Shown here: positions 1-64,000 of the stretch, one piece after another
Layout: the number at the start of each line of letters is the position of its first letter
Position numbering within the stretch: the first letter of the stretch is position 1
Assembly: GCA_963790305.1 (NCBI GenBank)
Contig: CAWBOC010000005.1
Coordinates: 256,001 to 320,000 of the forward strand
Reading direction: 5' to 3'
DNA from: an uncultured Gemmatimonadaceae bacterium
GTDB lineage: Bacteria; Gemmatimonadota; Gemmatimonadetes; Gemmatimonadales; Gemmatimonadaceae
DNA length: 64,000 nucleotides
Notes under the pieces: generated by a model
Told to the model about the DNA's origin: nothing
Seen by the model: only the letters and a program-made list of their open reading frames with translations
Database searches by the model: none
Position numbers and translations under genes: made by a program

Positions 1-260
1 ACCAGGTCGAGCTGATCGCGCCGCACGAGCACACGGGCGCTCGTGTCGGCGAGCAGACTCTTCCAGGGAACACCCAGCGAGAGCAACGCCCCGTCGGCGC
101 GTGGCATCCACATCTCGACGGTCTGGATCACCGACTCGATGGTGAGTCGAGGCGGCGCCGACGAGAATCCCATCCGATACGAACGTCCTTGCGCCGGCGC
201 GTCGGGCTCCGAACAGGCCACGACCGCGCCTAACAAGAGCGCAGCCGTGGCTCTGCTCAC
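1..260 (-). CDS. Hypothetical lipoprotein, N-terminal part (runs off window edge)
   Basis: Manual translation VSRATAALLLGAVVAC-SEPDAPAQGRSYRMGFSS...; lipobox-like VVAC; GTG start overlaps the TGA of the upstream gene (GTGA). Confidence 0.6.
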   Translation of the reverse strand, partial: MSRATAALLLGAVVACSEPDAPAQGRSYRMGFSSAPPRLTIESVIQTVEMWMPRADGALLSLGVPWKSLLADTSARVLVRRDQLDL

Positions 261-1438
261 CGCGCGGTCTTCGGAACGACGCGGAGCAGCTTGCCGTTGG
301 GCTCGTCGGTCACGAGATACAGGAGCCCGTCCGGCCCCTGCTGAACGTCGCGAATGCGCGCCCCGAGACTGTAGAGCTCCTCCCGCGTAACGCGCCCGTT
401 CTCGATCGTGAGCCTCACCAGTGCACTCCGACCCATCGATCCGACAAACGCGCTCCCCTTCCATCCCGGGTAGCGGTCACCCGTGTAGAACGTCATGCCC
501 GACGGCGCGATGACAGGATCCCAGTAGTAGACGGGTTGCTCCATCCCCTCTTTCTGGGCGCCCTCGCCGATCGACCCGCCCGAGTAGTCGCGACCGTAGG
601 TAATGACCGGCCACCCATAATTCTTTCCCTTCTCGGGACGGTTCAGCTCGTCGCCTCCCGCCGCGCCATGCTCGACCGTCCATAGCTGCCCCGTTTCGGG
701 GTGGAGCGCCGCCGCCTGCGCGTTCCGGTGACCGAGCGACCAGATCTCCGGTCGCGCATCGTTGCGTCCAACGAACGGGTTATCTGATGGGATGCTGCCG
801 TCCGGGTTGATGCGCACGACCTTCCCGATCCCTGACGACAGCTGCTGCGCCTGCTGGCGGAACGATCCTGATTGCCGGTCGCCCTGGGTGACGAAGAGCT
901 TGCCATCGCGCGAGAACACGAGCCGCGAGCCGTAGTGGCCGCCGCTGCGAACCTTGGGCTCCTGCCGGTAGATCACCTGGACGTTGTCGAGTCGTCCATT
1001 CCCGAGCCGCCCGCGAGCGACCGACGTGCCCGAGACTCCGCCTTCGCCCGGCTCGGAGAAGGAGAGATACACCAGCTGGTTCTGCGCAAAGTCGGGATCG
1101 ATCGCGACGTCGAGCAATCCACCCTGACTCACCGCCTGCACCGCTGGGACGCCGCCGAGTGGCTCCGAGAGACGTCCGCTCGTGTCGACGATGCGAAGCC
1201 GGCCGGGCCGCTCGGTGACGAGGATGCGACCATCAGGCAGGAACGCGAGCCCCCATGGGTGCTCGAGACCGCTGACGACGGTCTCGGCCGTGACGTTCCC
1301 ATCGATCGACCGAGGCTGCGGGGACGCCTGAGCCGGGCCCGTGCGAGCCGGCTGCGCCTTGCATTGGGTCACCAGGGGCGCTGCGACGAGCAGGAACGCC
1401 AACGTCATCGTCCAGCGGGGCATACCGGTGGATCGCAT
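257..1438 (-). CDS. PQQ-dependent sugar dehydrogenase (glucose/sorbosone dehydrogenase, YliI-like)
   Basis: Motifs GLEHPWGLAFLPDG, QGGLLDV, HYGSRL, GHRNAQ, GGDELN, NYGWP, RIRDV; signal peptide. Confidence 0.92.
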   Translation of the reverse strand: MRSTGMPRWTMTLAFLLVAAPLVTQCKAQPARTGPAQASPQPRSIDGNVTAETVVSGLEHPWGLAFLPDGRILVTERPGRLRIVDTSGRLSEPLGGVPAVQAVSQGGLLDVAIDPDFAQNQLVYLSFSEPGEGGVSGTSVARGRLGNGRLDNVQVIYRQEPKVRSGGHYGSRLVFSRDGKLFVTQGDRQSGSFRQQAQQLSSGIGKVVRINPDGSIPSDNPFVGRNDARPEIWSLGHRNAQAAALHPETGQLWTVEHGAAGGDELNRPEKGKNYGWPVITYGRDYSGGSIGEGAQKEGMEQPVYYWDPVIAPSGMTFYTGDRYPGWKGSAFVGSMGRSALVRLTIENGRVTREELYSLGARIRDVQQGPDGLLYLVTDEPNGKLLRVVPKTAR

Positions 1439-1576
1439 CTCTTACTCCTTAATGAGCGGGTCTGCTGAAGTGTGGCTCGCGGGCGCACCTCATGCAACGA
1501 CACTACCGGAGTGGGGCGTGCGAAAGTTGCAAGGAACGCCGCCATTGTAATTCCCGCACTCAAGGAGATCGGCGAG

Positions 1577-2972
1577 ATGACGAGGAGCCGCGGTGGTGCC
1601 AGACGGCCGTTGACGTACGCGATGATGGTTGCGGCGGTTGCTGTCAGCGCATGTCAGCGGGGCGAGCGCGCGTCGGAGGGTGGCGATACCTCTTCCACGG
1701 CGCGCGGCGGGGGCGACACGAGCGCGGCATGTCCGGCCGACAATGGCGGCATCACGCTGCCGGCCGGCTTTTGCGCCACCGTCTTCGCCGACACGGTGGG
1801 GCACGCGCGCCACATGGTGGTCGCGCCTAACGGCGTCGTGTACGTCAACACGTGGAGCGGGCGCTATTACGGTAATGCGCCGGCACCGCGCGGAGGGTTC
1901 CTCGTCGCGCTCCGCGACACGACCGGCGACGGCGTGGCCGACGTGCGGATGCGGTTTGGCGACAGTGTGCGCAGCGGCGGCATTGGCGGTACGGGGATCG
2001 CCCTTCACGACGGCGATCTCTTCGCCGAGACCAACGACAAGATCGTTCGGTATGACCTTGCCGCTGACGCGATCACTCCGAGCGCCTCGCCGACGACTGT
2101 CGTCAGCGGGCTTCCCCTGACGGGCGGCCATCCGGCCCACCCCTTCGCGATCGCGTCGAATGGGGCACTGTTCGTCAACTCAGGCTCGGCGACGAACGCC
2201 TGCGGCGTTCGCGATCGCGAGCCTGGGTCACGCGGCCACGACCCGTGCACGGAGCTGCGGACCCGCGCCGGCATTCTGGCGATACGACGCAAATCGCACC
2301 GGACAAACCTTTTCCCCCGCGGAGCGCTTCGCGACAGGCATCCGAAACGCCATCGGCATCACCATCGGCCCGAACGGAGCGCTCTTCGCGACGCAACATG
2401 GCCGTGATCAGCTAGTCGAGAGTTGGCCGGCACTCTACACCGTGGAGCAGGGACAGAATCTTCCCGCGGAGGAGCTGCTTCAGGTCGAAGAGGGCGGCGA
2501 CTACGGGTGGCCGTACTGCTACTACGATGACACGAAGCGTCAGCTGGTTGTGGCCCCCGAGTATGGTGGCAACGGAAGCGACGTCGGGCGGTGTGCCTCC
2601 ATGCGCGGCCCCACCGCGACCTTCCCCGCCCACTGGGCGCCTAACGGCGTGGTGTTCTACTCGGGGGATCGGTTCCCGGCCCGATATCGCGGCGGTGCCT
2701 TCATCGCCTTCCATGGGTCATGGAATCGCGCCCCGGGTCCTCAAGGCGGGTACAACGTGGTGTTCGTTCCATTCTCGGGGGCCAATCCGTCGGGGGCATT
2801 CGAGGCGTTCGCGGACGGATTCGCAGGCACGGAGAAATCGCCGGACCGCGCTGCGCATCGCCCGTCAGGCCTCGCGGTGGGGCCCGACGGGTCGCTGTAC
2901 ATCAGTGATGACAAGGCGGGACGAATCTGGCGCGTCGTCTATCGAGGCGCGCAGGGTGGTGCCAGCCGTTAG
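1577..2972 (+). CDS. PQQ-dependent sorbosone dehydrogenase family lipoprotein, split by a +1 frameshift near 2275
   Basis: ORFs 1472..2407 and 2160..2972 join as ...RTRAGI/WRYDANRTGQ... if one T is removed from GGCATTCTGG; motifs GIRNAIG, HGRDQ, DYGWPYCY, AHWAP, FHGSWNR, HRPSGLAVGPDG. Confidence 0.85.
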
Positions 2973-3388
2973 GCAGCGCGACCCGGCAGATCCTCGACCA
3001 CCGCTGGTGCGGCGGGGCCAATCACCTCGGCGAAGCCACCGTACCGCCACACGGCACGGTTGAGGCGCGACGTCGCCCGCACGAGATCGTACGCGCGCAG
3101 GCGAACAGGAGCCCGCACGATGACGAAGCCATGGGCATCGGGATGGCGATCGAGCGCGGTGAACCCGGCCAGCGCGATCGCCGAGAGTGCCATGTCGGCC
3201 AGCTCGGGCGTGTGCAGCGCGAGTGAGAAGTCGACGTCGCATTCCTCGCCGATGGCGTAGCCATCCTCCGCGAGCCGCTCCACTTCACGAGCGGCGAGGC
3301 TCCGGGGCCATGCCGCGGAGAGCGCAGCCGTGGCGACATCGATGACGTCCACTGCAAGTGCTGGTGCGTGGTCGAGTAGGTGGCTCAT
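2969..3388 (-). CDS. Hypothetical protein, possibly RraB (RNase E inhibitor) domain
   Basis: 139-aa ORF; L-x-E-D-G...VDF and terminal YGG pattern resemble RraB-domain proteins (recalled similarity). Confidence 0.45.
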   Translation of the reverse strand: MSHLLDHAPALAVDVIDVATAALSAAWPRSLAAREVERLAEDGYAIGEECDVDFSLALHTPELADMALSAIALAGFTALDRHPDAHGFVIVRAPVRLRAYDLVRATSRLNRAVWRYGGFAEVIGPAAPAVVEDLPGRAA

Positions 3389-3520
3389 AACGATGTGTCC
3401 TTACGTTTTTTACAACGTGCTGCGGTCGTGTTCCGAGTGTGGGTTTGTCCACTTGGCATATCCCGGGCCGCGCACGGCGAAGGGGACAAACCCGGCGGCG
3501 GGGGCACGGTATGCCGGGGC

Positions 3521-4216
3521 CTAGGGCGTGCTTGCCTCTCTCACGAGCCTGAAGTCGTACTCCAGCGCGATCGTATCGGCGACGCTGAGCACCGATCGCA
3601 CCTGCGGCTTGTCCATCTGGAATTCAGTAAAGGCAAACTTCGTCGAGGCGGTCCCGGACACCTGTCCGTTTGCGACAGTGGCGTTCACGCGCCAGGTCGT
3701 CGGCCGCGTGACACCACGGACGGTGAGATCCCCCAGCAGGTCGAAGGTGGACGATCCCGATCCCGACGGCGGCAGCGTGATGCCTCGCGCCTCCGTGGGA
3801 ACGAAGACCACCGACGGATACTGCGCCGCTTGAAGGAGGCGCCCTCGCACGTAGTTGTCGCGCCGGTCGCGATCGCTCGCGAACGCGGCGGCGTCGATCA
3901 CGAACCGCGACGCATCGCGAATCACCTTGCCCGCGTCATCGATCGCGACGACACCGGTGACGGCCGTACTCTTGCCCACCGCGTCGTTGGGCAGATCGAA
4001 TCCCACGAGCTGCTCGCGGACGCGATAACGGACCTCGTTTCCCGACGGTGCGACGGTATAGCGTGTGCCCTCGACGGCGAGCGGCGCGAGCGCGCCGGCA
4101 CTGGTCGATGCTGTCGTGTCGATTGTCGCCGACTGCGCCTCATCCGAAGGCGCGCAGCCACCGAGAATCGACAGTCCCGCTGCGGCAGCGACGATGAAGT
4201 GACGTGTGCTGATCAT
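3521..4216 (-). CDS. YceI family (lipid/polyisoprenoid-binding) lipoprotein
   Basis: Lipobox LGGC; motifs SDRDRRDNYVR, GDLTVRGVTRP. Confidence 0.85.
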   Translation of the reverse strand: MISTRHFIVAAAAGLSILGGCAPSDEAQSATIDTTASTSAGALAPLAVEGTRYTVAPSGNEVRYRVREQLVGFDLPNDAVGKSTAVTGVVAIDDAGKVIRDASRFVIDAAAFASDRDRRDNYVRGRLLQAAQYPSVVFVPTEARGITLPPSGSGSSTFDLLGDLTVRGVTRPTTWRVNATVANGQVSGTASTKFAFTEFQMDKPQVRSVLSVADTIALEYDFRLVREASTP

Positions 4217-4233
4217 TGATGATTCTCTCCGCA

Positions 4234-4707
4234 CTACGGGGCAAGATCCTCGGTCGACCACCGGGAGTAGTAGTTGATGAAATGCCCGCGGTGTGCGGCC
4301 AGTGCGTCGCGTGCACGCGTCTTGGACCCCTCGTCGCGAGAAGCGACCACGACCACGAAGTGTCCCGATTCGAGCTCCCGTACATGGCGAGCGGTGTGCT
4401 CGCGTTCTTCGCCCAGCGCATCCACCACCCGGAACAACCGAGCGAGCAGCCCTTTGCGCTTGCCTTGCGCATCGATCTGCTGAATTCCGCGCGCACCACA
4501 AAGCACGTGCACGTCCGACTCGCCAAACCCGCTCGAGACCAGCTCGTCCACGGCAGCCTCGAGGTCTTCCGAATTGTCGACGACGCCGACTACAGACTGG
4601 TACGGAAACAGCTTGTGCCCCTCCCGCTCGGTCGTCGGGCCGCGTTCCGCAGCTGGGGTCGTACGGTCGCCCTTTTCATGGGCCCGCTCCTCCGGATCCT
4701 GACGCAT
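4234..4707 (-). CDS. Hypothetical protein, general stress protein 17M/YflT-like
   Basis: VVGVVD...AAVDELVSSGF..DVHVL and ELESGHFVVVV patterns; start uncertain. Confidence 0.55.
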   Translation of the reverse strand: MRQDPEERAHEKGDRTTPAAERGPTTEREGHKLFPYQSVVGVVDNSEDLEAAVDELVSSGFGESDVHVLCGARGIQQIDAQGKRKGLLARLFRVVDALGEEREHTARHVRELESGHFVVVVASRDEGSKTRARDALAAHRGHFINYYSRWSTEDLAP

Positions 4708-4869
4708 GCGACTCCTTGTCCAGGTTTGTCGGGCACGGAATTCAACCGCGCCAGCCTGCGAAACGCCGTCACCGTCTCGGACCGATCGACGCTCGCCCTG
4801 TTGAGCGCCTTCCAAGAATCTCGATAGTGCGGTCGTAGGTGGGCCGGTCCACTGGAAAGGGCGTGCCAT

Positions 4870-5000
4870 GCACACGCTCCGATGCCGCGCGAGCGCTCTG
4901 ACGCGCGTCGCAGCACACCGCTTCGTGCGGCTCATCGACGAAGCTCTGCACGTGCGATGAGAGCCAGCGATATCGCCGCCCCGACGTCGAATCCGTCGAA
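4870..5000 (-). pseudogene. Possible remnant of a DUF763-family gene
   Basis: Minus-strand translation RRYRWLSSHVQSFVDEPHEAVCCDAR resembles a segment I recall from DUF763 proteins; no intact gene around it. Confidence 0.3.
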
Positions 5001-5164
5001 CGGGCCAATTGCGGGTCGACATTCTGGGAAGCCGCGGGCCAGTGATGTAGATCACGCCCGCGCCGCCAGTTCGCGAGGGTACGCATCATGCCACGAAAAG
5101 GCAGCCTGTGGGTGAAACGCAGACTCACGGACGAATTGCGGGCAACGAACCACGGGAGCGAGAT

Positions 5165-5515
5165 ATGGGACTCTTCGACAAGGACCCCGATAAGAAGGAC
5201 AATGCGGGGAACAAGCCCAAGGCGGACTTCTCCAATGTCCGGGGCGGCAGCTCGGAAGACAACGCAGGGAACAAGGGCAAGGCGGACTTCTCCAATGTCC
5301 GGGGCGGCAGCTCCAGCACCGCGCCGAGCTCGCGGTCCGATGTGGAAGTGCGGAGCTATACCGTCGTCTCTGGCGATAGCCTGTCGAAAATCGCCAAGCG
5401 CGAGTACGGCGATGCACAGAAGTGGCGTCAGATCTACGAAGCGAATCGAGACCAGATCAAGGATCCAGACCTGATCCATCCGGGCCAGGTGCTCACCATT
5501 CCCGCCGAGCAGTGA
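5165..5515 (+). CDS. LysM peptidoglycan-binding domain protein with duplicated N-terminal motif
   Basis: C-terminal YTVVSGDSLSKIAKREYGDAQKWRQIYEANRDQIKDPDLIHPGQVLTIP. Confidence 0.9.
   Translation: MGLFDKDPDKKDNAGNKPKADFSNVRGGSSEDNAGNKGKADFSNVRGGSSSTAPSSRSDVEVRSYTVVSGDSLSKIAKREYGDAQKWRQIYEANRDQIKDPDLIHPGQVLTIPAEQ
5198..5313 (+). repeat. 60-bp tandem duplication inside the LysM gene
   Basis: GACAAYGCRGGGAACAAG...GGCGGACTTCTCCAATGTCCGGGGCGGCAGCTC occurs twice, 60 bp apart. Confidence 0.9.
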
Positions 5516-5525
5516 GGAACCACTC

Positions 5526-5990
5526 ATGACGAGCAATCTTTCCAGCACGCTACTGAAGGGCGCATGCTTCGCGCTTGCGCTCACGACCTTCGCGTGCAAG
5601 GATCGCACGGAAGACGCGAGCACCACGACCTCCGGCGGCGCGGTTGCCGATGCGACGGTCATCGAGATCGCCGAAGTCGATCTGGGCAAGGGCATCCAGT
5701 CCGACAAGACGATCCGCGACGAGACCGATGACTTCGGGCAGCGCGATTCGGTCTACGCTTCCGTCCGCACCACGGGCGCGGCGAACTCCGCGACCATCAC
5801 CGCGCGCTGGACGTTCCAGGATGGCCAGCTCGTGGACGAGCGCACCGAGACAATCTCTCCCACGGGCTCGGGCGATGCGAACACGGTGTTCTTCATCACG
5901 CAGCCCAACGGCCTGCCGAAGGGGAACTACACGCTGACCGTTCTGTTGAACGGCGCCGAAGCGCAGAAGAAAGAGTTCGAGGTGAAGTAG
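5526..5990 (+). CDS. Hypothetical lipoprotein (beta-rich, Ig-like)
   Basis: Lipobox TFAC; GAGGA RBS; co-directional with the LysM gene. Confidence 0.75.
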   Translation: MTSNLSSTLLKGACFALALTTFACKDRTEDASTTTSGGAVADATVIEIAEVDLGKGIQSDKTIRDETDDFGQRDSVYASVRTTGAANSATITARWTFQDGQLVDERTETISPTGSGDANTVFFITQPNGLPKGNYTLTVLLNGAEAQKKEFEVK

Positions 5991-6140
5991 GGATCAGGAG
6001 TCAGGAGTCAGGGATCAGGGAGGGAAAAGCAAACGGCGACGCACCGCGTCGCCGTTTGCTCATCTGATGAGGGCCGCTGCGCGCGAAGCGCGCGCGGCCC
6101 CTTTCCATCCCTGACCCCTGACTCCTGACTCCTGACCCCT
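5989..6140. repeat. Composite palindromic element, copy 1 (TCAGGAG arms plus internal hairpins)
   Basis: Outer inverted arms of (TCAGGAG)n/(CTCCTGA)n; inner hairpins AGCAAACGGCGACGC-acc-GCGTCGCCGTTTGCT and GGGCCGC...GCGGCCC separated by TCATCTGATGA. Confidence 0.85.
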
Positions 6141-6175
6141 GCCCTTGCTTGACACCCGCCGACGCCCGGTACTTC

Positions 6176-6189
6176 GTTCACCTATGAAC
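6176..6189. promoter_or_regulatory. Putative MarR operator overlapping the marR start codon
   Basis: Palindrome GTTCA-CCTA-TGAAC. Confidence 0.5.
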
Positions 6190-6606
6190 CGTCCCGCCGG
6201 CAAAGCCGATCCCGTCATGTTCTCGCTGCTCGAGGCGGCGCACGCACTCGAGCAACGCCTCGAGAGCGCACTGGCGGAGGTTGGGCTGTCGATGGCGAAG
6301 TACGGCGTCGTCTCCCAACTCGCCCGCTCCGGTGGGCCGCTGGCGCTCAGCGAGCTCGCGACGCGGCAGAGCTGCGTGCGCTCCAACATGACGCAGCTGA
6401 TCGACCGGCTCGAGGCCGACGGGCTCGTGCGCCGGGTGGACGACCCCGCCGATCGGCGCAGCGTCCGCGCCGCCATCACCCGCCTCGGCGAGGAACGCGC
6501 AGCGGCCGGCGCGCGCGCCATGAAGCGGGTCGAGGACGACTTCGCGGCGTCCATCCCCCCGCGGGACCGCGACATACTGACCCGGATGCTCGCCGGCTTC
6601 AAATAG
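6184..6606 (+). CDS. MarR family transcriptional regulator
   Basis: wHTH LSELA...NMTQLIDRLEADGLVRRVDDPADRRSVRAAIT. Confidence 0.92.
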   Translation: MNRPAGKADPVMFSLLEAAHALEQRLESALAEVGLSMAKYGVVSQLARSGGPLALSELATRQSCVRSNMTQLIDRLEADGLVRRVDDPADRRSVRAAITRLGEERAAAGARAMKRVEDDFAASIPPRDRDILTRMLAGFK

Positions 6607-6640
6607 CGTCGCAGTCCGTGGCCCGGTCCCGGGAACTATG

Positions 6641-6654
6641 CTTCATATATGAAC
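6641..6654. promoter_or_regulatory. Putative MarR operator upstream of the outer-membrane protein gene
   Basis: Palindrome TTCA-TATA-TGAA(C), same consensus as 6176-6189. Confidence 0.5.
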
Positions 6655-6709
6655 GTTATTGATCCGTACAACGCAGTACGTGAACGTTCCCTTGTACGGA
6701 GGTGGTGTC

Positions 6710-7303
6710 ATGTCAGTCAGCCGTTCTGCTGTTTCGCGCCTCCTGGGTGGAGCCGCGGTGGTCGCGTTGGCCGTCGCCAATCCCCTCGAGGCACAATCCC
6801 AGTCGTCAGGCAACTTCGAGATCCGTCCGTACGTCGGCGCGTATCTCCCGACGGGTGATCAGCGCGACATTCTGAAGGACGCGGTTCTCCTCGGCGCGCA
6901 GGCGTCGTATCGCGTGATTCCGCAGCTCGCGATCACCGGCACGCTCGGATGGTCCCCGACCGAGGACAGAGTCGGAGCCGGCCAGACGCTGGACCTTCTG
7001 CAGTATGACGTCGGCGCGGAGCTTCGCGCGCCAGCGTGGGTTCAGCGCGCGTCGTGGGACTTCAGCCCATTCGTAGGTCTTGGCGTCGGGGGACGCACCT
7101 ATGACTACCGCGATCTCGACGTCGACGCCAAGACCAACGTCGCCGGGTACGGCGCGTTAGGCGGAGAGTTCGGGTTCGGGCAGTTTGGGCTACGCATCGA
7201 AGGCCGCGACTACGTATCCCGGTTCAAGCCGCTGACCGGTACTGGTGAGACCAAGACGAGAAATGACGTCGCGGTCGCCGCTGGCCTGACGATTCGCTTC
7301 TGA
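6710..7303 (+). CDS. Outer membrane beta-barrel protein
   Basis: Signal peptide ending LEA-Q, amphipathic beta pattern, C-terminal Phe; GGAGG RBS. Confidence 0.8.
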   Translation: MSVSRSAVSRLLGGAAVVALAVANPLEAQSQSSGNFEIRPYVGAYLPTGDQRDILKDAVLLGAQASYRVIPQLAITGTLGWSPTEDRVGAGQTLDLLQYDVGAELRAPAWVQRASWDFSPFVGLGVGGRTYDYRDLDVDAKTNVAGYGALGGEFGFGQFGLRIEGRDYVSRFKPLTGTGETKTRNDVAVAAGLTIRF

Positions 7304-7408
7304 TCGTCCGCAGTCACCCGCTCCGCGCACCGCTGGCCAGTGGGTTCGGCCAGCGGTCGCGGGCACCGGGGCGCGCAGCCGCGCAGGGCGCGCGCACGCA
7401 GCGTCCTC

Positions 7409-7672
7409 TCAGGGTGTGGTGGTGGTCCGGCGCCTCGTGATGAGCCGGTACACCCAGAGAAGGATGACGGCCCCCAGCACTGAAACGATCCAGCCAGCGC
7501 TCTCCCCTGCGTCATACAACCCCACCGCTCGCCCGATCAGCGTACCCACCGTGGCGCCCGCGATTCCGATGAGGATCGTCACGATCCACCCGCCCGGATC
7601 TTTGCCCGGCATGACGAACTTCGCGATCAGGCCGACAATCAGTCCGATAATGATGGTGGTAATGATGGTCAC
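7409..7672 (-). CDS. GlsB/YeaQ/YmgE family (transglycosylase-associated) membrane protein
   Basis: IIIGLIVGLIAKFVMPGKDPGG..TILIGIAGA. Confidence 0.9.
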   Translation of the reverse strand: MTIITTIIIGLIVGLIAKFVMPGKDPGGWIVTILIGIAGATVGTLIGRAVGLYDAGESAGWIVSVLGAVILLWVYRLITRRRTTTTP

Positions 7673-7768
7673 TGGGTTCCTCCGTCGAGGACTGAGGGTT
7701 GTGCCGCGTGCCTCATTGTTACGACCCCAATGCGCTTCGTGTCAATCCGCCGCGTTCGACGCTGAGCC

Positions 7769-9688
7769 TCAGCCGCGGGGCAGCGGGATGACACCGCTGA
7801 GGCCGCCAGTAAGGGCATCGATCTGAGCCTGCAGTCGCTGACGCTCCGCCGCGAGCCGCGCGCGTCCGTCCTCGACGCGTCGCTCGGCCTCTGCGCGCAC
7901 CTCGGCCACCCGTGCGCGCACGGGCGCGGTTCGCTCGTCGACGATCCGGTCTACCGCCAGGCGCGCTCGGGCTTCAGCGCGGGCAATCTCCTCGCCAGCG
8001 ACCTCGCGAACGCGAGCGGCGACAGCACGATCGAGGTTCGAGCTGATGGTGATCGCCGGCGAGCGAAGCTCGCCCGTGAGATTTGCGGTGACCTCGAGCT
8101 CGCGCAATCCCGAGACGACACGAGCCACGAGCTGCTCGAGCGTATTGAGATTTCGCGCGCGCACCGAGTCGGAGATCCACCGCACGTCGGTCGATCGAAT
8201 GGTCCAGCGGGCAGCGACCTTGTTCCCGGTCCGGAGAAAGTCGAGCCGACTCGTTCCCTTGCCGGGCTCCACTCGCAGCGGCAGTGCTGGAAGGGAGAAG
8301 CCGGGAATCGAGATGTCGCTGCCCACGGCGGTCACCGAATCCCGCGTCCGGCCGGCGGCGTGGTTGATGAGCCCGCTGACCTGGAGCGCACCAATGGTCG
8401 TGCCCGCCGCATCGCGCCGCGCGGAAAAGCGCGTCGGCCGTCCGACGAGCGCCGGCGTCGTCGTTAGGTCACTTACCCGTGCGACGTAACTGCCTCGGGC
8501 TGCCCCGGCGTCGAGCGCGAAGTCGAGCTCGCCCGCCTGCAGGTGAAAGTCCGGGAGTTGTCTCGCCCGCGGAAACGCGACGGTCGCGCCCGCGGCGCGA
8601 AGGCGCTCGGGCCCTTCACGCGCGCGAGGACGCAGCCCGGGCGGCATGTACTGCTGCGCGAGCTCCGCCCAGTAGACTACTTGCTGATACCGATCGAGCG
8701 TGACCGGACCGAACAGCGCACCGCCGATCTCCGGACCTTCAAGAGAGGGAATCTTGAGGAGGCCTCGGGCGAACGCGTAGTCGGCGCGTCGCGCATCGTT
8801 CAGGGATGTCAGGCCGGTGTCCATCACGGCAATGGCGGCTCGAACATTCCTGTGGAGCCCATCGAGGCGACTCCTCGTCTCATCGATCTGGCGAACGACC
8901 CGACGAACATCGGCCACGGCCCGCCGCGTTCCATCGATGCCGAGGCTCCGTGGAGTGGCCCCAGACAGTCGCGTGACAAGAGCCTCTGAAGAATCGAACG
9001 TGGTTCGGAGATCGAGCGTGCGCCACTCGGCGTCGAGCGCGCGGTGAATCGAGTCGGCGCGTGACGCCATCGCGGTGGCGGCGCGAACGGTGCCGAGCTG
9101 ACTCGGGTCGAGCACGATCTGCCTGATGGTGTCGATAGGCGTGAGCGCCAGAACGGGATGGCGATACTTCGCGGCCCATTCCTTCACGCTCCGAAGCGTG
9201 GTGGCGGCAAAGCCGTTTGGGTCGACGGCGCGCGCTGGCTCGGCACGGGAGGTTCCCAGGCGCACGCCACCGACGGTCATGCGACGGATGATCAGCTTCT
9301 TCTCGAGCAGCGGCGTTGGCTCGAGCTCCACCCGGATGCGCTCCGCGGCGATCACGTTGCGTCGAGGCTCGAACGGGTCGGCGATCGCCAGCCCGCGAAA
9401 CTCGATCGAGCTTTCGCGCTCGCGCACCTCGAGTGAGGCGATGTCCACCTGCGTCCCGAGCGCCTTGGTCGCCGCCTCGGCCGCCGTCTGCCTAACTACG
9501 CGATCGCCGAAGAGCAGCCAGAACGCGACGAGGAGGACGAGCAGCAGGGCGAGCGGGACGAGCCCCTGCCAGCGAACCAGTCGCTTTCGCTTCGGCGGCG
9601 CCTGCTCGCCCGCTGGAGTGCCGGACGCGTCCGGCGTGTAGCGGGCGCCCTGACCCGCGTCAGTCCGGGCGGAACCAGGTGTAGACAT
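7769..9688 (-). CDS. TIGR03545 family protein
   Basis: RWQG plus TM anchor, long helical region, SSNLD motif; adjacent to TIGR03546 partner. Confidence 0.75.
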   Translation of the reverse strand: MSTPGSARTDAGQGARYTPDASGTPAGEQAPPKRKRLVRWQGLVPLALLLVLLVAFWLLFGDRVVRQTAAEAATKALGTQVDIASLEVRERESSIEFRGLAIADPFEPRRNVIAAERIRVELEPTPLLEKKLIIRRMTVGGVRLGTSRAEPARAVDPNGFAATTLRSVKEWAAKYRHPVLALTPIDTIRQIVLDPSQLGTVRAATAMASRADSIHRALDAEWRTLDLRTTFDSSEALVTRLSGATPRSLGIDGTRRAVADVRRVVRQIDETRSRLDGLHRNVRAAIAVMDTGLTSLNDARRADYAFARGLLKIPSLEGPEIGGALFGPVTLDRYQQVVYWAELAQQYMPPGLRPRAREGPERLRAAGATVAFPRARQLPDFHLQAGELDFALDAGAARGSYVARVSDLTTTPALVGRPTRFSARRDAAGTTIGALQVSGLINHAAGRTRDSVTAVGSDISIPGFSLPALPLRVEPGKGTSRLDFLRTGNKVAARWTIRSTDVRWISDSVRARNLNTLEQLVARVVSGLRELEVTANLTGELRSPAITISSNLDRAVAARVREVAGEEIARAEARARLAVDRIVDERTAPVRARVAEVRAEAERRVEDGRARLAAERQRLQAQIDALTGGLSGVIPLPRG

Positions 9689-10181
9689 TGTATGCCTTGG
9701 AGGCAGTGACGGCATTGTAAAAGCGCGAGCGACGAACGCGCTCACCGATCGTCGCGCGATAGCGCGCGACGCCGTATCGCGCGGCGATGAAGATCGGCAG
9801 GGCGAGCGCCAGCCACGCCGCGAAGCTGCCGAGGACGATCGTGTTGTTGAAGTTCGTGTAGGGAAGAACGGGAGTATTGAACCAGGTCGTCCACATCGGC
9901 TCGAGCGCCGGCGTCTCCAGGAGGAGCCGACGTCCAATGCGATCGAAAACCGGGTCGAGGGCGAAGCCCAGCGGGAGAAAGAGCGCCCATCCGAGCAGCG
10001 CGCCCCCGACCGAAATGTTCAGGACCAGGATGAGCGCCGCGATGAGGAGGTTGTGAACGTTCATGAGCGGGGTGAGACCGAGTACCGATCCCAGCGCAAT
10101 TCCCGCCGCGACCTGGCCGGGCGTTCCCTCGGAGTGCAGTGTCTTGATGAGCGATTGCAGCAGCTTGAGCAGAGTCAGCAT
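9660..10181 (-). CDS. TIGR03546 family (DUF2062-like) membrane protein
   Basis: HSEGTPGQVAAGIALG..GLTP, FNNTIVLGS motifs. Confidence 0.8.
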   Translation of the reverse strand: MLTLLKLLQSLIKTLHSEGTPGQVAAGIALGSVLGLTPLMNVHNLLIAALILVLNISVGGALLGWALFLPLGFALDPVFDRIGRRLLLETPALEPMWTTWFNTPVLPYTNFNNTIVLGSFAAWLALALPIFIAARYGVARYRATIGERVRRSRFYNAVTASKAYNVYTWFRPD

Positions 10182-10357
10182 GCCATTGATTTCTCGTTAG
10201 GGCGTGACCTCGGCCGCCGTCTCGGCCGATCCCCGTACCCAGGAGAGACGATCGGTCGGTGGGAATCGACACGGGGCCAAACGTGTCCGTGCGCTCCCTG
10301 CGAGCGTCGCGTATAATCCTGCACGCTCGAGCTTTTCCCGCAACCTCACCTCGTGTC

Positions 10358-11605
10358 ATGACTCGCGATCGTCTTCACTTCCACGTGCTGGCAGCGGTTA
10401 CCCTGACGCTCGCGCTCGGCTGCGCCACTTCGTCCCGTGTGCCACCCCCGCCGGCGAGTGGAAATGTGATCCCCGGTGTGGAGGTACTGCTTCGCGACTC
10501 GCTGCACCTCCTTTCGGGCAAGCGGGTGGGCCTCATCACCAACCACTCGGGGAAGGACCGGAGCGGCACCAGCACGATCGATCTGCTGCATCGTGCGCCC
10601 GGTGTTCAGCTCACGGCCTTGTATGGCCCCGAGCATGGCCTCCGTGGTGCCGAGGAAGCTGGCGTCCACATTGCCACGGGGGTCGATTCGGCAACCGGCG
10701 TCCAGATCTTTTCGCTCTTTGGCGAGCGGCGCGTCCCGACTCCCCAGATGCTCGAAGGCATCGACGTGCTTCTCTACGACATTCAGGATGTCGGCGCGCG
10801 CGTCTACACGTACGAATGGACCATGGTGCTCGCCGCCGAGGCGGCGGCGAAGGCCGGGAAGCAGTTCATCGTGCTCGATCGCCCGAACCCCATTCGCGCC
10901 GACCGCGTCGAGGGCGGTTTGATCAAGCCGCAGTTCCTTTCCTTCGTCGGCCTGCACCCGGTGCCGATGCGGTATGGCCTAACGCCAGGCGAGCTTCTGC
11001 GCTACCTCGTCGGCGTGGGTCTGGTGAAGGCCAACGTGACCGTCGTCCCAATGCAGAACTATCGTCGCGACATGTGGTGGGAGCAGACTGGCATTCCGTG
11101 GGTACCCCCGTCGCCGAATCTACGCGACATGGAGGCGGCGATCCTCTATCCCGGAACGGTGTTCTTCGAGGGCACCAACCTCACCGAGGGTCGCGGGACG
11201 GACCGTCCTTTCCGCGTGATCGGCGCCCCGTGGCTCACCGACGCCGGCGCCATCGCGCGTGAGCTCAATGCGCAGCGCCTGCCCGGTGTGCGCTTCGATT
11301 CAACGTCTCGCACGATCGCCGAGGGAATGAAGCATGGCGGTCTGACGATCCCGATGATCGAGGTCGTCGTGACCGACCGCGAGCGAGTGCGCCCGCTCAC
11401 CGTCGGCGCGCGCATGCTCCAGACGATTCGCGCTCGGCACCCCAACGAATGGCGGTGGCGAATTGGATCGATCGACCGGCTCGCAGGGACCGATGAGCTG
11501 CGAGCGGCAGTGGAAGCGGGGACTGTGGATTCGCTGCTCGCTCGCTGGGATCTCGAGGCGAGGGAGTTTGCGACGCGTCGCGAGCCTTACTTGTTGTACC
11601 GCTGA
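10358..11605 (+). CDS. namZ: Exo-beta-N-acetylmuramidase NamZ family (DUF1343/YbbC) lipoprotein
   Basis: GLITNHSG, GPEHG, DIQDVGARVYTY, VLDRPNP, PPSPNL, EGRGTDRPF. Confidence 0.88.
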   Translation: MTRDRLHFHVLAAVTLTLALGCATSSRVPPPPASGNVIPGVEVLLRDSLHLLSGKRVGLITNHSGKDRSGTSTIDLLHRAPGVQLTALYGPEHGLRGAEEAGVHIATGVDSATGVQIFSLFGERRVPTPQMLEGIDVLLYDIQDVGARVYTYEWTMVLAAEAAAKAGKQFIVLDRPNPIRADRVEGGLIKPQFLSFVGLHPVPMRYGLTPGELLRYLVGVGLVKANVTVVPMQNYRRDMWWEQTGIPWVPPSPNLRDMEAAILYPGTVFFEGTNLTEGRGTDRPFRVIGAPWLTDAGAIARELNAQRLPGVRFDSTSRTIAEGMKHGGLTIPMIEVVVTDRERVRPLTVGARMLQTIRARHPNEWRWRIGSIDRLAGTDELRAAVEAGTVDSLLARWDLEAREFATRREPYLLYR

Positions 11606-11664
11606 ATGCGGAATGCGGAATGCGGAGAGACTCTACAGCGTTCCGCATTCCGCATTCCGCATTC
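11604..11664. repeat. (GAATGCG)3 / (CGCATTC)3 tandem-heptamer inverted repeat
   Basis: 23-bp stem between convergent genes; possible bidirectional terminator. Confidence 0.85.
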
Positions 11665-11673
11665 GCCCCCTGA

Positions 11674-14499
11674 TCAGAAGTCGAATCGCGCCCCCACCTG
11701 CGCCCGCCGCGCACCGAAGGCGCCCGTCGCCTGGCCAAAGTTCGTGATGTCCACGCCGGCCGCGGTCTTCTGCCGACCACCGAAGGCCGAAATGTTGTCG
11801 GTGTTGAAGACGTTGAACACCTCGGCCGTCAGGCGCATCGTCTTGCCCTGCGCGGTGAACAGCGACTTTCCGATGCGAAGGTCGACGTTGCGGTACCAGT
11901 TCTTGAAATCGTTGTCGGGACGAATCGTGCGAGTGCCTGACGGACTGCCGGTCGGGAAGAAGTCGTCTGCGAAGTCGTTGTCGAAATTGAGATCCTGGCC
12001 GATCGAGGCGCCGAACGGCCGCGGGCTGGCCAGCGTCACAATCCCGGCGACCTGAAAGCCGCCCAGCCAGTCGAAGTCGGCAACCTCGGAGAGCACCAGA
12101 CGGTGGCGCTCGTCGCCGATGGTCTCCTGCATGTTGTACGAGCTGCGGAAGGCGAACGCAGGCGCAGTGACCGCATCGTAGTCCGCCTTGGCCCAGCCTA
12201 ACGTGTACGCCAGATTGGACAGCAGTCGTCCACGGCGATAGTTCACCGACATCATCACCGCATCGTACTTCGCCTTGGCGAAGTCATCCCACAGGATGAT
12301 GTCGCCATAATTCGGCGTCAGAACTCGGACGTCCGGATTCGGCTGCGTGTTGAGGTAATTGGCGTTCAGCCGGTTGTAGAGATGCCGCACGTCCTGGTGC
12401 ACGTAGTCGACGTTGAGTGCGAGATCCGGGGTGAACTGGTGGCCCAGCCCGATCGACATCTGCCGGTTCTCGGGCGCCTCCATCTTGTTCTTCACCAGGA
12501 TGATGTTCGGCGTCGACGGCACCGTCCCGGCGATGACCGCCGCCCGCAACAAGGCGACGTCCATCGTTGCCGGGTTGGCGATCGTATAGCTCCGCCACGT
12601 TGCCGCGAGACGCTCCTGGAAGCCAATGAAGCTCGCGACACGATCGTAGATGATGCCAAAGCCGCCACGAATGAACGTGCGATTCTCGCCGATCGGATCC
12701 CACGAGAACGAGATGCGGGGGGACAGGTTGTTCAGGTCGTTCTTGCGATCCCCACGATTGATGTAGTTGGCGAGCGCGGCCTTGTTGGTGATCGCGGTAT
12801 CACTCGCCCAGGGAACCGTGAAATCGTTGTTGATGGTGTTCAGCTCGGCGTCGTACCGGAGCCCGAGATTCAACGTGAGCGTCGACGTTGGGCGCCACTC
12901 GTCGTTGAGGTAGAAGCCGGTGATCCATCCGCTGAGCTCGGCCCTCGCATCGGCGATGCCCTGCCGGTCCTGATAGCCGACGCCGATGGTCGCCTGGTTG
13001 GGGTTCGTGCTCGTGTCGGTCGTGAAGCGGAAGCTCCCCATCCGGAAGTTCGGCGAGAACTGATCGGCGTCGATGCGGCTCACCTCGGCACCCAGCTTGA
13101 AGATGTGCGAGCCGCCCCAGTTGTCCTTGGTGTACGTGAGTCGGTTGATGAGGCGAAGGTGCGTCTCGTTGAGCTCGAGCGGGAACGTCGCCGTCCCCTG
13201 CGTCACGCTCGGGTACACACGCTGCTCGCGCTCGACCAGCATGCCTTCATCGTGGTGCCACTTCACCATCTGCAGACTGAGCTCGTTCAACAAGTTCGGT
13301 GACGGCAGATAGCGGTGACGCAGCTGCGCGACGTTGATGAAGTACGACTGATCGATGCCCCCATTCTGGGCGACCGTTCCGCCAAAGTTCGACTCGCCCG
13401 TCATGTACCGTGTCGCCCACGACAGATCGAAGGTATTCCGCTCGCTCGGCGTGTACGTACCGCGAAGGAACCCGGTGTGGTTGAGGTTCGGCGCCTTGAA
13501 CGACCCGCGAAGCGCATCCCAGACGCCGGGATTGCTCGCCGGACGCCCCGGCACCACGTCGATGAAGTTGTCGCTGTCCGTCACCTCGTAGCTCAGCGCA
13601 TAGAAGAGGCGATCTTTCTGAAGGGGGCCGCGAAGGTTCGCGCCGACCTGCATGCGGTTGAAGTCCGGAGTCACCGTCTGGAAGTTCGTCCGCGCCACCA
13701 TCGACTTGTCCTGAAAGAATCCGAAGACGGCTCCCTCCGTATCGTTGGTCCCGCGATTCGATTCGGCGCTGATCACGTACGCGCCGGCATGCGAGTACTC
13801 CGCATCGTACGGGTTAATGAATACGCGGAACTCCTGCACCGCCTCCTGTGGGATTGGCGCCCCTGTCTGCGGAATGCCGACGAGGTTGCCATTGAAGAGG
13901 CTCTTCAGCTCGATGCCATCGAGATAGAAATTGCTGAAGCGCAGCTCCGGCATCGCGCCCGCCGATGGAAGCGCACGACCCGCTTGCGGCGCGAAGCCCC
14001 TCACACCGGGCGTCACTGCCGCGAGCGTCATGATGTTGCGGTCGATCGTCGGAAGCTGCTCGATCATTTGTTGCACGACCGGCGCGGACACTGATGTCCG
14101 CTGCACCTCGACGGTCGTCGTTCGATCGGCGGTCACTTCGACGCCGGTGAGCTGCGTCGTCGAGGGCGCGAGGTCGAAAACGAGGTTCGCGCGCTGGCCG
14201 AGCAGCAGCTCGACCATCTGGCTCTCCTGCTCGAAGCCGATCGCTCGAACGGTGACCTCGTAACGACCTGGGCCGAGGCCCAGCACTCGGAATCGCCCGA
14301 GATCGCTCGTGTTCACGCCGCGACGCTCGTTCGTCGCCGGATTCACCACGGCGACGACCGCACCCGCGACAGGCTCGCCCGCGTTGTTGCGAACGGAGCC
14401 TTCGAGAGTGATCGTGAGTTGGGCGTGACTTACGCCAGGGACGACCATCATCAGGCTGATGGCCGCCAGCAGTGAGAGTATCGACAAGGGTATTCGCAT
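11674..14499 (-). CDS. TonB-dependent receptor (carboxypeptidase-regulatory-like N-domain, Oar type)
   Basis: Signal peptide, EAVQEFRV, YDAEY, TLNLGLRYD, FNVFN, terminal F. Confidence 0.9.
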   Translation of the reverse strand: MRIPLSILSLLAAISLMMVVPGVSHAQLTITLEGSVRNNAGEPVAGAVVAVVNPATNERRGVNTSDLGRFRVLGLGPGRYEVTVRAIGFEQESQMVELLLGQRANLVFDLAPSTTQLTGVEVTADRTTTVEVQRTSVSAPVVQQMIEQLPTIDRNIMTLAAVTPGVRGFAPQAGRALPSAGAMPELRFSNFYLDGIELKSLFNGNLVGIPQTGAPIPQEAVQEFRVFINPYDAEYSHAGAYVISAESNRGTNDTEGAVFGFFQDKSMVARTNFQTVTPDFNRMQVGANLRGPLQKDRLFYALSYEVTDSDNFIDVVPGRPASNPGVWDALRGSFKAPNLNHTGFLRGTYTPSERNTFDLSWATRYMTGESNFGGTVAQNGGIDQSYFINVAQLRHRYLPSPNLLNELSLQMVKWHHDEGMLVEREQRVYPSVTQGTATFPLELNETHLRLINRLTYTKDNWGGSHIFKLGAEVSRIDADQFSPNFRMGSFRFTTDTSTNPNQATIGVGYQDRQGIADARAELSGWITGFYLNDEWRPTSTLTLNLGLRYDAELNTINNDFTVPWASDTAITNKAALANYINRGDRKNDLNNLSPRISFSWDPIGENRTFIRGGFGIIYDRVASFIGFQERLAATWRSYTIANPATMDVALLRAAVIAGTVPSTPNIILVKNKMEAPENRQMSIGLGHQFTPDLALNVDYVHQDVRHLYNRLNANYLNTQPNPDVRVLTPNYGDIILWDDFAKAKYDAVMMSVNYRRGRLLSNLAYTLGWAKADYDAVTAPAFAFRSSYNMQETIGDERHRLVLSEVADFDWLGGFQVAGIVTLASPRPFGASIGQDLNFDNDFADDFFPTGSPSGTRTIRPDNDFKNWYRNVDLRIGKSLFTAQGKTMRLTAEVFNVFNTDNISAFGGRQKTAAGVDITNFGQATGAFGARRAQVGARFDF

Positions 14500-14578
14500 G
14501 GGAATCTCGCGGGGTAGGAGGGAGCGTGCCGCGCTCGCGCCGAGGTTATGGTGCGCTCTGCGTCGTGTCAACAACAAA

Positions 14579-15877
14579 GTGACCACCCTGGGCGTGGCGC
14601 TGGTCACCGTCGCGAGCACTCCAGCGTCAGTGAGCGCGCAACTCACGGTGGCGGACTCGGTTAGCTCACACGCCGTGGCGCCAGGCTTGACGCTGCGACG
14701 TATCGTGCGACCGGCAGGGCCATGGGTCCTTTCCGTACTCGAGGTGGATCTCCGACGGCCGGAGATCGAGGTCAAAGGCGTTCGCGCCTGCGATAATCTT
14801 CTGGGACGCGAGCGGCCTTCCGCGATCGCGCGTCGGATGCGGCAGGATGGTGTAGACGTCGTTGGCGTTCTCAACGCCGACTTCTTCGACCTGCGCGGAG
14901 GCACCGGGGCCACCGAGAGCAACGTCGTGATCAATGGCGAGATCGTAAAAGCGGTCACGGTGACGGAATCTCCGTTCGACGCCTTTGACAACGTCCACAC
15001 ACAGTTCGGCATCACCGCCACCGGGGCGCCGGTCCTCGATCGCTTTCACCTGACGGGCGTGGTACGAACACCGAGTGGTGAATGGCCGCTTGCGGCGATC
15101 AATGCGCGTGCGCCCGGTGCGCTCGCGCTTCTCACCAGGTGGTTCGACACGCTCGCGCTTTCCGTGCAGCCCGCCGACACGATCGCGCACGTCTCATTGC
15201 TCAAGGTCGGCGGACGAGGGGACACGGCGCGCTATCGCGTCGATTCCAAGCCAAAGCGTGAACGGCCGGTCGCGTCGGCCGATGAGGCGGCAATGCTGGT
15301 CGCGAGTGGGAACGCACTGCCGGTCGTGGAGCGACTGCTCCCCGGCGACCGCGTCGAGATCGTGACGAAGCTCATCCCGGATCGCGGGCCGCTGCGGACC
15401 GTCGTCGGCGGCTGGCCACGCATCGTCGACGCGGGGCGCAACGTCGCCCTCGCCGCCGACTCCGTCGAAGGCACCATTCCACGCTTCTCCCGCGCCCGGC
15501 ACCCTCGCTCGGCGTTAGGCATCTCCCGGGACAGCGCGACATTATATCTGGTCGCCGTGGACGGCCGTCAGGAGACGAGCGTGGGCATGACGCTCGAGGA
15601 GCTGGCCGACGCGATGATCTCCCTCGGCGCCCATGAAGCGATGAATCTGGACGGCGGCGGCTCCACCGCGCTGGTCATTCGTGATTCGATCGTGAACAAA
15701 CCGTCCGACGCCACTGGGGAGCGCGCCGTCGGAAATGTCGTCGCGATCACGCGCCGCACCGCCAAGCAGGGAAACCCGGAGCGCCGGATGCTGCCGCGAA
15801 AAAGCGGAAGCGTCGCCTCCTGCGTTCTCCCACTTCCGCGCGACACCGCCGCCGCGGCCGTTCCGCGGCCGCGATAG
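14579..15877 (+). CDS. Phosphodiester glycosidase family protein (NAGPA/DUF2233)
   Basis: NADFF, RHPRSALG, VDGRQ..SVGMTL, AMNLDGGGST; start uncertain (14498-14579). Confidence 0.85.
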   Translation: MTTLGVALVTVASTPASVSAQLTVADSVSSHAVAPGLTLRRIVRPAGPWVLSVLEVDLRRPEIEVKGVRACDNLLGRERPSAIARRMRQDGVDVVGVLNADFFDLRGGTGATESNVVINGEIVKAVTVTESPFDAFDNVHTQFGITATGAPVLDRFHLTGVVRTPSGEWPLAAINARAPGALALLTRWFDTLALSVQPADTIAHVSLLKVGGRGDTARYRVDSKPKRERPVASADEAAMLVASGNALPVVERLLPGDRVEIVTKLIPDRGPLRTVVGGWPRIVDAGRNVALAADSVEGTIPRFSRARHPRSALGISRDSATLYLVAVDGRQETSVGMTLEELADAMISLGAHEAMNLDGGGSTALVIRDSIVNKPSDATGERAVGNVVAITRRTAKQGNPERRMLPRKSGSVASCVLPLPRDTAAAAVPRPR

Positions 15878-16705
15878 CTACCGACGCACGTGCGACGCGC
15901 TGTCGAGCGCGCGTCCGAGCCACGACCAGTAGGTTTCCCCGCCGACATCGCTGACGTCGTTATGCCCCGCGCCGGGCACGACCAGCAATTCGCCGGGAAC
16001 ACGAGCCGCGGCATGAACGGCGCGGCCCATCCGCACCGGAATGATTCCGTCGCGCTGCCCATGGATGATCCATACCGGGACCTTCAGCTCCGCGACCTTC
16101 GCGCGAGTGTCGAAGTGAACGCGCGCGATGAGGCCCCAGAACAACGTCACCGGCGCCAGCGGTCCGCGTGCCATCTCGCGCGCCGAAGTGAACGGCGCTT
16201 CGAGGATCAGGACCGCCGGCGCATGCTCCACGGCCAGCTCGGTCGCAATGGCGCTGCCGAGCGAGTGCCCATATAACGCAATGCGCGTGGAGTCCACGCC
16301 CAGCTGCTCGCGCGCGAGACGATACGTCGCGCGCGCATCACGTTGTGACGAGACATAATCTGGCGAGCCGCCGAGGCCGCCGTACCCGCGATACTCGGGG
16401 AGGAGCACCGCCCAGCCTGTGGCGCGCTCGACCTCACTCGCCCACGGAGCGACCCACGCCGCCAGATCGGCGTTGCCGTGATACGCGATGAGAAGGCCAG
16501 GTGCACGGGCCGGATCGCCGATGAGGAACGCAAAGAGGGGCTGGCCGTCGTCCGATGCGTAGTCGAGGCGTCGCGTCGCCCCCTCGGGATACTGCGCGAG
16601 CCTCGGCGGCTGCCACACGATGCGCTCCTGCATCCGCCACGCCGCGATGAGCATTACGACGTAGATCGCGGCCAGGAGGATGAGCGCGGAGATCACGATC
16701 CGCAC
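15878..16705 (-). CDS. Alpha/beta hydrolase
   Basis: HGNA, EYRGYG, GHSLG nucleophile elbow, HGQRD, AGHND. Confidence 0.9.
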   Translation of the reverse strand: MRIVISALILLAAIYVVMLIAAWRMQERIVWQPPRLAQYPEGATRRLDYASDDGQPLFAFLIGDPARAPGLLIAYHGNADLAAWVAPWASEVERATGWAVLLPEYRGYGGLGGSPDYVSSQRDARATYRLAREQLGVDSTRIALYGHSLGSAIATELAVEHAPAVLILEAPFTSAREMARGPLAPVTLFWGLIARVHFDTRAKVAELKVPVWIIHGQRDGIIPVRMGRAVHAAARVPGELLVVPGAGHNDVSDVGGETYWSWLGRALDSASHVRR

Positions 16706-16723
16706 GGCGCTCCACCCGTCTCG

Positions 16724-17383
16724 TCAGGCGACGCGCAGACGCTCAACGGCGGGAAGCGGAACACCGATCGTTCGACGGGCGTACCATTGCGCCCACAGCA
16801 GATTGGGCACCCACGACAGCCACGCCACGACCTGGTATGCCGGCGTGAACTCACCGAACGCCATGATCAGCAGCGGAAGCTCGATCCGCAGCGTCACGGC
16901 GGCAAAGATCAGCGCATAGCTGCTGAGCATCCACCGCCGGTGAGCGGCGATGGCTCGCTCCCGCGCCGCGAGGTACGCGCGCGTCGTTGTCCAGAGCAGC
17001 AGCACCGCCAGCGCCGCGAAGCCGACGTGTGTCACGACACCGCCGAACGAGTACACGCTCATGTACAACCCGGCGAGGCCGACGGCGGTGGCCGCGATGA
17101 CGTAGACCGTGCCTAACACACGATGAACAGGCCGATGGCGAATGATGAGCCAGCGGTTGAATTGCAGTGCGCCCAGCGCGAGTGCGACGGAGCCGAAGAG
17201 CGCGTGTGGGTATATCCCCCATGGCCGAGCGAGAAACGAGGCGGCGAGGTTCGGCGGGTATACGCGCTCGCCGAGGATGACGTACGCGAGAGCATACCCC
17301 ACGATCGGAACCGCCAGGAGCGTCACCAGCCACCAGGCGAGCGGGGGCCGAGTCGCGGAGCCCTTGCCCGATCGCGTGCTCAT
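16724..17383 (-). CDS. DUF2306 membrane protein
   Basis: HRVLGTVY, HRRWMLSSYALIFAAVTLR, WLSWVPNL. Confidence 0.8.
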   Translation of the reverse strand: MSTRSGKGSATRPPLAWWLVTLLAVPIVGYALAYVILGERVYPPNLAASFLARPWGIYPHALFGSVALALGALQFNRWLIIRHRPVHRVLGTVYVIAATAVGLAGLYMSVYSFGGVVTHVGFAALAVLLLWTTTRAYLAARERAIAAHRRWMLSSYALIFAAVTLRIELPLLIMAFGEFTPAYQVVAWLSWVPNLLWAQWYARRTIGVPLPAVERLRVA

Positions 17384-18135
17384 ACGCCGGCGATCCGCCG
17401 CTTGTACTCGCCGAGCGCGGCGTCGAGCCGCTCGCGCGCGGTGGTGTCCCCGGGCACGTTGTGCGACGGGTGGATGTAGAGCTTCACGCCCCGCTCGGCC
17501 AACAGCTCGGCCACCGTCGTGATCGTCATCCACACCACCGCGACGAACGCCATCGTCGACACCGGCCCCACGTTGTCGACATGGTTCTTCAGGGGGACCG
17601 ACGAATCGCCCGCGGGCACCCGCGTATCGATCACCACGTCGGCGATCTCGAAGAGCGTTCGGCCCGACGGGTGCCGCGACCTGGACGCCTCGGCGGCGGA
17701 ACCCGTCGCTACCACGCGCATCCCCAGCGCTTTCGCGCGCAACGCCACATCGATGTTGACGTTGTTGATACCCGTGTGCGAGAAGATCCACATCGTGTCC
17801 CGCGCATCGAACGTGTAGCCCTTCATGATCGCTTCGCCGTATCCCTCCGCGCGCTCGAGGAAGAGGAATTGGTGAATGCCCATCTCCCCGGTGATGCGCG
17901 TGAAGAAGGTGAGCGGAAGCTCGATCATCGGATGAAAGCCGACGAAACCACCAATGCGCGGATACATCTCCTCCACCGGGATCGTCGCGTGCCCGCAGCC
18001 GAAGGTGTGGACCCACCGTTCGCCGGCGATCGAGTCCGCCATGAGCCCGGCGGCGCGCTGAATGGCGGGAAGCTGTGAGCGCTCGATATCGTCGAGAACG
18101 GCACGTGTGTTGGACAGCCAGGTTTGGCTCAACAT
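17380..18135 (-). CDS. SIS (sugar isomerase) domain protein
   Basis: FGCGHA, EEMYPRIGG, SHTGIN, GPVST. Confidence 0.85.
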   Translation of the reverse strand: MLSQTWLSNTRAVLDDIERSQLPAIQRAAGLMADSIAGERWVHTFGCGHATIPVEEMYPRIGGFVGFHPMIELPLTFFTRITGEMGIHQFLFLERAEGYGEAIMKGYTFDARDTMWIFSHTGINNVNIDVALRAKALGMRVVATGSAAEASRSRHPSGRTLFEIADVVIDTRVPAGDSSVPLKNHVDNVGPVSTMAFVAVVWMTITTVAELLAERGVKLYIHPSHNVPGDTTARERLDAALGEYKRRIAGV

Positions 18136-18137
18136 CG

Positions 18138-19304
18138 TCAGGGTGTTGAGGGGCGACGCAGCACGCGAGAGAGAACGGCGAGCAGCACGCCCTGGATCAC
18201 GAGCGCCGCCGGCACGATCAAGAGCGAGCCCCGCATCCCGAACCGCTCGCCAAGGATGCCGGCGCTGTAGGGAAGAATCATCCCGCCGATCAGCGCCATG
18301 GTGATGCCCGCGCTGAACGCGGTACCTGACAGTGCGGCGAAGCGCGTTCCAATGAATCCGAGCACCGTCGGAAACATGGCGGCGAAGCCGACACCGAGGG
18401 AGAACACGCCGAGCGCCGCAACCGGAACGCTGCGCGTGGTGAGAAGCAGAGCCGCGCCGGCTAAGGCGATCGTCAGGCACATATAGAGGATGCGAAACGG
18501 CGAGACGCGACTCAGCACCGTGCCCACGGCCAGCCGCGCGAGCATCATGCCCGCCCAGTAGAGGGAAAGCAGAATGAGCGCGCTTCGTTCGCTCACCGCC
18601 AGCTCCTCGGTCACGAACGTGGACGTCCATCCACCGACGGTGAGCTCCAGGCCACTCTCGAGAAACAGCATCAGTCCCATCAACAGCATGAGCGGATCGC
18701 GAAGCAGTCGACCTGCGTCTGCAATCGGAAATCCCTGCGCTTGCTTCGGCGGCGGGAACGTGATCGTCGCGATGACCGCGAGGGGGACCACGACGAGCGC
18801 GCCGATCCCGGCGATCAGCAACGCGTGGCCGAACCGGCTCGTCAACATGCCGATCAGGAAGGGAACGCCCATCGCACCGATGCCGAAGAACACGCCGAGG
18901 AGATTCAGTCGCGGCCCACGCTCCTCACCGCTGATGTCGGAGACGAGCGCATTCGCGCCGCCATTGATGAATCCGCCGGCGAATCCGATCAGAAAGACGG
19001 CCGCGCGAAGCCACCCGATCGATGGAGCGAATGCGACACCTTCGAGTCCGACAATGATCAGAGCGGTCGAGCCCAGCAGCATCGCCTTGTAGCCGCGGCG
19101 ATCGACGATCGGACCGAAGATGAGCGCCCCGAGGAGAACGCCAAACGTCATCAACAGGAGAAGCGCGCCACCGGACGCTTTGTCGATTCCAAAGCGCTCC
19201 ATGACCGATGGCAGCACCGTCCCCACCATCGTGAAGACGATGCCGAACGTCAGCAGGCAGAGACACGCGCATACGAATAGACTGCGGCTCGAGCTTGGCT
19301 TCAT
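18138..19304 (-). CDS. MFS sugar transporter
   Basis: About 12 hydrophobic segments; GPIVDRRGYK motif A. Confidence 0.88.
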   Translation of the reverse strand: MKPSSSRSLFVCACLCLLTFGIVFTMVGTVLPSVMERFGIDKASGGALLLLMTFGVLLGALIFGPIVDRRGYKAMLLGSTALIIVGLEGVAFAPSIGWLRAAVFLIGFAGGFINGGANALVSDISGEERGPRLNLLGVFFGIGAMGVPFLIGMLTSRFGHALLIAGIGALVVVPLAVIATITFPPPKQAQGFPIADAGRLLRDPLMLLMGLMLFLESGLELTVGGWTSTFVTEELAVSERSALILLSLYWAGMMLARLAVGTVLSRVSPFRILYMCLTIALAGAALLLTTRSVPVAALGVFSLGVGFAAMFPTVLGFIGTRFAALSGTAFSAGITMALIGGMILPYSAGILGERFGMRGSLLIVPAALVIQGVLLAVLSRVLRRPSTP

Positions 19305-20245
19305 GTGGCTTCTTGCTGTCCCAGCATCGCCAGCCTCCCGGCGCCGAAGAGTCCCGCGTCGCCCCCGAGCGTGCTGGCGACAAAGCGCACCTGCTCGATC
19401 GCGATCGGCTGCGCCCACCGCCTGGCCTCGCCGCGAATGCGATCGAGAAACCGCGCCGCCGGACCAAAGACGCCGCCGCCGAATACGATGATCTCGGGGT
19501 TGAACAGGCTCACGAGATTTGCCGACGCCATCCCCCAGAGCTCGATCGCGTTGTCGATCGCCCTCGTCGCAATCGTGTCGCCCATGTCATACGCGGCGAA
19601 GATGGCTCCCGCATCCAGGCCGTCAGCGGGTTCTCGAAGGGCCCCGCTGTAGCTCGCGTCGCCGCCCAGAAGATCGCGAGCGACCCTAACGAGCCCCGGA
19701 CCGGAGGCCTGGTCCTCGAAGCATCCGTGATTCCTGTAGCGAGGCGAGTACGGACGATCGAGCGCGAGCCAGCCAATGGCGCCCGCGACGTCCCCGTGGC
19801 CGCGAAGCACGCGTCCTTCAGCAAGGATGCCCGCACCGATGCCGGTGCCGACGGCGAGAAAGATCGCGTCGCGCGCTCCGGCCGCCGCCCCCCGCCACGT
19901 TTCGCCGAGGATGTACGCCGCGCGGTCGCTATCGATGGTGAGCGCGATGTCCGCTCCGAGCGCAGAGCGGAGCTCGTCTCGAAGCGGATAGTCATCCCAT
20001 TGGGGAATGTTCGGGGCCCAGACCGTCCCGCGCGCGGCACGATACAGCCCCGGAACGCAAACGCCGGCGCCGTCCAACGGGTGCTGCTCGGCGAGGTGTC
20101 GTATCCGCTCGACGATCAACGCCCCAACCGCGGGGCCGCGGCGGTCTGCCAGGGGCGTGCTCTCGCGCTGCAATAGCTCGCCTCCGGGGGTGAACGCGGC
20201 GGCGGCGAGCTTGGTCCCGCCGAGGTCGACACCGATGAAGGCCAT
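19301..20245 (-). CDS. ROK family sugar kinase
   Basis: GVDLGGTK, GTGIGAG, GCFED, FGGGV. Confidence 0.9.
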   Translation of the reverse strand: MAFIGVDLGGTKLAAAAFTPGGELLQRESTPLADRRGPAVGALIVERIRHLAEQHPLDGAGVCVPGLYRAARGTVWAPNIPQWDDYPLRDELRSALGADIALTIDSDRAAYILGETWRGAAAGARDAIFLAVGTGIGAGILAEGRVLRGHGDVAGAIGWLALDRPYSPRYRNHGCFEDQASGPGLVRVARDLLGGDASYSGALREPADGLDAGAIFAAYDMGDTIATRAIDNAIELWGMASANLVSLFNPEIIVFGGGVFGPAARFLDRIRGEARRWAQPIAIEQVRFVASTLGGDAGLFGAGRLAMLGQQEAT

Positions 20246-20268
20246 GGGCGGCGCGAAGGTAACACCCT

Positions 20269-20312
20269 GGGGGTCAGGAGTCAGGAGTCAGGAACTCCTC
20301 ACTCCGGACCCC
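20269..20312. repeat. Short TCAGGAG-type palindrome (outer-arm-only version of the composite element)
   Basis: GGGGTCAGGAGTCAGGAGT-cagga-ACTCCTCACTCCGGACCCC between divergent genes. Confidence 0.7.
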
Positions 20313-20406
20313 TTGGTTCTTCAGAGTCTTACACCTTCGTCGGTCGCGAGACTGGCGCGCGCAGCCCGCGGCGTCGTATCGTGTGATCCCCCGTCCCGGA
20401 GGACAC

Positions 20407-22356
20407 GTGCTCTCGTACCGCTACCGTCGTTCCGCCGTTCTGACATTCCTGGCGCTTGCCGCCTGTGCTCCCGGTGGATCGACGCGGGAGTCGCAAGGAT
20501 CCGTCGACCGCGTCTTCACGCCCCAGCAGTACACGGTCGAAGATTTCTACAAGAACACGAGATTCTTCGGTGCCTCGTGGGCGCCCGATCGCCAAAAGCT
20601 GCTCGTCTCGTCGAATCTGTCCGGAATCTGGAATGCGTACAGCTTCCCGGTCGGGGGTGGTGAGCCCCAGCCGCTGACGCAGTCGACGGGGAACTCCATC
20701 TTCGCGCAGTCCTATTTCCCTGGCGACGAGCGCATCATCTACACGAGCGACGAGGGCGGAAACGAGCTCACGCACGTCTACGTGCGTGATCCCGACGGCA
20801 CGACGAAGGATCTTACGCCGGGCAAGAAGCTGAAGGCGAGCTTCCACGGCTGGGCTGGCGACGACAAGTCGTTCTTCGTCTCCACCAACGAGCGCGACGC
20901 ACGGTACTTCGATCTGTACGAGATCGCGACCGACGGCTACGCGCGTACGCTCCTCTACAAGAACACGGAAGGGTTCGAGCTTGGCCCTGTGTCGCGCGAC
21001 AAGCGGTACATTGCGCTCGTGCGGCCGCGCACCACGTCGGACGCCGACATCTTCGTCCACGACCGCACCACGAACACGACGAAGAACATCACCGAGCACA
21101 CGGGCACGGTGAACAACTCGCCGGCGGACTTCTCGCCCGATGGCTCGAAGCTGCTCTTCGTGTCGGACAGCGGCCGTGAGTTCGCCGCGTTGCGGAGCTA
21201 CGATCTCGCCTCCGCGGCGAAGTCGACGGTGTACGAGCAACCCTGGGACGTATTGGGCGCGGAGTATTCGAAGGGCGGAAAGTATCTGACGGTGTACGTG
21301 AACGAAGACTCGCGATTCGTCGCCCGCGTGCTCGACGCGGCAGGATTCTCGGTGGTTGCGCTCTCCGACATGCCCACCGGGCTCGTGCGTGGGGTGACGA
21401 TTTCGCCGGACGATGCGTCGCTCGCGTTCTACGCCAGCGATGGCAGCGTGCCTGACGAGCTCTACGTGCGATCCTTCAGCGCCCCACCCAAGCGGCTGAC
21501 GAACGCGCTCCACTCCGCGATTCAGCGCGAGGATCTCGTCGTTCCAACGGTGGTTCGCTTCAAGTCCTATGACGGCGTCGAGGTTTCCGGCGTGCTGTAC
21601 CGCCCGCACCAGGCATCGCCCGATGCCAAGGCGCCGGCGATCGTGAAGGTGCACGGAGGCCCAGGGGGCCAGGCGCAGGTCGGGTACAACGCGCTCACGC
21701 AGGCGCTCGTGAACCGCGGCTACGTCGTGTTCGACATCAACAACCGCGGCAGCTCAGGCTACGGCAAGACGTTCTACGCGATGGATGACCGGAAGCACGG
21801 CGAGGCCGATCTCGGTGACGTCGTCGCGAGCAAGAAGATGTTGGCCGAGACGGGATACGTCGATTCGACGAAGATCGGGATCCTCGGCGGAAGCTATGGT
21901 GGCTACATGGTGCTCGCCGCGCTCACGCTCCAGCCGGACGCGTTCAAAGCCGGCGTCGATCTCTTCGGCATCTCGAACTGGATGCGGACGCTGAACAGCA
22001 TTCCGCCCTGGTGGGCATCGTTCAAGGAAGCGCTCTACGCCGAGATGGGCGATCCCAAGGCGGACAGCGCGCGCCTGCATCGGATTTCACCGCTGTTCAA
22101 CGCCGACAAGATCAAGGCGCCGCTCATGGTGCTTCAGGGAGCGAATGATCCGCGCGTCCTCAAGGTGGAGTCCGATGAGATCGTGGCGGCGGCGAAGAAG
22201 AACGGCGTCCCGGTCGAATATGTGGTGTTCGAGGACGAGGGCCACGGCTTCGTGAAGAAGGAAAACGAGATCGAGGGCTACACGGCCGTGCTCGGCTTTC
22301 TGGACCGATACCTCAAGGGGGGAGTGGCGGTCGCGGAGGAAGTCCCGAAGCCCTAA
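20407..22356 (+). CDS. S9 family (prolyl oligopeptidase/acylaminoacyl) peptidase lipoprotein
   Basis: Beta-propeller repeats, HGGP, GGSYGG, DPRV, DEGHGF; GGAGGA RBS before GTG. Confidence 0.92.
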   Translation: MLSYRYRRSAVLTFLALAACAPGGSTRESQGSVDRVFTPQQYTVEDFYKNTRFFGASWAPDRQKLLVSSNLSGIWNAYSFPVGGGEPQPLTQSTGNSIFAQSYFPGDERIIYTSDEGGNELTHVYVRDPDGTTKDLTPGKKLKASFHGWAGDDKSFFVSTNERDARYFDLYEIATDGYARTLLYKNTEGFELGPVSRDKRYIALVRPRTTSDADIFVHDRTTNTTKNITEHTGTVNNSPADFSPDGSKLLFVSDSGREFAALRSYDLASAAKSTVYEQPWDVLGAEYSKGGKYLTVYVNEDSRFVARVLDAAGFSVVALSDMPTGLVRGVTISPDDASLAFYASDGSVPDELYVRSFSAPPKRLTNALHSAIQREDLVVPTVVRFKSYDGVEVSGVLYRPHQASPDAKAPAIVKVHGGPGGQAQVGYNALTQALVNRGYVVFDINNRGSSGYGKTFYAMDDRKHGEADLGDVVASKKMLAETGYVDSTKIGILGGSYGGYMVLAALTLQPDAFKAGVDLFGISNWMRTLNSIPPWWASFKEALYAEMGDPKADSARLHRISPLFNADKIKAPLMVLQGANDPRVLKVESDEIVAAAKKNGVPVEYVVFEDEGHGFVKKENEIEGYTAVLGFLDRYLKGGVAVAEEVPKP

Positions 22357-23213
22357 CGAGGTTTCCCCTCGCGCCGGCGGCGCCACGCTCCGGGTGACAT
22401 CCCGTGGCGCCGCTGGAATTCGCGAGTCAGGTGGCTCTGGTCGCTGAAGCCTCCGGCGATGCCGATCTCGGACAGGCTCATCGTGCTTTGAGTGAGCTGC
22501 TCCGCGACCCAGTCCAAGCGCAGGCGCCGCGCATACTCGCCCACCGTCGTTCCGAAGTGCGCCCGGAACTCCCGCGCCAAATGCGACGGCGTCACTCCCA
22601 CGGTGGCAGCTACGCCGGACAGCGACACTCCTTCGCGGAAGTGTGCGTGGAGCAGCTCCTGCGCGAGCAGGAGCCACGGCGGAACACGTTCATGGAATCG
22701 ACCTGCGCGATGCTGCCGAGCTGCCGCCGCCAGCATGGTGTGCACGAGACCATCGACCACGAGGGGCGACAGGTCATCGGCCGCGTTGATCTCCTGGGCG
22801 ATGCGGTTGGCATCGGCGGCAATCCCGGCGTGACGCAGATGCCGCACCGCATCCAGAAACCCGCCGAACGCGACGAATGCGGCCGGGTCCGGCTGCACGA
22901 CGAGGACGCGAGCCCCATCGCGCCCAATTCGGTTGGCGTGGCGCTCGCCTAACGGTTCCACCCAGACGGCCGCCGGCGGGCAGTCGAGCGTTCGATGCGC
23001 AATCGCGGAGTCGAACGCCCCGCTCAACATCACCCCGAAGATGGGACGGTCGTGCGTGTGGGACGGCAGCTCGGCGTTCGGAGGAAACCACGCCTCGATG
23101 ACGCCGCACCCCGTCGCCTCCATGCTGTGGAAGCGCGGACTGCCCATCGTGACCGGTACGTGCCGTTGCCGCTGTCTCACGCGCGCTCCGAGGCTCGACC
23201 CAGCTGACAGCAC
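22353..23213 (-). CDS. AraC family transcriptional regulator
   Basis: Cupin HTH-D region plus C-terminal HTH GFSDQSHLTREF...SPGAWR; start uncertain. Confidence 0.88.
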   Translation of the reverse strand: MLSAGSSLGARVRQRQRHVPVTMGSPRFHSMEATGCGVIEAWFPPNAELPSHTHDRPIFGVMLSGAFDSAIAHRTLDCPPAAVWVEPLGERHANRIGRDGARVLVVQPDPAAFVAFGGFLDAVRHLRHAGIAADANRIAQEINAADDLSPLVVDGLVHTMLAAAARQHRAGRFHERVPPWLLLAQELLHAHFREGVSLSGVAATVGVTPSHLAREFRAHFGTTVGEYARRLRLDWVAEQLTQSTMSLSEIGIAGGFSDQSHLTREFQRRHGMSPGAWRRRREGKPR

Positions 23214-23311
23214 GATTATTCAATCCCGCGCACGGCTGTTCAAGACAGAGAACGCCTCCGGGTCAATGTTCCGAACCCATCGGATTCGGTTCCCCACTCC
23301 CGGAGGCCCCC

Positions 23312-23905
23312 ATGCGAAGCGTTCCTCGTGCTTTTGCCGCGTTCGTGGTCATTCCCATCGTGACCGCTGTTGGCTGTGAGAGCCCGACGGTGTCGGAGCC
23401 GTTGGCGGCCGCCGGAGCCAGGCTTTCCGCAGCCGAGTCGAACGGCGTCGTCCTCAGCTCCAGTGGCGGCGGACATTACTTCCTTCAAAGCGCGTTCAAT
23501 GTTCAGTTTGCCTACACCGCGAAGCGACAGGTGGACGGTACCGTCCAGGGCGAATTCCACGAGTCGTTGCTGCTCGAGGGTGAGACCGTCGCCTTTCGCG
23601 GCAATGTGATCTGCATGGCCGTGGATCCGGTGAATCACCGGGCGTGGATCGGCGCGGTGATCACGGAAAACACGTCGACTCACCCCGCGTTCCAGGAGTG
23701 GTATCACCAGCCGGGCGAGGACGTCTGGTTCCGCGTGGTCGACTACGGCGAGGGAAGCGCGGCGCCGCCGGACCGTAAGACCTTCATGGGGTTCGAGAAT
23801 ACCCCCGGAATCCCGACCTCGGAGGTGTACTGCCAGCTCCAGATCTGGCCCGCCGACGATGCACGCACATGGCCGGTGACGGAGGGGAATGTTCAAGTCA
23901 AATGA
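23312..23905 (+). CDS. Hypothetical lipoprotein
   Basis: Lipobox AVGC; GGAGG RBS; divergent from AraC. Confidence 0.7.
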   Translation: MRSVPRAFAAFVVIPIVTAVGCESPTVSEPLAAAGARLSAAESNGVVLSSSGGGHYFLQSAFNVQFAYTAKRQVDGTVQGEFHESLLLEGETVAFRGNVICMAVDPVNHRAWIGAVITENTSTHPAFQEWYHQPGEDVWFRVVDYGEGSAAPPDRKTFMGFENTPGIPTSEVYCQLQIWPADDARTWPVTEGNVQVK

Positions 23906-23994
23906 GGTGCTCGAGGTGCTCAATGTGCTCGAGGTGCTCAAGGGGAAAGCCGTTCCCTCGAGCACCTCGAGCACATTGAGCACCTCGAGCACCT
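23904..23994. repeat. (GAGGTGCTC)4 tandem-nonamer inverted repeat
   Basis: Four 9-mers and their complement fill the gap between two convergent stop codons. Confidence 0.88.
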
Positions 23995-24482
23995 TAGTCG
24001 ACGAACGCCCACAACAACTCCTGGCTCTTCCGATCCATCGCCTTCGGTGCAGCAAGCAAGTACAGATCGCCTCCGACATCACGAATGAGCAGGCCGCCCA
24101 TCGGCAGCACGCGCGGCCAGTCATCCAGGTGCGTCTGAAAGGATCGCGGCCCGTGTTTGGTCTCGACCTTCCACTGTCGGATCTCCACCTCCTCCTCGAT
24201 CGACACGACGCGCGTCACCTGCAGCACGAACCCCGCCTCGGCGAGCGCATGTTCGATCGCGGAGCGCGACTCCTCGCCGAGTGTCGCAGGGTCTTCGACC
24301 AACGCGACTTCCGTGTCCTCTTCGTCGCGCAGCGAGAGGTGTCGGTGCGGCTCGGACCACGGAAAGCACTGACGCAACCGTACCGGCACCGCGACGCCCT
24401 CGACGATGGCGAATAACCTCCCGTCGCCGGCGCCTTTTAGGATGAGCTCGGTTTCGCCTTCCAGCTCTAACGATTGAGCCAT
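23994..24482 (-). CDS. DUF1854 domain protein
   Basis: CFPWSEP..HLSL, WKVETKHGPRSF, LLIRDVGGDLY; downstream of ABC exporter. Confidence 0.8.
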   Translation of the reverse strand: MAQSLELEGETELILKGAGDGRLFAIVEGVAVPVRLRQCFPWSEPHRHLSLRDEEDTEVALVEDPATLGEESRSAIEHALAEAGFVLQVTRVVSIEEEVEIRQWKVETKHGPRSFQTHLDDWPRVLPMGGLLIRDVGGDLYLLAAPKAMDRKSQELLWAFVD

Positions 24483-24503
24483 GGTGAGTCCCTCCTTGGT
24501 GAC

Positions 24504-24571
24504 GAATTCGGAATGCGGAATGCGGATTCAAGTCATCAATCACCAACTTCCGCATTCCGAATTCCGCATTC
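24504..24571. repeat. (GAATGCG)n tandem-heptamer inverted repeat
   Basis: GAATTCGGAATGCGGAATGCGGA ... TCCGCATTCCGAATTCCGCATTC between co-directional genes. Confidence 0.8.
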
Positions 24572-26824
24572 TTATTGAAGCTGCAGCTGCATTTCGTACA
24601 ACCGCCGATAGATCCCGTTAGGCCGAGCCAGCAGCTCCCGGTGCGTTCCCGACTCGGCCAGCCGGCCCTCCTCGATCACGAACAATCGCGACGCGCGGCG
24701 CAGGGTCGACAGCCGGTGCGCGATCGCGAAGACCGTGCGACCGGCGATGAGCCGCTCGAGCGCCTCCTGAATCTCCCGCTCCGTTTCCGTATCGACGCTG
24801 CTCGTCGCCTCGTCGAGGATCAGGATCCGCGGGTCGTGCAGAATCGCCCGCGCAATCGAAATGCGCTGACGCTCCCCGCCCGAGAGCGTGTGTCCACGCT
24901 CACCCACCACCGTGTCGTAGCCCTGCCCCAGCTTGCAGATGAAGTCGTGCGCGTTGGCCGCCTTCGCCGCCGCCACGACCGCGCTCAGCGACGCCGTCTG
25001 CATCCCATAGCGGATGTTCTCCAGCACCGTGCCGTGAAACAGATACGGATCCTGAAGCACCATCCCGAGCTGCTGGCGATAGTGCCCCGTATCGAGCTGG
25101 CGAATGTCCACGCCGTCGACGCGAACCGTTCCGCCGGTGGCGTCGTAGAAGCGCGCCACCAGATTCACCACCGTCGACTTGCCACCACCCGACGGACCCA
25201 CCAGCCCGATCAACTCTCCTGCGCGTACGTCGAAGCTGATCCCGCGCAGGATCTGCCGCACTCCGTCATACGCGAACGTCACGTTCTCGAACGTCACGCG
25301 CCCGCGCACCGGCACCAGACGCACCGGCTCCGCCACGTCACGCACTTCCGGCTCGCTGTCCAGCACCTCGAACACGCGGTGCGCCGATGACGTCGCCCGA
25401 TTGATCGTGCGCGCCATCTGACCGATGATCTCGATCGGACCGACGAACATCGTCGTGTACAGCAGAAACGACACGAACACCCCCGCCGACAATGGCGAGC
25501 CTTCGCCGAGCAATCGAGGCATCGCGAAGATCCACACCATGACCGTCGTCGAGTGCACCGCGAGCATCAGCAACGGCCAGAACGTCGTCCACATCTTGTG
25601 GATCTCGTTCGCCTCATCGGTGCAGTCCTCGTTGCGCACGCTGAAACGCTCGATCTCGCGCGACTCCTGGTTGAACGCCTTTACGACGCGAATGCCCGGA
25701 ATCGTGTCCGACAGCACGTCGGTGACGCGCGACCATTTCCGCCAGGCGCGAATGAATCGCGAGTTGAGCGATTCACCGTGCCGGTAGATCATCCAGCAGA
25801 ACAGCGGCACCGGAAGCGTCATCACCAGCCCCAGCCGCCAGTCGAGCGAGAGCAGGACGACGCCCAGCCCGAGCAGCATCACCAGCGACAGTGACACATC
25901 CACCACTCCGAACGCCACGAAGTCCCAGAGCCGGTCGGTGTCCGATGTCACGCGCGTGATCAGGCTTCCCGTCTTCTTCCGCGAGAAGAAGGACAGGCTC
26001 AGGTGCTGAATGTGCTCGTACAGCTCGGCACGCAGGTCGCGCGCGACCCACTCACCGATCACCGACATCAAGCGCAGCCGCACGTGCGCCGCGATCTGCC
26101 GCAGCACGTAGAGCCCCGCCATCGCGCCGACGGCGATCCACGCGATCGTCGCCGCCGCGCCACGCGCCATCGTGCCTTCGTTCGCCTTGCGCACGACGTC
26201 GTCGATCAGATAGCCCGCCAGATACGGCGGCACGAGGCTCGCCAGCGTCACGATCGCCGCGGCCGTGAGGCCGAGCGTGAGCTCGCGGCGATAGCGCGTG
26301 AGATACCGCAGCAAGCGCAGGATGACCGCTGACTGACGGCCGGCCACCAGCGCCTGCGCGTCACGCACCGGGCGCGCGACCGCGTCCGCGTACACGCGGT
26401 CCGCATCGGTCGGTTCCACCGCGCGACCTTCCAGCGCCTCGTCCAGCACGAAGCGAATGTTCTCGAACGCGCCGCGCTGCCGCTGGGTGTACCGCACGAC
26501 CGCCAAAGGCGGATCGTCAGGCACACCGAGCAGGAGCAACGCGTTCGCGCTGAGCCCGGGCGATTCCTGCACCGCCTGTATGCGCGCGCGCTCGACCGAG
26601 TGCACGTTCCACGCGCCCTCTCCGGCCGGACGCGCCAGAGCGATGTGCCGGGGGCCTAACGCAAGCCACGACTCGTGCAGTCGCAGCCCGTGGTCGAGGT
26701 CGGCAAGGGCGTAGAGCTGAACCGGCTGATTTCCCCACTCGCGCTCGATGCGCGCGCGAAGCTCGGTCGGGAGGCGAGCTGGCTGGCCGATGTATCGGCT
26801 GATGATCTCTTGATCCTGATTCAT
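24572..26824 (-). CDS. ABC exporter, fused permease/ATP-binding protein with extra N-terminal domain
   Basis: Walker A GPSGGGKST, LSGGERQR, ILILDEATS, AHRLST; TM domain; about 150-aa N-terminal extension. Confidence 0.92.
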   Translation of the reverse strand: MNQDQEIISRYIGQPARLPTELRARIEREWGNQPVQLYALADLDHGLRLHESWLALGPRHIALARPAGEGAWNVHSVERARIQAVQESPGLSANALLLLGVPDDPPLAVVRYTQRQRGAFENIRFVLDEALEGRAVEPTDADRVYADAVARPVRDAQALVAGRQSAVILRLLRYLTRYRRELTLGLTAAAIVTLASLVPPYLAGYLIDDVVRKANEGTMARGAAATIAWIAVGAMAGLYVLRQIAAHVRLRLMSVIGEWVARDLRAELYEHIQHLSLSFFSRKKTGSLITRVTSDTDRLWDFVAFGVVDVSLSLVMLLGLGVVLLSLDWRLGLVMTLPVPLFCWMIYRHGESLNSRFIRAWRKWSRVTDVLSDTIPGIRVVKAFNQESREIERFSVRNEDCTDEANEIHKMWTTFWPLLMLAVHSTTVMVWIFAMPRLLGEGSPLSAGVFVSFLLYTTMFVGPIEIIGQMARTINRATSSAHRVFEVLDSEPEVRDVAEPVRLVPVRGRVTFENVTFAYDGVRQILRGISFDVRAGELIGLVGPSGGGKSTVVNLVARFYDATGGTVRVDGVDIRQLDTGHYRQQLGMVLQDPYLFHGTVLENIRYGMQTASLSAVVAAAKAANAHDFICKLGQGYDTVVGERGHTLSGGERQRISIARAILHDPRILILDEATSSVDTETEREIQEALERLIAGRTVFAIAHRLSTLRRASRLFVIEEGRLAESGTHRELLARPNGIYRRLYEMQLQLQ

Positions 26825-26854
26825 GTTCGTGATCCGCGCTCACAGTTAGGCAGC

Positions 26855-26893
26855 AAAAAGGCCTTTCAGGTCTATGGCAGCACCCGAAAGGCC
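26855..26893 (-). terminator. Intrinsic terminator/attenuator in the ABC leader
   Basis: Minus strand GGCCTTTCGGGT-gctgccatag-ACCTGAAAGGCC-TTTTT, about 30 nt before the ABC ATG. Confidence 0.8.
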
Positions 26894-26919
26894 GGATCAC
26901 GACATTGAATCCTGGTCTT

Positions 26920-27048
26920 CTAGGGTGCTCGGCCCCCGGCGGAGTCACCGCCAAAAACCCACGTTCCAGGGCGCACTTCGCCCATCAAGGCGAAGACGCG
27001 CGGTCCGGAGACGCGAATGAGAGTGATAACTCGGAGGCTTTCTATCAT
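26920..27048 (-). CDS. Putative leader peptide, 42 aa, ending RAP-stop
   Basis: MIESLRVITLIRVSGPRVFALMGEVRPGTWVFGGDSAGGRAP*, between promoter and terminator. Confidence 0.55.
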   Translation of the reverse strand: MIESLRVITLIRVSGPRVFALMGEVRPGTWVFGGDSAGGRAP

Positions 27049-27092
27049 TTCAGGATTGGGTTCCCCTTGTGGGAGGTGCTGCCGTTGAGCCC

Positions 27093-27121
27093 AAGATAGG
27101 ATCGGAAACCGAGGAGGGCAA
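27093..27121 (-). promoter_or_regulatory. Putative sigma70 promoter of the leader-ABC operon
   Basis: TTGCCC-N17-TATCTT on the minus strand. Confidence 0.6.
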
Positions 27122-27207
27122 GATCCCCGCCCGGTCCGCCTCACAAGTAGGTACGAACGGGATCTGCGTCAGGATTCACGTTCCGGGTTTCCATTGGCCG
27201 GCATCGA

Positions 27208-29607
27208 TTACGGCCAAGGCAGCGGGATAACCCTGAACCGGGACCGTGCCTCCGGATTATCCTCTCCGGCGAAAAAGCGGTTGATGTCACGGACCGCCGC
27301 GGCCCGATGAGCCCGGTCGGCAGGCGAGCCGGTACTCATCGTCGAAAGCCGGTTCTTCAGGAGATCGAGGTGCATCGCCGACACCGACCGCACCTCGGCC
27401 AACGCCTGCCGGTCGCCGGCACGATCGAGCAGCGTGTTGAGCACCACCTGTTGCACCGCGCGTCGGAGCGCCTGGTGACCACCGTTGCTCGACGGAGTCG
27501 CACCCCACGTGCGGGTCACGATCGTTCGAATCACTTCGTCGAGGGACGGATTCGCCGCATCTCTCGCGTTGAACAACACGAGTCGTGCAGCCCGCTCGCG
27601 CTCGAGGATCCCTTCGACCACTTCCGTTGCCAGCCCACCGGCAAGGGAGACCTGGTCGAACGACGTCCCGCCGGCCGAGCCGATCCACTCGATCGACGCG
27701 TCGCCGCCCGCGGGCACCGGTGGAATGAGCGCCATCACACGCGCGGGTACAGCAAGCTTCGCCGGCTCGAGCTCATCCAGCGCCATCGCGAGTGCGCGCC
27801 GCTGCTGCGCGGGAGGCGTTACGCTCGTCGGCGTCTGACTGTCACCGCGTACCGCGTAGGTGAAGTCCATGCCGCCGATGTATTTGACCAGCCCCTCCAG
27901 CGAATACCGATGATGCAAATAGACGTGCGCGAATCGCATGTTGAGCAGGTACATTGGCTCGCCCGGCTTGATGGCGCGCTCGTCGAACTTCTCGATGAGA
28001 ACGCGGCGAACCGCTGCGGTCCGCTCGACCGCGTCGAACGCACTGGCGCCCTCCACCCACCGCGTTGCCTCGGGGATCGATCCCTCGGCGCCGGCATGCT
28101 GGTCGGCAACGAACCGCAATCCACGCCCGAGTCCCTCCGTCACGATGCGCTGGAGTCCGGCTTTCTCAGCATCCGCGTTCGGATACCACGTGTAGCCGTA
28201 ACGGATGGCGAGCGAATCCCATCCGCCGGCGAAAGGTGCGTAGGCGCGAGAGAGATCGGGCTGACCGTTGGCGCCCAGCGTGATGATCGGCACCGGATAG
28301 TCCATCACGGACGCGCGCCCCTGCGATGACGAAATGAAGTTGTGCGAGAGGCCCAGGGTGTGGCCGATCTCGTGAGCGACATGCTGTCGCCGGCGGGCCA
28401 TCGCGAACTCTTCCGCCGGCATGTTCAGCCCGTTAGGTCCAGCCGCGGGGAGAAGCCCAGCGTAGATGTTGTAATCGATCAACGATCGCCACGAATCCAT
28501 GCGGACGACCGTCCGCACGATCTCGCCGGTTCGCGGGTCGGCGAACGATGGACCGACGGAGGGTCCGGGCCCGCTGCGGTGCACCCAGTAAATGAGGTTG
28601 TACCGCGCATCCATTGGGTCGGCGCCAGCCGGCAGGTCGCGAACCTGAAAGGCGTTTCGCCAACCCGCCGCCTGGAGCACGGTGTTCCACCAGTTGCCGC
28701 CGTCGCGAAAGGCCGTGCGATACGGTTCGGGGATGGCGGGATCGAGGTAGTAGATGATGGGCGCCACCGGCTCGGTGGGTTCCCCACGTGCGTACGCAGC
28801 GGGATCCTTGGGAACGAGCCGCCACCGGTTGATGAATCCCGCGCGGTAGGTGCCCTCGAAGCTCTGCCCGAAGTCGTTGAATTGCGTGGCGAAGAATCCC
28901 GATCGTGGATCGGCCGCGCGCGGCGTGAATCCCTGAGGCGCGGGGAGCTCCACCAGCGAGTGATGGATCTCCATTGTCGCCGACGATGGATCGGGAACGT
29001 GCCGGCGCACGGCGGGTCCGGGGTTCTCGATTGCGAAGGTGAGCACCGCGTGGATTTCCGTATTCGTCGGGAACGCCTTCGTGCGCGAGGCGTCGATCCA
29101 GCTACGACTCGCGTCGACGCGCGCGCTCCCCTGCTGCGCGCGTCGCAGGCTCTCTGCGATTCCGTACGTGTCGGTGAGAAAGAGCCCCGTGGCGTCGACG
29201 AGCAGGGTGCCGTTGGTCTCCGACTCGATTGGAAACGAAGCGATCACCGACGTTGGATACGCCTCAGCTGCCGCGCGCTGGCCCGCGGCATCGGCGCCCT
29301 GCGCACGAACGCTCCAGTTGTCGCGCACGAGAAGAACGCGTTTCCCCTGCCGCTCGAGGCGCACGAGAGCACTGCCGCCGGTTTGGCCGCGGTCCAGCCC
29401 CAGCGCGTTCGCTCCGAATCCGGTCGCGAGGACGCTCTGGTGCAGCATGTCTCGATTCAGCCGGGTAGGCGCGATCTCGAGCAGAACCTTGTTTCGATCG
29501 GCATCGACGCGCACTCCGATGAATTGCGCGAGGCCAACGGTTGGAGCACCGAGTGAGATCGTCAGAGCGGCGACTGCTCTGAGCAAGAAGCGATCGTTCC
29601 TTCGCAT
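27208..29607 (-). CDS. Zinc-dependent metalloprotease (metzincin; DUF5117/DUF4953 EcxA-like)
   Basis: HEIGHTLGLSHN, Met-turn SVMDY, DPRTGEI; signal peptide. Confidence 0.88.
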   Translation of the reverse strand: MRRNDRFLLRAVAALTISLGAPTVGLAQFIGVRVDADRNKVLLEIAPTRLNRDMLHQSVLATGFGANALGLDRGQTGGSALVRLERQGKRVLLVRDNWSVRAQGADAAGQRAAAEAYPTSVIASFPIESETNGTLLVDATGLFLTDTYGIAESLRRAQQGSARVDASRSWIDASRTKAFPTNTEIHAVLTFAIENPGPAVRRHVPDPSSATMEIHHSLVELPAPQGFTPRAADPRSGFFATQFNDFGQSFEGTYRAGFINRWRLVPKDPAAYARGEPTEPVAPIIYYLDPAIPEPYRTAFRDGGNWWNTVLQAAGWRNAFQVRDLPAGADPMDARYNLIYWVHRSGPGPSVGPSFADPRTGEIVRTVVRMDSWRSLIDYNIYAGLLPAAGPNGLNMPAEEFAMARRRQHVAHEIGHTLGLSHNFISSSQGRASVMDYPVPIITLGANGQPDLSRAYAPFAGGWDSLAIRYGYTWYPNADAEKAGLQRIVTEGLGRGLRFVADQHAGAEGSIPEATRWVEGASAFDAVERTAAVRRVLIEKFDERAIKPGEPMYLLNMRFAHVYLHHRYSLEGLVKYIGGMDFTYAVRGDSQTPTSVTPPAQQRRALAMALDELEPAKLAVPARVMALIPPVPAGGDASIEWIGSAGGTSFDQVSLAGGLATEVVEGILERERAARLVLFNARDAANPSLDEVIRTIVTRTWGATPSSNGGHQALRRAVQQVVLNTLLDRAGDRQALAEVRSVSAMHLDLLKNRLSTMSTGSPADRAHRAAAVRDINRFFAGEDNPEARSRFRVIPLPWP

Positions 29608-29632
29608 CAACCTGCCTCCAAAGACTTGCGAT

Positions 29633-30430
29633 TCATCGCGGAATGACGAGTTGAATCTCATTCCCCTGCTGACCGATGCGATACGTCCCAATGGGCTGAT
29701 CCGCGGGGCCAGCTTTGACGACGCCCGTTCTTACATCGAACTGCGATCCGTGCCATGGGCATTGCACCGTACCGCAGATCATCGTTCCGCCCGCCAGGGA
29801 GCCGCCACGATGCGGACAGTGGTCGTCGAATGCAACGTATCCCTGCTCGGTGCGAGCGAGGACGATACGCCGATCACCGACGTGGAGCAGCTTCATCTGA
29901 TCGACCTTGAGCTCGTCGGCTTTCGCTACGACCAGGGCCGCACCTGCGGTGGCATCGATCCTCTCTTCCTTCCATTTTCCTGCGCTCGCGTACCGATGGT
30001 CGACGCCTATCTGGTTGCGGTTCACCAGCACACCCCCCATCCATCCACCGGCGATGAGCAAGCCAAGCGCGGCGAGCTCGAGTCCCAGCACCCAGATGTC
30101 GGGCCTGCCCACCATTTCGCGTCGCATGATCCACGCGACCGCAACCAGCGCCACGGCGAGCAGATTCACGAGCATGTGTCGTGTCGCGCGACGCTTACCG
30201 GAGCTGCGCGGGGGGACGGTGAACAGATAATCGATGAACCCGGGGACAGCGGCCACGAGCGCCGTCACGATGCCGGCCGCCGCGAGATGACTTCCGGTCG
30301 TCCACCAGCTTGCGCGATCGGCGAACCACCCAGCCGTATCGAAGAGAAAGGCGCCGGTGAGGAAGGCGAACGGAAAGGGGATCAGGGCCGGGTGAATCGG
30401 GTGTCCGCGAAAGCTGGCCTTGCTTCGCAT
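29633..30430 (-). CDS. DUF2231 membrane domain fused to Rieske [2Fe-2S] ferredoxin
   Basis: GHPIHPALIPFP and H..VN TM region; CPHRGG...CPWHGSQF. Confidence 0.88.
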   Translation of the reverse strand: MRSKASFRGHPIHPALIPFPFAFLTGAFLFDTAGWFADRASWWTTGSHLAAAGIVTALVAAVPGFIDYLFTVPPRSSGKRRATRHMLVNLLAVALVAVAWIMRREMVGRPDIWVLGLELAALGLLIAGGWMGGVLVNRNQIGVDHRYASAGKWKEERIDATAGAALVVAKADELKVDQMKLLHVGDRRIVLARTEQGYVAFDDHCPHRGGSLAGGTMICGTVQCPWHGSQFDVRTGVVKAGPADQPIGTYRIGQQGNEIQLVIPR

Positions 30431-30452
30431 GAATGCGCCTCCGAAGATTGCG

Positions 30453-31040
30453 ATGACTTCACGCGCGAGACTTCCGTTGGGTAATCCGAGATCGCTGCTG
30501 CCTCACGAGGTCGAGATCTTCGTCACACGCGAGCTTCGGAAAGCGGGGCTCGCGCCGTCCGCGATGAAGGTGCGCGACCGGATCCTGGCCGCAGGAAAAA
30601 CCGACGACTACACAGTCGAGCTTGGATGCTCGCTGCACATCGGTGACAGCGACCGCTACGTATTGATAGAATGCCACAACCGGCCTGTTCCCGTGAGCAC
30701 CACCGCGATCGAAGCCCTTCACGCGAAAGTGCAGCAAGCCAAGGCTCACTACGCCATGATGTTTTCCACGAGTGGGTTCGAGCGCGAAGCCGTGCGTGCG
30801 GCTTCGGGGCTGGGGATGCCCGTTTTCACGGTCGCTGACGGGAAAACCGCATTCGCGCGAAGCCCCTGGGGGATGGCCGGCGATCCTCCCGCATGGGTAC
30901 CCGAATACATGGCAGAGCTCGTCGGATTGGACGCGACCGGTCAGGCGCGCACCGAGCTGCTCGTGTCCGGTGGGTCGAAGCGGGTACTCGACGCTTTTGC
31001 TAGGGGTCCGGAGTCAGGAGTGAGGGGTCAGGGTCGGTAA
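30453..31040 (+). CDS. Mrr-like restriction endonuclease fold protein, degenerate catalytic motif
   Basis: LIECHN..PV...IEALHAK...A..AMMFSTSGFEREA matches the Mrr_cat pattern; start uncertain. Confidence 0.65.
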   Translation: MTSRARLPLGNPRSLLPHEVEIFVTRELRKAGLAPSAMKVRDRILAAGKTDDYTVELGCSLHIGDSDRYVLIECHNRPVPVSTTAIEALHAKVQQAKAHYAMMFSTSGFEREAVRAASGLGMPVFTVADGKTAFARSPWGMAGDPPAWVPEYMAELVGLDATGQARTELLVSGGSKRVLDAFARGPESGVRGQGR

Positions 31041-31146
31041 GGGGCCGCCGCGCTTCGCGCGAGCGGCCCTCATCAGATGAGCGCGGCAGCAACGCTGCCG
31101 CGCCTTACCGACCCTGACTCCTGACTCCTGACTCCGGACCCCTAGC
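30999..31146. repeat. Composite palindromic element, copy 2 (opposite orientation to copy 1)
   Basis: GCTAGGGGTCCGGAGTCAGGAGT... arms; inner GGGGCCGC..GCGCTTCGCGC..GCGGCCC-TCATCAGATGA-GCGCGGCAGC-aac-GCTGCCGCGC. Confidence 0.88.
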
Positions 31147-31389
31147 CGGCGCAGCCGCCGGCGGCCTGAAGATCTCCGGACGCCGCTGCTGCGCCGAGGA
31201 CAGTGAAAGATCGGGGGCAGGATCGTAGATGAGCCGATTCACTCTCCCCGTGTCCCGCATCTGCGCCAGCACCGCCGAGTCGGCAAGCATTGCACTGCCG
31301 GGCCCTTCGCGCATTCCAGCCTCGTCATCGCCACAGGCTATCATCGCGAGTGCCACAAGCGCAGAGGCAGCTGTCCGTAAGAGCTTCAT
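31105..31389 (-). CDS. Small hypothetical lipoprotein
   Basis: MKLLRTAASALVALAMIAC-GDD; ATGA overlap with upstream gene. Confidence 0.65.
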   Translation of the reverse strand: MKLLRTAASALVALAMIACGDDEAGMREGPGSAMLADSAVLAQMRDTGRVNRLIYDPAPDLSLSSAQQRRPEIFRPPAAAPARGPESGVRSQGR

Positions 31390-31742
31390 CGCACCGCTCC
31401 ATTCCCAGAAGAAGAGTCCCGGTCCTCCGAGGGCGCGCCCTGGGCGAGCCATTGGCGAAAATCGCCGCTCGCGCAGGTCAGCTGCCATTCCTCCCAGATT
31501 GTGATCGCGATCGCCCGCAACGGTCCATCGGATGGACCTTCCGCAAGACAGCGCTCGAGCAGCCACCCTTCGAAATCATCGGCGCTCGGATCCGCGCTCA
31601 CGATCTCCTCGAGCAGGGTGCGCTTGAGCTGGAGTCCGATGGAGTCGGCGGTCGTGTCGCGCATACGGCGCTTGCGCCGGCCTTCCGACACGTCGATGGT
31701 CTCGAGGAGCTCTCGGCAGACGTCCGCTGGCCGCGTCGTCAT
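31386..31742 (-). CDS. Hypothetical protein at the end of the fdh operon
   Basis: C.ELL...SEGRRKRRMRDTTADSIGL.LKR..L...DP..DDFEGWLL; translationally coupled to fdhE. Confidence 0.7.
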   Translation of the reverse strand: MTTRPADVCRELLETIDVSEGRRKRRMRDTTADSIGLQLKRTLLEEIVSADPSADDFEGWLLERCLAEGPSDGPLRAIAITIWEEWQLTCASGDFRQWLAQGAPSEDRDSSSGNGAVR

Positions 31743-32668
31743 CACGGTACGTTCCCGGCTTCGATCTCGCGCGGGGGCCGCCCAGCGCGTGTGACCGTGA
31801 GCGTGAGGCGATGCGCGAACTGCGATGGCCGGGAATAGGTCCGCTCCTGCGCGATCAGGTCGAGGTCGACGCTGGCGAGGTCGGTCATGGCGATCGTCCG
31901 CAGCGTCATCGGTCGCAGCGTCGTGAAGGCCTTGAGGTATCCCTTGCAGGTATGACACGCCTCGACGCGTCGCGTCTGCGACTCGCCCTCGGGAATCAGC
32001 GTCCCGAGCCGATCGTGGTCTTTTTCCCCACAGTAGGCGCACTGGAGTACGGGGAGCGGCCAGTCGGTGGCGCAGCGGCCACAGCGCAAGCGGCGGCTTC
32101 GCTCCAGACCGCGCAGCTCGGCGAGCGCAGGCCATGCCGCGCAGACAGGGCAGTACCCATGTGTCCACGCCAATGGCACGTTCTCGCGCCATCGCTCGGC
32201 GCACGCATGCAGCAGCGGCATCACGCCGAGCTGCGCGACGACCTCGAGCGCCTGCGGGTCGATGCCCGCGCGCCCGGCAATCCGTTCGACCGCGTCGTGA
32301 TCGCGGACGATCGCGGCGTGAAGCAGCCCCACCGCATCGAGTCGGCGGCCGCGCATCGCCGTGGACCATTTCGCACCATCGTCGCGCGCTTCATCAGCGG
32401 TGTGGATGAGCTCACGCACGAGCTTGCGCGCCCGACGACCATCGACGCGCACCGATGCCCCTTCGAGGAGCGGCGCATAGGGAGGCCACGCGGCCTCAGT
32501 GCGTAACGGGATGTCGGGAACGTCCGAAGCCCAGGCGGAGCTCTCTGCCGCCTGGAGCGCTACATCGAGCAACTTGACCCACGGCCGCCAGGCCTGGTCT
32601 AGGTTCCCCTGCGCTTCGTATCCGGGAAGTCGCCCGGCAGTCCCGATACCGCTGGTGGTCCGCTGCAT
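31742..32668 (-). CDS. fdhE: Formate dehydrogenase accessory protein FdhE
   Basis: Four CxxC pairs (CPVC, CGRC, CAYC, CHTC..YLK); in fdh operon. Confidence 0.88.
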   Translation of the reverse strand: MQRTTSGIGTAGRLPGYEAQGNLDQAWRPWVKLLDVALQAAESSAWASDVPDIPLRTEAAWPPYAPLLEGASVRVDGRRARKLVRELIHTADEARDDGAKWSTAMRGRRLDAVGLLHAAIVRDHDAVERIAGRAGIDPQALEVVAQLGVMPLLHACAERWRENVPLAWTHGYCPVCAAWPALAELRGLERSRRLRCGRCATDWPLPVLQCAYCGEKDHDRLGTLIPEGESQTRRVEACHTCKGYLKAFTTLRPMTLRTIAMTDLASVDLDLIAQERTYSRPSQFAHRLTLTVTRAGRPPREIEAGNVP

Positions 32669-32871
32669 TCGTCGTCAGGCATGAGGCATGGGGTATCGTA
32701 GTACATCTTCGATCCGGCGTGCATGTGAACGACAGGGTTGCGATTCCCCACGTCCGCGCCGCGTTCACCACCACCACGTACGCGATCTGCCTCCGGACTG
32801 CCGCACGACGTCAGCATCAGCACACTGGCGATCGCGATTGCCGCGGCAGTGCTCGACGATCGCGTGATCAC
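32599..32871 (-). CDS. Small lipoprotein within the fdh operon
   Basis: GTG start overlapping the nrfD stop; ...VLMLTSC-GSPEADRVRGGGERGADVGNR...YYDTPC. Confidence 0.6.
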   Translation of the reverse strand: MITRSSSTAAAIAIASVLMLTSCGSPEADRVRGGGERGADVGNRNPVVHMHAGSKMYYDTPCLMPDDECSGPPAVSGLPGDFPDTKRRGT

Positions 32872-33788
32872 GGCGATATGACCCGGTGCCCCGCGATGTG
32901 GACCTGCTCCGACGACAGGAGTGTGACGACGCGAAGCAGAAATCCGCCAACGAGCACCAGGACCGCGGCGGTTGCCGGTCGCGTCGACCAGCGCTTTACC
33001 CATCCCATGCCCATCGCGAGTGGGAGTACGATGCCGGCGCCGATCACGCCCAGGACCAGGAGCACGCCCCACACGCTCACGAACACCTGCGCCGCCGCGC
33101 CCAGCGTGACGAGGAACACGACGATCGCGATGAGCTCGAGAATCAACGCCCACTTGTCGAATTCGGCGAGCTTGCCGAGCGTGATGGCATCGACGGCATC
33201 GCGACGCCGGGCGAGAAGGATGAGTGTTGCCGCTGCCGTCGAAGCGGCGGAAATGAGAAACAGCGCGCCCAACATCGGTGAGTCCGCCCACACCGGCCGG
33301 TTGGTTACACTCAGCAGCACGCCCGTGTAGCCCGCCAGGAAGAATCCGAGAAGGCCGCCGATGATCGCGACGACCACGCGAAATCCGCGGGTGACGACGA
33401 AGCCAGGGCCCCATCGCACACGCTCCTCTTCGCGTGCTGCGCTTAAGGCCGCCAGCGTCGCGAACAACCCGAAGAGCAACAGGCCCCACGAGCCGACGGA
33501 CATCGGCGTCCACGCCTTGAACATCAGATTTCCCGTGTTCGACTCGATGAGCATGTGCCAGAAGCGTAGCGGCCGATGCAGATCGAGGATCAGCAGGATT
33601 CCGCTGATGGCGACACCGATGAACGCGACGTAATAGCCGAGCCTGACGAGTGGCCGGTCGTTGCCGCGTCCGAAGAGATAGAGAAGGGACGCGATGAAGA
33701 AGCTCCCACCCGCGATGCCGCCGATGAAGAAGTAGAAGACGATCCACCACGTCCATTCGGGCGGCGTCGTGTAGAACGTGTCAGGCAC
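32868..33788 (-). CDS. NrfD/PsrC family membrane anchor
   Basis: YFFIGGIAGG, DLHRPLRFWHM, PMSVGSW, YTGVLL...RPVW; about 8 TM segments. Confidence 0.88.
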   Translation of the reverse strand: MPDTFYTTPPEWTWWIVFYFFIGGIAGGSFFIASLLYLFGRGNDRPLVRLGYYVAFIGVAISGILLILDLHRPLRFWHMLIESNTGNLMFKAWTPMSVGSWGLLLFGLFATLAALSAAREEERVRWGPGFVVTRGFRVVVAIIGGLLGFFLAGYTGVLLSVTNRPVWADSPMLGALFLISAASTAAATLILLARRRDAVDAITLGKLAEFDKWALILELIAIVVFLVTLGAAAQVFVSVWGVLLVLGVIGAGIVLPLAMGMGWVKRWSTRPATAAVLVLVGGFLLRVVTLLSSEQVHIAGHRVISP

Positions 33789-34596
33789 GCGGCGGTCCTC
33801 CACGCTCCGACTCGGCCACTTCCTCGGAGCGACGCTTGCGCAGCGTCACCAGGCCGACGGCCCCCAGGACGGCTGCGCCGATTGCGGAGCCCGTCGCGCT
33901 GGAGGCGAGATTTCGACTCGGGAGCTTTGGCGTCGGTGGCAGTCCGTAGACCTCGGGCTCATCGACGAGCAGGTAGAACGAATTGAGGCCCCCCAACGGA
34001 CCATCCGGATCGGCGCCGTACAGCTCCGCACGCGTTTCACCCTGCGCTCGAAGCTGATCCCGTCTCCTCTCCGCCCGCTGACGAAGCTCTTCAATGGGAC
34101 CGAACTGAATCGAGTCCGTGGGGCACGCTTTGGAGCAGGCCGGCTCGAGTCCGACACTCATCCGGTCGTAGCAGAGCGTGCATTTCTGCGCTGTGCCAGA
34201 CACCGGGTTCATGTCGATGACGCCGAACGGGCAGCCAGCGATGCAGGCACGGCACCCGTTGCACACGTCCGACTGAATGACGACGGTGTCGAACTCGGTA
34301 CGGATGATGGCGCCCGTCGGGCACACCTCGATGCACCCCGCCTGCACGCAGTGCTTGCAGACGTCGCTCATCATCAGCCAGCGGCCGTTGTACGGCCCAT
34401 CGAACTGCTCGATGAACTTGACGTGACGCCACGTCGTGCCGCTGAGCTGCACGGTGTTGTCGTAGCTGATACCGCTCAACTCGGGTTGGCCGCCTTCCCG
34501 CGCCGGGAGCTGGTTCCAGCTCTTGCACGCGACCTCGCAGGCCTTGCAGCCAATGCAGACGGTCGTGTCGGTGAAGAACCCCATCGCTTCGGCCAT
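33781..34596 (-). CDS. Formate dehydrogenase iron-sulfur (beta) subunit, FdnH-like
   Basis: Four 4Fe-4S motifs (CIGCKACEVAC, CKHC..C..CP, CNGCRAC..CP, CTLC..PAC..CP); C-terminal TM. Confidence 0.9.
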   Translation of the reverse strand: MAEAMGFFTDTTVCIGCKACEVACKSWNQLPAREGGQPELSGISYDNTVQLSGTTWRHVKFIEQFDGPYNGRWLMMSDVCKHCVQAGCIEVCPTGAIIRTEFDTVVIQSDVCNGCRACIAGCPFGVIDMNPVSGTAQKCTLCYDRMSVGLEPACSKACPTDSIQFGPIEELRQRAERRRDQLRAQGETRAELYGADPDGPLGGLNSFYLLVDEPEVYGLPPTPKLPSRNLASSATGSAIGAAVLGAVGLVTLRKRRSEEVAESERGGPPRA

Positions 34597-37500
34597 CAGT
34601 CCTTCTCCACGTTGCAGAGGAACGCCTTGCCTTCGTGGATCGACACGTTGGGGTCACCCACCCACGACGTCAGATCGTTCACGACGTCCCCGGTACTCAG
34701 CCCCTCCCAGCCCCAGTGCCACGGCATGCCGACGTGGTGCACGCGCTTGCCCGCGATGTTCATCACGCCGATGCGATCGGTGACGAGCGCCTTCGCGCGA
34801 ATCTCGGCGCGCGGCGTACGGATCTTCACCCAGTCGAGATTGCGAATGCCCTTCTCGTCGGCCAGGGCGCGGCCCATCTCAATGAACAACTCGGGTTGTA
34901 GCTCAGCGAGCCAGGGCAGCCAGCGGCTCATGGCCCCCGCGAGATAGTGCTCCGTCAAGCGGTACGTGGTGATGACGTGCGGGTACGCTGGATCGCCCAC
35001 CTTCGCCACCTGATTGTAGTTCTTGGCCTTCGCCCAGTGCTTGTAGACGGGACTCGTCTGCTGTTTGGGATAGATGAGATTCTGCACGGGCGATTCCACC
35101 GGCTCGTAATGCACCGGCAGCGGGCCATCGACGAGACCGGATGGAACGTACAGCCAGCCCTTGCCGTCGGGCTTCATGATGAACGCATCGAGTCCCGACA
35201 TCGCATCGAGACCAATGCCGTCCGGTCGGGGTTGAGCGTTAGGCGCCTTCGTCAGGGCGAAGTCGGGGACGTCATACCCCATCCACTTCCCAGCGGGCGT
35301 CGCTGCGCCGGTCTGGGCATTCGGCGCGTTCGGCGCCGAGCCGTCCCACCAGATCCAGCGCTTGCGCTCGCTCCACGGGCGCCCTTGTGGGTCCGCCGAT
35401 GCGCGGTTGTACATGACTCGGCGATTCGCCGGCCAGGCCCAGCCCCAGTTGAGGTGCGCGCCCGGCGCGCCCGGCGGATCCGGCGTCCGTCGTGCCGTGA
35501 GATTCCGATCGGGCGCTGGGTAGCAACCGCAATAGATCCACGACGCACAGGTCGTCGAGCCATCGTCCTTGAGCTCGCCGAACCCGGAAAGGTGCTTGGT
35601 CGGGTCAGCCGTCTGGAACCCGGCGATTTCTCGCAGGATCTTCGGCTCGTCAGGCTCGTCGGAGATCTCTCCCCCCGTGGCGCCCGGCACCCGATCGTAA
35701 TCCCAAACGGTGTTCTTCCATCCCTGGTCCCGCGCCGCCGAGCTGTTCGCGTACGCGCGTTTCAGGCGCTTGCCAAGGTGGAAGTAGAACCACGTGTCCG
35801 TCTTGCAGTCGCCTGGCGGATCGGCGGCCTTGAAGTGCCACTGCAGCATCCGCTGCGTGTTCGTGAAGCTGCCGTCGTATTCCGCGATCTGCGTGGACGG
35901 GAAGAAGAAGACCTCGGTGTTGATGTCCCCCACCTTCACGTCGCCGTTCTTGATCTCGGGCGCCGAATACCACTGCGTGGCTGTCTCGGTCATCCAGTTG
36001 TCCTTGACGACCATCCACTCGAGCTTCCGCATCGCCGCCCGCTGCGACGAGCCGTTGAGTGACGTCGCCGGATTCTGTCCGACGCAGATCATTCCCTTGA
36101 CCTTGCCTTCCTCCATCGCGGCCATCATCGCCATGTGCGAGTGATCGCCGATGATCTTGGGATGCCAGTCGTATCCCCAGTTGTTCTCCGGCGTTGCCGC
36201 CGCGCCGTAGAACGACTTCAGGTACGACACCATGAACTTCGGCAGGTTGGCGTAATACCCGCCCGACGGCGTCTCAGTGGTGATGAAGTCACGAAGCGTG
36301 TCGTGCTTCTTGAGCGCCGTGGGGTGGCTCATGTACCCGTGGATGCTGTGATACAGCGTCGGCACGTCGGTAGAGCCCTGAATCGCCGCGTGGCCACGGA
36401 GCGCCATGATGCCACCGCCGGGGCGGCCAATGTTGCCTAACAGCAGCTGGAGCAGCGCACAGCAGCTGATCATCTGCACGCCATTGGTGTGCTGCGTCCA
36501 CGCCACGGCGTACGCGAAGGCCGAGGTGCGGTCACGTCCGGAGTTCTGTAGCAGCGTCTCGGCGACCTGAAGGAACTTGGCCTGCGGGCACCCGGTGACC
36601 TGCTCGACGACCTCCGGCGTGTAGCGCGAGAAGTGGCGCTTGGTGATCTGGAACGAGCACCGCGGATTCTGAAGCGTAGGATCGCGCGGCGCCGGCGGCT
36701 TCTTGAGTGAGCGAACGACGTCGTCCCAATTCAGCGGCGCGGGCGGCTGCGGGCCTTGCGGTCCACCTGCCGCCTGGCCGGCGTTGGGACCCTGCGCCTG
36801 CTTCTGCTCTCCGGAGCGTGCCGTCGGCGCAACCTGCTCACCCTGTCCTTGCACCGACGCCGATTTGTATTGCCACGACGCCGGCTGATAGGAGCCGACG
36901 AACGCGTTGTACGGCCACTCCGGCTTCTCGGTGTATTGCACCAGTCCGGAGAACACGCCGTCGAGGTCTTCCGTATCCTTGAAGTCGTCGCTGACGATCG
37001 TCGCCGCGTTGGTGTAGTTGACCACGTACTCCCGGAAGAAGGGGTCCGTGTTCCACCGCTCGCTGTTGATGACGTAATTGATCAGCCCGCCAAGGAACGC
37101 GACGTCGGATCCGGCGCGGAGAGGCGCGTGAATGTCGCAGTTCGCGCTCGTACGCGTGAACCGCGGATCGACGTGAATCAGTTTGGCGCCGTTCATCTTG
37201 GCCTTCATCGGCCACCGGAACGCGACCGGATGGCACTCGGCCATGTTGGAGCCCATGATCACGAGACAATCAGTGTGCTCCAGGTTGCGCGGATACACCG
37301 TCGCCGCGCCTCGACCAAGCCGTGACCCCAGACCGGGGACGCTAGAGCTGTGTCATATTCGGGCCTGGTTCTCGATCGCGACGATGCCGAGGCCGCGACA
37401 GAACTTCTGGGCGACGTGATTGAACTCGTTGTCGAGTGTCGCGCCGCCGAGGGCGAAGATGGACGTCGTCATGTTGACGAGCTTGCCATCCGGCATCCGC

Positions 37501-37928
37501 TCGACGAACGTCTCGTCGCGTGTCTTCTTGATCAGCTCCGCCACGCGATCCATCGCCCAGCCCATCTCGACGACTTCCCAGTCCTTTGCGCCAGGCTTCC
37601 GGTGCAGGACCTTGGTCGGACGGTTGGGATTCTTGTGCAGCTGGTAGATGGCGGCGCCCTTGGGACAGAGCGTTCCCTCGTTATGCGGGCTGCGCGGATC
37701 GCCCTCAATGTTGATGATCTCGCCGTCCTTCACGTGGATCAGCGTCGCGCAGCCCACCGAGCAGAACGGGCAGATGCTGGGGACCGTCTTGCTGTCCTTG
37801 ATGCGCAGCGCCTGCGCTTTGGCGCGTGCGGGGGCGAGAGTGAGGCCGAGACCGGCGAGGCCGCCCAAAGCGGTCCCGACCCCGGCGCCCGTCGCATAGC
37901 GGAGAAATTCCCGTCGCGTGGCTGTCAT
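34596..37928 (-). CDS. Selenocysteine-containing formate dehydrogenase alpha subunit (FdnG/FdoG type), Tat-exported, about 1110 aa
   Basis: TRREFL Tat motif; CPFCSVGC...CPKG; in-frame TGA at 37353-37355 in NQARI-U-HSSSVPGLG; ALRGH; ORFs 37353..38015 and 34596..37298 share a frame. Confidence 0.92.
37321..37352 (-). promoter_or_regulatory. Bacterial SECIS element
   Basis: Immediately 3' of the UGA: CACAGCUCUAGCGU-CCCC-GGUCU-GGGG-UCACG, the position and G-containing apical loop expected of fdh SECIS hairpins. Confidence 0.75.
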
Positions 37929-38011
37929 TGCGCTACTCCTCGCGCGAAGCCGGTGTCGCGAGTCGATCGTAAGTTCGCCTTCACTCCTATCTAAGGGCCC
38001 GATCCCAATCG

Positions 38012-38209
38012 TCAAGGTGTATCCCCGTCGTCGATCGCTCGATTAGGCGGCCCGGCCCGCAACCCGGTCGATGAAGGCGGATCGCTCGCGGGAAAGCTCT
38101 CCGCAGATGCCTCGCCGACATCATCGAGGGGGACGTCCCTGGGTGGTGGAGCGCGGTGCCGCTCGCGTGCCACGTCCTGAGCACGGCCTCTCTCCTCTCT
38201 GCTCGTCAT
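38012..38209 (-). CDS. Small protein with S-x-ESFPASDPP motif
   Basis: 65 aa ...DDVGEASAESFPASDPPSSTGLRAGPP...; GGAGG RBS; paralogous motif at 57583-57792. Confidence 0.6.
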   Translation of the reverse strand: MTSREERGRAQDVARERHRAPPPRDVPLDDVGEASAESFPASDPPSSTGLRAGPPNRAIDDGDTP

Positions 38210-38237
38210 TGCGACAGACCTCCTGCCACGCGTCAGG

Positions 38238-39167
38238 CTATCGACGACCCCGTGTGGAGCGTTTCCCCCGTGGCGGTTCAATGACCAGCACCGAGCACGG
38301 AGCCTTGTCCAAAACCGTTTCCGCCGTGTTCCCTATGACCCGCGCGGCAAGTCCGCGACGGGGGACCGTCCCGATGACGATCAGGTCAATGCAATGCCTG
38401 GTGGCAAAGGCGCCGATCGCCTTTCTGGCGTCGCCGTGTTCGAGATGGATGTGAGTCGGATCGATACGATCCGAGAACGGGGCGACGGTGTCTTCGAGAT
38501 CATGACGCACCTGCTCCCGGGCGTCGGTGACATACTGCTTCAGTTCCGTCTGCGTCAGGCCGCCGCGGCGCATGATCCGCTCGCCGTACGCCTCCCATGC
38601 GTGCAACACGTGCAGTTCACCGTTCAGGGCATCGCTGAACCACAGCCCGGTTTGCATGAGAGCGGCGTTGAGAACATCCGTCGCTCGTCCCCGCCACGGG
38701 CCCGTGTCCACCGCTACGAGAACACGTGGGCGCCCACGGCGGCCACCATGTGCGAATAGGACGGGACAGGGACACTCGCGTACGAGGCGCGTCGCGGTCG
38801 TTCTATCGGGCTGGACGCTGTCCGGGGATGGCGCATCGAGCACGAGGAGATCGTGCCGGCCGCGACGTACTTCAGCGACAAGGGCGTTGACCGGCGAGCC
38901 GTCGAGCAGGGTAACCCGTGGAGTGACGCCGAATCGGCGGACGCGTGTCGCGGTTCGCTGAAGGTCGGCTTCTCGCTGCGATCGCGCGAGCGCGCGCAGG
39001 TTCCACCCTCGAGGCAGAACCCGACGAGCGAGGCGAGGCATCTCCTCCAGCACACCGGCCAGGGTGATCCTCGCACCGGTTGCCGCGGCGAGACGCCCCG
39101 CATATCGCGCAGCGGTGGTGCGACGATCGTCCGATGACCAGACGAGCAGACGCGTGAAGTCCGGCAT
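38238..39167 (-). CDS. Universal stress protein (tandem Usp domains, UspE-like)
   Basis: LVRECPCPVL; IDLIVIGT...IGNTAETVLDKAPCSVL. Confidence 0.88.
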   Translation of the reverse strand: MPDFTRLLVWSSDDRRTTAARYAGRLAAATGARITLAGVLEEMPRLARRVLPRGWNLRALARSQREADLQRTATRVRRFGVTPRVTLLDGSPVNALVAEVRRGRHDLLVLDAPSPDSVQPDRTTATRLVRECPCPVLFAHGGRRGRPRVLVAVDTGPWRGRATDVLNAALMQTGLWFSDALNGELHVLHAWEAYGERIMRRGGLTQTELKQYVTDAREQVRHDLEDTVAPFSDRIDPTHIHLEHGDARKAIGAFATRHCIDLIVIGTVPRRGLAARVIGNTAETVLDKAPCSVLVIEPPRGKRSTRGRR

Positions 39168-39325
39168 GCGATTTCCTCTCCTCCCGGTCGCCTTTCGCCT
39201 ATATCATGGCAGACCCGGCGCGAAAGAGTAATGGTCCAAACGGCGATCCCATGGAGTCGGTCATTGTGTGGTGTGGCGAGACCAGTAGCTCGTGACGCGT
39301 TAGGCGTTCGACGATCAGCCTCCCC

Positions 39326-42079
39326 ATGATGGCCTGGCTTCTCGCACTTGCCTTCCTGGGAAGTTGTGCGGCCTGGCCTCTCTCGATCCTGTTCGGACGA
39401 CGGGCGGCCGGCTGGGTGCTCGCGCTCCTCCCCGCGTCTCTGTTCGCTGCCTTCCTGGACTTCGCGCCCGCGATCGCGGCTGGGCGCGCGATCACGTGGC
39501 GGATGGCATGGGCGCCGTCGCTGGGAGTCGATCTCGCGCTCCGCCTCGACGGATTCTCCTTTCTCTTCGCCCTGCTCATTACCGGCATCGGCGCGCTCGT
39601 CGTCGTGTATGCCGGCGACTACCTCTCCACCGAGAGCGCACCGAGCCGCGCGCGATTCTTCACGCTGATCCTGTTGTTCATGACGGCAATGCTCGGCGCC
39701 GTCCTCTCGGACAACCTGCTCCTGCTGTTTCTCTTCTGGGAAGCGACGAGCATTCTGTCGTTCCTGCTCATCGGCTTCCATGCCGACAGCCCGCACGCGC
39801 GACGGGCCGCGTTGATGTCTCTCCGGGTCACGGCCGGGGGAGGACTTGCGCTCCTCGCTGCCATCATCCTCACCGGCATATCGTTGGACAGCTATCTGCT
39901 CACCGACGTCATCGCGCGTGCGGATGAGTTGTCGCAGAGCCGGTGGATCATGCCGATCCTGATCGGCGTGCTGATCGGGGCGTTCACCAAGTCGGCGCAG
40001 TTCCCCTTCCACTTCTGGCTGCCGAATGCCATGCAGGCGCCGACCCCGGCGTCTGCCTATCTCCATTCGGCGACCATGGTGAAGCTCGGCATCTATCTCC
40101 TGGCGCGGTTCGAGCCCGTCATCGGCGCCGTGCCTCGGGGGCGCGATACGCTGATCGCGTTTGCGCTTGCGACGATGCTCCTCGCGGCGTTCCAGGCGCT
40201 GCGCGCCGAGAACTTCAAGAGTGTTCTCGCGTATTCGACCGTGGCGTCGCTGGGCATCCTCGTTATGCTCGTGGGTCTCGATGGGCCCATGGCGACCGTC
40301 GCCATGGTCGGCTTCGTGCTCGCGCACGCGCTCTACAAGGCGACGTTGTTCTTCTGCGCGGGATCGGTGCTGCACGCCACCGGCCTCAGCAAGCTGCGAG
40401 CGATGGGCGGCCTCGTGCGCTTTCTTCCCGTCACCGCGGGGGCGGCGGCCCTGGCCAGTCTCTCAATGGCGGGGCTTCCACCATTTGTCGGGTTCATCTC
40501 CAAGGAGTTCCTGTTCGAAGCCCAGATCCAAAGCTCCTGGAACGCCGTCCCCGTCGCGGTGGCCATGCTCGTCAATGCCGTACTCGTGGCGGTGGCCGGC
40601 GTTGTGACGCTACGCCCTTTCTTTCTCGGCCAGGGAAAGGTGAAGAGCGTGAAACACGGCGAGACGCCGTCGCTGCTGGTCGGTCCCGTCGTCCTGTCGC
40701 TTCTTGGCCTCTTGCTGAGCCTCGAACCCGACTGGATTACCGCGGCAGTGATGCGCCCGGCCGTGATGGCCGTGTACGGAACCGACGTCGCCGTCGAGCT
40801 GCCATCGCTGCGACATGGCGTGACGCAGACCCTCGCGCTGAGTGCGGTCGTCGTCGGCATCGGAGCCCTGATCCTCAGGCTCTGGGGGCCCATCCATGCG
40901 CATCTGCGCGCGCGAACGCTCATCGACCGCTACGACGCGGAGCACGCCTACGAGTTCCTCACCCGGGTCGGGGGCCGCGCGGCGGCGATCACCGCGCGCT
41001 CCATCCAACACGGTGATCTCCGCAAGTATGTGTGGATCGTTCTTGCAGCGTGCCTGGGGTTCGTCACTTGGGGTCTCGTCGCCTCAGGGCGTTGGCCGCG
41101 TCTGCCCGGCGTGTTGACCGGTCTGCGAATCGCACCGGCGGCGGTCGCTCTCATCGGCATTGGCGGCGCATTCGCCGCCGTGCGGGCAAGGACCCTCGTA
41201 TCGACGATGATCGCCGTCGGGCTGACGGGCTTCGTTGCCGCGGTGACCTTCATGATGAACGGGGCACCCGACCTGGCGCTGACACAGTTTGCGGTCGAAT
41301 CGCTCGTGGTGGTGCTGTTGACGGTCGTGTTGCTCGTGCTGCCTCTCCAGGCGCCATCGACGCGTACGAAGCGCGAGCGAACCGTCGACGCGGGACTCGC
41401 AATCGCCTTTTCGCTGGTGATGTTCGTCGTCCTGATCGACATGGGCACGACGTCGGGGGCGGCGCCCGTTTCCGACTTCTTCGCCGCGAACAGCTATGTC
41501 TCGGCGTTCGGACGCAACGTCGTCAACGTCATCCTCGTCGACTTCCGAGGGTTCGACACGCTCGGCGAGACGACTGTCATCGCCCTGTCCGCCATCCTCG
41601 CCTGGTCGCTGCTCGGCCCGAGAATGTTACGCGACCGCGGTGCAGCGGTCGTGCGCGGCCGTACGATTTTCATTCTCGTGATGACGAGCCGGCTCTTCTT
41701 CTGGCTCCTCACCGTCCTGTCCGTGCTCATCCTGCTCCGTGGCCATAACGAGATCGGCGGTGGGTTCGTCGGCGGGCTCACGGCAGCTCTCGGGTTTGCG
41801 CTGATCTCACTCGCTGACGGCACCGACCGGGCTCGGGCGATGCTCCGCGTCCACCCGATCTCCCTGGCTGGTGGCGGGCTTTTCCTCGCCGTCGCGAGCG
41901 GCCTTCCAGGACTCTTCCTCCACGGCGACTTCCTCCGCCACCTGTGGTTCGAGCTCGACGTCTTCGGCATCCAGGTCAAACAGGGAACGACACTTCTGTT
42001 CGATCTCGGTGTGTATCTCGTCGTGCTGGGTGCGGTGCTGGCCTTTCTTTTCGGCCTGCGCCGCGAGGCGGCTCGATGA
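39326..42079 (+). CDS. mrpA: Mrp Na+/H+ antiporter subunit A fused with subunit B
   Basis: FWEATS, TKSAQFPFHFWLP, PTPASAYLHSATMVK, DFRGFDTLGE, GHNEIGGGF. Confidence 0.92.
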   Translation: MMAWLLALAFLGSCAAWPLSILFGRRAAGWVLALLPASLFAAFLDFAPAIAAGRAITWRMAWAPSLGVDLALRLDGFSFLFALLITGIGALVVVYAGDYLSTESAPSRARFFTLILLFMTAMLGAVLSDNLLLLFLFWEATSILSFLLIGFHADSPHARRAALMSLRVTAGGGLALLAAIILTGISLDSYLLTDVIARADELSQSRWIMPILIGVLIGAFTKSAQFPFHFWLPNAMQAPTPASAYLHSATMVKLGIYLLARFEPVIGAVPRGRDTLIAFALATMLLAAFQALRAENFKSVLAYSTVASLGILVMLVGLDGPMATVAMVGFVLAHALYKATLFFCAGSVLHATGLSKLRAMGGLVRFLPVTAGAAALASLSMAGLPPFVGFISKEFLFEAQIQSSWNAVPVAVAMLVNAVLVAVAGVVTLRPFFLGQGKVKSVKHGETPSLLVGPVVLSLLGLLLSLEPDWITAAVMRPAVMAVYGTDVAVELPSLRHGVTQTLALSAVVVGIGALILRLWGPIHAHLRARTLIDRYDAEHAYEFLTRVGGRAAAITARSIQHGDLRKYVWIVLAACLGFVTWGLVASGRWPRLPGVLTGLRIAPAAVALIGIGGAFAAVRARTLVSTMIAVGLTGFVAAVTFMMNGAPDLALTQFAVESLVVVLLTVVLLVLPLQAPSTRTKRERTVDAGLAIAFSLVMFVVLIDMGTTSGAAPVSDFFAANSYVSAFGRNVVNVILVDFRGFDTLGETTVIALSAILAWSLLGPRMLRDRGAAVVRGRTIFILVMTSRLFFWLLTVLSVLILLRGHNEIGGGFVGGLTAALGFALISLADGTDRARAMLRVHPISLAGGGLFLAVASGLPGLFLHGDFLRHLWFELDVFGIQVKQGTTLLFDLGVYLVVLGAVLAFLFGLRREAAR

Positions 42080-42459
42080 GCGCTCTCTATGCCTTGCTCG
42101 CGGCGAGCCTGTTCGGCTGCGCACTCTACATGATTCTCTCCCGTAACGTCGTGCGGCTCCTCCTCGGCTTATCGCTCCTGGCGACTGCCGTGAACCTCAT
42201 GGTGTTCCTCGCCGGACACCTCCGGTCGGTCCAGCCGCCGCTGATTCCAGAAGGAGCTGACACACTGCGCGATTCGGCCGATCCCATCCCTCAGGCGTTG
42301 ATCCTCACCGCCATCGTGATCGGGTTCGCGCTGACGGTGGTGCTTTCGGCATTGGCGCTCCGTGCCTATCGGGTGCACGGCACCCTCAGGACCGATGAGA
42401 TTCGGTCGGCCGAGCGTCTCGGAGATCCCTCGGCCCATGAGGCAGCCGGTGATCGCTGA
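42076..42459 (+). CDS. mrpC: Mrp antiporter subunit C
   Basis: DPIPQALILTAIVIGFA. Confidence 0.9.
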   Translation: MSALYALLAASLFGCALYMILSRNVVRLLLGLSLLATAVNLMVFLAGHLRSVQPPLIPEGADTLRDSADPIPQALILTAIVIGFALTVVLSALALRAYRVHGTLRTDEIRSAERLGDPSAHEAAGDR

Positions 42460-43951
42460 CACCATCGCCCGCGGCGCTGCCGTGTGGCCGGTCGTCATAC
42501 CCCTTTTGGGCGCCGCGCTCACTCTGCTGCTTCGTCGCTCACCATTGATGCAGCGGGGCGTGATGGAGGGCAGCGTGATGCTGATGCTCGGCGCATCGGT
42601 CACGCTCCTGGCGCGCGTCGCGCGCGGTGACGTCGTGGTCATGGCCTTCGGCGGGTGGGGAGCGCCATTCGGGATAACCTTCGTCGCCGATCGTCTCGGT
42701 GCGGCGCTGTCGCTCGTCACCGGCATCGTGGCGCTCGCGGTCGCCATCTATGCGCGGGCTGACATTCGAGCACGCCGCAGGAGGGCGGGGTTCGATCCGC
42801 TGTTCCTCGGCATGCTCGCCGCGGTCAACGGCGCGTTTCTCACTGGCGATCTCTTCAATCTGTACGTCTGGTTCGAGCTGATGCTCATGGCTGCGCTCGG
42901 ACTCGTCACACTCGACCGGCGACCGGCGCAGATCAATGGCGCCATTCGTTATGCGGCCATGAGCATGCTGGGTGCGTCGTTCATCCTGATCGGCATCGGC
43001 CTGCTCTACCGCGAAGCTGGTACACTGGACATCGCCCATCTCGCCGTTACACTCGCCGGCCGGGAGTCGACGCTGACCCTCAGCACCTCGGCGTTCATGT
43101 TGCTGGCCGGGTTCGCTCTCAAGGCGGGACTCTTCCCGCTCTTCTTCTGGCTGCCCGCGTCGTATCACACCGCTCCGATATCGGTGACCGCCGCGCTCGC
43201 CGGGCTGCTGACCAAGGTCGGGCTCTATGCTTGCCTGCGCGTGCTGGTAGTGGTCTTCGACATCGGTGGAACGGCGATCGTCCCGGGCATCCCACAGCTG
43301 GCGGCGCTACTCGCTGCGGCGACAATGATCGTCAGCGTTCTGGCCGCGATCGCCCAGGTCGACATTCGCAGACTGCTTGCGTTTCACATCCTCGGCCAGG
43401 TTGCATATCTCATGTTGGGACTGGCTCTGGCTTCGTCGGCGGGCCTCGCGGCCGCCATCGTCTACATGATGCACACGATGCTCGTACAGACTGGTCTGTT
43501 CCTGGGCGCGGGTGCGATCGCGCGGGCTCAAGGCAGTTACGACCTGCGGGACGGGACCGGGCTTATTCGGGACCGTCCGCTGTTCACAGCGCTGTTCGCG
43601 GTGATGGCCCTGTCGCTCTCGGGTGTCCCACCATTGTCGGGTTTCTGGGCCAAGTTTCTCGTCATCGATGCCGCATTCCGTGCCGAAGCTGCCTGGCTCG
43701 CCCTGGCGGCATTGATCGTGGGCTTTCTGACCATGTATTCCATGAGCACCCTCTGGTCGGACGCGTTCTGGGGAACGACCGCGAGGCGCCCGCGCGTGAT
43801 TCGTCCTATTCCTCCGGCAATGATGTACGCGATGATCCTGCTCGGTATGTGCACGATCGGCATTGGGCTCGCCATCGATGTCGTCTATACCTTCGCCACT
43901 GACGCCGCATCACAACTGACTCGTCCGATGTCCATCGGAATGACGCGATGA
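42449..43951 (+). CDS. mrpD: Mrp antiporter subunit D
   Basis: GDLFNLYVWFELM, LKAGLFPLFFWLP, LTKVG, PPLSGFWAK. Confidence 0.9.
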   Translation: MIADTIARGAAVWPVVIPLLGAALTLLLRRSPLMQRGVMEGSVMLMLGASVTLLARVARGDVVVMAFGGWGAPFGITFVADRLGAALSLVTGIVALAVAIYARADIRARRRRAGFDPLFLGMLAAVNGAFLTGDLFNLYVWFELMLMAALGLVTLDRRPAQINGAIRYAAMSMLGASFILIGIGLLYREAGTLDIAHLAVTLAGRESTLTLSTSAFMLLAGFALKAGLFPLFFWLPASYHTAPISVTAALAGLLTKVGLYACLRVLVVVFDIGGTAIVPGIPQLAALLAAATMIVSVLAAIAQVDIRRLLAFHILGQVAYLMLGLALASSAGLAAAIVYMMHTMLVQTGLFLGAGAIARAQGSYDLRDGTGLIRDRPLFTALFAVMALSLSGVPPLSGFWAKFLVIDAAFRAEAAWLALAALIVGFLTMYSMSTLWSDAFWGTTARRPRVIRPIPPAMMYAMILLGMCTIGIGLAIDVVYTFATDAASQLTRPMSIGMTR

Positions 43952-44289
43952 GCCTCACGCGTCGCACGTGGGCCGGAATCTCCCTGGCGGGCATCTTCCT
44001 CTACGATCTGGTGGTAGCGTCCCTCGCCGTGGCGCGCATTGTCCTCGCGCCCCATCCGCGGCCGATGCCGGCGATCGTGAGAGTGCCTGTCGACGCGCGA
44101 ACGGATTGGGGGATCGCGCTCTTCGCCTACCTGGTGTCGATGACCCCCGGCTCGACCTGCCTGCACGTGGCCGAGGACCGCAGCGCGCTCTTCGTGCATT
44201 TTCTCCACGCGCCTGACGAGACCGCGCGGGCGGCCGAGATCAAGGCGCTGTTCGAGCGTCGAATACGCACCCTGGAAGGAGGGAGTTAG
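43948..44289 (+). CDS. mrpE: Mrp antiporter subunit E
   Basis: PAIVRVP, SMTPGS, FERR. Confidence 0.85.
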   Translation: MSLTRRTWAGISLAGIFLYDLVVASLAVARIVLAPHPRPMPAIVRVPVDARTDWGIALFAYLVSMTPGSTCLHVAEDRSALFVHFLHAPDETARAAEIKALFERRIRTLEGGS

Positions 44290-44295
44290 CGCGTG

Positions 44296-44576
44296 ATGGA
44301 GCTCCGCGTTCGCGATCGCCCCGCCAATTCTGATCGCTGTGCTCGCCCTTCCGTTTGCGCTCGCGGCCTATCGGATGGTCAAAGGGCCGGGATACGCCGA
44401 TCGTTTCGTGGCGCTCGACATGCTGACGGCCGTGGCCGTGTGCTTCTCCGCGCTCACGGCCGTTGTCGACCGGCCGAAGCGCCTTCCTGGACATCGGGTT
44501 GGGACTCGTACTCATCAACTTCGTATCCACGTGCGCGGTCGCGGCGTTTCTCGAGCGTAAGAGAAATCACCAGTGA
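44296..44576 (+). CDS. mrpF: Mrp antiporter subunit F, interrupted by two +1 insertions
   Basis: RMVKGPGYADRFVALD in one frame and AFLDIGLGLVLINFVSTCAVAAFLE in the next; shifts near 44305 and 44468. Confidence 0.75.
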
Positions 44577-44947
44577 TCCAGACGATGATCGCCTTAGCCA
44601 TGCTGGTCATTGGCGTCATGTTCGTTACGATTGCTGCGGTTGGCGTGGCGCGACTTCCCGACGTCTTTCAGCGAATGCACGCGGCGACGAAGGCCGGTGG
44701 CATTGGCGTCAGCCTCGTCGTTGGCGGAGCACTCGTTGCCGGTACTTCGAAGCCGCTGACCGGCGTTCTCACCATCGTCTTGATGCTCCTCACGCTCTCC
44801 GCGGCGTCGCAGCTCCTCGCCCGCGCCGCGTACGTGTCGGGCGCCAAGCTGCACGGCATCGAGCGTAGAGACGCGCTCGCGGGAGTGCTCCCCCGGCAGG
44901 ATGCTCCGCTCGAGGAGCGAACGTCGTCGCACCATCTCGGTCGATAG
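44573..44947 (+). CDS. mrpG: Mrp antiporter subunit G
   Basis: RLPDVFQRMHAATKAG. Confidence 0.88.
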   Translation: MIQTMIALAMLVIGVMFVTIAAVGVARLPDVFQRMHAATKAGGIGVSLVVGGALVAGTSKPLTGVLTIVLMLLTLSAASQLLARAAYVSGAKLHGIERRDALAGVLPRQDAPLEERTSSHHLGR

Positions 44948-44973
44948 CCCACGCGATAACGCGGAGGTGTTAC

Positions 44974-47085
44974 GTGCGCATGCCTGACAGCGACGACATC
45001 CTCGTGCTCGGTACCCATGAGCAAGACGCCTCCACCTCCGGGCATGTGCATGTCGCGGGTCACGAGCACGGAGCTACGCACGGGGAACGCGCGGATCACG
45101 GTCCGCACGCCGGCCACGACAAGCACGCGGGCCACAGCGTGGGCATGTTCCGCGACAAGTTCTGGATCTCCCTGCTGCTGACGCTCCCGACTCTGGTCTG
45201 GGGACACATGCTGCAGAGCGCGCTGGGGTACGCGGCGCCGTCCTTTCCCGGCTCCATGTGGATTCCCCCGGTATTCGGAACGGCGGTGTTCCTCTATGGC
45301 GGCTGGGTCTTTATCCAGGGCGCAATCCAGGAGCTCAGGAACCGGCTGCCAGGGATGATGACGCTCATCGCCCTGGCCATCACCGTCGCATTTGTGTTCA
45401 GCGCCGTCGTGACGCTTGGCTATTCCGGAATGCCGCTGTGGGAAGAGCTGGCCACGCTGGTCACGATCATGTTGCTCGGCCACTGGATCGAGATGCGCTC
45501 GATCACGCAGGCCCAGGGCGCGCTCAAGGAGTTGGCGAAGCTCCTCCCAAGCACGGCAACTCGCGTTGACGGCGACCGAACCGAGGAGGTGCCTATCGAG
45601 CAGTTACGCGACGGCGACCTCGTTCTCGTTCGCCCCGGTGCGAGCATCCCCGCTGATGGTACGGTGAAGCAGGGGAAAAGCGCGGTAAACGAGGCGATGA
45701 TCACCGGTGAGTCCCGTGCCGTCGAGAAGAAGGAAGGGGACAAAGTCATCGCCGGAACGGTCAATGACTCTGGCTCACTGAGGGTAAAGGTCACCGGCAC
45801 CGGCGATCGCACGGCGCTTGCCGGAATCATGCGCCTGGTCGACCAGGCGCAGACGTCTCGCTCGCGTGCTCAGGCGCTCGCCGACCGCGCCGCGTTCATT
45901 CTCACCTTCGTCGCACTCGGCGCCGCGGCGATTACGCTCGTCGCCTGGCTCGCGCTGCGCGCCGAGCCTGCGTTCGCCATTGAGCGGGTCGTCACCGTCC
46001 TCGTGATCGCCTGCCCGCACGCGCTCGGACTGGCGATCCCGCTCGTCGTCGCGATCTCGACGACACTCGGCGCGCGAAACGGTCTGCTCGTGCGTGACCG
46101 ACGTGGCCTCGAGGAAGCGCGCCGTGTCAATGCCGTGATCTTCGACAAGACCGGAACACTCACGTTAGGGGAGCACCGAGTGGTCGACGTGGCGACCGTG
46201 GATGGGCTGTCGCCCGACGAGGCGCTTCGCCTTGCGGCCGCGCTGGAACACGACTCCGAGCATCCGGTCGCTCGAGCGATCGTTAGGAGCGCCGAGGAGC
46301 GGGGTGTCCGCGTGCCGGCGTCATCGGAGTTCGGGTACCTCCCAGGGCGCGGGGTGCGCGCAACGATTGAAGGGCGGCGGCTGGCAGCGGGCGGGCCCAA
46401 TCTCCTTCTCGAGCTCCGGGTGCAACCCGAACCCTCGCTTCGCAGCGCCGCGGAGCAAGCCGCGGCACGCGGCCAGGGGGCCATCTATCTCGTGGAGAAC
46501 GGACGCGCCATCGCGGTGTTTGCCGTCGCCGATGCGATACGACCGGAGTCAGCCGAGGCCATACGCCGCTTGCACGAGGAGCACGTCGAGGTCGTGATGC
46601 TCACCGGCGACGCTCGCGCGGTCGCGGAGGCCGTCGCCAAAGAGCTCGGGATCGATCGCGTTTTCGCCGAGGTGCTGCCTGACCAGAAGGTGGCGAAGGT
46701 CAAGGAGCTGCAGGCACAGGGAAAGAAGGTCGCCATGGTTGGCGACGGCGTGAATGACGCGCCCGCTCTTCTCACGGCCGACGTCGGGATCGCCATTGGC
46801 GCCGGGACCAATGTCGCGGTAGAGGCCGGGGACATCGTGCTCGTCCGAAGTGATCCGCGGGACGTCCCCAGGATCATCGCACTGAGCCGCGCGAGCTACC
46901 GGAAGATGGTGCAGAATCTGTGGTGGGCCGCTGGCTACAACGTCGTCGCGATTCCCCTGGCCGCCGGAATCTTCGCCGCTCGAGGATTCGTGCTCTCGCC
47001 GGCTGTGGGAGCCGTGCTCATGTCGGCGAGCACCGTTATCGTCGCCATCAATGCGCAGCTGCTTCGACGCACGAAGCTCGATTGA
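44974..47085 (+). CDS. copB: Heavy-metal P1B-type ATPase, CopB-like (His-rich N-terminus)
   Basis: TGES, CPH, DKTGT, SEHP, GDGVNDAP, YN and MSAST. Confidence 0.9.
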   Translation: MRMPDSDDILVLGTHEQDASTSGHVHVAGHEHGATHGERADHGPHAGHDKHAGHSVGMFRDKFWISLLLTLPTLVWGHMLQSALGYAAPSFPGSMWIPPVFGTAVFLYGGWVFIQGAIQELRNRLPGMMTLIALAITVAFVFSAVVTLGYSGMPLWEELATLVTIMLLGHWIEMRSITQAQGALKELAKLLPSTATRVDGDRTEEVPIEQLRDGDLVLVRPGASIPADGTVKQGKSAVNEAMITGESRAVEKKEGDKVIAGTVNDSGSLRVKVTGTGDRTALAGIMRLVDQAQTSRSRAQALADRAAFILTFVALGAAAITLVAWLALRAEPAFAIERVVTVLVIACPHALGLAIPLVVAISTTLGARNGLLVRDRRGLEEARRVNAVIFDKTGTLTLGEHRVVDVATVDGLSPDEALRLAAALEHDSEHPVARAIVRSAEERGVRVPASSEFGYLPGRGVRATIEGRRLAAGGPNLLLELRVQPEPSLRSAAEQAAARGQGAIYLVENGRAIAVFAVADAIRPESAEAIRRLHEEHVEVVMLTGDARAVAEAVAKELGIDRVFAEVLPDQKVAKVKELQAQGKKVAMVGDGVNDAPALLTADVGIAIGAGTNVAVEAGDIVLVRSDPRDVPRIIALSRASYRKMVQNLWWAAGYNVVAIPLAAGIFAARGFVLSPAVGAVLMSASTVIVAINAQLLRRTKLD

Positions 47086-47123
47086 ACCACGCGGCGAAGA
47101 TCGATAGCAAAGCGGAGGGGTAC

Positions 47124-47876
47124 ATGCTGCTCAAAGGGAAGTCGGCGATCGTGACCGGTGCCGGGTCTGGGATCGGTCGCGCCGTGGCGATCGCGTACGC
47201 GCGCGCCGGAGCACGCGTCATCGTTTCCGACATCGCCGAGGATGCGGGCAAGGAGACCGTTCGTCTCGTGACGAAGAACGTCTCGGGCGCCAATGCGGTG
47301 TTCGTGCGCGCCGACGCCTCGAGCGCGAAGGACCACGCGGCGCTGGCGCAGGCGGCGGTCGACCGTTTCGGCGCGCTCCACATCGCCTGCAACAACGCGG
47401 GAATCGGCGGCGAGCTGAACTTCGTCGCGGCCATGAGCGTCGAGGGATGGCGCAAGGTCATCGACGTGAACCTCACCGGCGTGTTCTACGCGATGCAGGC
47501 ACAAATTCCGCCCATGCTTCAGACGGGCGGCGGTGCGATCGTAAACATGGCGTCGATCCTCGGCCAGGTTGGAACGAAGGGGTCGGCCGGCTACGTCGCC
47601 GCGAAGCACGGCGTGCTCGGCCTCACGCAGACCGCGGCGCTCGAGTATGCGGAGCAGGGAATCCGCGTGAACGCCGTCGGTCCCGGCTACATCGACACGC
47701 CGTTGCTGGACTCCCTCTCCCCCAAGGTGAAAGCCGCGCTCATCGAGCTGCATCCCATCGGCCGCCTGGGCCGCCCCGAGGAAGTCGCCGATCTCGTGGT
47801 CTGGCTGAGCAGCGACCAGGCGGCGTTCGTCACTGGTGCGTATTACCCGGTCGACGGAGGCTATCTCGCACGTTGA
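47124..47876 (+). CDS. SDR family oxidoreductase
   Basis: TGAGSGIG, NNAG, YVAAK, DGG. Confidence 0.92.
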   Translation: MLLKGKSAIVTGAGSGIGRAVAIAYARAGARVIVSDIAEDAGKETVRLVTKNVSGANAVFVRADASSAKDHAALAQAAVDRFGALHIACNNAGIGGELNFVAAMSVEGWRKVIDVNLTGVFYAMQAQIPPMLQTGGGAIVNMASILGQVGTKGSAGYVAAKHGVLGLTQTAALEYAEQGIRVNAVGPGYIDTPLLDSLSPKVKAALIELHPIGRLGRPEEVADLVVWLSSDQAAFVTGAYYPVDGGYLAR

Positions 47877-47942
47877 GATCCGGCGTGATCCGAACTGACG
47901 ACGCGAACGTCCATCGCCTCGAGCCGGCGAAAGAACCGAGCG

Positions 47943-49208
47943 TTACAGGCTCTTGAGATACTCGCCGAGATCGCGCTTCTGCTGATCGCTCAGTCGTAGA
48001 TTGAGCACGCGGTCGTAGTGCTGGATGACATCGGCGAGGGTCGCCGCGCTGCCGTCATGGAAATATGGCGGATGCTGCCAGAGTGCGCGGAGCGGGGTCG
48101 TCCGATACCTCTTGTTCGCGGTACGCATCGCGTAGGCTCCGTCCATGCCAGTCTCCGACGGCACGTGCAGTGTCCCGGCGTTGTTGTCCGTATTCGTGCC
48201 GCCAACGTGACACCGCACGCACCTGTCGTTGAAGACCGTCCGCCCGCGCTCGGCGGCAGCGACATCGAAGCTGCCGGCTGGCGGTCGTGGCGCCGCGATG
48301 CTGTGCTGGTAGCTACGCAATGCGGCCAGCTTCGGGGCTACCAGGTCGGGCGATTGCCTGATATCGATGCCGAGACGTGGATCGGAGAAGTCGCCCTGTC
48401 CGTGCATCTGGGTGATCGCGACATAGGCATTCCAGTAGGACATCGGACCCTCGGCCGTGAACGTCTCGTTCTGCACCTGCGCCAGACCGTAGGCGGGCGG
48501 TAAGACGAGGGGTGTACTCTTACCATCAAAGTTGTAGCGCGGATCGTATTTGCCAGGACCCCATGAGTTGTAGACCGCCTTCTGCGCCGGCGTAATGGCC
48601 GGCGAGAGCGCGACGATCGCACCGACGTTGAGGTCGAGGTTTGGCCATCCGTCTTGACGGCGCCCGATCCCCGGGGCGAATGAGTTGTCGACCGTGGAAT
48701 GACAAAGGGCGCAGGTGACGCCGAGGCGCGTGAGGCTGTCCCTGCCATTCACCGTGGTCACCGTGCCCTTGAGTCCGACGACCGCGTTGAGCTTGAGGAG
48801 CGCCACCGTCGTGGCCGGGCTGTTGAGGTCGACCTGGCCCGCCTTGATTGCTTGCGCGACAGCCGCTGGGATCGCGTCGGCGTCTACCTTGAGGCCCACC
48901 TTCAGGGCCGTCGCGGGGCTCACCGACGTCTGGACGACCTCGTGCATTCGCGCGGTGTCGGTCCAGAACTTCTCGTCGCCAAACGTCTCGAAGCGAAAGA
49001 TCTGCCGTCCTTCGGCAAGGGTCTGCGCCGACAGATCATCAGTCGCTGGCCCGCCACCGGTCGGCGTAGCCTGAGCCTCCTCGCGCGCGCTCTGTGGGGT
49101 GCAACCAGCCAGCATGATCAGCAGACTCAACGAGAGCGTGACGGTCGAGGCCAGGCGCATGCACCCGGTCGGGCTCGTTAGGGTGCGACGCATTCTGCGG
49201 ATAGACAT
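47943..49208 (-). CDS. Di-heme c-type cytochrome lipoprotein
   Basis: Two CxxCH motifs (CALCH, CVRCH); TTPLRALW..PPYFHDGS; lipobox LAGC; start uncertain. Confidence 0.75.
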   Translation of the reverse strand: MSIRRMRRTLTSPTGCMRLASTVTLSLSLLIMLAGCTPQSAREEAQATPTGGGPATDDLSAQTLAEGRQIFRFETFGDEKFWTDTARMHEVVQTSVSPATALKVGLKVDADAIPAAVAQAIKAGQVDLNSPATTVALLKLNAVVGLKGTVTTVNGRDSLTRLGVTCALCHSTVDNSFAPGIGRRQDGWPNLDLNVGAIVALSPAITPAQKAVYNSWGPGKYDPRYNFDGKSTPLVLPPAYGLAQVQNETFTAEGPMSYWNAYVAITQMHGQGDFSDPRLGIDIRQSPDLVAPKLAALRSYQHSIAAPRPPAGSFDVAAAERGRTVFNDRCVRCHVGGTNTDNNAGTLHVPSETGMDGAYAMRTANKRYRTTPLRALWQHPPYFHDGSAATLADVIQHYDRVLNLRLSDQQKRDLGEYLKSL

Positions 49209-49274
49209 GGTGTGGCCCTCCCAGTGACGTTCGATCGACGTGGACGGCTAACGAGGCACGGGCAGCTGTCATGA

Positions 49275-49925
49275 TCATGCGCGCTGATGCGCGAGGCTGA
49301 GAAACTCATCCCGCGTCATCGGGCACTCGCGGAACTGACCCCGCAGCGCACTCGTGATCGTCTTCGAGTTCTGCTTCTCGACCCCGCGCATCATCATGCA
49401 GAGGTGCATGGCTTCGACCACCACTCCTACGCCGCGTGGCTGCAAGATCGCCTCGATCGCCTGCGCAAGCTGCTCCGTGAGCCGCTCCTGTACCTGCAGA
49501 CGTCGCGCAAAGACTTCCACGATCCGTGGCAGCTTCGATAGGCCAACGATCTTCCCATCAGGGATGTAGGCGATGTGCACCTTCCCAAAGAACGGCAGCA
49601 TGTGGTGCTCGCACAGCGAGTACATCTCAATGTCGCGCACCATGATCATGCTCTCGTGCGTTTCCTCGAAGACGGCATCGCCGACCACATCACGCACATT
49701 CTCGTCGTAGCCTCGTGTGAGCCATGCGAGCGACTTCGCGACGCGCTCGGGCGTCTTGAGAAGTCCCTCCCGGTTGGCGCTCTCTCCCAGCAGCTCGAGC
49801 TGTCGCCGGACAAGTCCCGCGAATTCTTCTCGGTCCTCGGCGTCGGCGATCGACGTGGCCTCGAGCGTGAGATCCCCAACGTCGGAATCGGGCGCCATCC
49901 GGCGCCGGGCAGCTGCGTTAGGCAT
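49275..49925 (-). CDS. folE: GTP cyclohydrolase I
   Basis: [32 protein letters not shown]. Confidence 0.95.
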
Positions 49926-51502
49926 CACGTGGCCTCGCCGCTCGCCATTTGGGGCGCGAACGCGTTGGCGTCGTCCACCTCCAGCGCGACCTCTGCCTCC
50001 AGACTGGCGTGGTCTCTCCCGACGGTTGCGATCGCGAGCGCCTTGCCGTGCTGGCGGAACGTGACGGCACAGTCTCGGTCCTGCGGGTTCCCCGAGACCT
50101 GAATGTCATCCCATCGTTCCGCATGGCCCACGTACCGGATCGACACGTCGTAGTGTCGACTCCAGAAAAAGGGTACCGCATCGAACGGCTCGCGACGGCC
50201 CATCATGTTCCGCGCGGCGGTCTGGCCCATGCGCTGCGCGACAACCCAGTGCTCGACGCGGATGCGGTCGCCCGTGCGCGGGTCCGGATATCGGGCGACG
50301 TCTCCCGCCGCGAAGATCCCAGGCTCGCTCGTCTCGAGGTACTGGTCGACGAGAATGCCACGGTCCACGGCAAGCCCCGTGTATATCGCGAGCGCGTCAT
50401 TTGGGCGCACGCCGATTCCCGCGACGACCATGTCCGCGGGAATGTGCTCGCCATTGTCCAGCGTCACGCTCCCCGCATCGATCCGGCTTGCCGTACGTCC
50501 CAGGTGGAACGCGACGCCGTGTGCTTCGTGAAGGGCGCGAACGAAATCGCTGAGGTCTCGGCCCATGATGCGCTCCAGTGGGTTCGCCTCGGGCGCTACA
50601 ACGTGAACCTTGAGCCCGCGAGCGCGCAGTGAAGCGGCCACCTCGAGGCCGATAAAGCTGGCGCCAATGACCACCGCGGAATCCGCCGCCGTTGCGGCGG
50701 CGATGAGAGCGCGGCTATCGGCGAGGGTGCGCAGGTAGTGCACGCGACTCGCGTTGGGCACCGAGGTCGGCAAATGCACCGGGCTGGAGCCGGTCGCAAG
50801 GAGCAGCGCTCCGAATTGGTGAGAGGTACCGTCGTCGAGCACGATGCGCTTGCCAGCCGCGTCGATGACCGTCACCTCCCTGCCTAACAGGAGACGGATA
50901 CCGCGCTCCTCATGGAATTCCGGGCCGCGAAGCGGGATCCACTCTTCCGGAGCAGTGCCAGCCAGGTAGTCCTTGGAGAGATTCGGCCGGTCATACGGGG
51001 CGGATGTATCGGCACCGATGAGGGTGATCGACCCGGCGTAGCCCTCCCGGCGGAGCGTGTCCGCAGCAGAGTCACCCGCCGCTCCCGCGCCGACGATGAT
51101 GATTGACGACGGCACCGCTCCGCCTGCCGTCCGATCCAGCGCGGCGCCCGATCGCACGGGCGATGCGAGCTCGCCCGTCACGAAGATCATCCCGTTCCGC
51201 TGCTCGACCGTCCAGCGCGCCAGCGGGTTGAGGGCCGGGGCGCGGATCGCCTCGCCCGTCCGGAGATCGAAGGACGCGTGGTGCCAGGGGCACCGCACAG
51301 CACCTCCGACGACAAGACCGAGCGCAAGCGGGGCGCCGTAGTGCGTGCATTGCCCGCCGACGGCGAACACGTCGTTGCCTTCCCGCGCGAGAAGCACAGG
51401 CTTCCCGTCCGAGTGTCCCGCAAGCATTCCGCCATCGGGAATGAGCGACAAGGAGACGCCTTGCGCGAAATCAGGCCCGCTTACCTCAGTCTGTTCACTC
51501 AC
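49925..51502 (-). CDS. Rieske [2Fe-2S] plus FAD/NAD(P)H oxidoreductase (AIF3-like)
   Basis: CTHYGAPL...[31 protein letters not shown]. Confidence 0.9.
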
Positions 51503-51600
51503 TGCGATCCCCCATGCGGAGTTGGAGGGTGGAGCGCGCCACGCCGTCGCGCCATTGTGGCGCGGCGGCGGTGCGCGGCGTTGCGGCGAGCGTCAAGGGC

Positions 51601-52185
51601 TCAGGTGCCAAGCTTCTTCCTGAGGTTTTCGGCCGCGATGCGGTGCGCATCGAAGGCCGGCGCGACTTTCTCGACAAACGCCTTGACCTCGCCGTTTTCA
51701 ATTGCCGGAAGGAGGGTACTCTGCACGGCGTTGATGACATCTTCGTGGAAGCGGACCTCATGATCGAGGAATGCCTTGTCGAACTCGGTGCCCTGTTTGG
51801 AGCGCAGGCTTGCCATGGCGTCCGCATGCGCCACCGCGCTCGCATCGTCGGCCGGCGGTGTTGGTGTCACGCCGAGCGCCTCGGCGAGGTCGCGTCCCTG
51901 CTGTCGGACAATCCTGTGGTCATGGACGAGCATCGCACCGAAGTCGCGGACCTCCTTCGTCGTGCCGCGCTCGACGGCCAGCTGACCAGTCTCGATGTCG
52001 GCCGTGTTCGCAGCATCGAAGATTGCGACGATGGTTGGGTCGTTCAGCGCCGCGCTCGGTTCGGATGACGACATTTCGGGAATGACGTCGCCCCTGGCCT
52101 CCGCCGGCTGGTCGTGGGACTGGCTGGTGCATGCCATCGTCGCGAGAGCGACGAAGGCGGCGAGTGCGGCGAAGCGCGTGCTCAT
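51601..52185 (-). CDS. DUF4142 (ferritin-like) lipoprotein
   Basis: Lipobox TMAC; VRDFGAMLVHDH; FDKAFLDHEVRFH. Confidence 0.82.
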   Translation of the reverse strand: MSTRFAALAAFVALATMACTSQSHDQPAEARGDVIPEMSSSEPSAALNDPTIVAIFDAANTADIETGQLAVERGTTKEVRDFGAMLVHDHRIVRQQGRDLAEALGVTPTPPADDASAVAHADAMASLRSKQGTEFDKAFLDHEVRFHEDVINAVQSTLLPAIENGEVKAFVEKVAPAFDAHRIAAENLRKKLGT

Positions 52186-52233
52186 AGGTGTTTCCTCTGT
52201 GTGTCCTGTCGTCGAGCGCCATCCTGTAGATTG

Positions 52234-52267
52234 AGCGTACCAGCGGCGTTCTGAAGAAAGCATGAAG
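52234..52267 (-). promoter_or_regulatory. Putative OmpR-family box plus -10 element for the DUF4142 operon
   Basis: CTTCA-N6-CTTCA-N12-TACGCT on the minus strand. Confidence 0.55.
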
Positions 52268-52322
52268 ATGTCAGGAAGCTTCGCTTAGCCCAGCCTCGCC
52301 TCGCTCGAAGGAATCGTCAGGC

Positions 52323-53561
52323 ATGTCGGTACCATTGATTGCCAACGCGCCCTCAACACAGGAACGTCTCAGAGCACTCGAGGCGGCTACCTCAGCGCTC
52401 ATCACCGAGGTCTCTCTCGACGGGGTGCTCCGGCGCGTAGTGCATGTGGCCGCGCAAGTGATCGGGGCACGGTACGCGGCGATCGGGGTTGTCGGGCCCG
52501 ACGGGAAGACCCTGGAGAGCTTCACGGTTCACGGCATCGACCCGGAGCTCGAGCAAAGAATGGGACCGCCACCGCACGGCCACGGCGTCCTTGGCCTCGT
52601 CATGCGAGAAGGCCGTCCAATCCGGTTGTCGGACCTGACCACGCACCCCGACTCCTATGGCTATCCGCCGCATCACCCGCCGATGCACTCGTTCCTCGGC
52701 GTTCCGATACTTGGAAGCCGGGGGGGCTTCGGCACCCTCTACCTGACGGAGAAGATCGGAGGCGAGGCGTTCACCGAGGAGGACGAGGACATCGCGATTC
52801 TTCTCGCCGCCAAGACCGCCGCCGCCGTCGAGAACGCGCGTCACCACGAGGAGAGCGCACGGCTACTGGAGGAGGTGCAGCAACTCCATCGCGCTCGGGA
52901 GCGGTTCTTCGCGATGGTCAACCACGAGCTCCGGAATGCACTGGCGGCGGTCCACGGCTGGTCGGAGATGCTGGTGCGGAAACGGGATCCCGCAACGGTT
53001 CCCCGCGCCGCCTTCGAAGTTCTGGACTCAGCGCAGTACGCGGTCACGCTGATCAACGACCTCCTGGACTTGAGCCGCCTGGACGAGGATCGCCTGCAGC
53101 CGGTCATCAGAGCAGTCGATGCCACCTCGATCGCCCGCCGCGCGATAAGCCTCGTCACTCCTGCGGCTGAGCGGAAACAGGTCACGCTTCAACTGGCGGC
53201 CGACGCCGAGTTGCCGAACTGTGAAACGGACGCGAGCCGGGTTGAGCAGATCCTGGTCAATCTGCTCGGCAATGCCATCAAATATGCCCCGGAGCGCAGC
53301 ACGGTCCGGGTCGGCGTCACGGCGCGCGACCGGCGAGTCGTATACACCGTGGAGGATGCGGGCCCTGGCGTGGCAGCGGATGATGTCGAACGGGTCTTCG
53401 ACATCTATGTGACCAAGGTGGGCGAAGAAAGTCGCGGCCTCGGCCTCGGCCTACCCCTCTCGCGTCGGCTCGCAAGGCTGCTCGGAGGTGAGCTCCACGC
53501 AGTTGCCCTTCCCGGAAAGGGCGGCTGCTTCGTTCTGGAGGTCCCCGCCAGTGAGAGATGA
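52323..53561 (+). CDS. GAF-domain sensor histidine kinase (cytoplasmic)
   Basis: GAF HPPMHSFLGVP; NHELRN H-box; NLLGNAIKY; DAGPG; GLGLGL. Confidence 0.9.
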   Translation: MSVPLIANAPSTQERLRALEAATSALITEVSLDGVLRRVVHVAAQVIGARYAAIGVVGPDGKTLESFTVHGIDPELEQRMGPPPHGHGVLGLVMREGRPIRLSDLTTHPDSYGYPPHHPPMHSFLGVPILGSRGGFGTLYLTEKIGGEAFTEEDEDIAILLAAKTAAAVENARHHEESARLLEEVQQLHRARERFFAMVNHELRNALAAVHGWSEMLVRKRDPATVPRAAFEVLDSAQYAVTLINDLLDLSRLDEDRLQPVIRAVDATSIARRAISLVTPAAERKQVTLQLAADAELPNCETDASRVEQILVNLLGNAIKYAPERSTVRVGVTARDRRVVYTVEDAGPGVAADDVERVFDIYVTKVGEESRGLGLGLPLSRRLARLLGGELHAVALPGKGGCFVLEVPASER

Positions 53562-53618
53562 AGAGATCTTCACGTCAATTTCCGGAGGGACTCAGCATCA
53601 CGGAGTAGATATCGAGCC

Positions 53619-54329
53619 ATGAGAGTTCTTGTCGTCGAAGACGATCGCAAGGTTGCCGGATTCATCGAGCACGGATTGCGGGAGGAGGGATACGCCGTAG
53701 ATCTGGCCCGCGATGGGGACGAGGCCACGATGCTGGCGCACGTCAACGAATACGACGTCATTCTGCTCGACGTCGTGCTTCCGAAGAAGAACGGGTTCCA
53801 GATCGCCGCAGAGCTCCGACGCGAAGGGCGGACGACCCCGATCCTGATGCTCACCTCCCGCGATGCCGCCGAGGACGTGGTGCGTGGGTTGGACGCGGGC
53901 GCGGATGACTATCTGGCCAAGCCATTTCCGTTCGACGTACTGCTGGCCCGAATCCGGGCGCTGTATCGTCGTGGCGGGGCGGAGCGGCTCGACGTGTTGC
54001 AGTATGGCGCAGTGGCCCTTGACCGGCTGCGCCACGTCGCCACGGTCAACGACCGCCAACTGGATCTCACGCCAAAGGAGTTTCAGCTTCTCGAGTTCTT
54101 CCTCTTGCATTCCGAGGAGGTGGTCCGTCGCACGACGCTTCTCGAGAAGGTGTGGGAGATGCAGTTCGATCCCGAGAGCAACGTCGTGGATGTTCACGTC
54201 GGGAATTTGCGACGGAAGCTGACGGCGGCAGCCGGTGAGCAGTTGCTCTCGACCGTCCGTGGAGTGGGTTTCACGCTCCGCCGCATCGACCAAAGAAGTC
54301 TTCGAGAAACCTTCACGCGTCCTTCATGA
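53619..54329 (+). CDS. OmpR/PhoB family response regulator
   Basis: VVEDD, LLDV, GADDYLAKPF, LTPKEF, TVRGVGF. Confidence 0.93.
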   Translation: MRVLVVEDDRKVAGFIEHGLREEGYAVDLARDGDEATMLAHVNEYDVILLDVVLPKKNGFQIAAELRREGRTTPILMLTSRDAAEDVVRGLDAGADDYLAKPFPFDVLLARIRALYRRGGAERLDVLQYGAVALDRLRHVATVNDRQLDLTPKEFQLLEFFLLHSEEVVRRTTLLEKVWEMQFDPESNVVDVHVGNLRRKLTAAAGEQLLSTVRGVGFTLRRIDQRSLRETFTRPS

Positions 54330-54344
54330 CCGGTTGGCTAACGT
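54311..54344 (+). promoter_or_regulatory. Putative OmpR-family box plus -10 element for DUF2934-gap
   Basis: CTTCA-N6-CTTCA-N12-TAACGT. Confidence 0.55.
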
Positions 54345-54447
54345 TCACTCGACCCTTCCGAGACATGAGGACGCGGCTCTTGTGATTCGATGGAGTCCTC
54401 ACGATCCCGGACGCAGCAACCACCACCGGATTTGAGGAGATGCACGC

Positions 54448-54747
54448 ATGGCGAAGCATGAGAGGGAGGTCCCCCTGCATGGGACATTGAGCGGTACGGA
54501 GGGCACGCAACTCGCCGACAGATCCGCAAACGAGCATGACAGCCATGACTCGACGGCCGATCGGGTCCGGATGCGAGCGTACGAGCTCTACCTCGAACGG
54601 GGGACCGATCCGGACAATCCATTGGAAGACTGGCTGCAGGCGGAGCGCGAATTCGAGGGCGCGCCTGACGAGGAGACAGACACTCTGGAATTCGTCGCAC
54701 CTCGAGGAGGATTGCCGGGCGGAGGGCCACCGCATGCGAGACTCTGA
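54448..54747 (+). CDS. DUF2934 domain protein
   Basis: VRMRAYELYLERG...EDWLQAERE; GAGGAG RBS. Confidence 0.85.
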   Translation: MAKHEREVPLHGTLSGTEGTQLADRSANEHDSHDSTADRVRMRAYELYLERGTDPDNPLEDWLQAEREFEGAPDEETDTLEFVAPRGGLPGGGPPHARL

Positions 54748-54770
54748 CGTGAAACGCGGGAGGACGTAGA

Positions 54771-55786
54771 ATGACTACCAGGGTTGCCATCAACGGGCTT
54801 GGACGGATCGGTCGGTCTCTCCTGAAGCTCGTGATCGATCATCCGGGATTCGAGCTGGTCGCCGTCAATGACCTCATAGGCGCGGAGAACCTTGCGTACC
54901 TCCTTCGCCTGGATACGGTGTACGGTCGCTACGGAAAGTCGGTTCTGACCAAGGAGGGTGAGCTGGTCATTGACGGCCGGCTCCTCCGAACGCTCAGCAG
55001 TCCGGGATCCGTTGGAGCTTCCCGTGGAAGGAATTGGGCGTTGAGCTGGTGTTCGAGTGCACCGGTGCGCTGACACAAGAAGAAGATCTCGAGAAGCACC
55101 TTCGCGCGGGGGCGCGGGTCGTTCTCCTTTCGGCACCAGCGAGCGGAGGAGACGTGGAGACCATTGTCTACGGTGCGAACGAAGCCACCGGCGCATCATC
55201 CATCATTTCTTGCGCAAGCTGCACGACCAACTGTATCACGCCGATCGTCGAGGTGATCGGCCGCCGCATCGGGTTTACGAAAGCTGCGATGACGACGGTG
55301 CACGCCTATACGTCGTCTCAGTCGATCGTCGATGGCCCAAGCAAGCGCTTTCGTCGCGGCCGCGCCGGCGCGGCCAATCTCGTCCCGGCTACCACCGGCG
55401 CCGCGCGCGCGACGACACGGGCATTGCCCGAGTATGCCGGACTGTTCGATGGGATCGCCATCCGGGCCCCAGTTCCCGTCGGCTCCATTGCGGACCTTAC
55501 GTTCGTGACCGCTCGAAAGACAACGACCGAGGAGGTGAACCAGGTCCTGACGGAGGAATCCGAGACTGATCGCTACGCTGGCGTGCTCGGCGTCTCGCAG
55601 GATCCGCTGGTCAGCTCGGACGTTATCGGCGACCCGCGCGCGTCCATTATCGATCTCGACCTTACCCGAGTGATCGACGGAGATTTGGTCAAGGTCATGA
55701 GCTGGTACGACAACGAGTGGGGCTACGCCAATCAGATGCTTCGGCAAGCGGTGTCCATGATGCGCGCAGACGCGATCGCCGCGTAG
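54771..55786 (+). CDS. gap: Type I glyceraldehyde-3-phosphate dehydrogenase, split by two +1 insertions near 55002 and 55021
   Basis: INGLGRIGR; SCASCTTNC; WYDNEWGY; removing one C at each site restores SSRDPLELPWKELGVELVF. Confidence 0.88.
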
Positions 55787-55957
55787 AGAGCGGCTGGAGT
55801 GGATGCGGTGCGCGGCAATGTCGCCGCGGGAACTTGTGAGGCGCCTCACGCGTTGACCATACGAGGGCGTCTCTGAGCCTTCGATTCGCGACGCAGTCGA
55901 TTTCTCCGATGTCGCCGCGCGCACGCCCAAAGCGGTTTCTGCTTCCGAGGATTGTGC

Positions 55958-56074
55958 ATGATCGCATTCCCAGTCTTGTCACTCGCTGCTCGTCGCCGCG
56001 GAGGCCACGGCAGCACGGCGCGCACGTTGGCGGGTGCGTACCGCGCCCGCGGCATCGGTCACGATCCTCCATGA
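55958..56074 (+). CDS. Putative leader peptide, 38 aa, ending DPP-stop
   Basis: MIAFPVLSLAARRRGGHGSTARTLAGAYRARGIGHDPP*, GAGG shortly upstream, followed by two hairpins. Confidence 0.4.
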   Translation: MIAFPVLSLAARRRGGHGSTARTLAGAYRARGIGHDPP

Positions 56075-56133
56075 GCGCAGGGTTCGCGTAGGCCATCTCC
56101 TCTCTGGAGATGGCCAGTAAGGCACACGCGATG

Positions 56134-56172
56134 ACCGCCCCACCTGCGCTGTATGCCAGGTGGGGCGGTTTT
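56134..56172 (+). terminator. Terminator-like hairpin upstream of the dksA-like gene
   Basis: 13-bp stem ACCGCCCCACCTG/CAGGTGGGGCGGT followed by a short T run. Confidence 0.55.
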
Positions 56173-56233
56173 CATCACAGGCGCCACTGCGAAGGGCGAC
56201 CGCGTAAACCTCATGTCCAAGCAGGAGATCACT

Positions 56234-56575
56234 ATGCCTCGCCAACAAATTCTATCCCGCCGCCAGCTGCGTGAGCTGGAAGCGGAGCTCCTCAGCGAGC
56301 GCAAGCGGCTCGAGCGGTCCATGGATGTCGACACGTACATGGATGAATCGCTGTGGAACGGCGATGTCGGCATTACGACGCTGACAGACGGCGGCGTGGG
56401 TGGCGGAGTTCAGACTCAGACTCACGCACGCTACGACGCGATCGTCAACGCGCTCGATCGACTCGCGACAGGAAGCTATGGCACGTGCGCGGGATGCGAC
56501 CGTCCCATTTCATACGGGCGGCTCATCGTGATGCCCGAAGTGCGGCACTGCATCGCGTGCGGCTCGCGACCCTGA
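56234..56575 (+). CDS. TraR/DksA C4-type zinc finger protein
   Basis: ALDRLATGSYGTCAGCDRPISYGRLIVMPEVRHCIAC; AGGAG RBS. Confidence 0.85.
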   Translation: MPRQQILSRRQLRELEAELLSERKRLERSMDVDTYMDESLWNGDVGITTLTDGGVGGGVQTQTHARYDAIVNALDRLATGSYGTCAGCDRPISYGRLIVMPEVRHCIACGSRP

Positions 56576-56611
56576 GTCGCACTCCTTTCTCATCAACTCG
56601 CTGAGGTTCAT

Positions 56612-57532
56612 ATGACCACACAACTCGCACCACACCGCCTGGATCTGCCGCCGCCGTCGCAATTGGATCTTGTCGACATGGATCGCGTGGTCGGCTGGAT
56701 CGACGGAAGTCGTGTGGGGTTTCTCGGCTTCGCCGATGAGCAAGAGACCGCCAGCGCTGCGTGGTTGGCGTATCGAACGATCTCACGCCGGTTGGCGCGT
56801 CGGCTCGGCATACGGCCGATTCCCATTGACACCGAGCCGCTGGCGCTTGCTCAGGAAGAGAATCACGAGGTGATTCTCGCCAGCGGGCGTCCCATCGCGA
56901 CGTTGCTGCGGCCTGGCAGCGATTCGCGAAGCGGACCTCACGCGTTCGGCTTCACAGTGAACCTGCCGTCTCCTCTCGACGCGCTGACGGTCCGCTCGAC
57001 GGCGTATGCGCTCTATCGAACGCTGCGGAAGTCCGGACTTCGGTGGGCGCTGTGGATCCGCGAACCAAGCTCAGTTCCCGCAAGACCCCCTTCTCCCGCT
57101 AAGGAGGCCGTCGTGTCACGTCCACGCAATTACGTGAGCGCCGTTCCGGCGCCTCAGCCGGCTATCACGGTCGTCACGGCAACCGTGATGGCGGCCCTCG
57201 CACTCGTCACGATGGTCGTCCTTTTCGTGACCGCCACTGCGGCAGTGACTGTGCCGATCGGCCTCGTGCTGGCCATGGGCGCAGTGGCCACGACCGGCCT
57301 CATGGGGAGAGAGCGTCGAAAGAGGAACGCTCGAGGAGGGAGCAGCCGGCCTAACGTGCGTCGTGCGACCCCCGAATCGCCCGATGTGCCCGGCTGGGAC
57401 GAGCTCGGCGTTCTGAGCGCCGTCATTCTGGTGATGGCCTTCCTCGTCCCGCCGGCACTCGGCCTGGGATTCCTCGCCGTCGGGTTTGCCGGGCTGCTCG
57501 TCTTTCGCCTCGCCGTGATGTACCGGCGATGA
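56612..57532 (+). CDS. Hypothetical membrane protein
   Basis: 306-aa ORF with GAGG RBS; soluble N-domain and about four C-terminal hydrophobic segments. Confidence 0.65.
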   Translation: MTTQLAPHRLDLPPPSQLDLVDMDRVVGWIDGSRVGFLGFADEQETASAAWLAYRTISRRLARRLGIRPIPIDTEPLALAQEENHEVILASGRPIATLLRPGSDSRSGPHAFGFTVNLPSPLDALTVRSTAYALYRTLRKSGLRWALWIREPSSVPARPPSPAKEAVVSRPRNYVSAVPAPQPAITVVTATVMAALALVTMVVLFVTATAAVTVPIGLVLAMGAVATTGLMGRERRKRNARGGSSRPNVRRATPESPDVPGWDELGVLSAVILVMAFLVPPALGLGFLAVGFAGLLVFRLAVMYRR

Positions 57533-57582
57533 CGAGCGTGCTGGAGCTCGACAGTGAGACGTGATTCACCATTTCCCTAACG

Positions 57583-57792
57583 ATGGATGGCGCGATGATC
57601 AACCGTCACGAACGACTCGGAGCACCCCCAGCGACGCGGCAACAGTCTTCCCTGTCCGTGCAGGAGCTTCTGCGTGATGACGTCTTCGAGTCATCGGCGG
57701 AGAGCTTTCCGGCTAGCGATCCACCCTCGTGGTCTGGGATGCGCCTCGGACCGCCCGATCGTTTCACAGGCGTGCTGACGACGGTGAGCTAA
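57583..57792 (+). CDS. Small protein with S-x-ESFPASDPP motif
   Basis: ...DDVFESSAESFPASDPPSWSGMRLGPP...; TAA overlaps the trpS ATG (TAATG). Confidence 0.6.
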   Translation: MDGAMINRHERLGAPPATRQQSSLSVQELLRDDVFESSAESFPASDPPSWSGMRLGPPDRFTGVLTTVS

Positions 57793-58934
57793 TGCCCACG
57801 AGCTCCGCGCCCCGCCTTTTGCCCGCGGCGTCGGCGACACTCGCCGATCCGCGGCGCTCCCAGGATCGCGCAGAGTCGCGCACGTCGGCTGGGACCGACT
57901 TTCACGGGCTCGTACCCGCACCCCGGCGCGTTTTCTCCGGAATTCAGCCAACCGGAAAGCTGCATCTCGGCAACTACGTCGCGGCGATAAGTCCCTGGGT
58001 CGCTGCGCAGAACGGGAGTGAAATGACCTTGTGTATTGCCGATCTGCACGCGCTGACGACGCCCGAGGCAGCTCGGCATGCCCCACCCCGGAGCAACGTC
58101 CGCGAGACCGCCGCGATCTTGCTCGCCTGCGGCATAGACCCAGTTTCCGCCACGCTATTCGTGCAGTCGCATGTGGCGGCACACGCAGAGCTAGCCTGGC
58201 TTCTCCTCTGCGTGACACCCGTCGGCTGGCTGGAGCGGATGACTCAGTTCAAAACGCGAGCTGGCTATCTCGAGACTCTCGGAACCGGCCTGCTCGCCTA
58301 TCCGGTGCTTCAGGCTGCGGACATTCTGCTTTACCGAGCCCACTTCGTCCCGGTCGGCGAAGACCAGGAGCAGCATATCGAGCTCACCCGTGAAATCGCG
58401 CGGCGTTTCCACTCTCTCTTCGGTCATGTCTTCACGCTTCCGTACGCGGTCGTCGTACCGAGCGGCGCGCGTCTCATGGGACTCGATGATCCCGGTGCAA
58501 AGATGAGCAAGAGCATCGCGGCGGTGCGGAAGGGCCATGCGATCGGCCTCGTTGATCCTCCCGACGAGATCCGCGACGCCGTCATGCACGCGGTCACGGA
58601 CTCCGGTCGCGAGGTGCGACCGGGAGAAACCTCCCCCGGGGTGACCAACCTGCTGACGATCTATCAAACACTCTCCGGTCTCGACGAGACCGCAGTAAAC
58701 GCCGAGTTTGCCGGAAAGGGGTACGTGATCCTCAAGCGCGCCGTCGCGGATCTCACGATCGCGAAGCTCGCCCCGATCCGAGCGCGATACCATGAGCTCG
58801 CTGGAATACCCGACGCTGTCGATGCCGCTCTGGCAGCGGGAGCCGACCGCGCGCGCCTTGCCGCAGCGCCAACGCTGGATCGAGTCAAACTCCTGATCGG
58901 TCTGAGCGGGGGCCCGAAGCGTCGCGCGCCTTGA
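57792..58934 (+). CDS. trpS: Tryptophan--tRNA ligase
   Basis: FSGIQPTG.LHLGNY, YPVLQAADIL, VPVGEDQ, KMSKS. Confidence 0.93.
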   Translation: MPTSSAPRLLPAASATLADPRRSQDRAESRTSAGTDFHGLVPAPRRVFSGIQPTGKLHLGNYVAAISPWVAAQNGSEMTLCIADLHALTTPEAARHAPPRSNVRETAAILLACGIDPVSATLFVQSHVAAHAELAWLLLCVTPVGWLERMTQFKTRAGYLETLGTGLLAYPVLQAADILLYRAHFVPVGEDQEQHIELTREIARRFHSLFGHVFTLPYAVVVPSGARLMGLDDPGAKMSKSIAAVRKGHAIGLVDPPDEIRDAVMHAVTDSGREVRPGETSPGVTNLLTIYQTLSGLDETAVNAEFAGKGYVILKRAVADLTIAKLAPIRARYHELAGIPDAVDAALAAGADRARLAAAPTLDRVKLLIGLSGGPKRRAP

Positions 58935-59057
58935 TGCGCGGAGCGAAGAAAGGCGATACTCGCGCACTTCGGTCCTCGCCCTAACGAGGCCGAGCTTCTG
59001 CGGGAGTGCGTCACGCACTCCCGCAGTCTGGAGCTGCCCAGAGTCGTTCGTCGCCGG

Positions 59058-59624
59058 TCAGCCGTCCTGTCTGACGAACTGCACCTCGCCTTCAATGCGA
59101 ACTTTGTTGGCGACCAGCACCCCGCCGGTCTCGATCGCCTGATTCCACTTGAGCCCCCACTCCCGCCGGTCGATCTCCGTCCGAAAGCTGAAGCCCGCGC
59201 GCGTCTTCCCCCACGGGTCGGTCCCCCGCCCTTGGTACTCGCAATCGAGCACCACTTCCATCGAGCTGTCGCGGATGACCAGATCGCCGACGACACGGAA
59301 GCGGTCACCCTCCTCCTTCGGCGGGTTCTCTACCCGCGTACTCCGAAAAGTGATCTGCGGAAAGCGCTCTCCATCGAAGAAATCCGTCGCGCGAAGGTGC
59401 GCGTCGCGGTCAGCGACGCCCGTGTCGATGCTCGCCACGTCAATGGTGGCCTCGACGCCGGCATCATCTGGGTGATCCCGGTCGCCGGTGAGCGTTGCCT
59501 TCAGGTCTTTGAAGCGGCCACGCACGGTGGTCATCATCATGTGCTTCACCGAGAACTCGACGCTTGAATGCGTTGGATCAAGCTGCCAGGTGGTCGTCCC
59601 GGTCTGTACCGCTGTGGCTGCCAT
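59058..59624 (-). CDS. YceI family protein
   Basis: WQLDPTHSSVEFSVKHM, RDAHLR, DPWG. Confidence 0.92.
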   Translation of the reverse strand: MAATAVQTGTTTWQLDPTHSSVEFSVKHMMMTTVRGRFKDLKATLTGDRDHPDDAGVEATIDVASIDTGVADRDAHLRATDFFDGERFPQITFRSTRVENPPKEEGDRFRVVGDLVIRDSSMEVVLDCEYQGRGTDPWGKTRAGFSFRTEIDRREWGLKWNQAIETGGVLVANKVRIEGEVQFVRQDG

Positions 59625-59863
59625 AGCTTCTTCTCCTGTTTCCGGTCGCAGTTCCGGCGCGATGATCGCGCAGGAATGGTTGAATGGCGAGCGAAGGGCG
59701 TGCCAGGGAGGTCAACAGGCACAGGCGCGACGGTCACGAGAGCCCGAGGAATGCCATCAGCGCCAATGACCACGAATCGGTCTTGAGGCGCACCCCGGAA
59801 GTTGATGCGCGCAGCAATCAGGTTCGGGGGGTGAATGGGCCATCGCGAGGCGTAAATTGGGCC

Positions 59864-61876
59864 ATGAGCTCGAGGTCCTCTCAACCGCGCGTCGCGCTGT
59901 CCCTCGCGGTCCTCCTGTGCTCGGGCACAGTCACCAGCCGGTCCGCGCAAACTCCCGACCGCTGGTTCCTGAGTTCGGCGATCGGATCTGGATGGATCGC
60001 CGGGGAATATGGCGACGTCCTGCGCGAGCCGGTGTCTTTCGAGCTCAGCCTCGCCAAAGAACGTGATGCGTGGCGCTTCGGCGGCGCCCTCGAGTTCGGC
60101 TCGCTCGTTATGCAGTCGCCCTATGACGATCAGGACGACTGGTCCCGTATGGGCGTGTATGGGCTCGCGACGCGGGTGTTCCGCCACGACACCCGCGTGC
60201 GTCCCTACCTCCAGGCGCGGCTCGGGCTGTCTCGCGTACACCCTCGAAGCTCCGTCCTCCACGACATCTCGCCCGAGGACTTCGCGCGCGGTCACAATCC
60301 GACGCACGCAACGAACGGCATCGCGGTCGGGCTGCTGCCAGGCATGGAGATCGACGTTCATCCGACGCTTGCCCTCGATCTGTCGGCGGCGTGGGTCGCG
60401 TACAAGACCGGCGAGCTGCGCCTAACGCGCATCGGCCGGGAGCCGGTCAGCGTCGGCCACGAGTGGCAGCTCCGCGGCGGCCTCGCGTGGCATCCGCTGT
60501 CGAGAAACGCGAGGCGCGACGCGTGGGGTGTGCCGCGAAGCTGGGGGTGGGCGACCGGTGAAATGCTCGCCATCAACTTCGTCGCCAGTGCACTCAACGA
60601 GTATGTGCGCGGTGAAAGCGCCTACCCGATTACCGCGCGGACGATCAAGGGCAATTTCGACCACGGCTTCGCCTACGACGACAACGACTTCCGGACCAAT
60701 CAGCTCGTGCATCCGTTCAATGGCGGGGCCTACTTCAACACCGCCCGCGCCAACGGAATCGGGTTTTGGGGATCGGCCGGCATGGCGCTCGTGGGCGCAT
60801 TCGTGTGGGAATGCTGTGGCGAGTCGCAGCCCATGTCGTGGAACGACATGGTGAGTACGGGGCTCGGCGGCATCGCCCGTGGTGAAATCGCGCACCGCGT
60901 TGGCGCCGCCATCGTCGACAATACGGCGACCGGTCGCGAACGCCTCTGGCGCGAGGTCGGCGCCTTCCTCGTCAATCCGGTCGGCGAGTTCAACCGCCTC
61001 GTCTCCGGCCGCGCGAGGAGAGTCTTCGAGAACCCGTCGAATCCGAATGACTGGCGGCCTCAGCGCCTGGATCTGCAGACGGCAATCGGGGCGCGCGTGA
61101 TCGGCGAAGGGGCATCCATTGTCCACGATGCCAACGCGTACGGGTTCCTCGAGCTGGATCTCCTCTATGGGGATGCCTTCGTACGCAATCGCCGCCCGTT
61201 CGACCGCTTCGATGCGGCGATGCAGCTCAACTTCGGCGAGAAGACTCGGCTCGGCCGCATGATCATCCGCGGCGATCTGTGGTCGAAACCCCTCGGGGAT
61301 ACCGCCGGGCCACGACACGTCCTCGCCGTCGTGCAGGACTTTGACTACATCGACAACGAGGCCTACGTGTACGGCGGCCAGGGGTTCGGCCTCGCTCTCT
61401 TTTCGCAGCGCGGCGTTGGACGGGCGATGCTGCGCTCGCGCGCCGTCGGGTACCTCGTCGCCGGCGCTGCGGTGAATGCCGAGTACTCCTTTCTCGCCGA
61501 GATTCCCAATCCGCGGCAGCAGCGGAACTACGATTACGGAGGAGGAACGGGAGCGGCGCTGGAGCTCTTGCTGACCGGTCCCACGCGCCTAACGGGGTCG
61601 TTCAGCTATCGGTACACGCTCATCGCCGTTCGCAACGGGTCGCTCTACAACCCTCCCGAGGGCCCGCAGGGCTCGAGTGCAAATCATCACGTTCACCGGG
61701 GGGCGCTGATGCTGACTGTTCCCATTCCAGCTGGGATATGGCTCGGGAGCGAGTTCGCGCTCTTCTACCGGGACAGTCGGTACAGCGCGCCCGAGCTGAA
61801 AGATGCGAAGCAGCAGAATCCGGAGGTCCGCGTGTTCCTCGCCTTCCGGCCGGATCTGGGCCGTGGAGCCCGGTAG
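59864..61876 (+). CDS. DUF3943 domain outer-membrane protein with N-terminal small beta-barrel
   Basis: DDNDFRTNQLVHPFNG..YF..AR, WE..GE...SWND...GE. Confidence 0.75.
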   Translation: MSSRSSQPRVALSLAVLLCSGTVTSRSAQTPDRWFLSSAIGSGWIAGEYGDVLREPVSFELSLAKERDAWRFGGALEFGSLVMQSPYDDQDDWSRMGVYGLATRVFRHDTRVRPYLQARLGLSRVHPRSSVLHDISPEDFARGHNPTHATNGIAVGLLPGMEIDVHPTLALDLSAAWVAYKTGELRLTRIGREPVSVGHEWQLRGGLAWHPLSRNARRDAWGVPRSWGWATGEMLAINFVASALNEYVRGESAYPITARTIKGNFDHGFAYDDNDFRTNQLVHPFNGGAYFNTARANGIGFWGSAGMALVGAFVWECCGESQPMSWNDMVSTGLGGIARGEIAHRVGAAIVDNTATGRERLWREVGAFLVNPVGEFNRLVSGRARRVFENPSNPNDWRPQRLDLQTAIGARVIGEGASIVHDANAYGFLELDLLYGDAFVRNRRPFDRFDAAMQLNFGEKTRLGRMIIRGDLWSKPLGDTAGPRHVLAVVQDFDYIDNEAYVYGGQGFGLALFSQRGVGRAMLRSRAVGYLVAGAAVNAEYSFLAEIPNPRQQRNYDYGGGTGAALELLLTGPTRLTGSFSYRYTLIAVRNGSLYNPPEGPQGSSANHHVHRGALMLTVPIPAGIWLGSEFALFYRDSRYSAPELKDAKQQNPEVRVFLAFRPDLGRGAR

Positions 61877-61898
61877 CGCGATTCACGCACCACGACCG

Positions 61899-61937
61899 GA
61901 GGAATGAGGAAGCACCAAGTCCACTTCCTCATTCCTC
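61899..61937. repeat. (GAGGAAT)-type heptamer inverted repeat, possible bidirectional terminator
   Basis: 14-bp stem GAGGAATGAGGAAG/CTTCCTCATTCCTC between convergent genes. Confidence 0.7.
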
Positions 61938-61949
61938 GCTCCTGCTCCT

Positions 61950-63068
61950 CTAGTAGTAGAACACCTGGAGCTGCGCGGTAAACTGATTGGACGCGTCGCC
62001 GATGTCGGGGTTGAGTCGAGAGTACGCGACCTTGAGGTTCGCGTTATGGCCTGAGATGTAGTACGTGAGTCCGGCCTGGTACCGGGCGATGTCGTTCGCC
62101 GCGGCGGCGTCGAAGTCCTGGGTCTCGAACTTCACGAAGGGCATGAGCCGCACGGGCTTGAAGTACACCCCGGCCTCGGCGAAAATCGCCGTCTGCTCGG
62201 CCACCGTCGGGAAGGTCTGGCCCCCGTCGTACGCGAAATAGTCGACTTGCGCCGTCACCGACACGGAGTCGCCGACGGGATAATCGAGGAAGGCATCGAT
62301 GGTCCACGCCTTGTAGTTGTCGCCCGGTCCAGCCTGCATGTCGAACCCACCGCCGAGGGCGAGCACGCGCTTCGTTCCCAGATAGGTGCCCGTGTAGAAG
62401 ATGCCGGGCGTCTCGGCATCGAGGAGATTGACCTGAAGCCGCCCGACACCGCGCAGCGGATTCCGCGAGCCGGCCGCGCGAAATCCCTGAAACGCACCGA
62501 CGCGATACTCGATGCGATTCCCGTTGAAGTACCCCTTCGCCTGGAAGCCGATGTCGCGCCCCACGCTCGATTGTGTAGCAGGCGTAGCCAGAAATGCGAA
62601 GGAGCTGTAATCGAGGCTCAGCAGCGTCGCCGCGCTCTGAATGCAATTCCGGCAGAAGGGCACGAACATCAACCCGGCCGAGATGGTGAGCGGATCCGAC
62701 AGCTTTACCTCCGCCAATGCGTCCTGCAGGATGAACCCGCTCCCGAGGGCCTTCGGCGCGCGTCCGAGATTCGGATTGTCGGTCTCGATGAAGAAGCTGA
62801 TGTTCTTCGCGACCTGCCCGCCGACGAGCAGCCGCGCGCGTCGCAGATACAGGTTCTGCGCGTAGCCCTCACTCACGGGATCCTGCGTCCAGTCACCCCA
62901 TCCCTGGAGGAGCGTCCCGAACCGGATCGTGACATCCTCGCCGACCTTGATCGATGCCTGGGCGCCGGCCGACGATGACATCGTCGTGAAGGCGATCGCG
63001 AGCAGCACGTAAATCCCCGCGCGCCGCGTAAACCGAGTGACTCGCTCAGCCGACCGTTCCGTGGTCAT
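61950..63068 (-). CDS. Porin (OprO/OprP-like)
   Basis: LRRARL, GRDIG, beta-strand pattern, terminal QVFYY; GGAGG RBS. Confidence 0.75.
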   Translation of the reverse strand: MTTERSAERVTRFTRRAGIYVLLAIAFTTMSSSAGAQASIKVGEDVTIRFGTLLQGWGDWTQDPVSEGYAQNLYLRRARLLVGGQVAKNISFFIETDNPNLGRAPKALGSGFILQDALAEVKLSDPLTISAGLMFVPFCRNCIQSAATLLSLDYSSFAFLATPATQSSVGRDIGFQAKGYFNGNRIEYRVGAFQGFRAAGSRNPLRGVGRLQVNLLDAETPGIFYTGTYLGTKRVLALGGGFDMQAGPGDNYKAWTIDAFLDYPVGDSVSVTAQVDYFAYDGGQTFPTVAEQTAIFAEAGVYFKPVRLMPFVKFETQDFDAAAANDIARYQAGLTYYISGHNANLKVAYSRLNPDIGDASNQFTAQLQVFYY

Positions 63069-63182
63069 GTGACCTCCCGGGTGCGAGTTCCGTTGCCCTG
63101 CGCTCGCGTACGATGCTACGCAATCGTGGTCATGGTACCGAGACTCGAGGTCGAGAAACCACGACCTGTCTCACAATCCTGT

Positions 63183-64000
63183 TCAAAAGATCACGATCAG
63201 CTGCCCCACCAGCTCGTTGGCGGAATTCGACGGCCGCTCACGCTTCACGATCCAGTTGGCCTGAAATCGCACCACCTCGGGGACCGAGACGATGTTGAGC
63301 CCGTAGGTCGTCCAGGTGAGCCGGGAGGTCAATGTCGTACCCGTCTCGGTGCGGGCATCACGCAGCCGCTCCCATTTTACCACCGGTTGCACGTGTCGGC
63401 CAACGCGATAGGACGCCATGAGATAGTGTCCGGCCGCGCGCTGCGACACTCCGCCGTTGAGCGGGGCGCGACGCTCGATGCGCTCCCCCTCCAGCACGAA
63501 GCCGTTCGCCTTCCAGCGCACGTCGTATCCCCACCGGTGATCGGCGCCTTCTCCCGCCCATTTCCCGGCAATCGCGAGGCTCGTCGTCGGCAAGAACGTC
63601 AGTCGTCCGGCCGCAAGCTGCTTGCCGTTCGTGTTGCTGAGCACGTTAGGACCTTCGCCATTTACGAGCGCACCGGCGACGGTCACGCGATCCGCAAACG
63701 CGAGATGGGCCATCACGCCAATGTCGCGACGCGTCGCGAGCCGCTCGACCACCTGAGAGCGCAGCGCGGTCTGAAGAAGCGAGAAGCCCGTCAGAAATTC
63801 CAGACTGAATGGCGTCTTGAACTGGCCAATGATCACGCTCGGACGAATTCCGCCGAGGGGCCTCCACTCGTTAGGGGGCATCAGTTGCACGTATGCGTCG
63901 GTCACGACGACGCCGGGAACGGTGTCGCTTCCGCTGCGCCCCAGGGCCGCGAAGTTGCCCTGGACCTTCACCATCGCGAACTCGCTGGGCGCGGCCGTGA
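63183..64000 (-). CDS. Porin (OprO/OprP-like), 5' end beyond window
   Basis: DAYV, GQFKTPFSLE, RDIG, terminal QLIVIF. Confidence 0.75.
   Translation of the reverse strand, partial: TAAPSEFAMVKVQGNFAALGRSGSDTVPGVVVTDAYVQLMPPNEWRPLGGIRPSVIIGQFKTPFSLEFLTGFSLLQTALRSQVVERLATRRDIGVMAHLAFADRVTVAGALVNGEGPNVLSNTNGKQLAAGRLTFLPTTSLAIAGKWAGEGADHRWGYDVRWKANGFVLEGERIERRAPLNGGVSQRAAGHYLMASYRVGRHVQPVVKWERLRDARTETGTTLTSRLTWTTYGLNIVSVPEVVRFQANWIVKRERPSNSANELVGQLIVIF

Follow-up and report, generated by a model that had tools for sequence, protein, structure and literature searches.

The stretch of DNA analysed here (the window) comprises 64,000 nucleotides from an uncultured Gemmatimonadaceae bacterium and carries, on its minus strand, an operon encoding an ABC exporter and a DUF1854 protein, preceded by a structured leader. 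The exporter (24572..26824, with its ATG at 26824) is 750 residues long and contains the Pfam domains ABC_membrane and ABC_tran; apart from weak AAA-type matches, these were the only domains identified using Pfam and NCBIfam. It has an N-terminal extension of ~165 residues of unknown fold, for which a protein Atlas search with residues 1–170 returned unnamed clusters (best score 0.84) and nothing usable. The DUF1854 protein is encoded at 23994..24482 (PF08909, E 2.2e-33); an overlapping open reading frame at 24555-24121 was considered as the DUF1854 gene and rejected, as the PF08909 match belongs to 24482-23994. Scores of 640.6 bits against NF052233 (cut-off 880) and 71.6 bits against NF052234 (cut-off 150) indicate that the two proteins are homologues, rather than equivalogs, of that cyanophycin metabolism-associated pair. 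To our knowledge, what is known of the ABC/DUF1854 module comes solely from fitness data, which point to export of an amino-acid polymer.

All features of the leader are read on the minus strand. Inspection of the sequence identified a sigma-70 type promoter (27093..27121; −35 at 27121-27116, a 17-nt spacer, −10 at 27098-27093) and an upstream open reading frame (uORF; 26920..27048) of 42 codons plus an amber stop, with the C-terminal residues G-G-R-A-P. Between them lie a 9-nt segment of the 5′ UTR (27075..27083), whose perfect complement at 26884-26876 forms the top of the terminator 5′ arm and the loop, and segment A (27051..27057), a 7-mer just 5′ of the uORF start whose complement is segment D (26908-26914). 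Within the uORF, a 15-nt block (26969..26983) is able to form a 5-bp hairpin. The intrinsic terminator predicted by folding (26855..26893) consists of a hairpin with a 12-bp stem (26893-26860) followed by five U residues (26859-26855). It is enclosed by a helix between segment E (26894..26902) and segment H (26827..26835), drawn in the original prediction as a pair of 10-mers (26902-26893 and 26836-26827), and H ends 3 nt before the ABC start codon, such that the helix would hide the start. Competing with these structures is a predicted alternative hairpin. Its 5′ strand, region 2 (26908..26929), runs from the final seven uORF bases through the stop codon to 12 bases beyond it, while its 3′ strand, region 3 (26879..26898), takes in all of the terminator 5′ arm and overlaps the start-hiding helix on its 5′ strand. 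Every element named in the original prediction was recovered in its place. The 281-nt leader folds with a z-score of −4.63. A stricter consensus scan of 26500-27500 returned no promoters and no terminators, because it allowed only loops of 3–8 nt and strict hexamers, and this blank is not counter-evidence.

The leader was present in 15 of 15 orthologous loci among 61 related genomes and in 30 of 30 further loci from a 301-genome sample of the Gemmatimonadota phylum, where 29 of the 30 uORFs end in Pro-stop. Both samples were drawn without selection bias, and in all 45 independently sampled loci a short ORF is the first in the transcript. Several single-contig genomes of family f7, and one of f1, carry the operon. 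The arrangement is conserved far beyond chance, which supports the proposal that the ABC/DUF1854 operon is preceded by a conserved leader-peptide attenuator. Scanning ~185,000 species genomes with a DNA pattern yielded 80 titled stretches, 36 of which passed our filter; all 36 belong to Gemmatimonadota, the only source of the leader among the titled records, and the ABC orthologue lay downstream wherever the DNA extended far enough. Judged from these genomes, the leader is specific to part of the phylum. For comparative analysis, 74 leaders were gathered using a DNA pattern that spans segment E and part of the terminator arm; since the pattern covers both, their conservation within this set is by construction. 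A promoter of like form lies 33–73 nt 5′ of the uORF start in most of these leaders (pattern match in 70 of 74). An Rfam scan of 26000-28000 gave three matches, all with E-values of 1.5 or worse, far below gathering scores and outside 26824-27121, so that no Rfam family matches the leader. Our literature search found no paper describing this leader and nothing on leader-peptide attenuation in Gemmatimonadota.

Short contigs from soil metatranscriptomes (four RNA runs from four studies), 88–99% alike, cover 26699-27180 piecewise; some span the terminator loop into the ABC gene, and one reaches 5′ of the predicted promoter. These contigs lack ends, strand and level, and the libraries may contain DNA, so we draw no conclusion from them on termination.

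Both the terminator and the start-hiding helix are well supported by comparison among leaders. The terminator hairpin of the window has a folding energy of −24.6 kcal/mol (z −4.45), and none of 200 shuffled sequences folded as well. Its stem is paired in 99.3% of alignment cells, with one pair appearing as U-A in 39 leaders and C-G in 34; the U tract is weaker in one clade. For the E:H helix, 93–97% of cells are paired, and one pair occurs as U-A (24), C-G (21), U-G (12) or G-C (3). Segment H stays beside the ABC start even where insertions of 30–45 nt separate it from the terminator. The covariation score of the whole structure, 0.182, compares with 0.141 ± 0.005 in shuffled alignments and was reached by none of 500; with the pair swaps above, it bears out the terminator and the start-occluding helix in the covariation check that had been suggested for them.

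The uORF varies considerably outside its last codons. Among 90 distinct peptides, lengths range from 18 to 59 residues and most of the sequence evolves fast, while the C-terminal R-A-P-stop is the most conserved feature: the last residue is Pro in 87 (RAP in 55, GAP in 23), and the stop is amber in 88, ochre in two and opal in none. By comparison, opal is the commonest stop among the long ORFs of the window (17 of 25). Conservation of both the uORF and its R-A-P-stop ending, as the original prediction had anticipated, is thus borne out. Positions −4 and −5 are occupied by Gly, Arg and Lys, which a purine-rich RNA motif could equally explain. Exceptions include one genus of family f7, which has an A-E-P ending with an ochre stop and a weaker closing helix, and a single locus (L167) whose uORF lacks the terminal Pro.

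These last codons are also part of the RNA structure. When the segment was folded in isolation, all 74 leaders gave the alternative hairpin as the predicted minimum free energy structure, at a mean of −23.1 kcal/mol versus −23.8 kcal/mol for the terminator, and a z-score of −2.97. Across the family its 5′ strand extends from seven bases ahead of the uORF stop codon to 12–16 bases beyond it, and formation of the hairpin is mutually exclusive with both the terminator and the start-hiding helix. From geometry, the strand lying under a ribosome whose P site is occupied by the last Pro codon and whose A site is occupied by the stop corresponds to nearly all of region 2. In families f1 and f2 the pairing of the stop-codon region with the terminator arm is 95.8% complete with no pair changing on both sides, because both sides are invariant there. 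In f7, the third base of the Ala codon and its partner in the terminator arm change together from A-U to G-C, and the closing helix of the alternative hairpin is kept with changed bases; this covariation comes from one f7 genus and represents few independent events. The Ala codon of the ending is rare in the window (9.6% of Ala codons), yet 68 of 72 leaders use it, and such variants as were seen retain pairing via G-U. Unlike in the trp leader, no conserved upstream segment that could serve as a region 1 by pairing with region 2 was identified.

Folding simulations further suggest how a ribosome may act on this competition. In nascent RNA folded without the terminator 3′ arm, 50 of 69 leaders paired the 5′ arm with the stop-codon region. 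When the footprint of a ribosome parked at the stop was masked, the mean equilibrium probability of the terminator rose from 0.85 to 0.93 and the terminator reappeared in five of eight leaders previously without one. At equilibrium the terminator wins under every modelled condition, and the ON state therefore rests on a kinetic argument.

Taken together, we consider it somewhat better than an even prospect that the leader attenuates transcription of the ABC exporter/DUF1854 operon through the ribosome and adds a second, translational lock, with a parked ribosome representing the OFF state. The conserved promoter would give rise to a leader RNA whose first frame is the uORF, of ~42 codons ending in [G/R/K]-[G/R/K]-[R/G]-A-P followed by amber. 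A ribosome parked with the Pro codon in its P site and the stop in its A site would cover region 2, allowing the terminator and the start-hiding helix to form and thus switching the operon off. If no ribosome is in place when the polymerase makes the terminator 5′ arm, whether because the uORF is untranslated, the lead ribosome lags or is blocked upstream, or release occurs early, the alternative hairpin would form first, permitting read-through and leaving the ABC start free. The Pro-amber ending, usually R-A-P, may slow release of the peptide, keeping the ribosome parked long enough for this timing to work. That ribosome position would choose between the two hairpins is suggested by the geometry and masked folding described above. 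The signal could be a general stress on translation, an antibiotic that targets the ribosome or something that modulates the arrest. Translation inhibitors, put forward in the original prediction as a possible signal, would still induce under this revised polarity.

This reading reverses the polarity of the original prediction, in which stalling at R-A-P-stop would turn the operon on: the 5′ UTR segment would become available for pairing with the terminator arm and loop, and segment D would be kept off segment A. There is local evidence for such a mechanism. The 5′ UTR segment forms a 10-bp match in the window and its three closest relatives (L001-L004), with shorter related matches in some other clades, and it would not be masked by a parked ribosome. 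In the nascent fold of the window itself, it is the favoured partner of the terminator arm (0.79, versus 0.05 for the stop-codon region), and before thinning the leaders' own UTR-loop pairs were better than swapped ones, a result that no permutation among 2000 equalled. The majority of known stop-codon arrest peptides, including MsrDL, TnaC and SpeFL, likewise activate the downstream gene. However, the match lacks conservation: with the set thinned to 20 cluster representatives, 424 of 5000 permutations did equally well. While the complementarity at 27083-27075 stands, we reject the segment as a family-wide antiterminator. The competitor of the terminator that is universal, in prediction, has its 5′ strand under the stop-parked ribosome in 74 of 74 leaders, the stop-codon region is the nascent partner in 50 of 69, and masking that region makes the terminator more probable rather than less. 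Because a stalled ribosome would cover the antiterminator strand, stalling should favour termination; moreover, the parked ribosome ends ~17 nt before the terminator stem and cannot obstruct it as in msrDL. We therefore regard the original polarity as unlikely.

The complementarity between A and D, noted originally as AATCCTG just before the uORF start and CAGGATT just after its stop, is likewise present in the window, with a less certain standing in the family. A contiguous helix of at least 6 bp occurs in ~17 of 38 clusters, with sequences that differ between clades, and an alignment-free swap test over the 38 clusters was borderline (488 of 10000). In the MAFFT alignment, which aligns the A:D region badly, the helix is 32–54% paired. 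A duplex between the 5′ UTR and the region 3′ of the uORF stop had a mean z-score of −1.18, with 19 of 66 leaders below −2, which suggests a nested long-range pairing but is not decisive.

In classical attenuators, such as those of trp and his or B. subtilis bmrB-bmrCD, a short leader ORF is coupled to mutually exclusive hairpins, and a ribosome that has reached the leader stop covers the antiterminator 5′ strand. The present leader resembles them in its short ORF, its intrinsic terminator and a predicted excluding hairpin that overlaps the ORF, with region 2 modelled to lie under a stop-positioned ribosome. It differs in lacking a conserved region 1 and a trp/his-type run of codons for a regulating amino acid that is shared between clades, and in having a Pro-amber, arrest-like ending and a second helix that hides the start. 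No shared run of regulatory codons was found across the family; one clade carries Gly runs and another Arg/Lys runs.

The available account of msrDL-msrD, a streptococcal macrolide-resistance ABC-F system, describes a stalled ribosome that physically obstructs the terminator, leading to induction, and a 6-residue peptide, MsrDL, that needs a macrolide to stall (PMC10314930). Compared with that description, the footprint here falls on the antiterminator strand, well short of the terminator stem, such that stalling should repress; the peptide has ~42 residues, and the downstream gene encodes a membrane exporter. Parallels for the ending itself are the uDF_NAP-stop and uA_NSP-stop peptides, in which C-terminal x-A-P or x-S-P is followed by a stop codon (PMC10987492), and the RAPP-like (RQH) family (PMC10951233), where R-A-P are the last three residues on the P-site tRNA. 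As described, these peptides bear N-terminal localisation signals, are encoded upstream of secA, secDF or yidC, and open a stem that hides the Shine-Dalgarno sequence (PMC10987492). Like them, as far as those accounts go, the uORF has an R-A-P ending with a stop directly after Pro and lies upstream of a gene for an export machine. Unlike the RAPP-like peptides described there, it has a stop, not Pro or Gly, at the fourth position, its target is an ABC/DUF1854 module, and a terminator is involved. The R-A-P-P, R-A-G-P or R-A-P-G motif with an aminoacyl-tRNA in the A site, typical of RAPP-like and SecM-type peptides, is replaced by Pro and then stop in 87 of 90 uORFs. An ABC exporter occupies the downstream position in place of a sec or yidC gene, and, as judged by eye, no N-terminal signal or hydrophobic N-terminal stretch was seen in the printed peptides. 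By analogy with the N-A-P-stop precedents and from its conserved Pro-amber ending, the uORF may encode a stop-codon arrest peptide. TnaC and SpeFL are arrest uORFs that act on Rho-dependent termination by keeping Rho from the RNA, and they sense tryptophan and ornithine, respectively. The CruR (DUF2946) uORF of Bordetella, a RAPP uORF, is described as acting on Rho-dependent termination by blocking access of Rho, in response to copper (PMC9426467). As those systems are described, the leader shares with them an arrest-type C-terminus and the proposed control of downstream transcription, and it differs in using an intrinsic terminator and having no known sensor motif.

If the ribosome does pause at Pro-amber, the arrest could itself be the sensor, the dwell time being tuned by a small molecule or by the condition of the release machinery, and a longer arrest meaning repression. 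TnaC, SpeFL and the fungal arginine attenuator peptide are arrest systems tuned in a comparable manner. The uORF stop is always one read by release factor 1, despite the prevalence of opal in the window, and an internal (A/G)-P motif and an N-terminal M-I start recur across clades while their codons vary. Homologues of the module are linked to genes for cyanophycin-like Arg/Asp polymers, and the genome has cphA-like genes; these, however, are ~525 kb distant. Furthermore, RNA pairing could account for the stop-codon bias, most of the peptide is fast-evolving, and neither a ligand nor a binding pocket can be inferred from it. We consider such a sensor quite unlikely. One form of it, for which we see an equally slim chance, is a termination-arrest sensor of inverted polarity, in which the ~42-residue peptide and a release factor 1-dependent hold at Pro-amber, tuned by a small molecule linked to the exporter substrate (possibly an Arg-rich polymer or its breakdown products), would set access to the antiterminator. 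If true, this would be the first arrest peptide whose stall represses via an intrinsic terminator, and the first cis-regulator described for an ABC/DUF1854 exporter module.

A structured RNA acting untranslated, as a riboswitch or a protein-binding leader with an incidental open frame in GC-rich DNA, would account for the near invariance of the last codons at the nucleotide level. It would also account for the 15-nt block (26983-26969), which is 95.6% paired and conserved in nucleotide sequence though read in two frames. Openness of the frame is a weak test: all 74 leaders have frame 0 open, yet over 32 codons the remaining frames are also free of stops in 61 and 46 of them. Codon-position entropy showed no periodicity in a mixed 42-codon set (1.07/1.15/1.05) and a mild third-position excess in a 13-member clade (0.38/0.47/0.57), and overall the statistical support for coding from these sequences is modest. 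Several features nevertheless argue for translation. In 55 of 70 leaders, the first ATG past the predicted start site shares the uORF frame and reads without interruption to the conserved stop; the spacing between promoter and start codon is fixed. In one clade the frame is kept by a +28/−10 indel pair. The terminal Pro is written with all four of its codons (three in the 90-peptide tally and the fourth, by eye, in locus L176), Arg at −3 with two codon families, and the R-A-P ending of f7 with other synonymous codons, accompanied by compensation in the partner strand. Since no Rfam family matches either, an untranslated RNA seems very improbable.

Least probable of all, and in our view very unlikely, is that the uORF encodes a functional peptide, a substrate or partner of the exporter whose ratio to the transporter is set by a leaky terminator as in bacteriocin operons: a small gene directly 5′ of an ABC exporter with an extra N-terminal domain, and Gly-Gly pairs near the C-terminus, would fit, but the ABC protein has no peptidase C39 or other processing domain in Pfam or NCBIfam, the conserved core peptide of bacteriocin/RiPP systems is missing as only the last residues are conserved, those last codons and the stop form part of the proposed RNA switch, which conceals the transporter start as well, and the peptide matches no Pfam family and is almost never called as a gene (seven matches among 5.8 billion proteins, all unnamed and predicted).

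Returning to the proposed ribosome-mediated attenuator with its translational lock, the leader provides a concrete handle on when the ABC/DUF1854 module is expressed in Gemmatimonadota, which are abundant soil bacteria. It also adds a well-conserved natural family, with ~90 distinct variants, to the few Pro-stop peptides. If the polarity proposed here is true, an arrest-type ending can hold an operon off by parking a ribosome on the antiterminator, a design that would lie between trp-type attenuators and arrest switches of the SecM and MsrDL type.

All elements of the original prediction are present, in the order given there, on the minus strand of the window sequence. A -35/-10 pair (27121-27116 and 27098-27093, read from sequence with a 17-nt spacer) is followed by a 9-nt 5′ segment (27083-27075) that is a perfect complement of 26884-26876, a 7-mer (27057-27051) complementary to 26914-26908, a 42-codon upstream open reading frame (uORF; 27048-26920) ending in G-G-R-A-P and an amber codon, segment E (9–10 nt, 26902-26893), and a terminator hairpin of 12 bp with five U (26893-26855). 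Segment E is complementary to 26836-26827, a stretch that runs up to three bases 5′ of the ABC start (26824). The terminator hairpin folds at -24.6 kcal/mol, with none of 200 shuffles as stable, and the 281-nt window leader has a folding z of -4.63. Simple pattern scans of the leader region returned neither promoter nor terminator, the latter because the scan rules bar loops longer than 8 nt.

Conservation was assessed in two unbiased samples. Among 61 related genomes, the leader was found at 15/15 loci besides the window's own that had a full-length or N-terminal ABC orthologue with upstream DNA. Among 301 genomes drawn from the phylum Gemmatimonadota, 36 had an ABC orthologue, including 6/69, 16/125 and 13/47 in families f1, f2 and f7; this tally takes in one genome (G015) whose DNA was left out of the leader comparison. 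The uORF that the original prediction proposed seeking upstream of homologous ABC genes, together with a hairpin and U tract just 5′ of the ABC start, occurred in 30/30 upstream regions of this sample absent from the earlier set, with a Pro-stop end in 29. A third, biased sample came from a DNA pattern (segment E plus part of the terminator arm) run over ~185,000 species genomes, which gave at least 120 stretches. Of the 120 listed, 66 passed a filter for a Pro-stop ORF end, a lower bound for true leaders since the filter missed L062 at least. Among the matches listed, 36 of the 80 titled stretches passed, all 36 from Gemmatimonadota and one of them from Longimicrobiales; matches from other phyla lacked the other leader features, and an ABC orthologue lay downstream wherever the DNA was long enough. 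An Rfam scan of the leader found no matching family.

The RAP-stop ending proved to be the commonest form of a broader Pro-stop signature. In 90 distinct uORF peptides of 18–59 residues (median 42.5), Pro is the last residue in 87; two others carry one extra residue after A-P (APS, APD), and that of locus L167 ends in ADT. The C-terminal tripeptide is RAP in 55, GAP in 23, RTP in three and EAP in two, the other single-occurrence endings being HAP, RMP, KSP and AEP. Of the 90 leaders (the window's, with its stop at 26920-26922, and loci L002-L181), 88 use amber and two ochre, both codons decoded by release factor 1; opal is never used, in contrast to the 17/25 long ORFs in the window that end in it. 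Several sequence features suggest translation of the uORF. In 55/70 leaders the earliest ATG after the predicted start of transcription shares the uORF frame and runs uninterrupted to the uORF stop; the promoter is conserved 33–73 nt 5′ of the uORF start; and one clade keeps the frame despite a +28/-10 indel pair. Synonymous codons are also used, with three of four codons for the last Pro among the 90 peptides (the fourth, read by eye, in L176), two codon families for Arg at -3, and other spellings of R-A-P in f7. Weaker coding tests showed that other frames are open too (61/74 and 46/74 leaders) and that the third-position excess is small. Only seven matches to the peptide, all unnamed, were found among 5.8 billion predicted proteins.

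Two further stretches, one inside the uORF and one at its start, are conserved. A 15-nt block (26969-26983, minus strand), ~15 to 50 nt from the stop, shows nucleotide-level conservation in f1, f2 and f7; it is read in two frames depending on clade (V-V-R-P-G or G-R-I-A-S type peptides) and has a possible 5-bp hairpin with a 5-nt loop. The other, immediately before and spanning the uORF start (27046-27053, minus strand, and equivalents), shows conservation in both main classes; A-U comes after the start codon in almost every leader, so that the peptide begins M-I, and an opal triplet in another frame overlaps this codon.

Both the intrinsic terminator and the start-occluding helix of the original prediction were supported by a 74-leader alignment, in which the whole-structure covariation score exceeded that of 500/500 shuffles. 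The terminator is 99.3% paired, with one pair swapping between U-A (39 leaders) and C-G (34). Segment E and the pre-ABC-start bases make up a helix that is 93–97% paired, with one position occurring as U-A (24), C-G (21), U-G (12) and G-C (3), and its 3′ strand stays by the ABC start despite 30–45-nt post-terminator insertions. These spacer insertions are of two kinds, a GC-rich palindrome and an A/T-rich run of short direct repeats, found in L060, L094, L124 and L125 and in L088 and L119. One f7 genus (L169-L174, L179) has a leader version with a 47-codon uORF ending in A-E-P and ochre, an additional small hairpin between stop and terminator, and a much stronger terminator, the two hairpins jointly reaching ~-40 kcal/mol.

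The remaining predicted helices are treated as clade-level additions rather than core elements. The 5′ segment, proposed as an antiterminator, matches the terminator arm and loop over 10 bp in L001-L004 and 6–9 bp in some other clades; thinning to cluster representatives removed the leader-wide co-variation signal (424/5000 permutations as good, not significant). The helix flanking the uORF does occur, with differing sequences, in ~17/38 clusters; its test was borderline (488/10000).

An element new relative to the original list is an alternative hairpin, the predicted antiterminator. Folded in isolation, the segment that begins eight bases 5′ of the stop codon and ends slightly beyond the top of the terminator 5′ arm was predicted to take one common shape in 74/74 leaders. 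In it, the top of the arm is paired to the final uORF bases, and the rest of the arm, together with segment E, to the post-stop bases. In the modelled folds it excludes both OFF helices, terminator and start-hiding, and its mean energy is -23.1 kcal/mol (z -2.97) versus -23.8 for the terminator hairpin. No covariation was found within f1 and f2, because both strands are invariant there. In one f7 genus, five loci show a joint change of the Ala codon's third base and its partner, from A-U to G-C, with the closing helix kept at 5–8 bp. Neither the Ala nor the Pro codon at the uORF end is a common choice in the window (9.6% and 28% of their codon families); nevertheless, each occurs in 68/72 leaders, and the only variants seen pair via G-U.

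Downstream, the minus-strand ABC gene (start 26824) encodes a 750-residue exporter with ABC_membrane and ABC_tran domains and an N-terminal extension of ~165 residues; ~90 nt after it lies the DUF1854 gene (24482-23994, minus strand; PF08909, E 2e-33), and further downstream an AraC-family gene on the same strand. The ORF at 24555-24121 was rejected as the DUF1854 gene, the PF08909 match belonging to the overlapping ORF 24482-23994. This 144-residue ORF (24121-24555, minus strand) has no Pfam or NCBIfam match and is probably not a gene, being the same DNA read in another frame; a 294-residue ORF (23240-24124, minus strand) that adjoins or overlaps the DUF1854 gene likewise has no match. The ABC and DUF1854 proteins score below the cut-offs of the NCBIfam "cyanophycin metabolism-associated" models (640.6 against 880 bits; 71.6 against 150). 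The only mention of DUF1854 found, in bioRxiv 10.1101/072470, reports that in two beta-proteobacteria a pair of cyanophycin-synthetase-like genes is co-fit with DUF1854 and an ABC transporter, and proposes amino-acid polymer export. Literature searches on DUF1854 and on leader-peptide attenuation in Gemmatimonad* found no such leader, and titles and abstract starts on cyanophycin/cphA ABC transporters and export gave no regulation. The window's genome (G000) has cphA-like pieces ~525 kb from the operon (contig C5:806419-809506; L182, L183). These matches are split among three or four neighbouring open frames (model positions 2-266, 268-330 and 329-859, plus a second N-terminal piece) and could reflect a frameshift, a misassembly or a gene that is split.

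In soil metatranscriptomes, short contigs from four runs, 88–99% alike, cover the leader piecewise; some span the terminator loop into the ABC gene, and the contigs carry neither ends nor strand. One contig from a relative (run X15; 27039-27180) extends ~60 nt upstream past the predicted -35 box, which points to read-in from the Met-zincin gene upstream of the leader (end 27208) or to DNA contamination of the RNA library.

Counted from the first P-site base, a ribosome covers ~12–15 nt on the 5′ side and ~15–16 nt on the 3′ side. When the P site holds the final Pro codon, cover would reach ~26910, taking in nearly all of the 5′ strand of the alternative hairpin (26929-26908) and stopping ~17 nt short of the terminator stem (26893) and ~8 nt short of segment E, so that a ribosome parked at the stop would take away the competitor and let the terminator and start-hiding helix form. 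In folds of the nascent RNA that still lack the terminator 3′ arm, the predicted partner of the 5′ arm is the stop-codon region in 50/69 leaders and the 5′ UTR in 16/69; masking the footprint at the stop lifted the terminator probability from a mean of 0.85 to 0.93 and regained the terminator in 5/8 leaders otherwise without it. Both models agree with a parked ribosome favouring the terminator. Nascent folding revealed no conserved upstream partner for the 5′ strand of the alternative hairpin, so ribosome release would free the antiterminator strand, which would offer a rationale for a release-slowing ending. Termination is slowed by Pro before a stop codon.

The proposed logic is that of trp-type attenuators, where a ribosome at the leader stop masks the antiterminator strand. 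In the nearest described device, msrDL-msrD, a drug-dependent stall at the stop codon obstructs a Rho-independent terminator (PMC10314930); the geometry predicted here is the reverse. RAPP-like and x-A-P-stop arrest peptides (PMC10987492) and CruR (PMC9426467) have similar C-terminal endings; they lie upstream of Sec/YidC or copper genes and act through SD-hiding stems or Rho.

At equilibrium the terminator won in all conditions modelled, which makes the ON state a kinetic claim. Under the proposed parked-ribosome mechanism, the ABC exporter-DUF1854 operon would switch ON if the lead ribosome were missing, lagged behind or left early.
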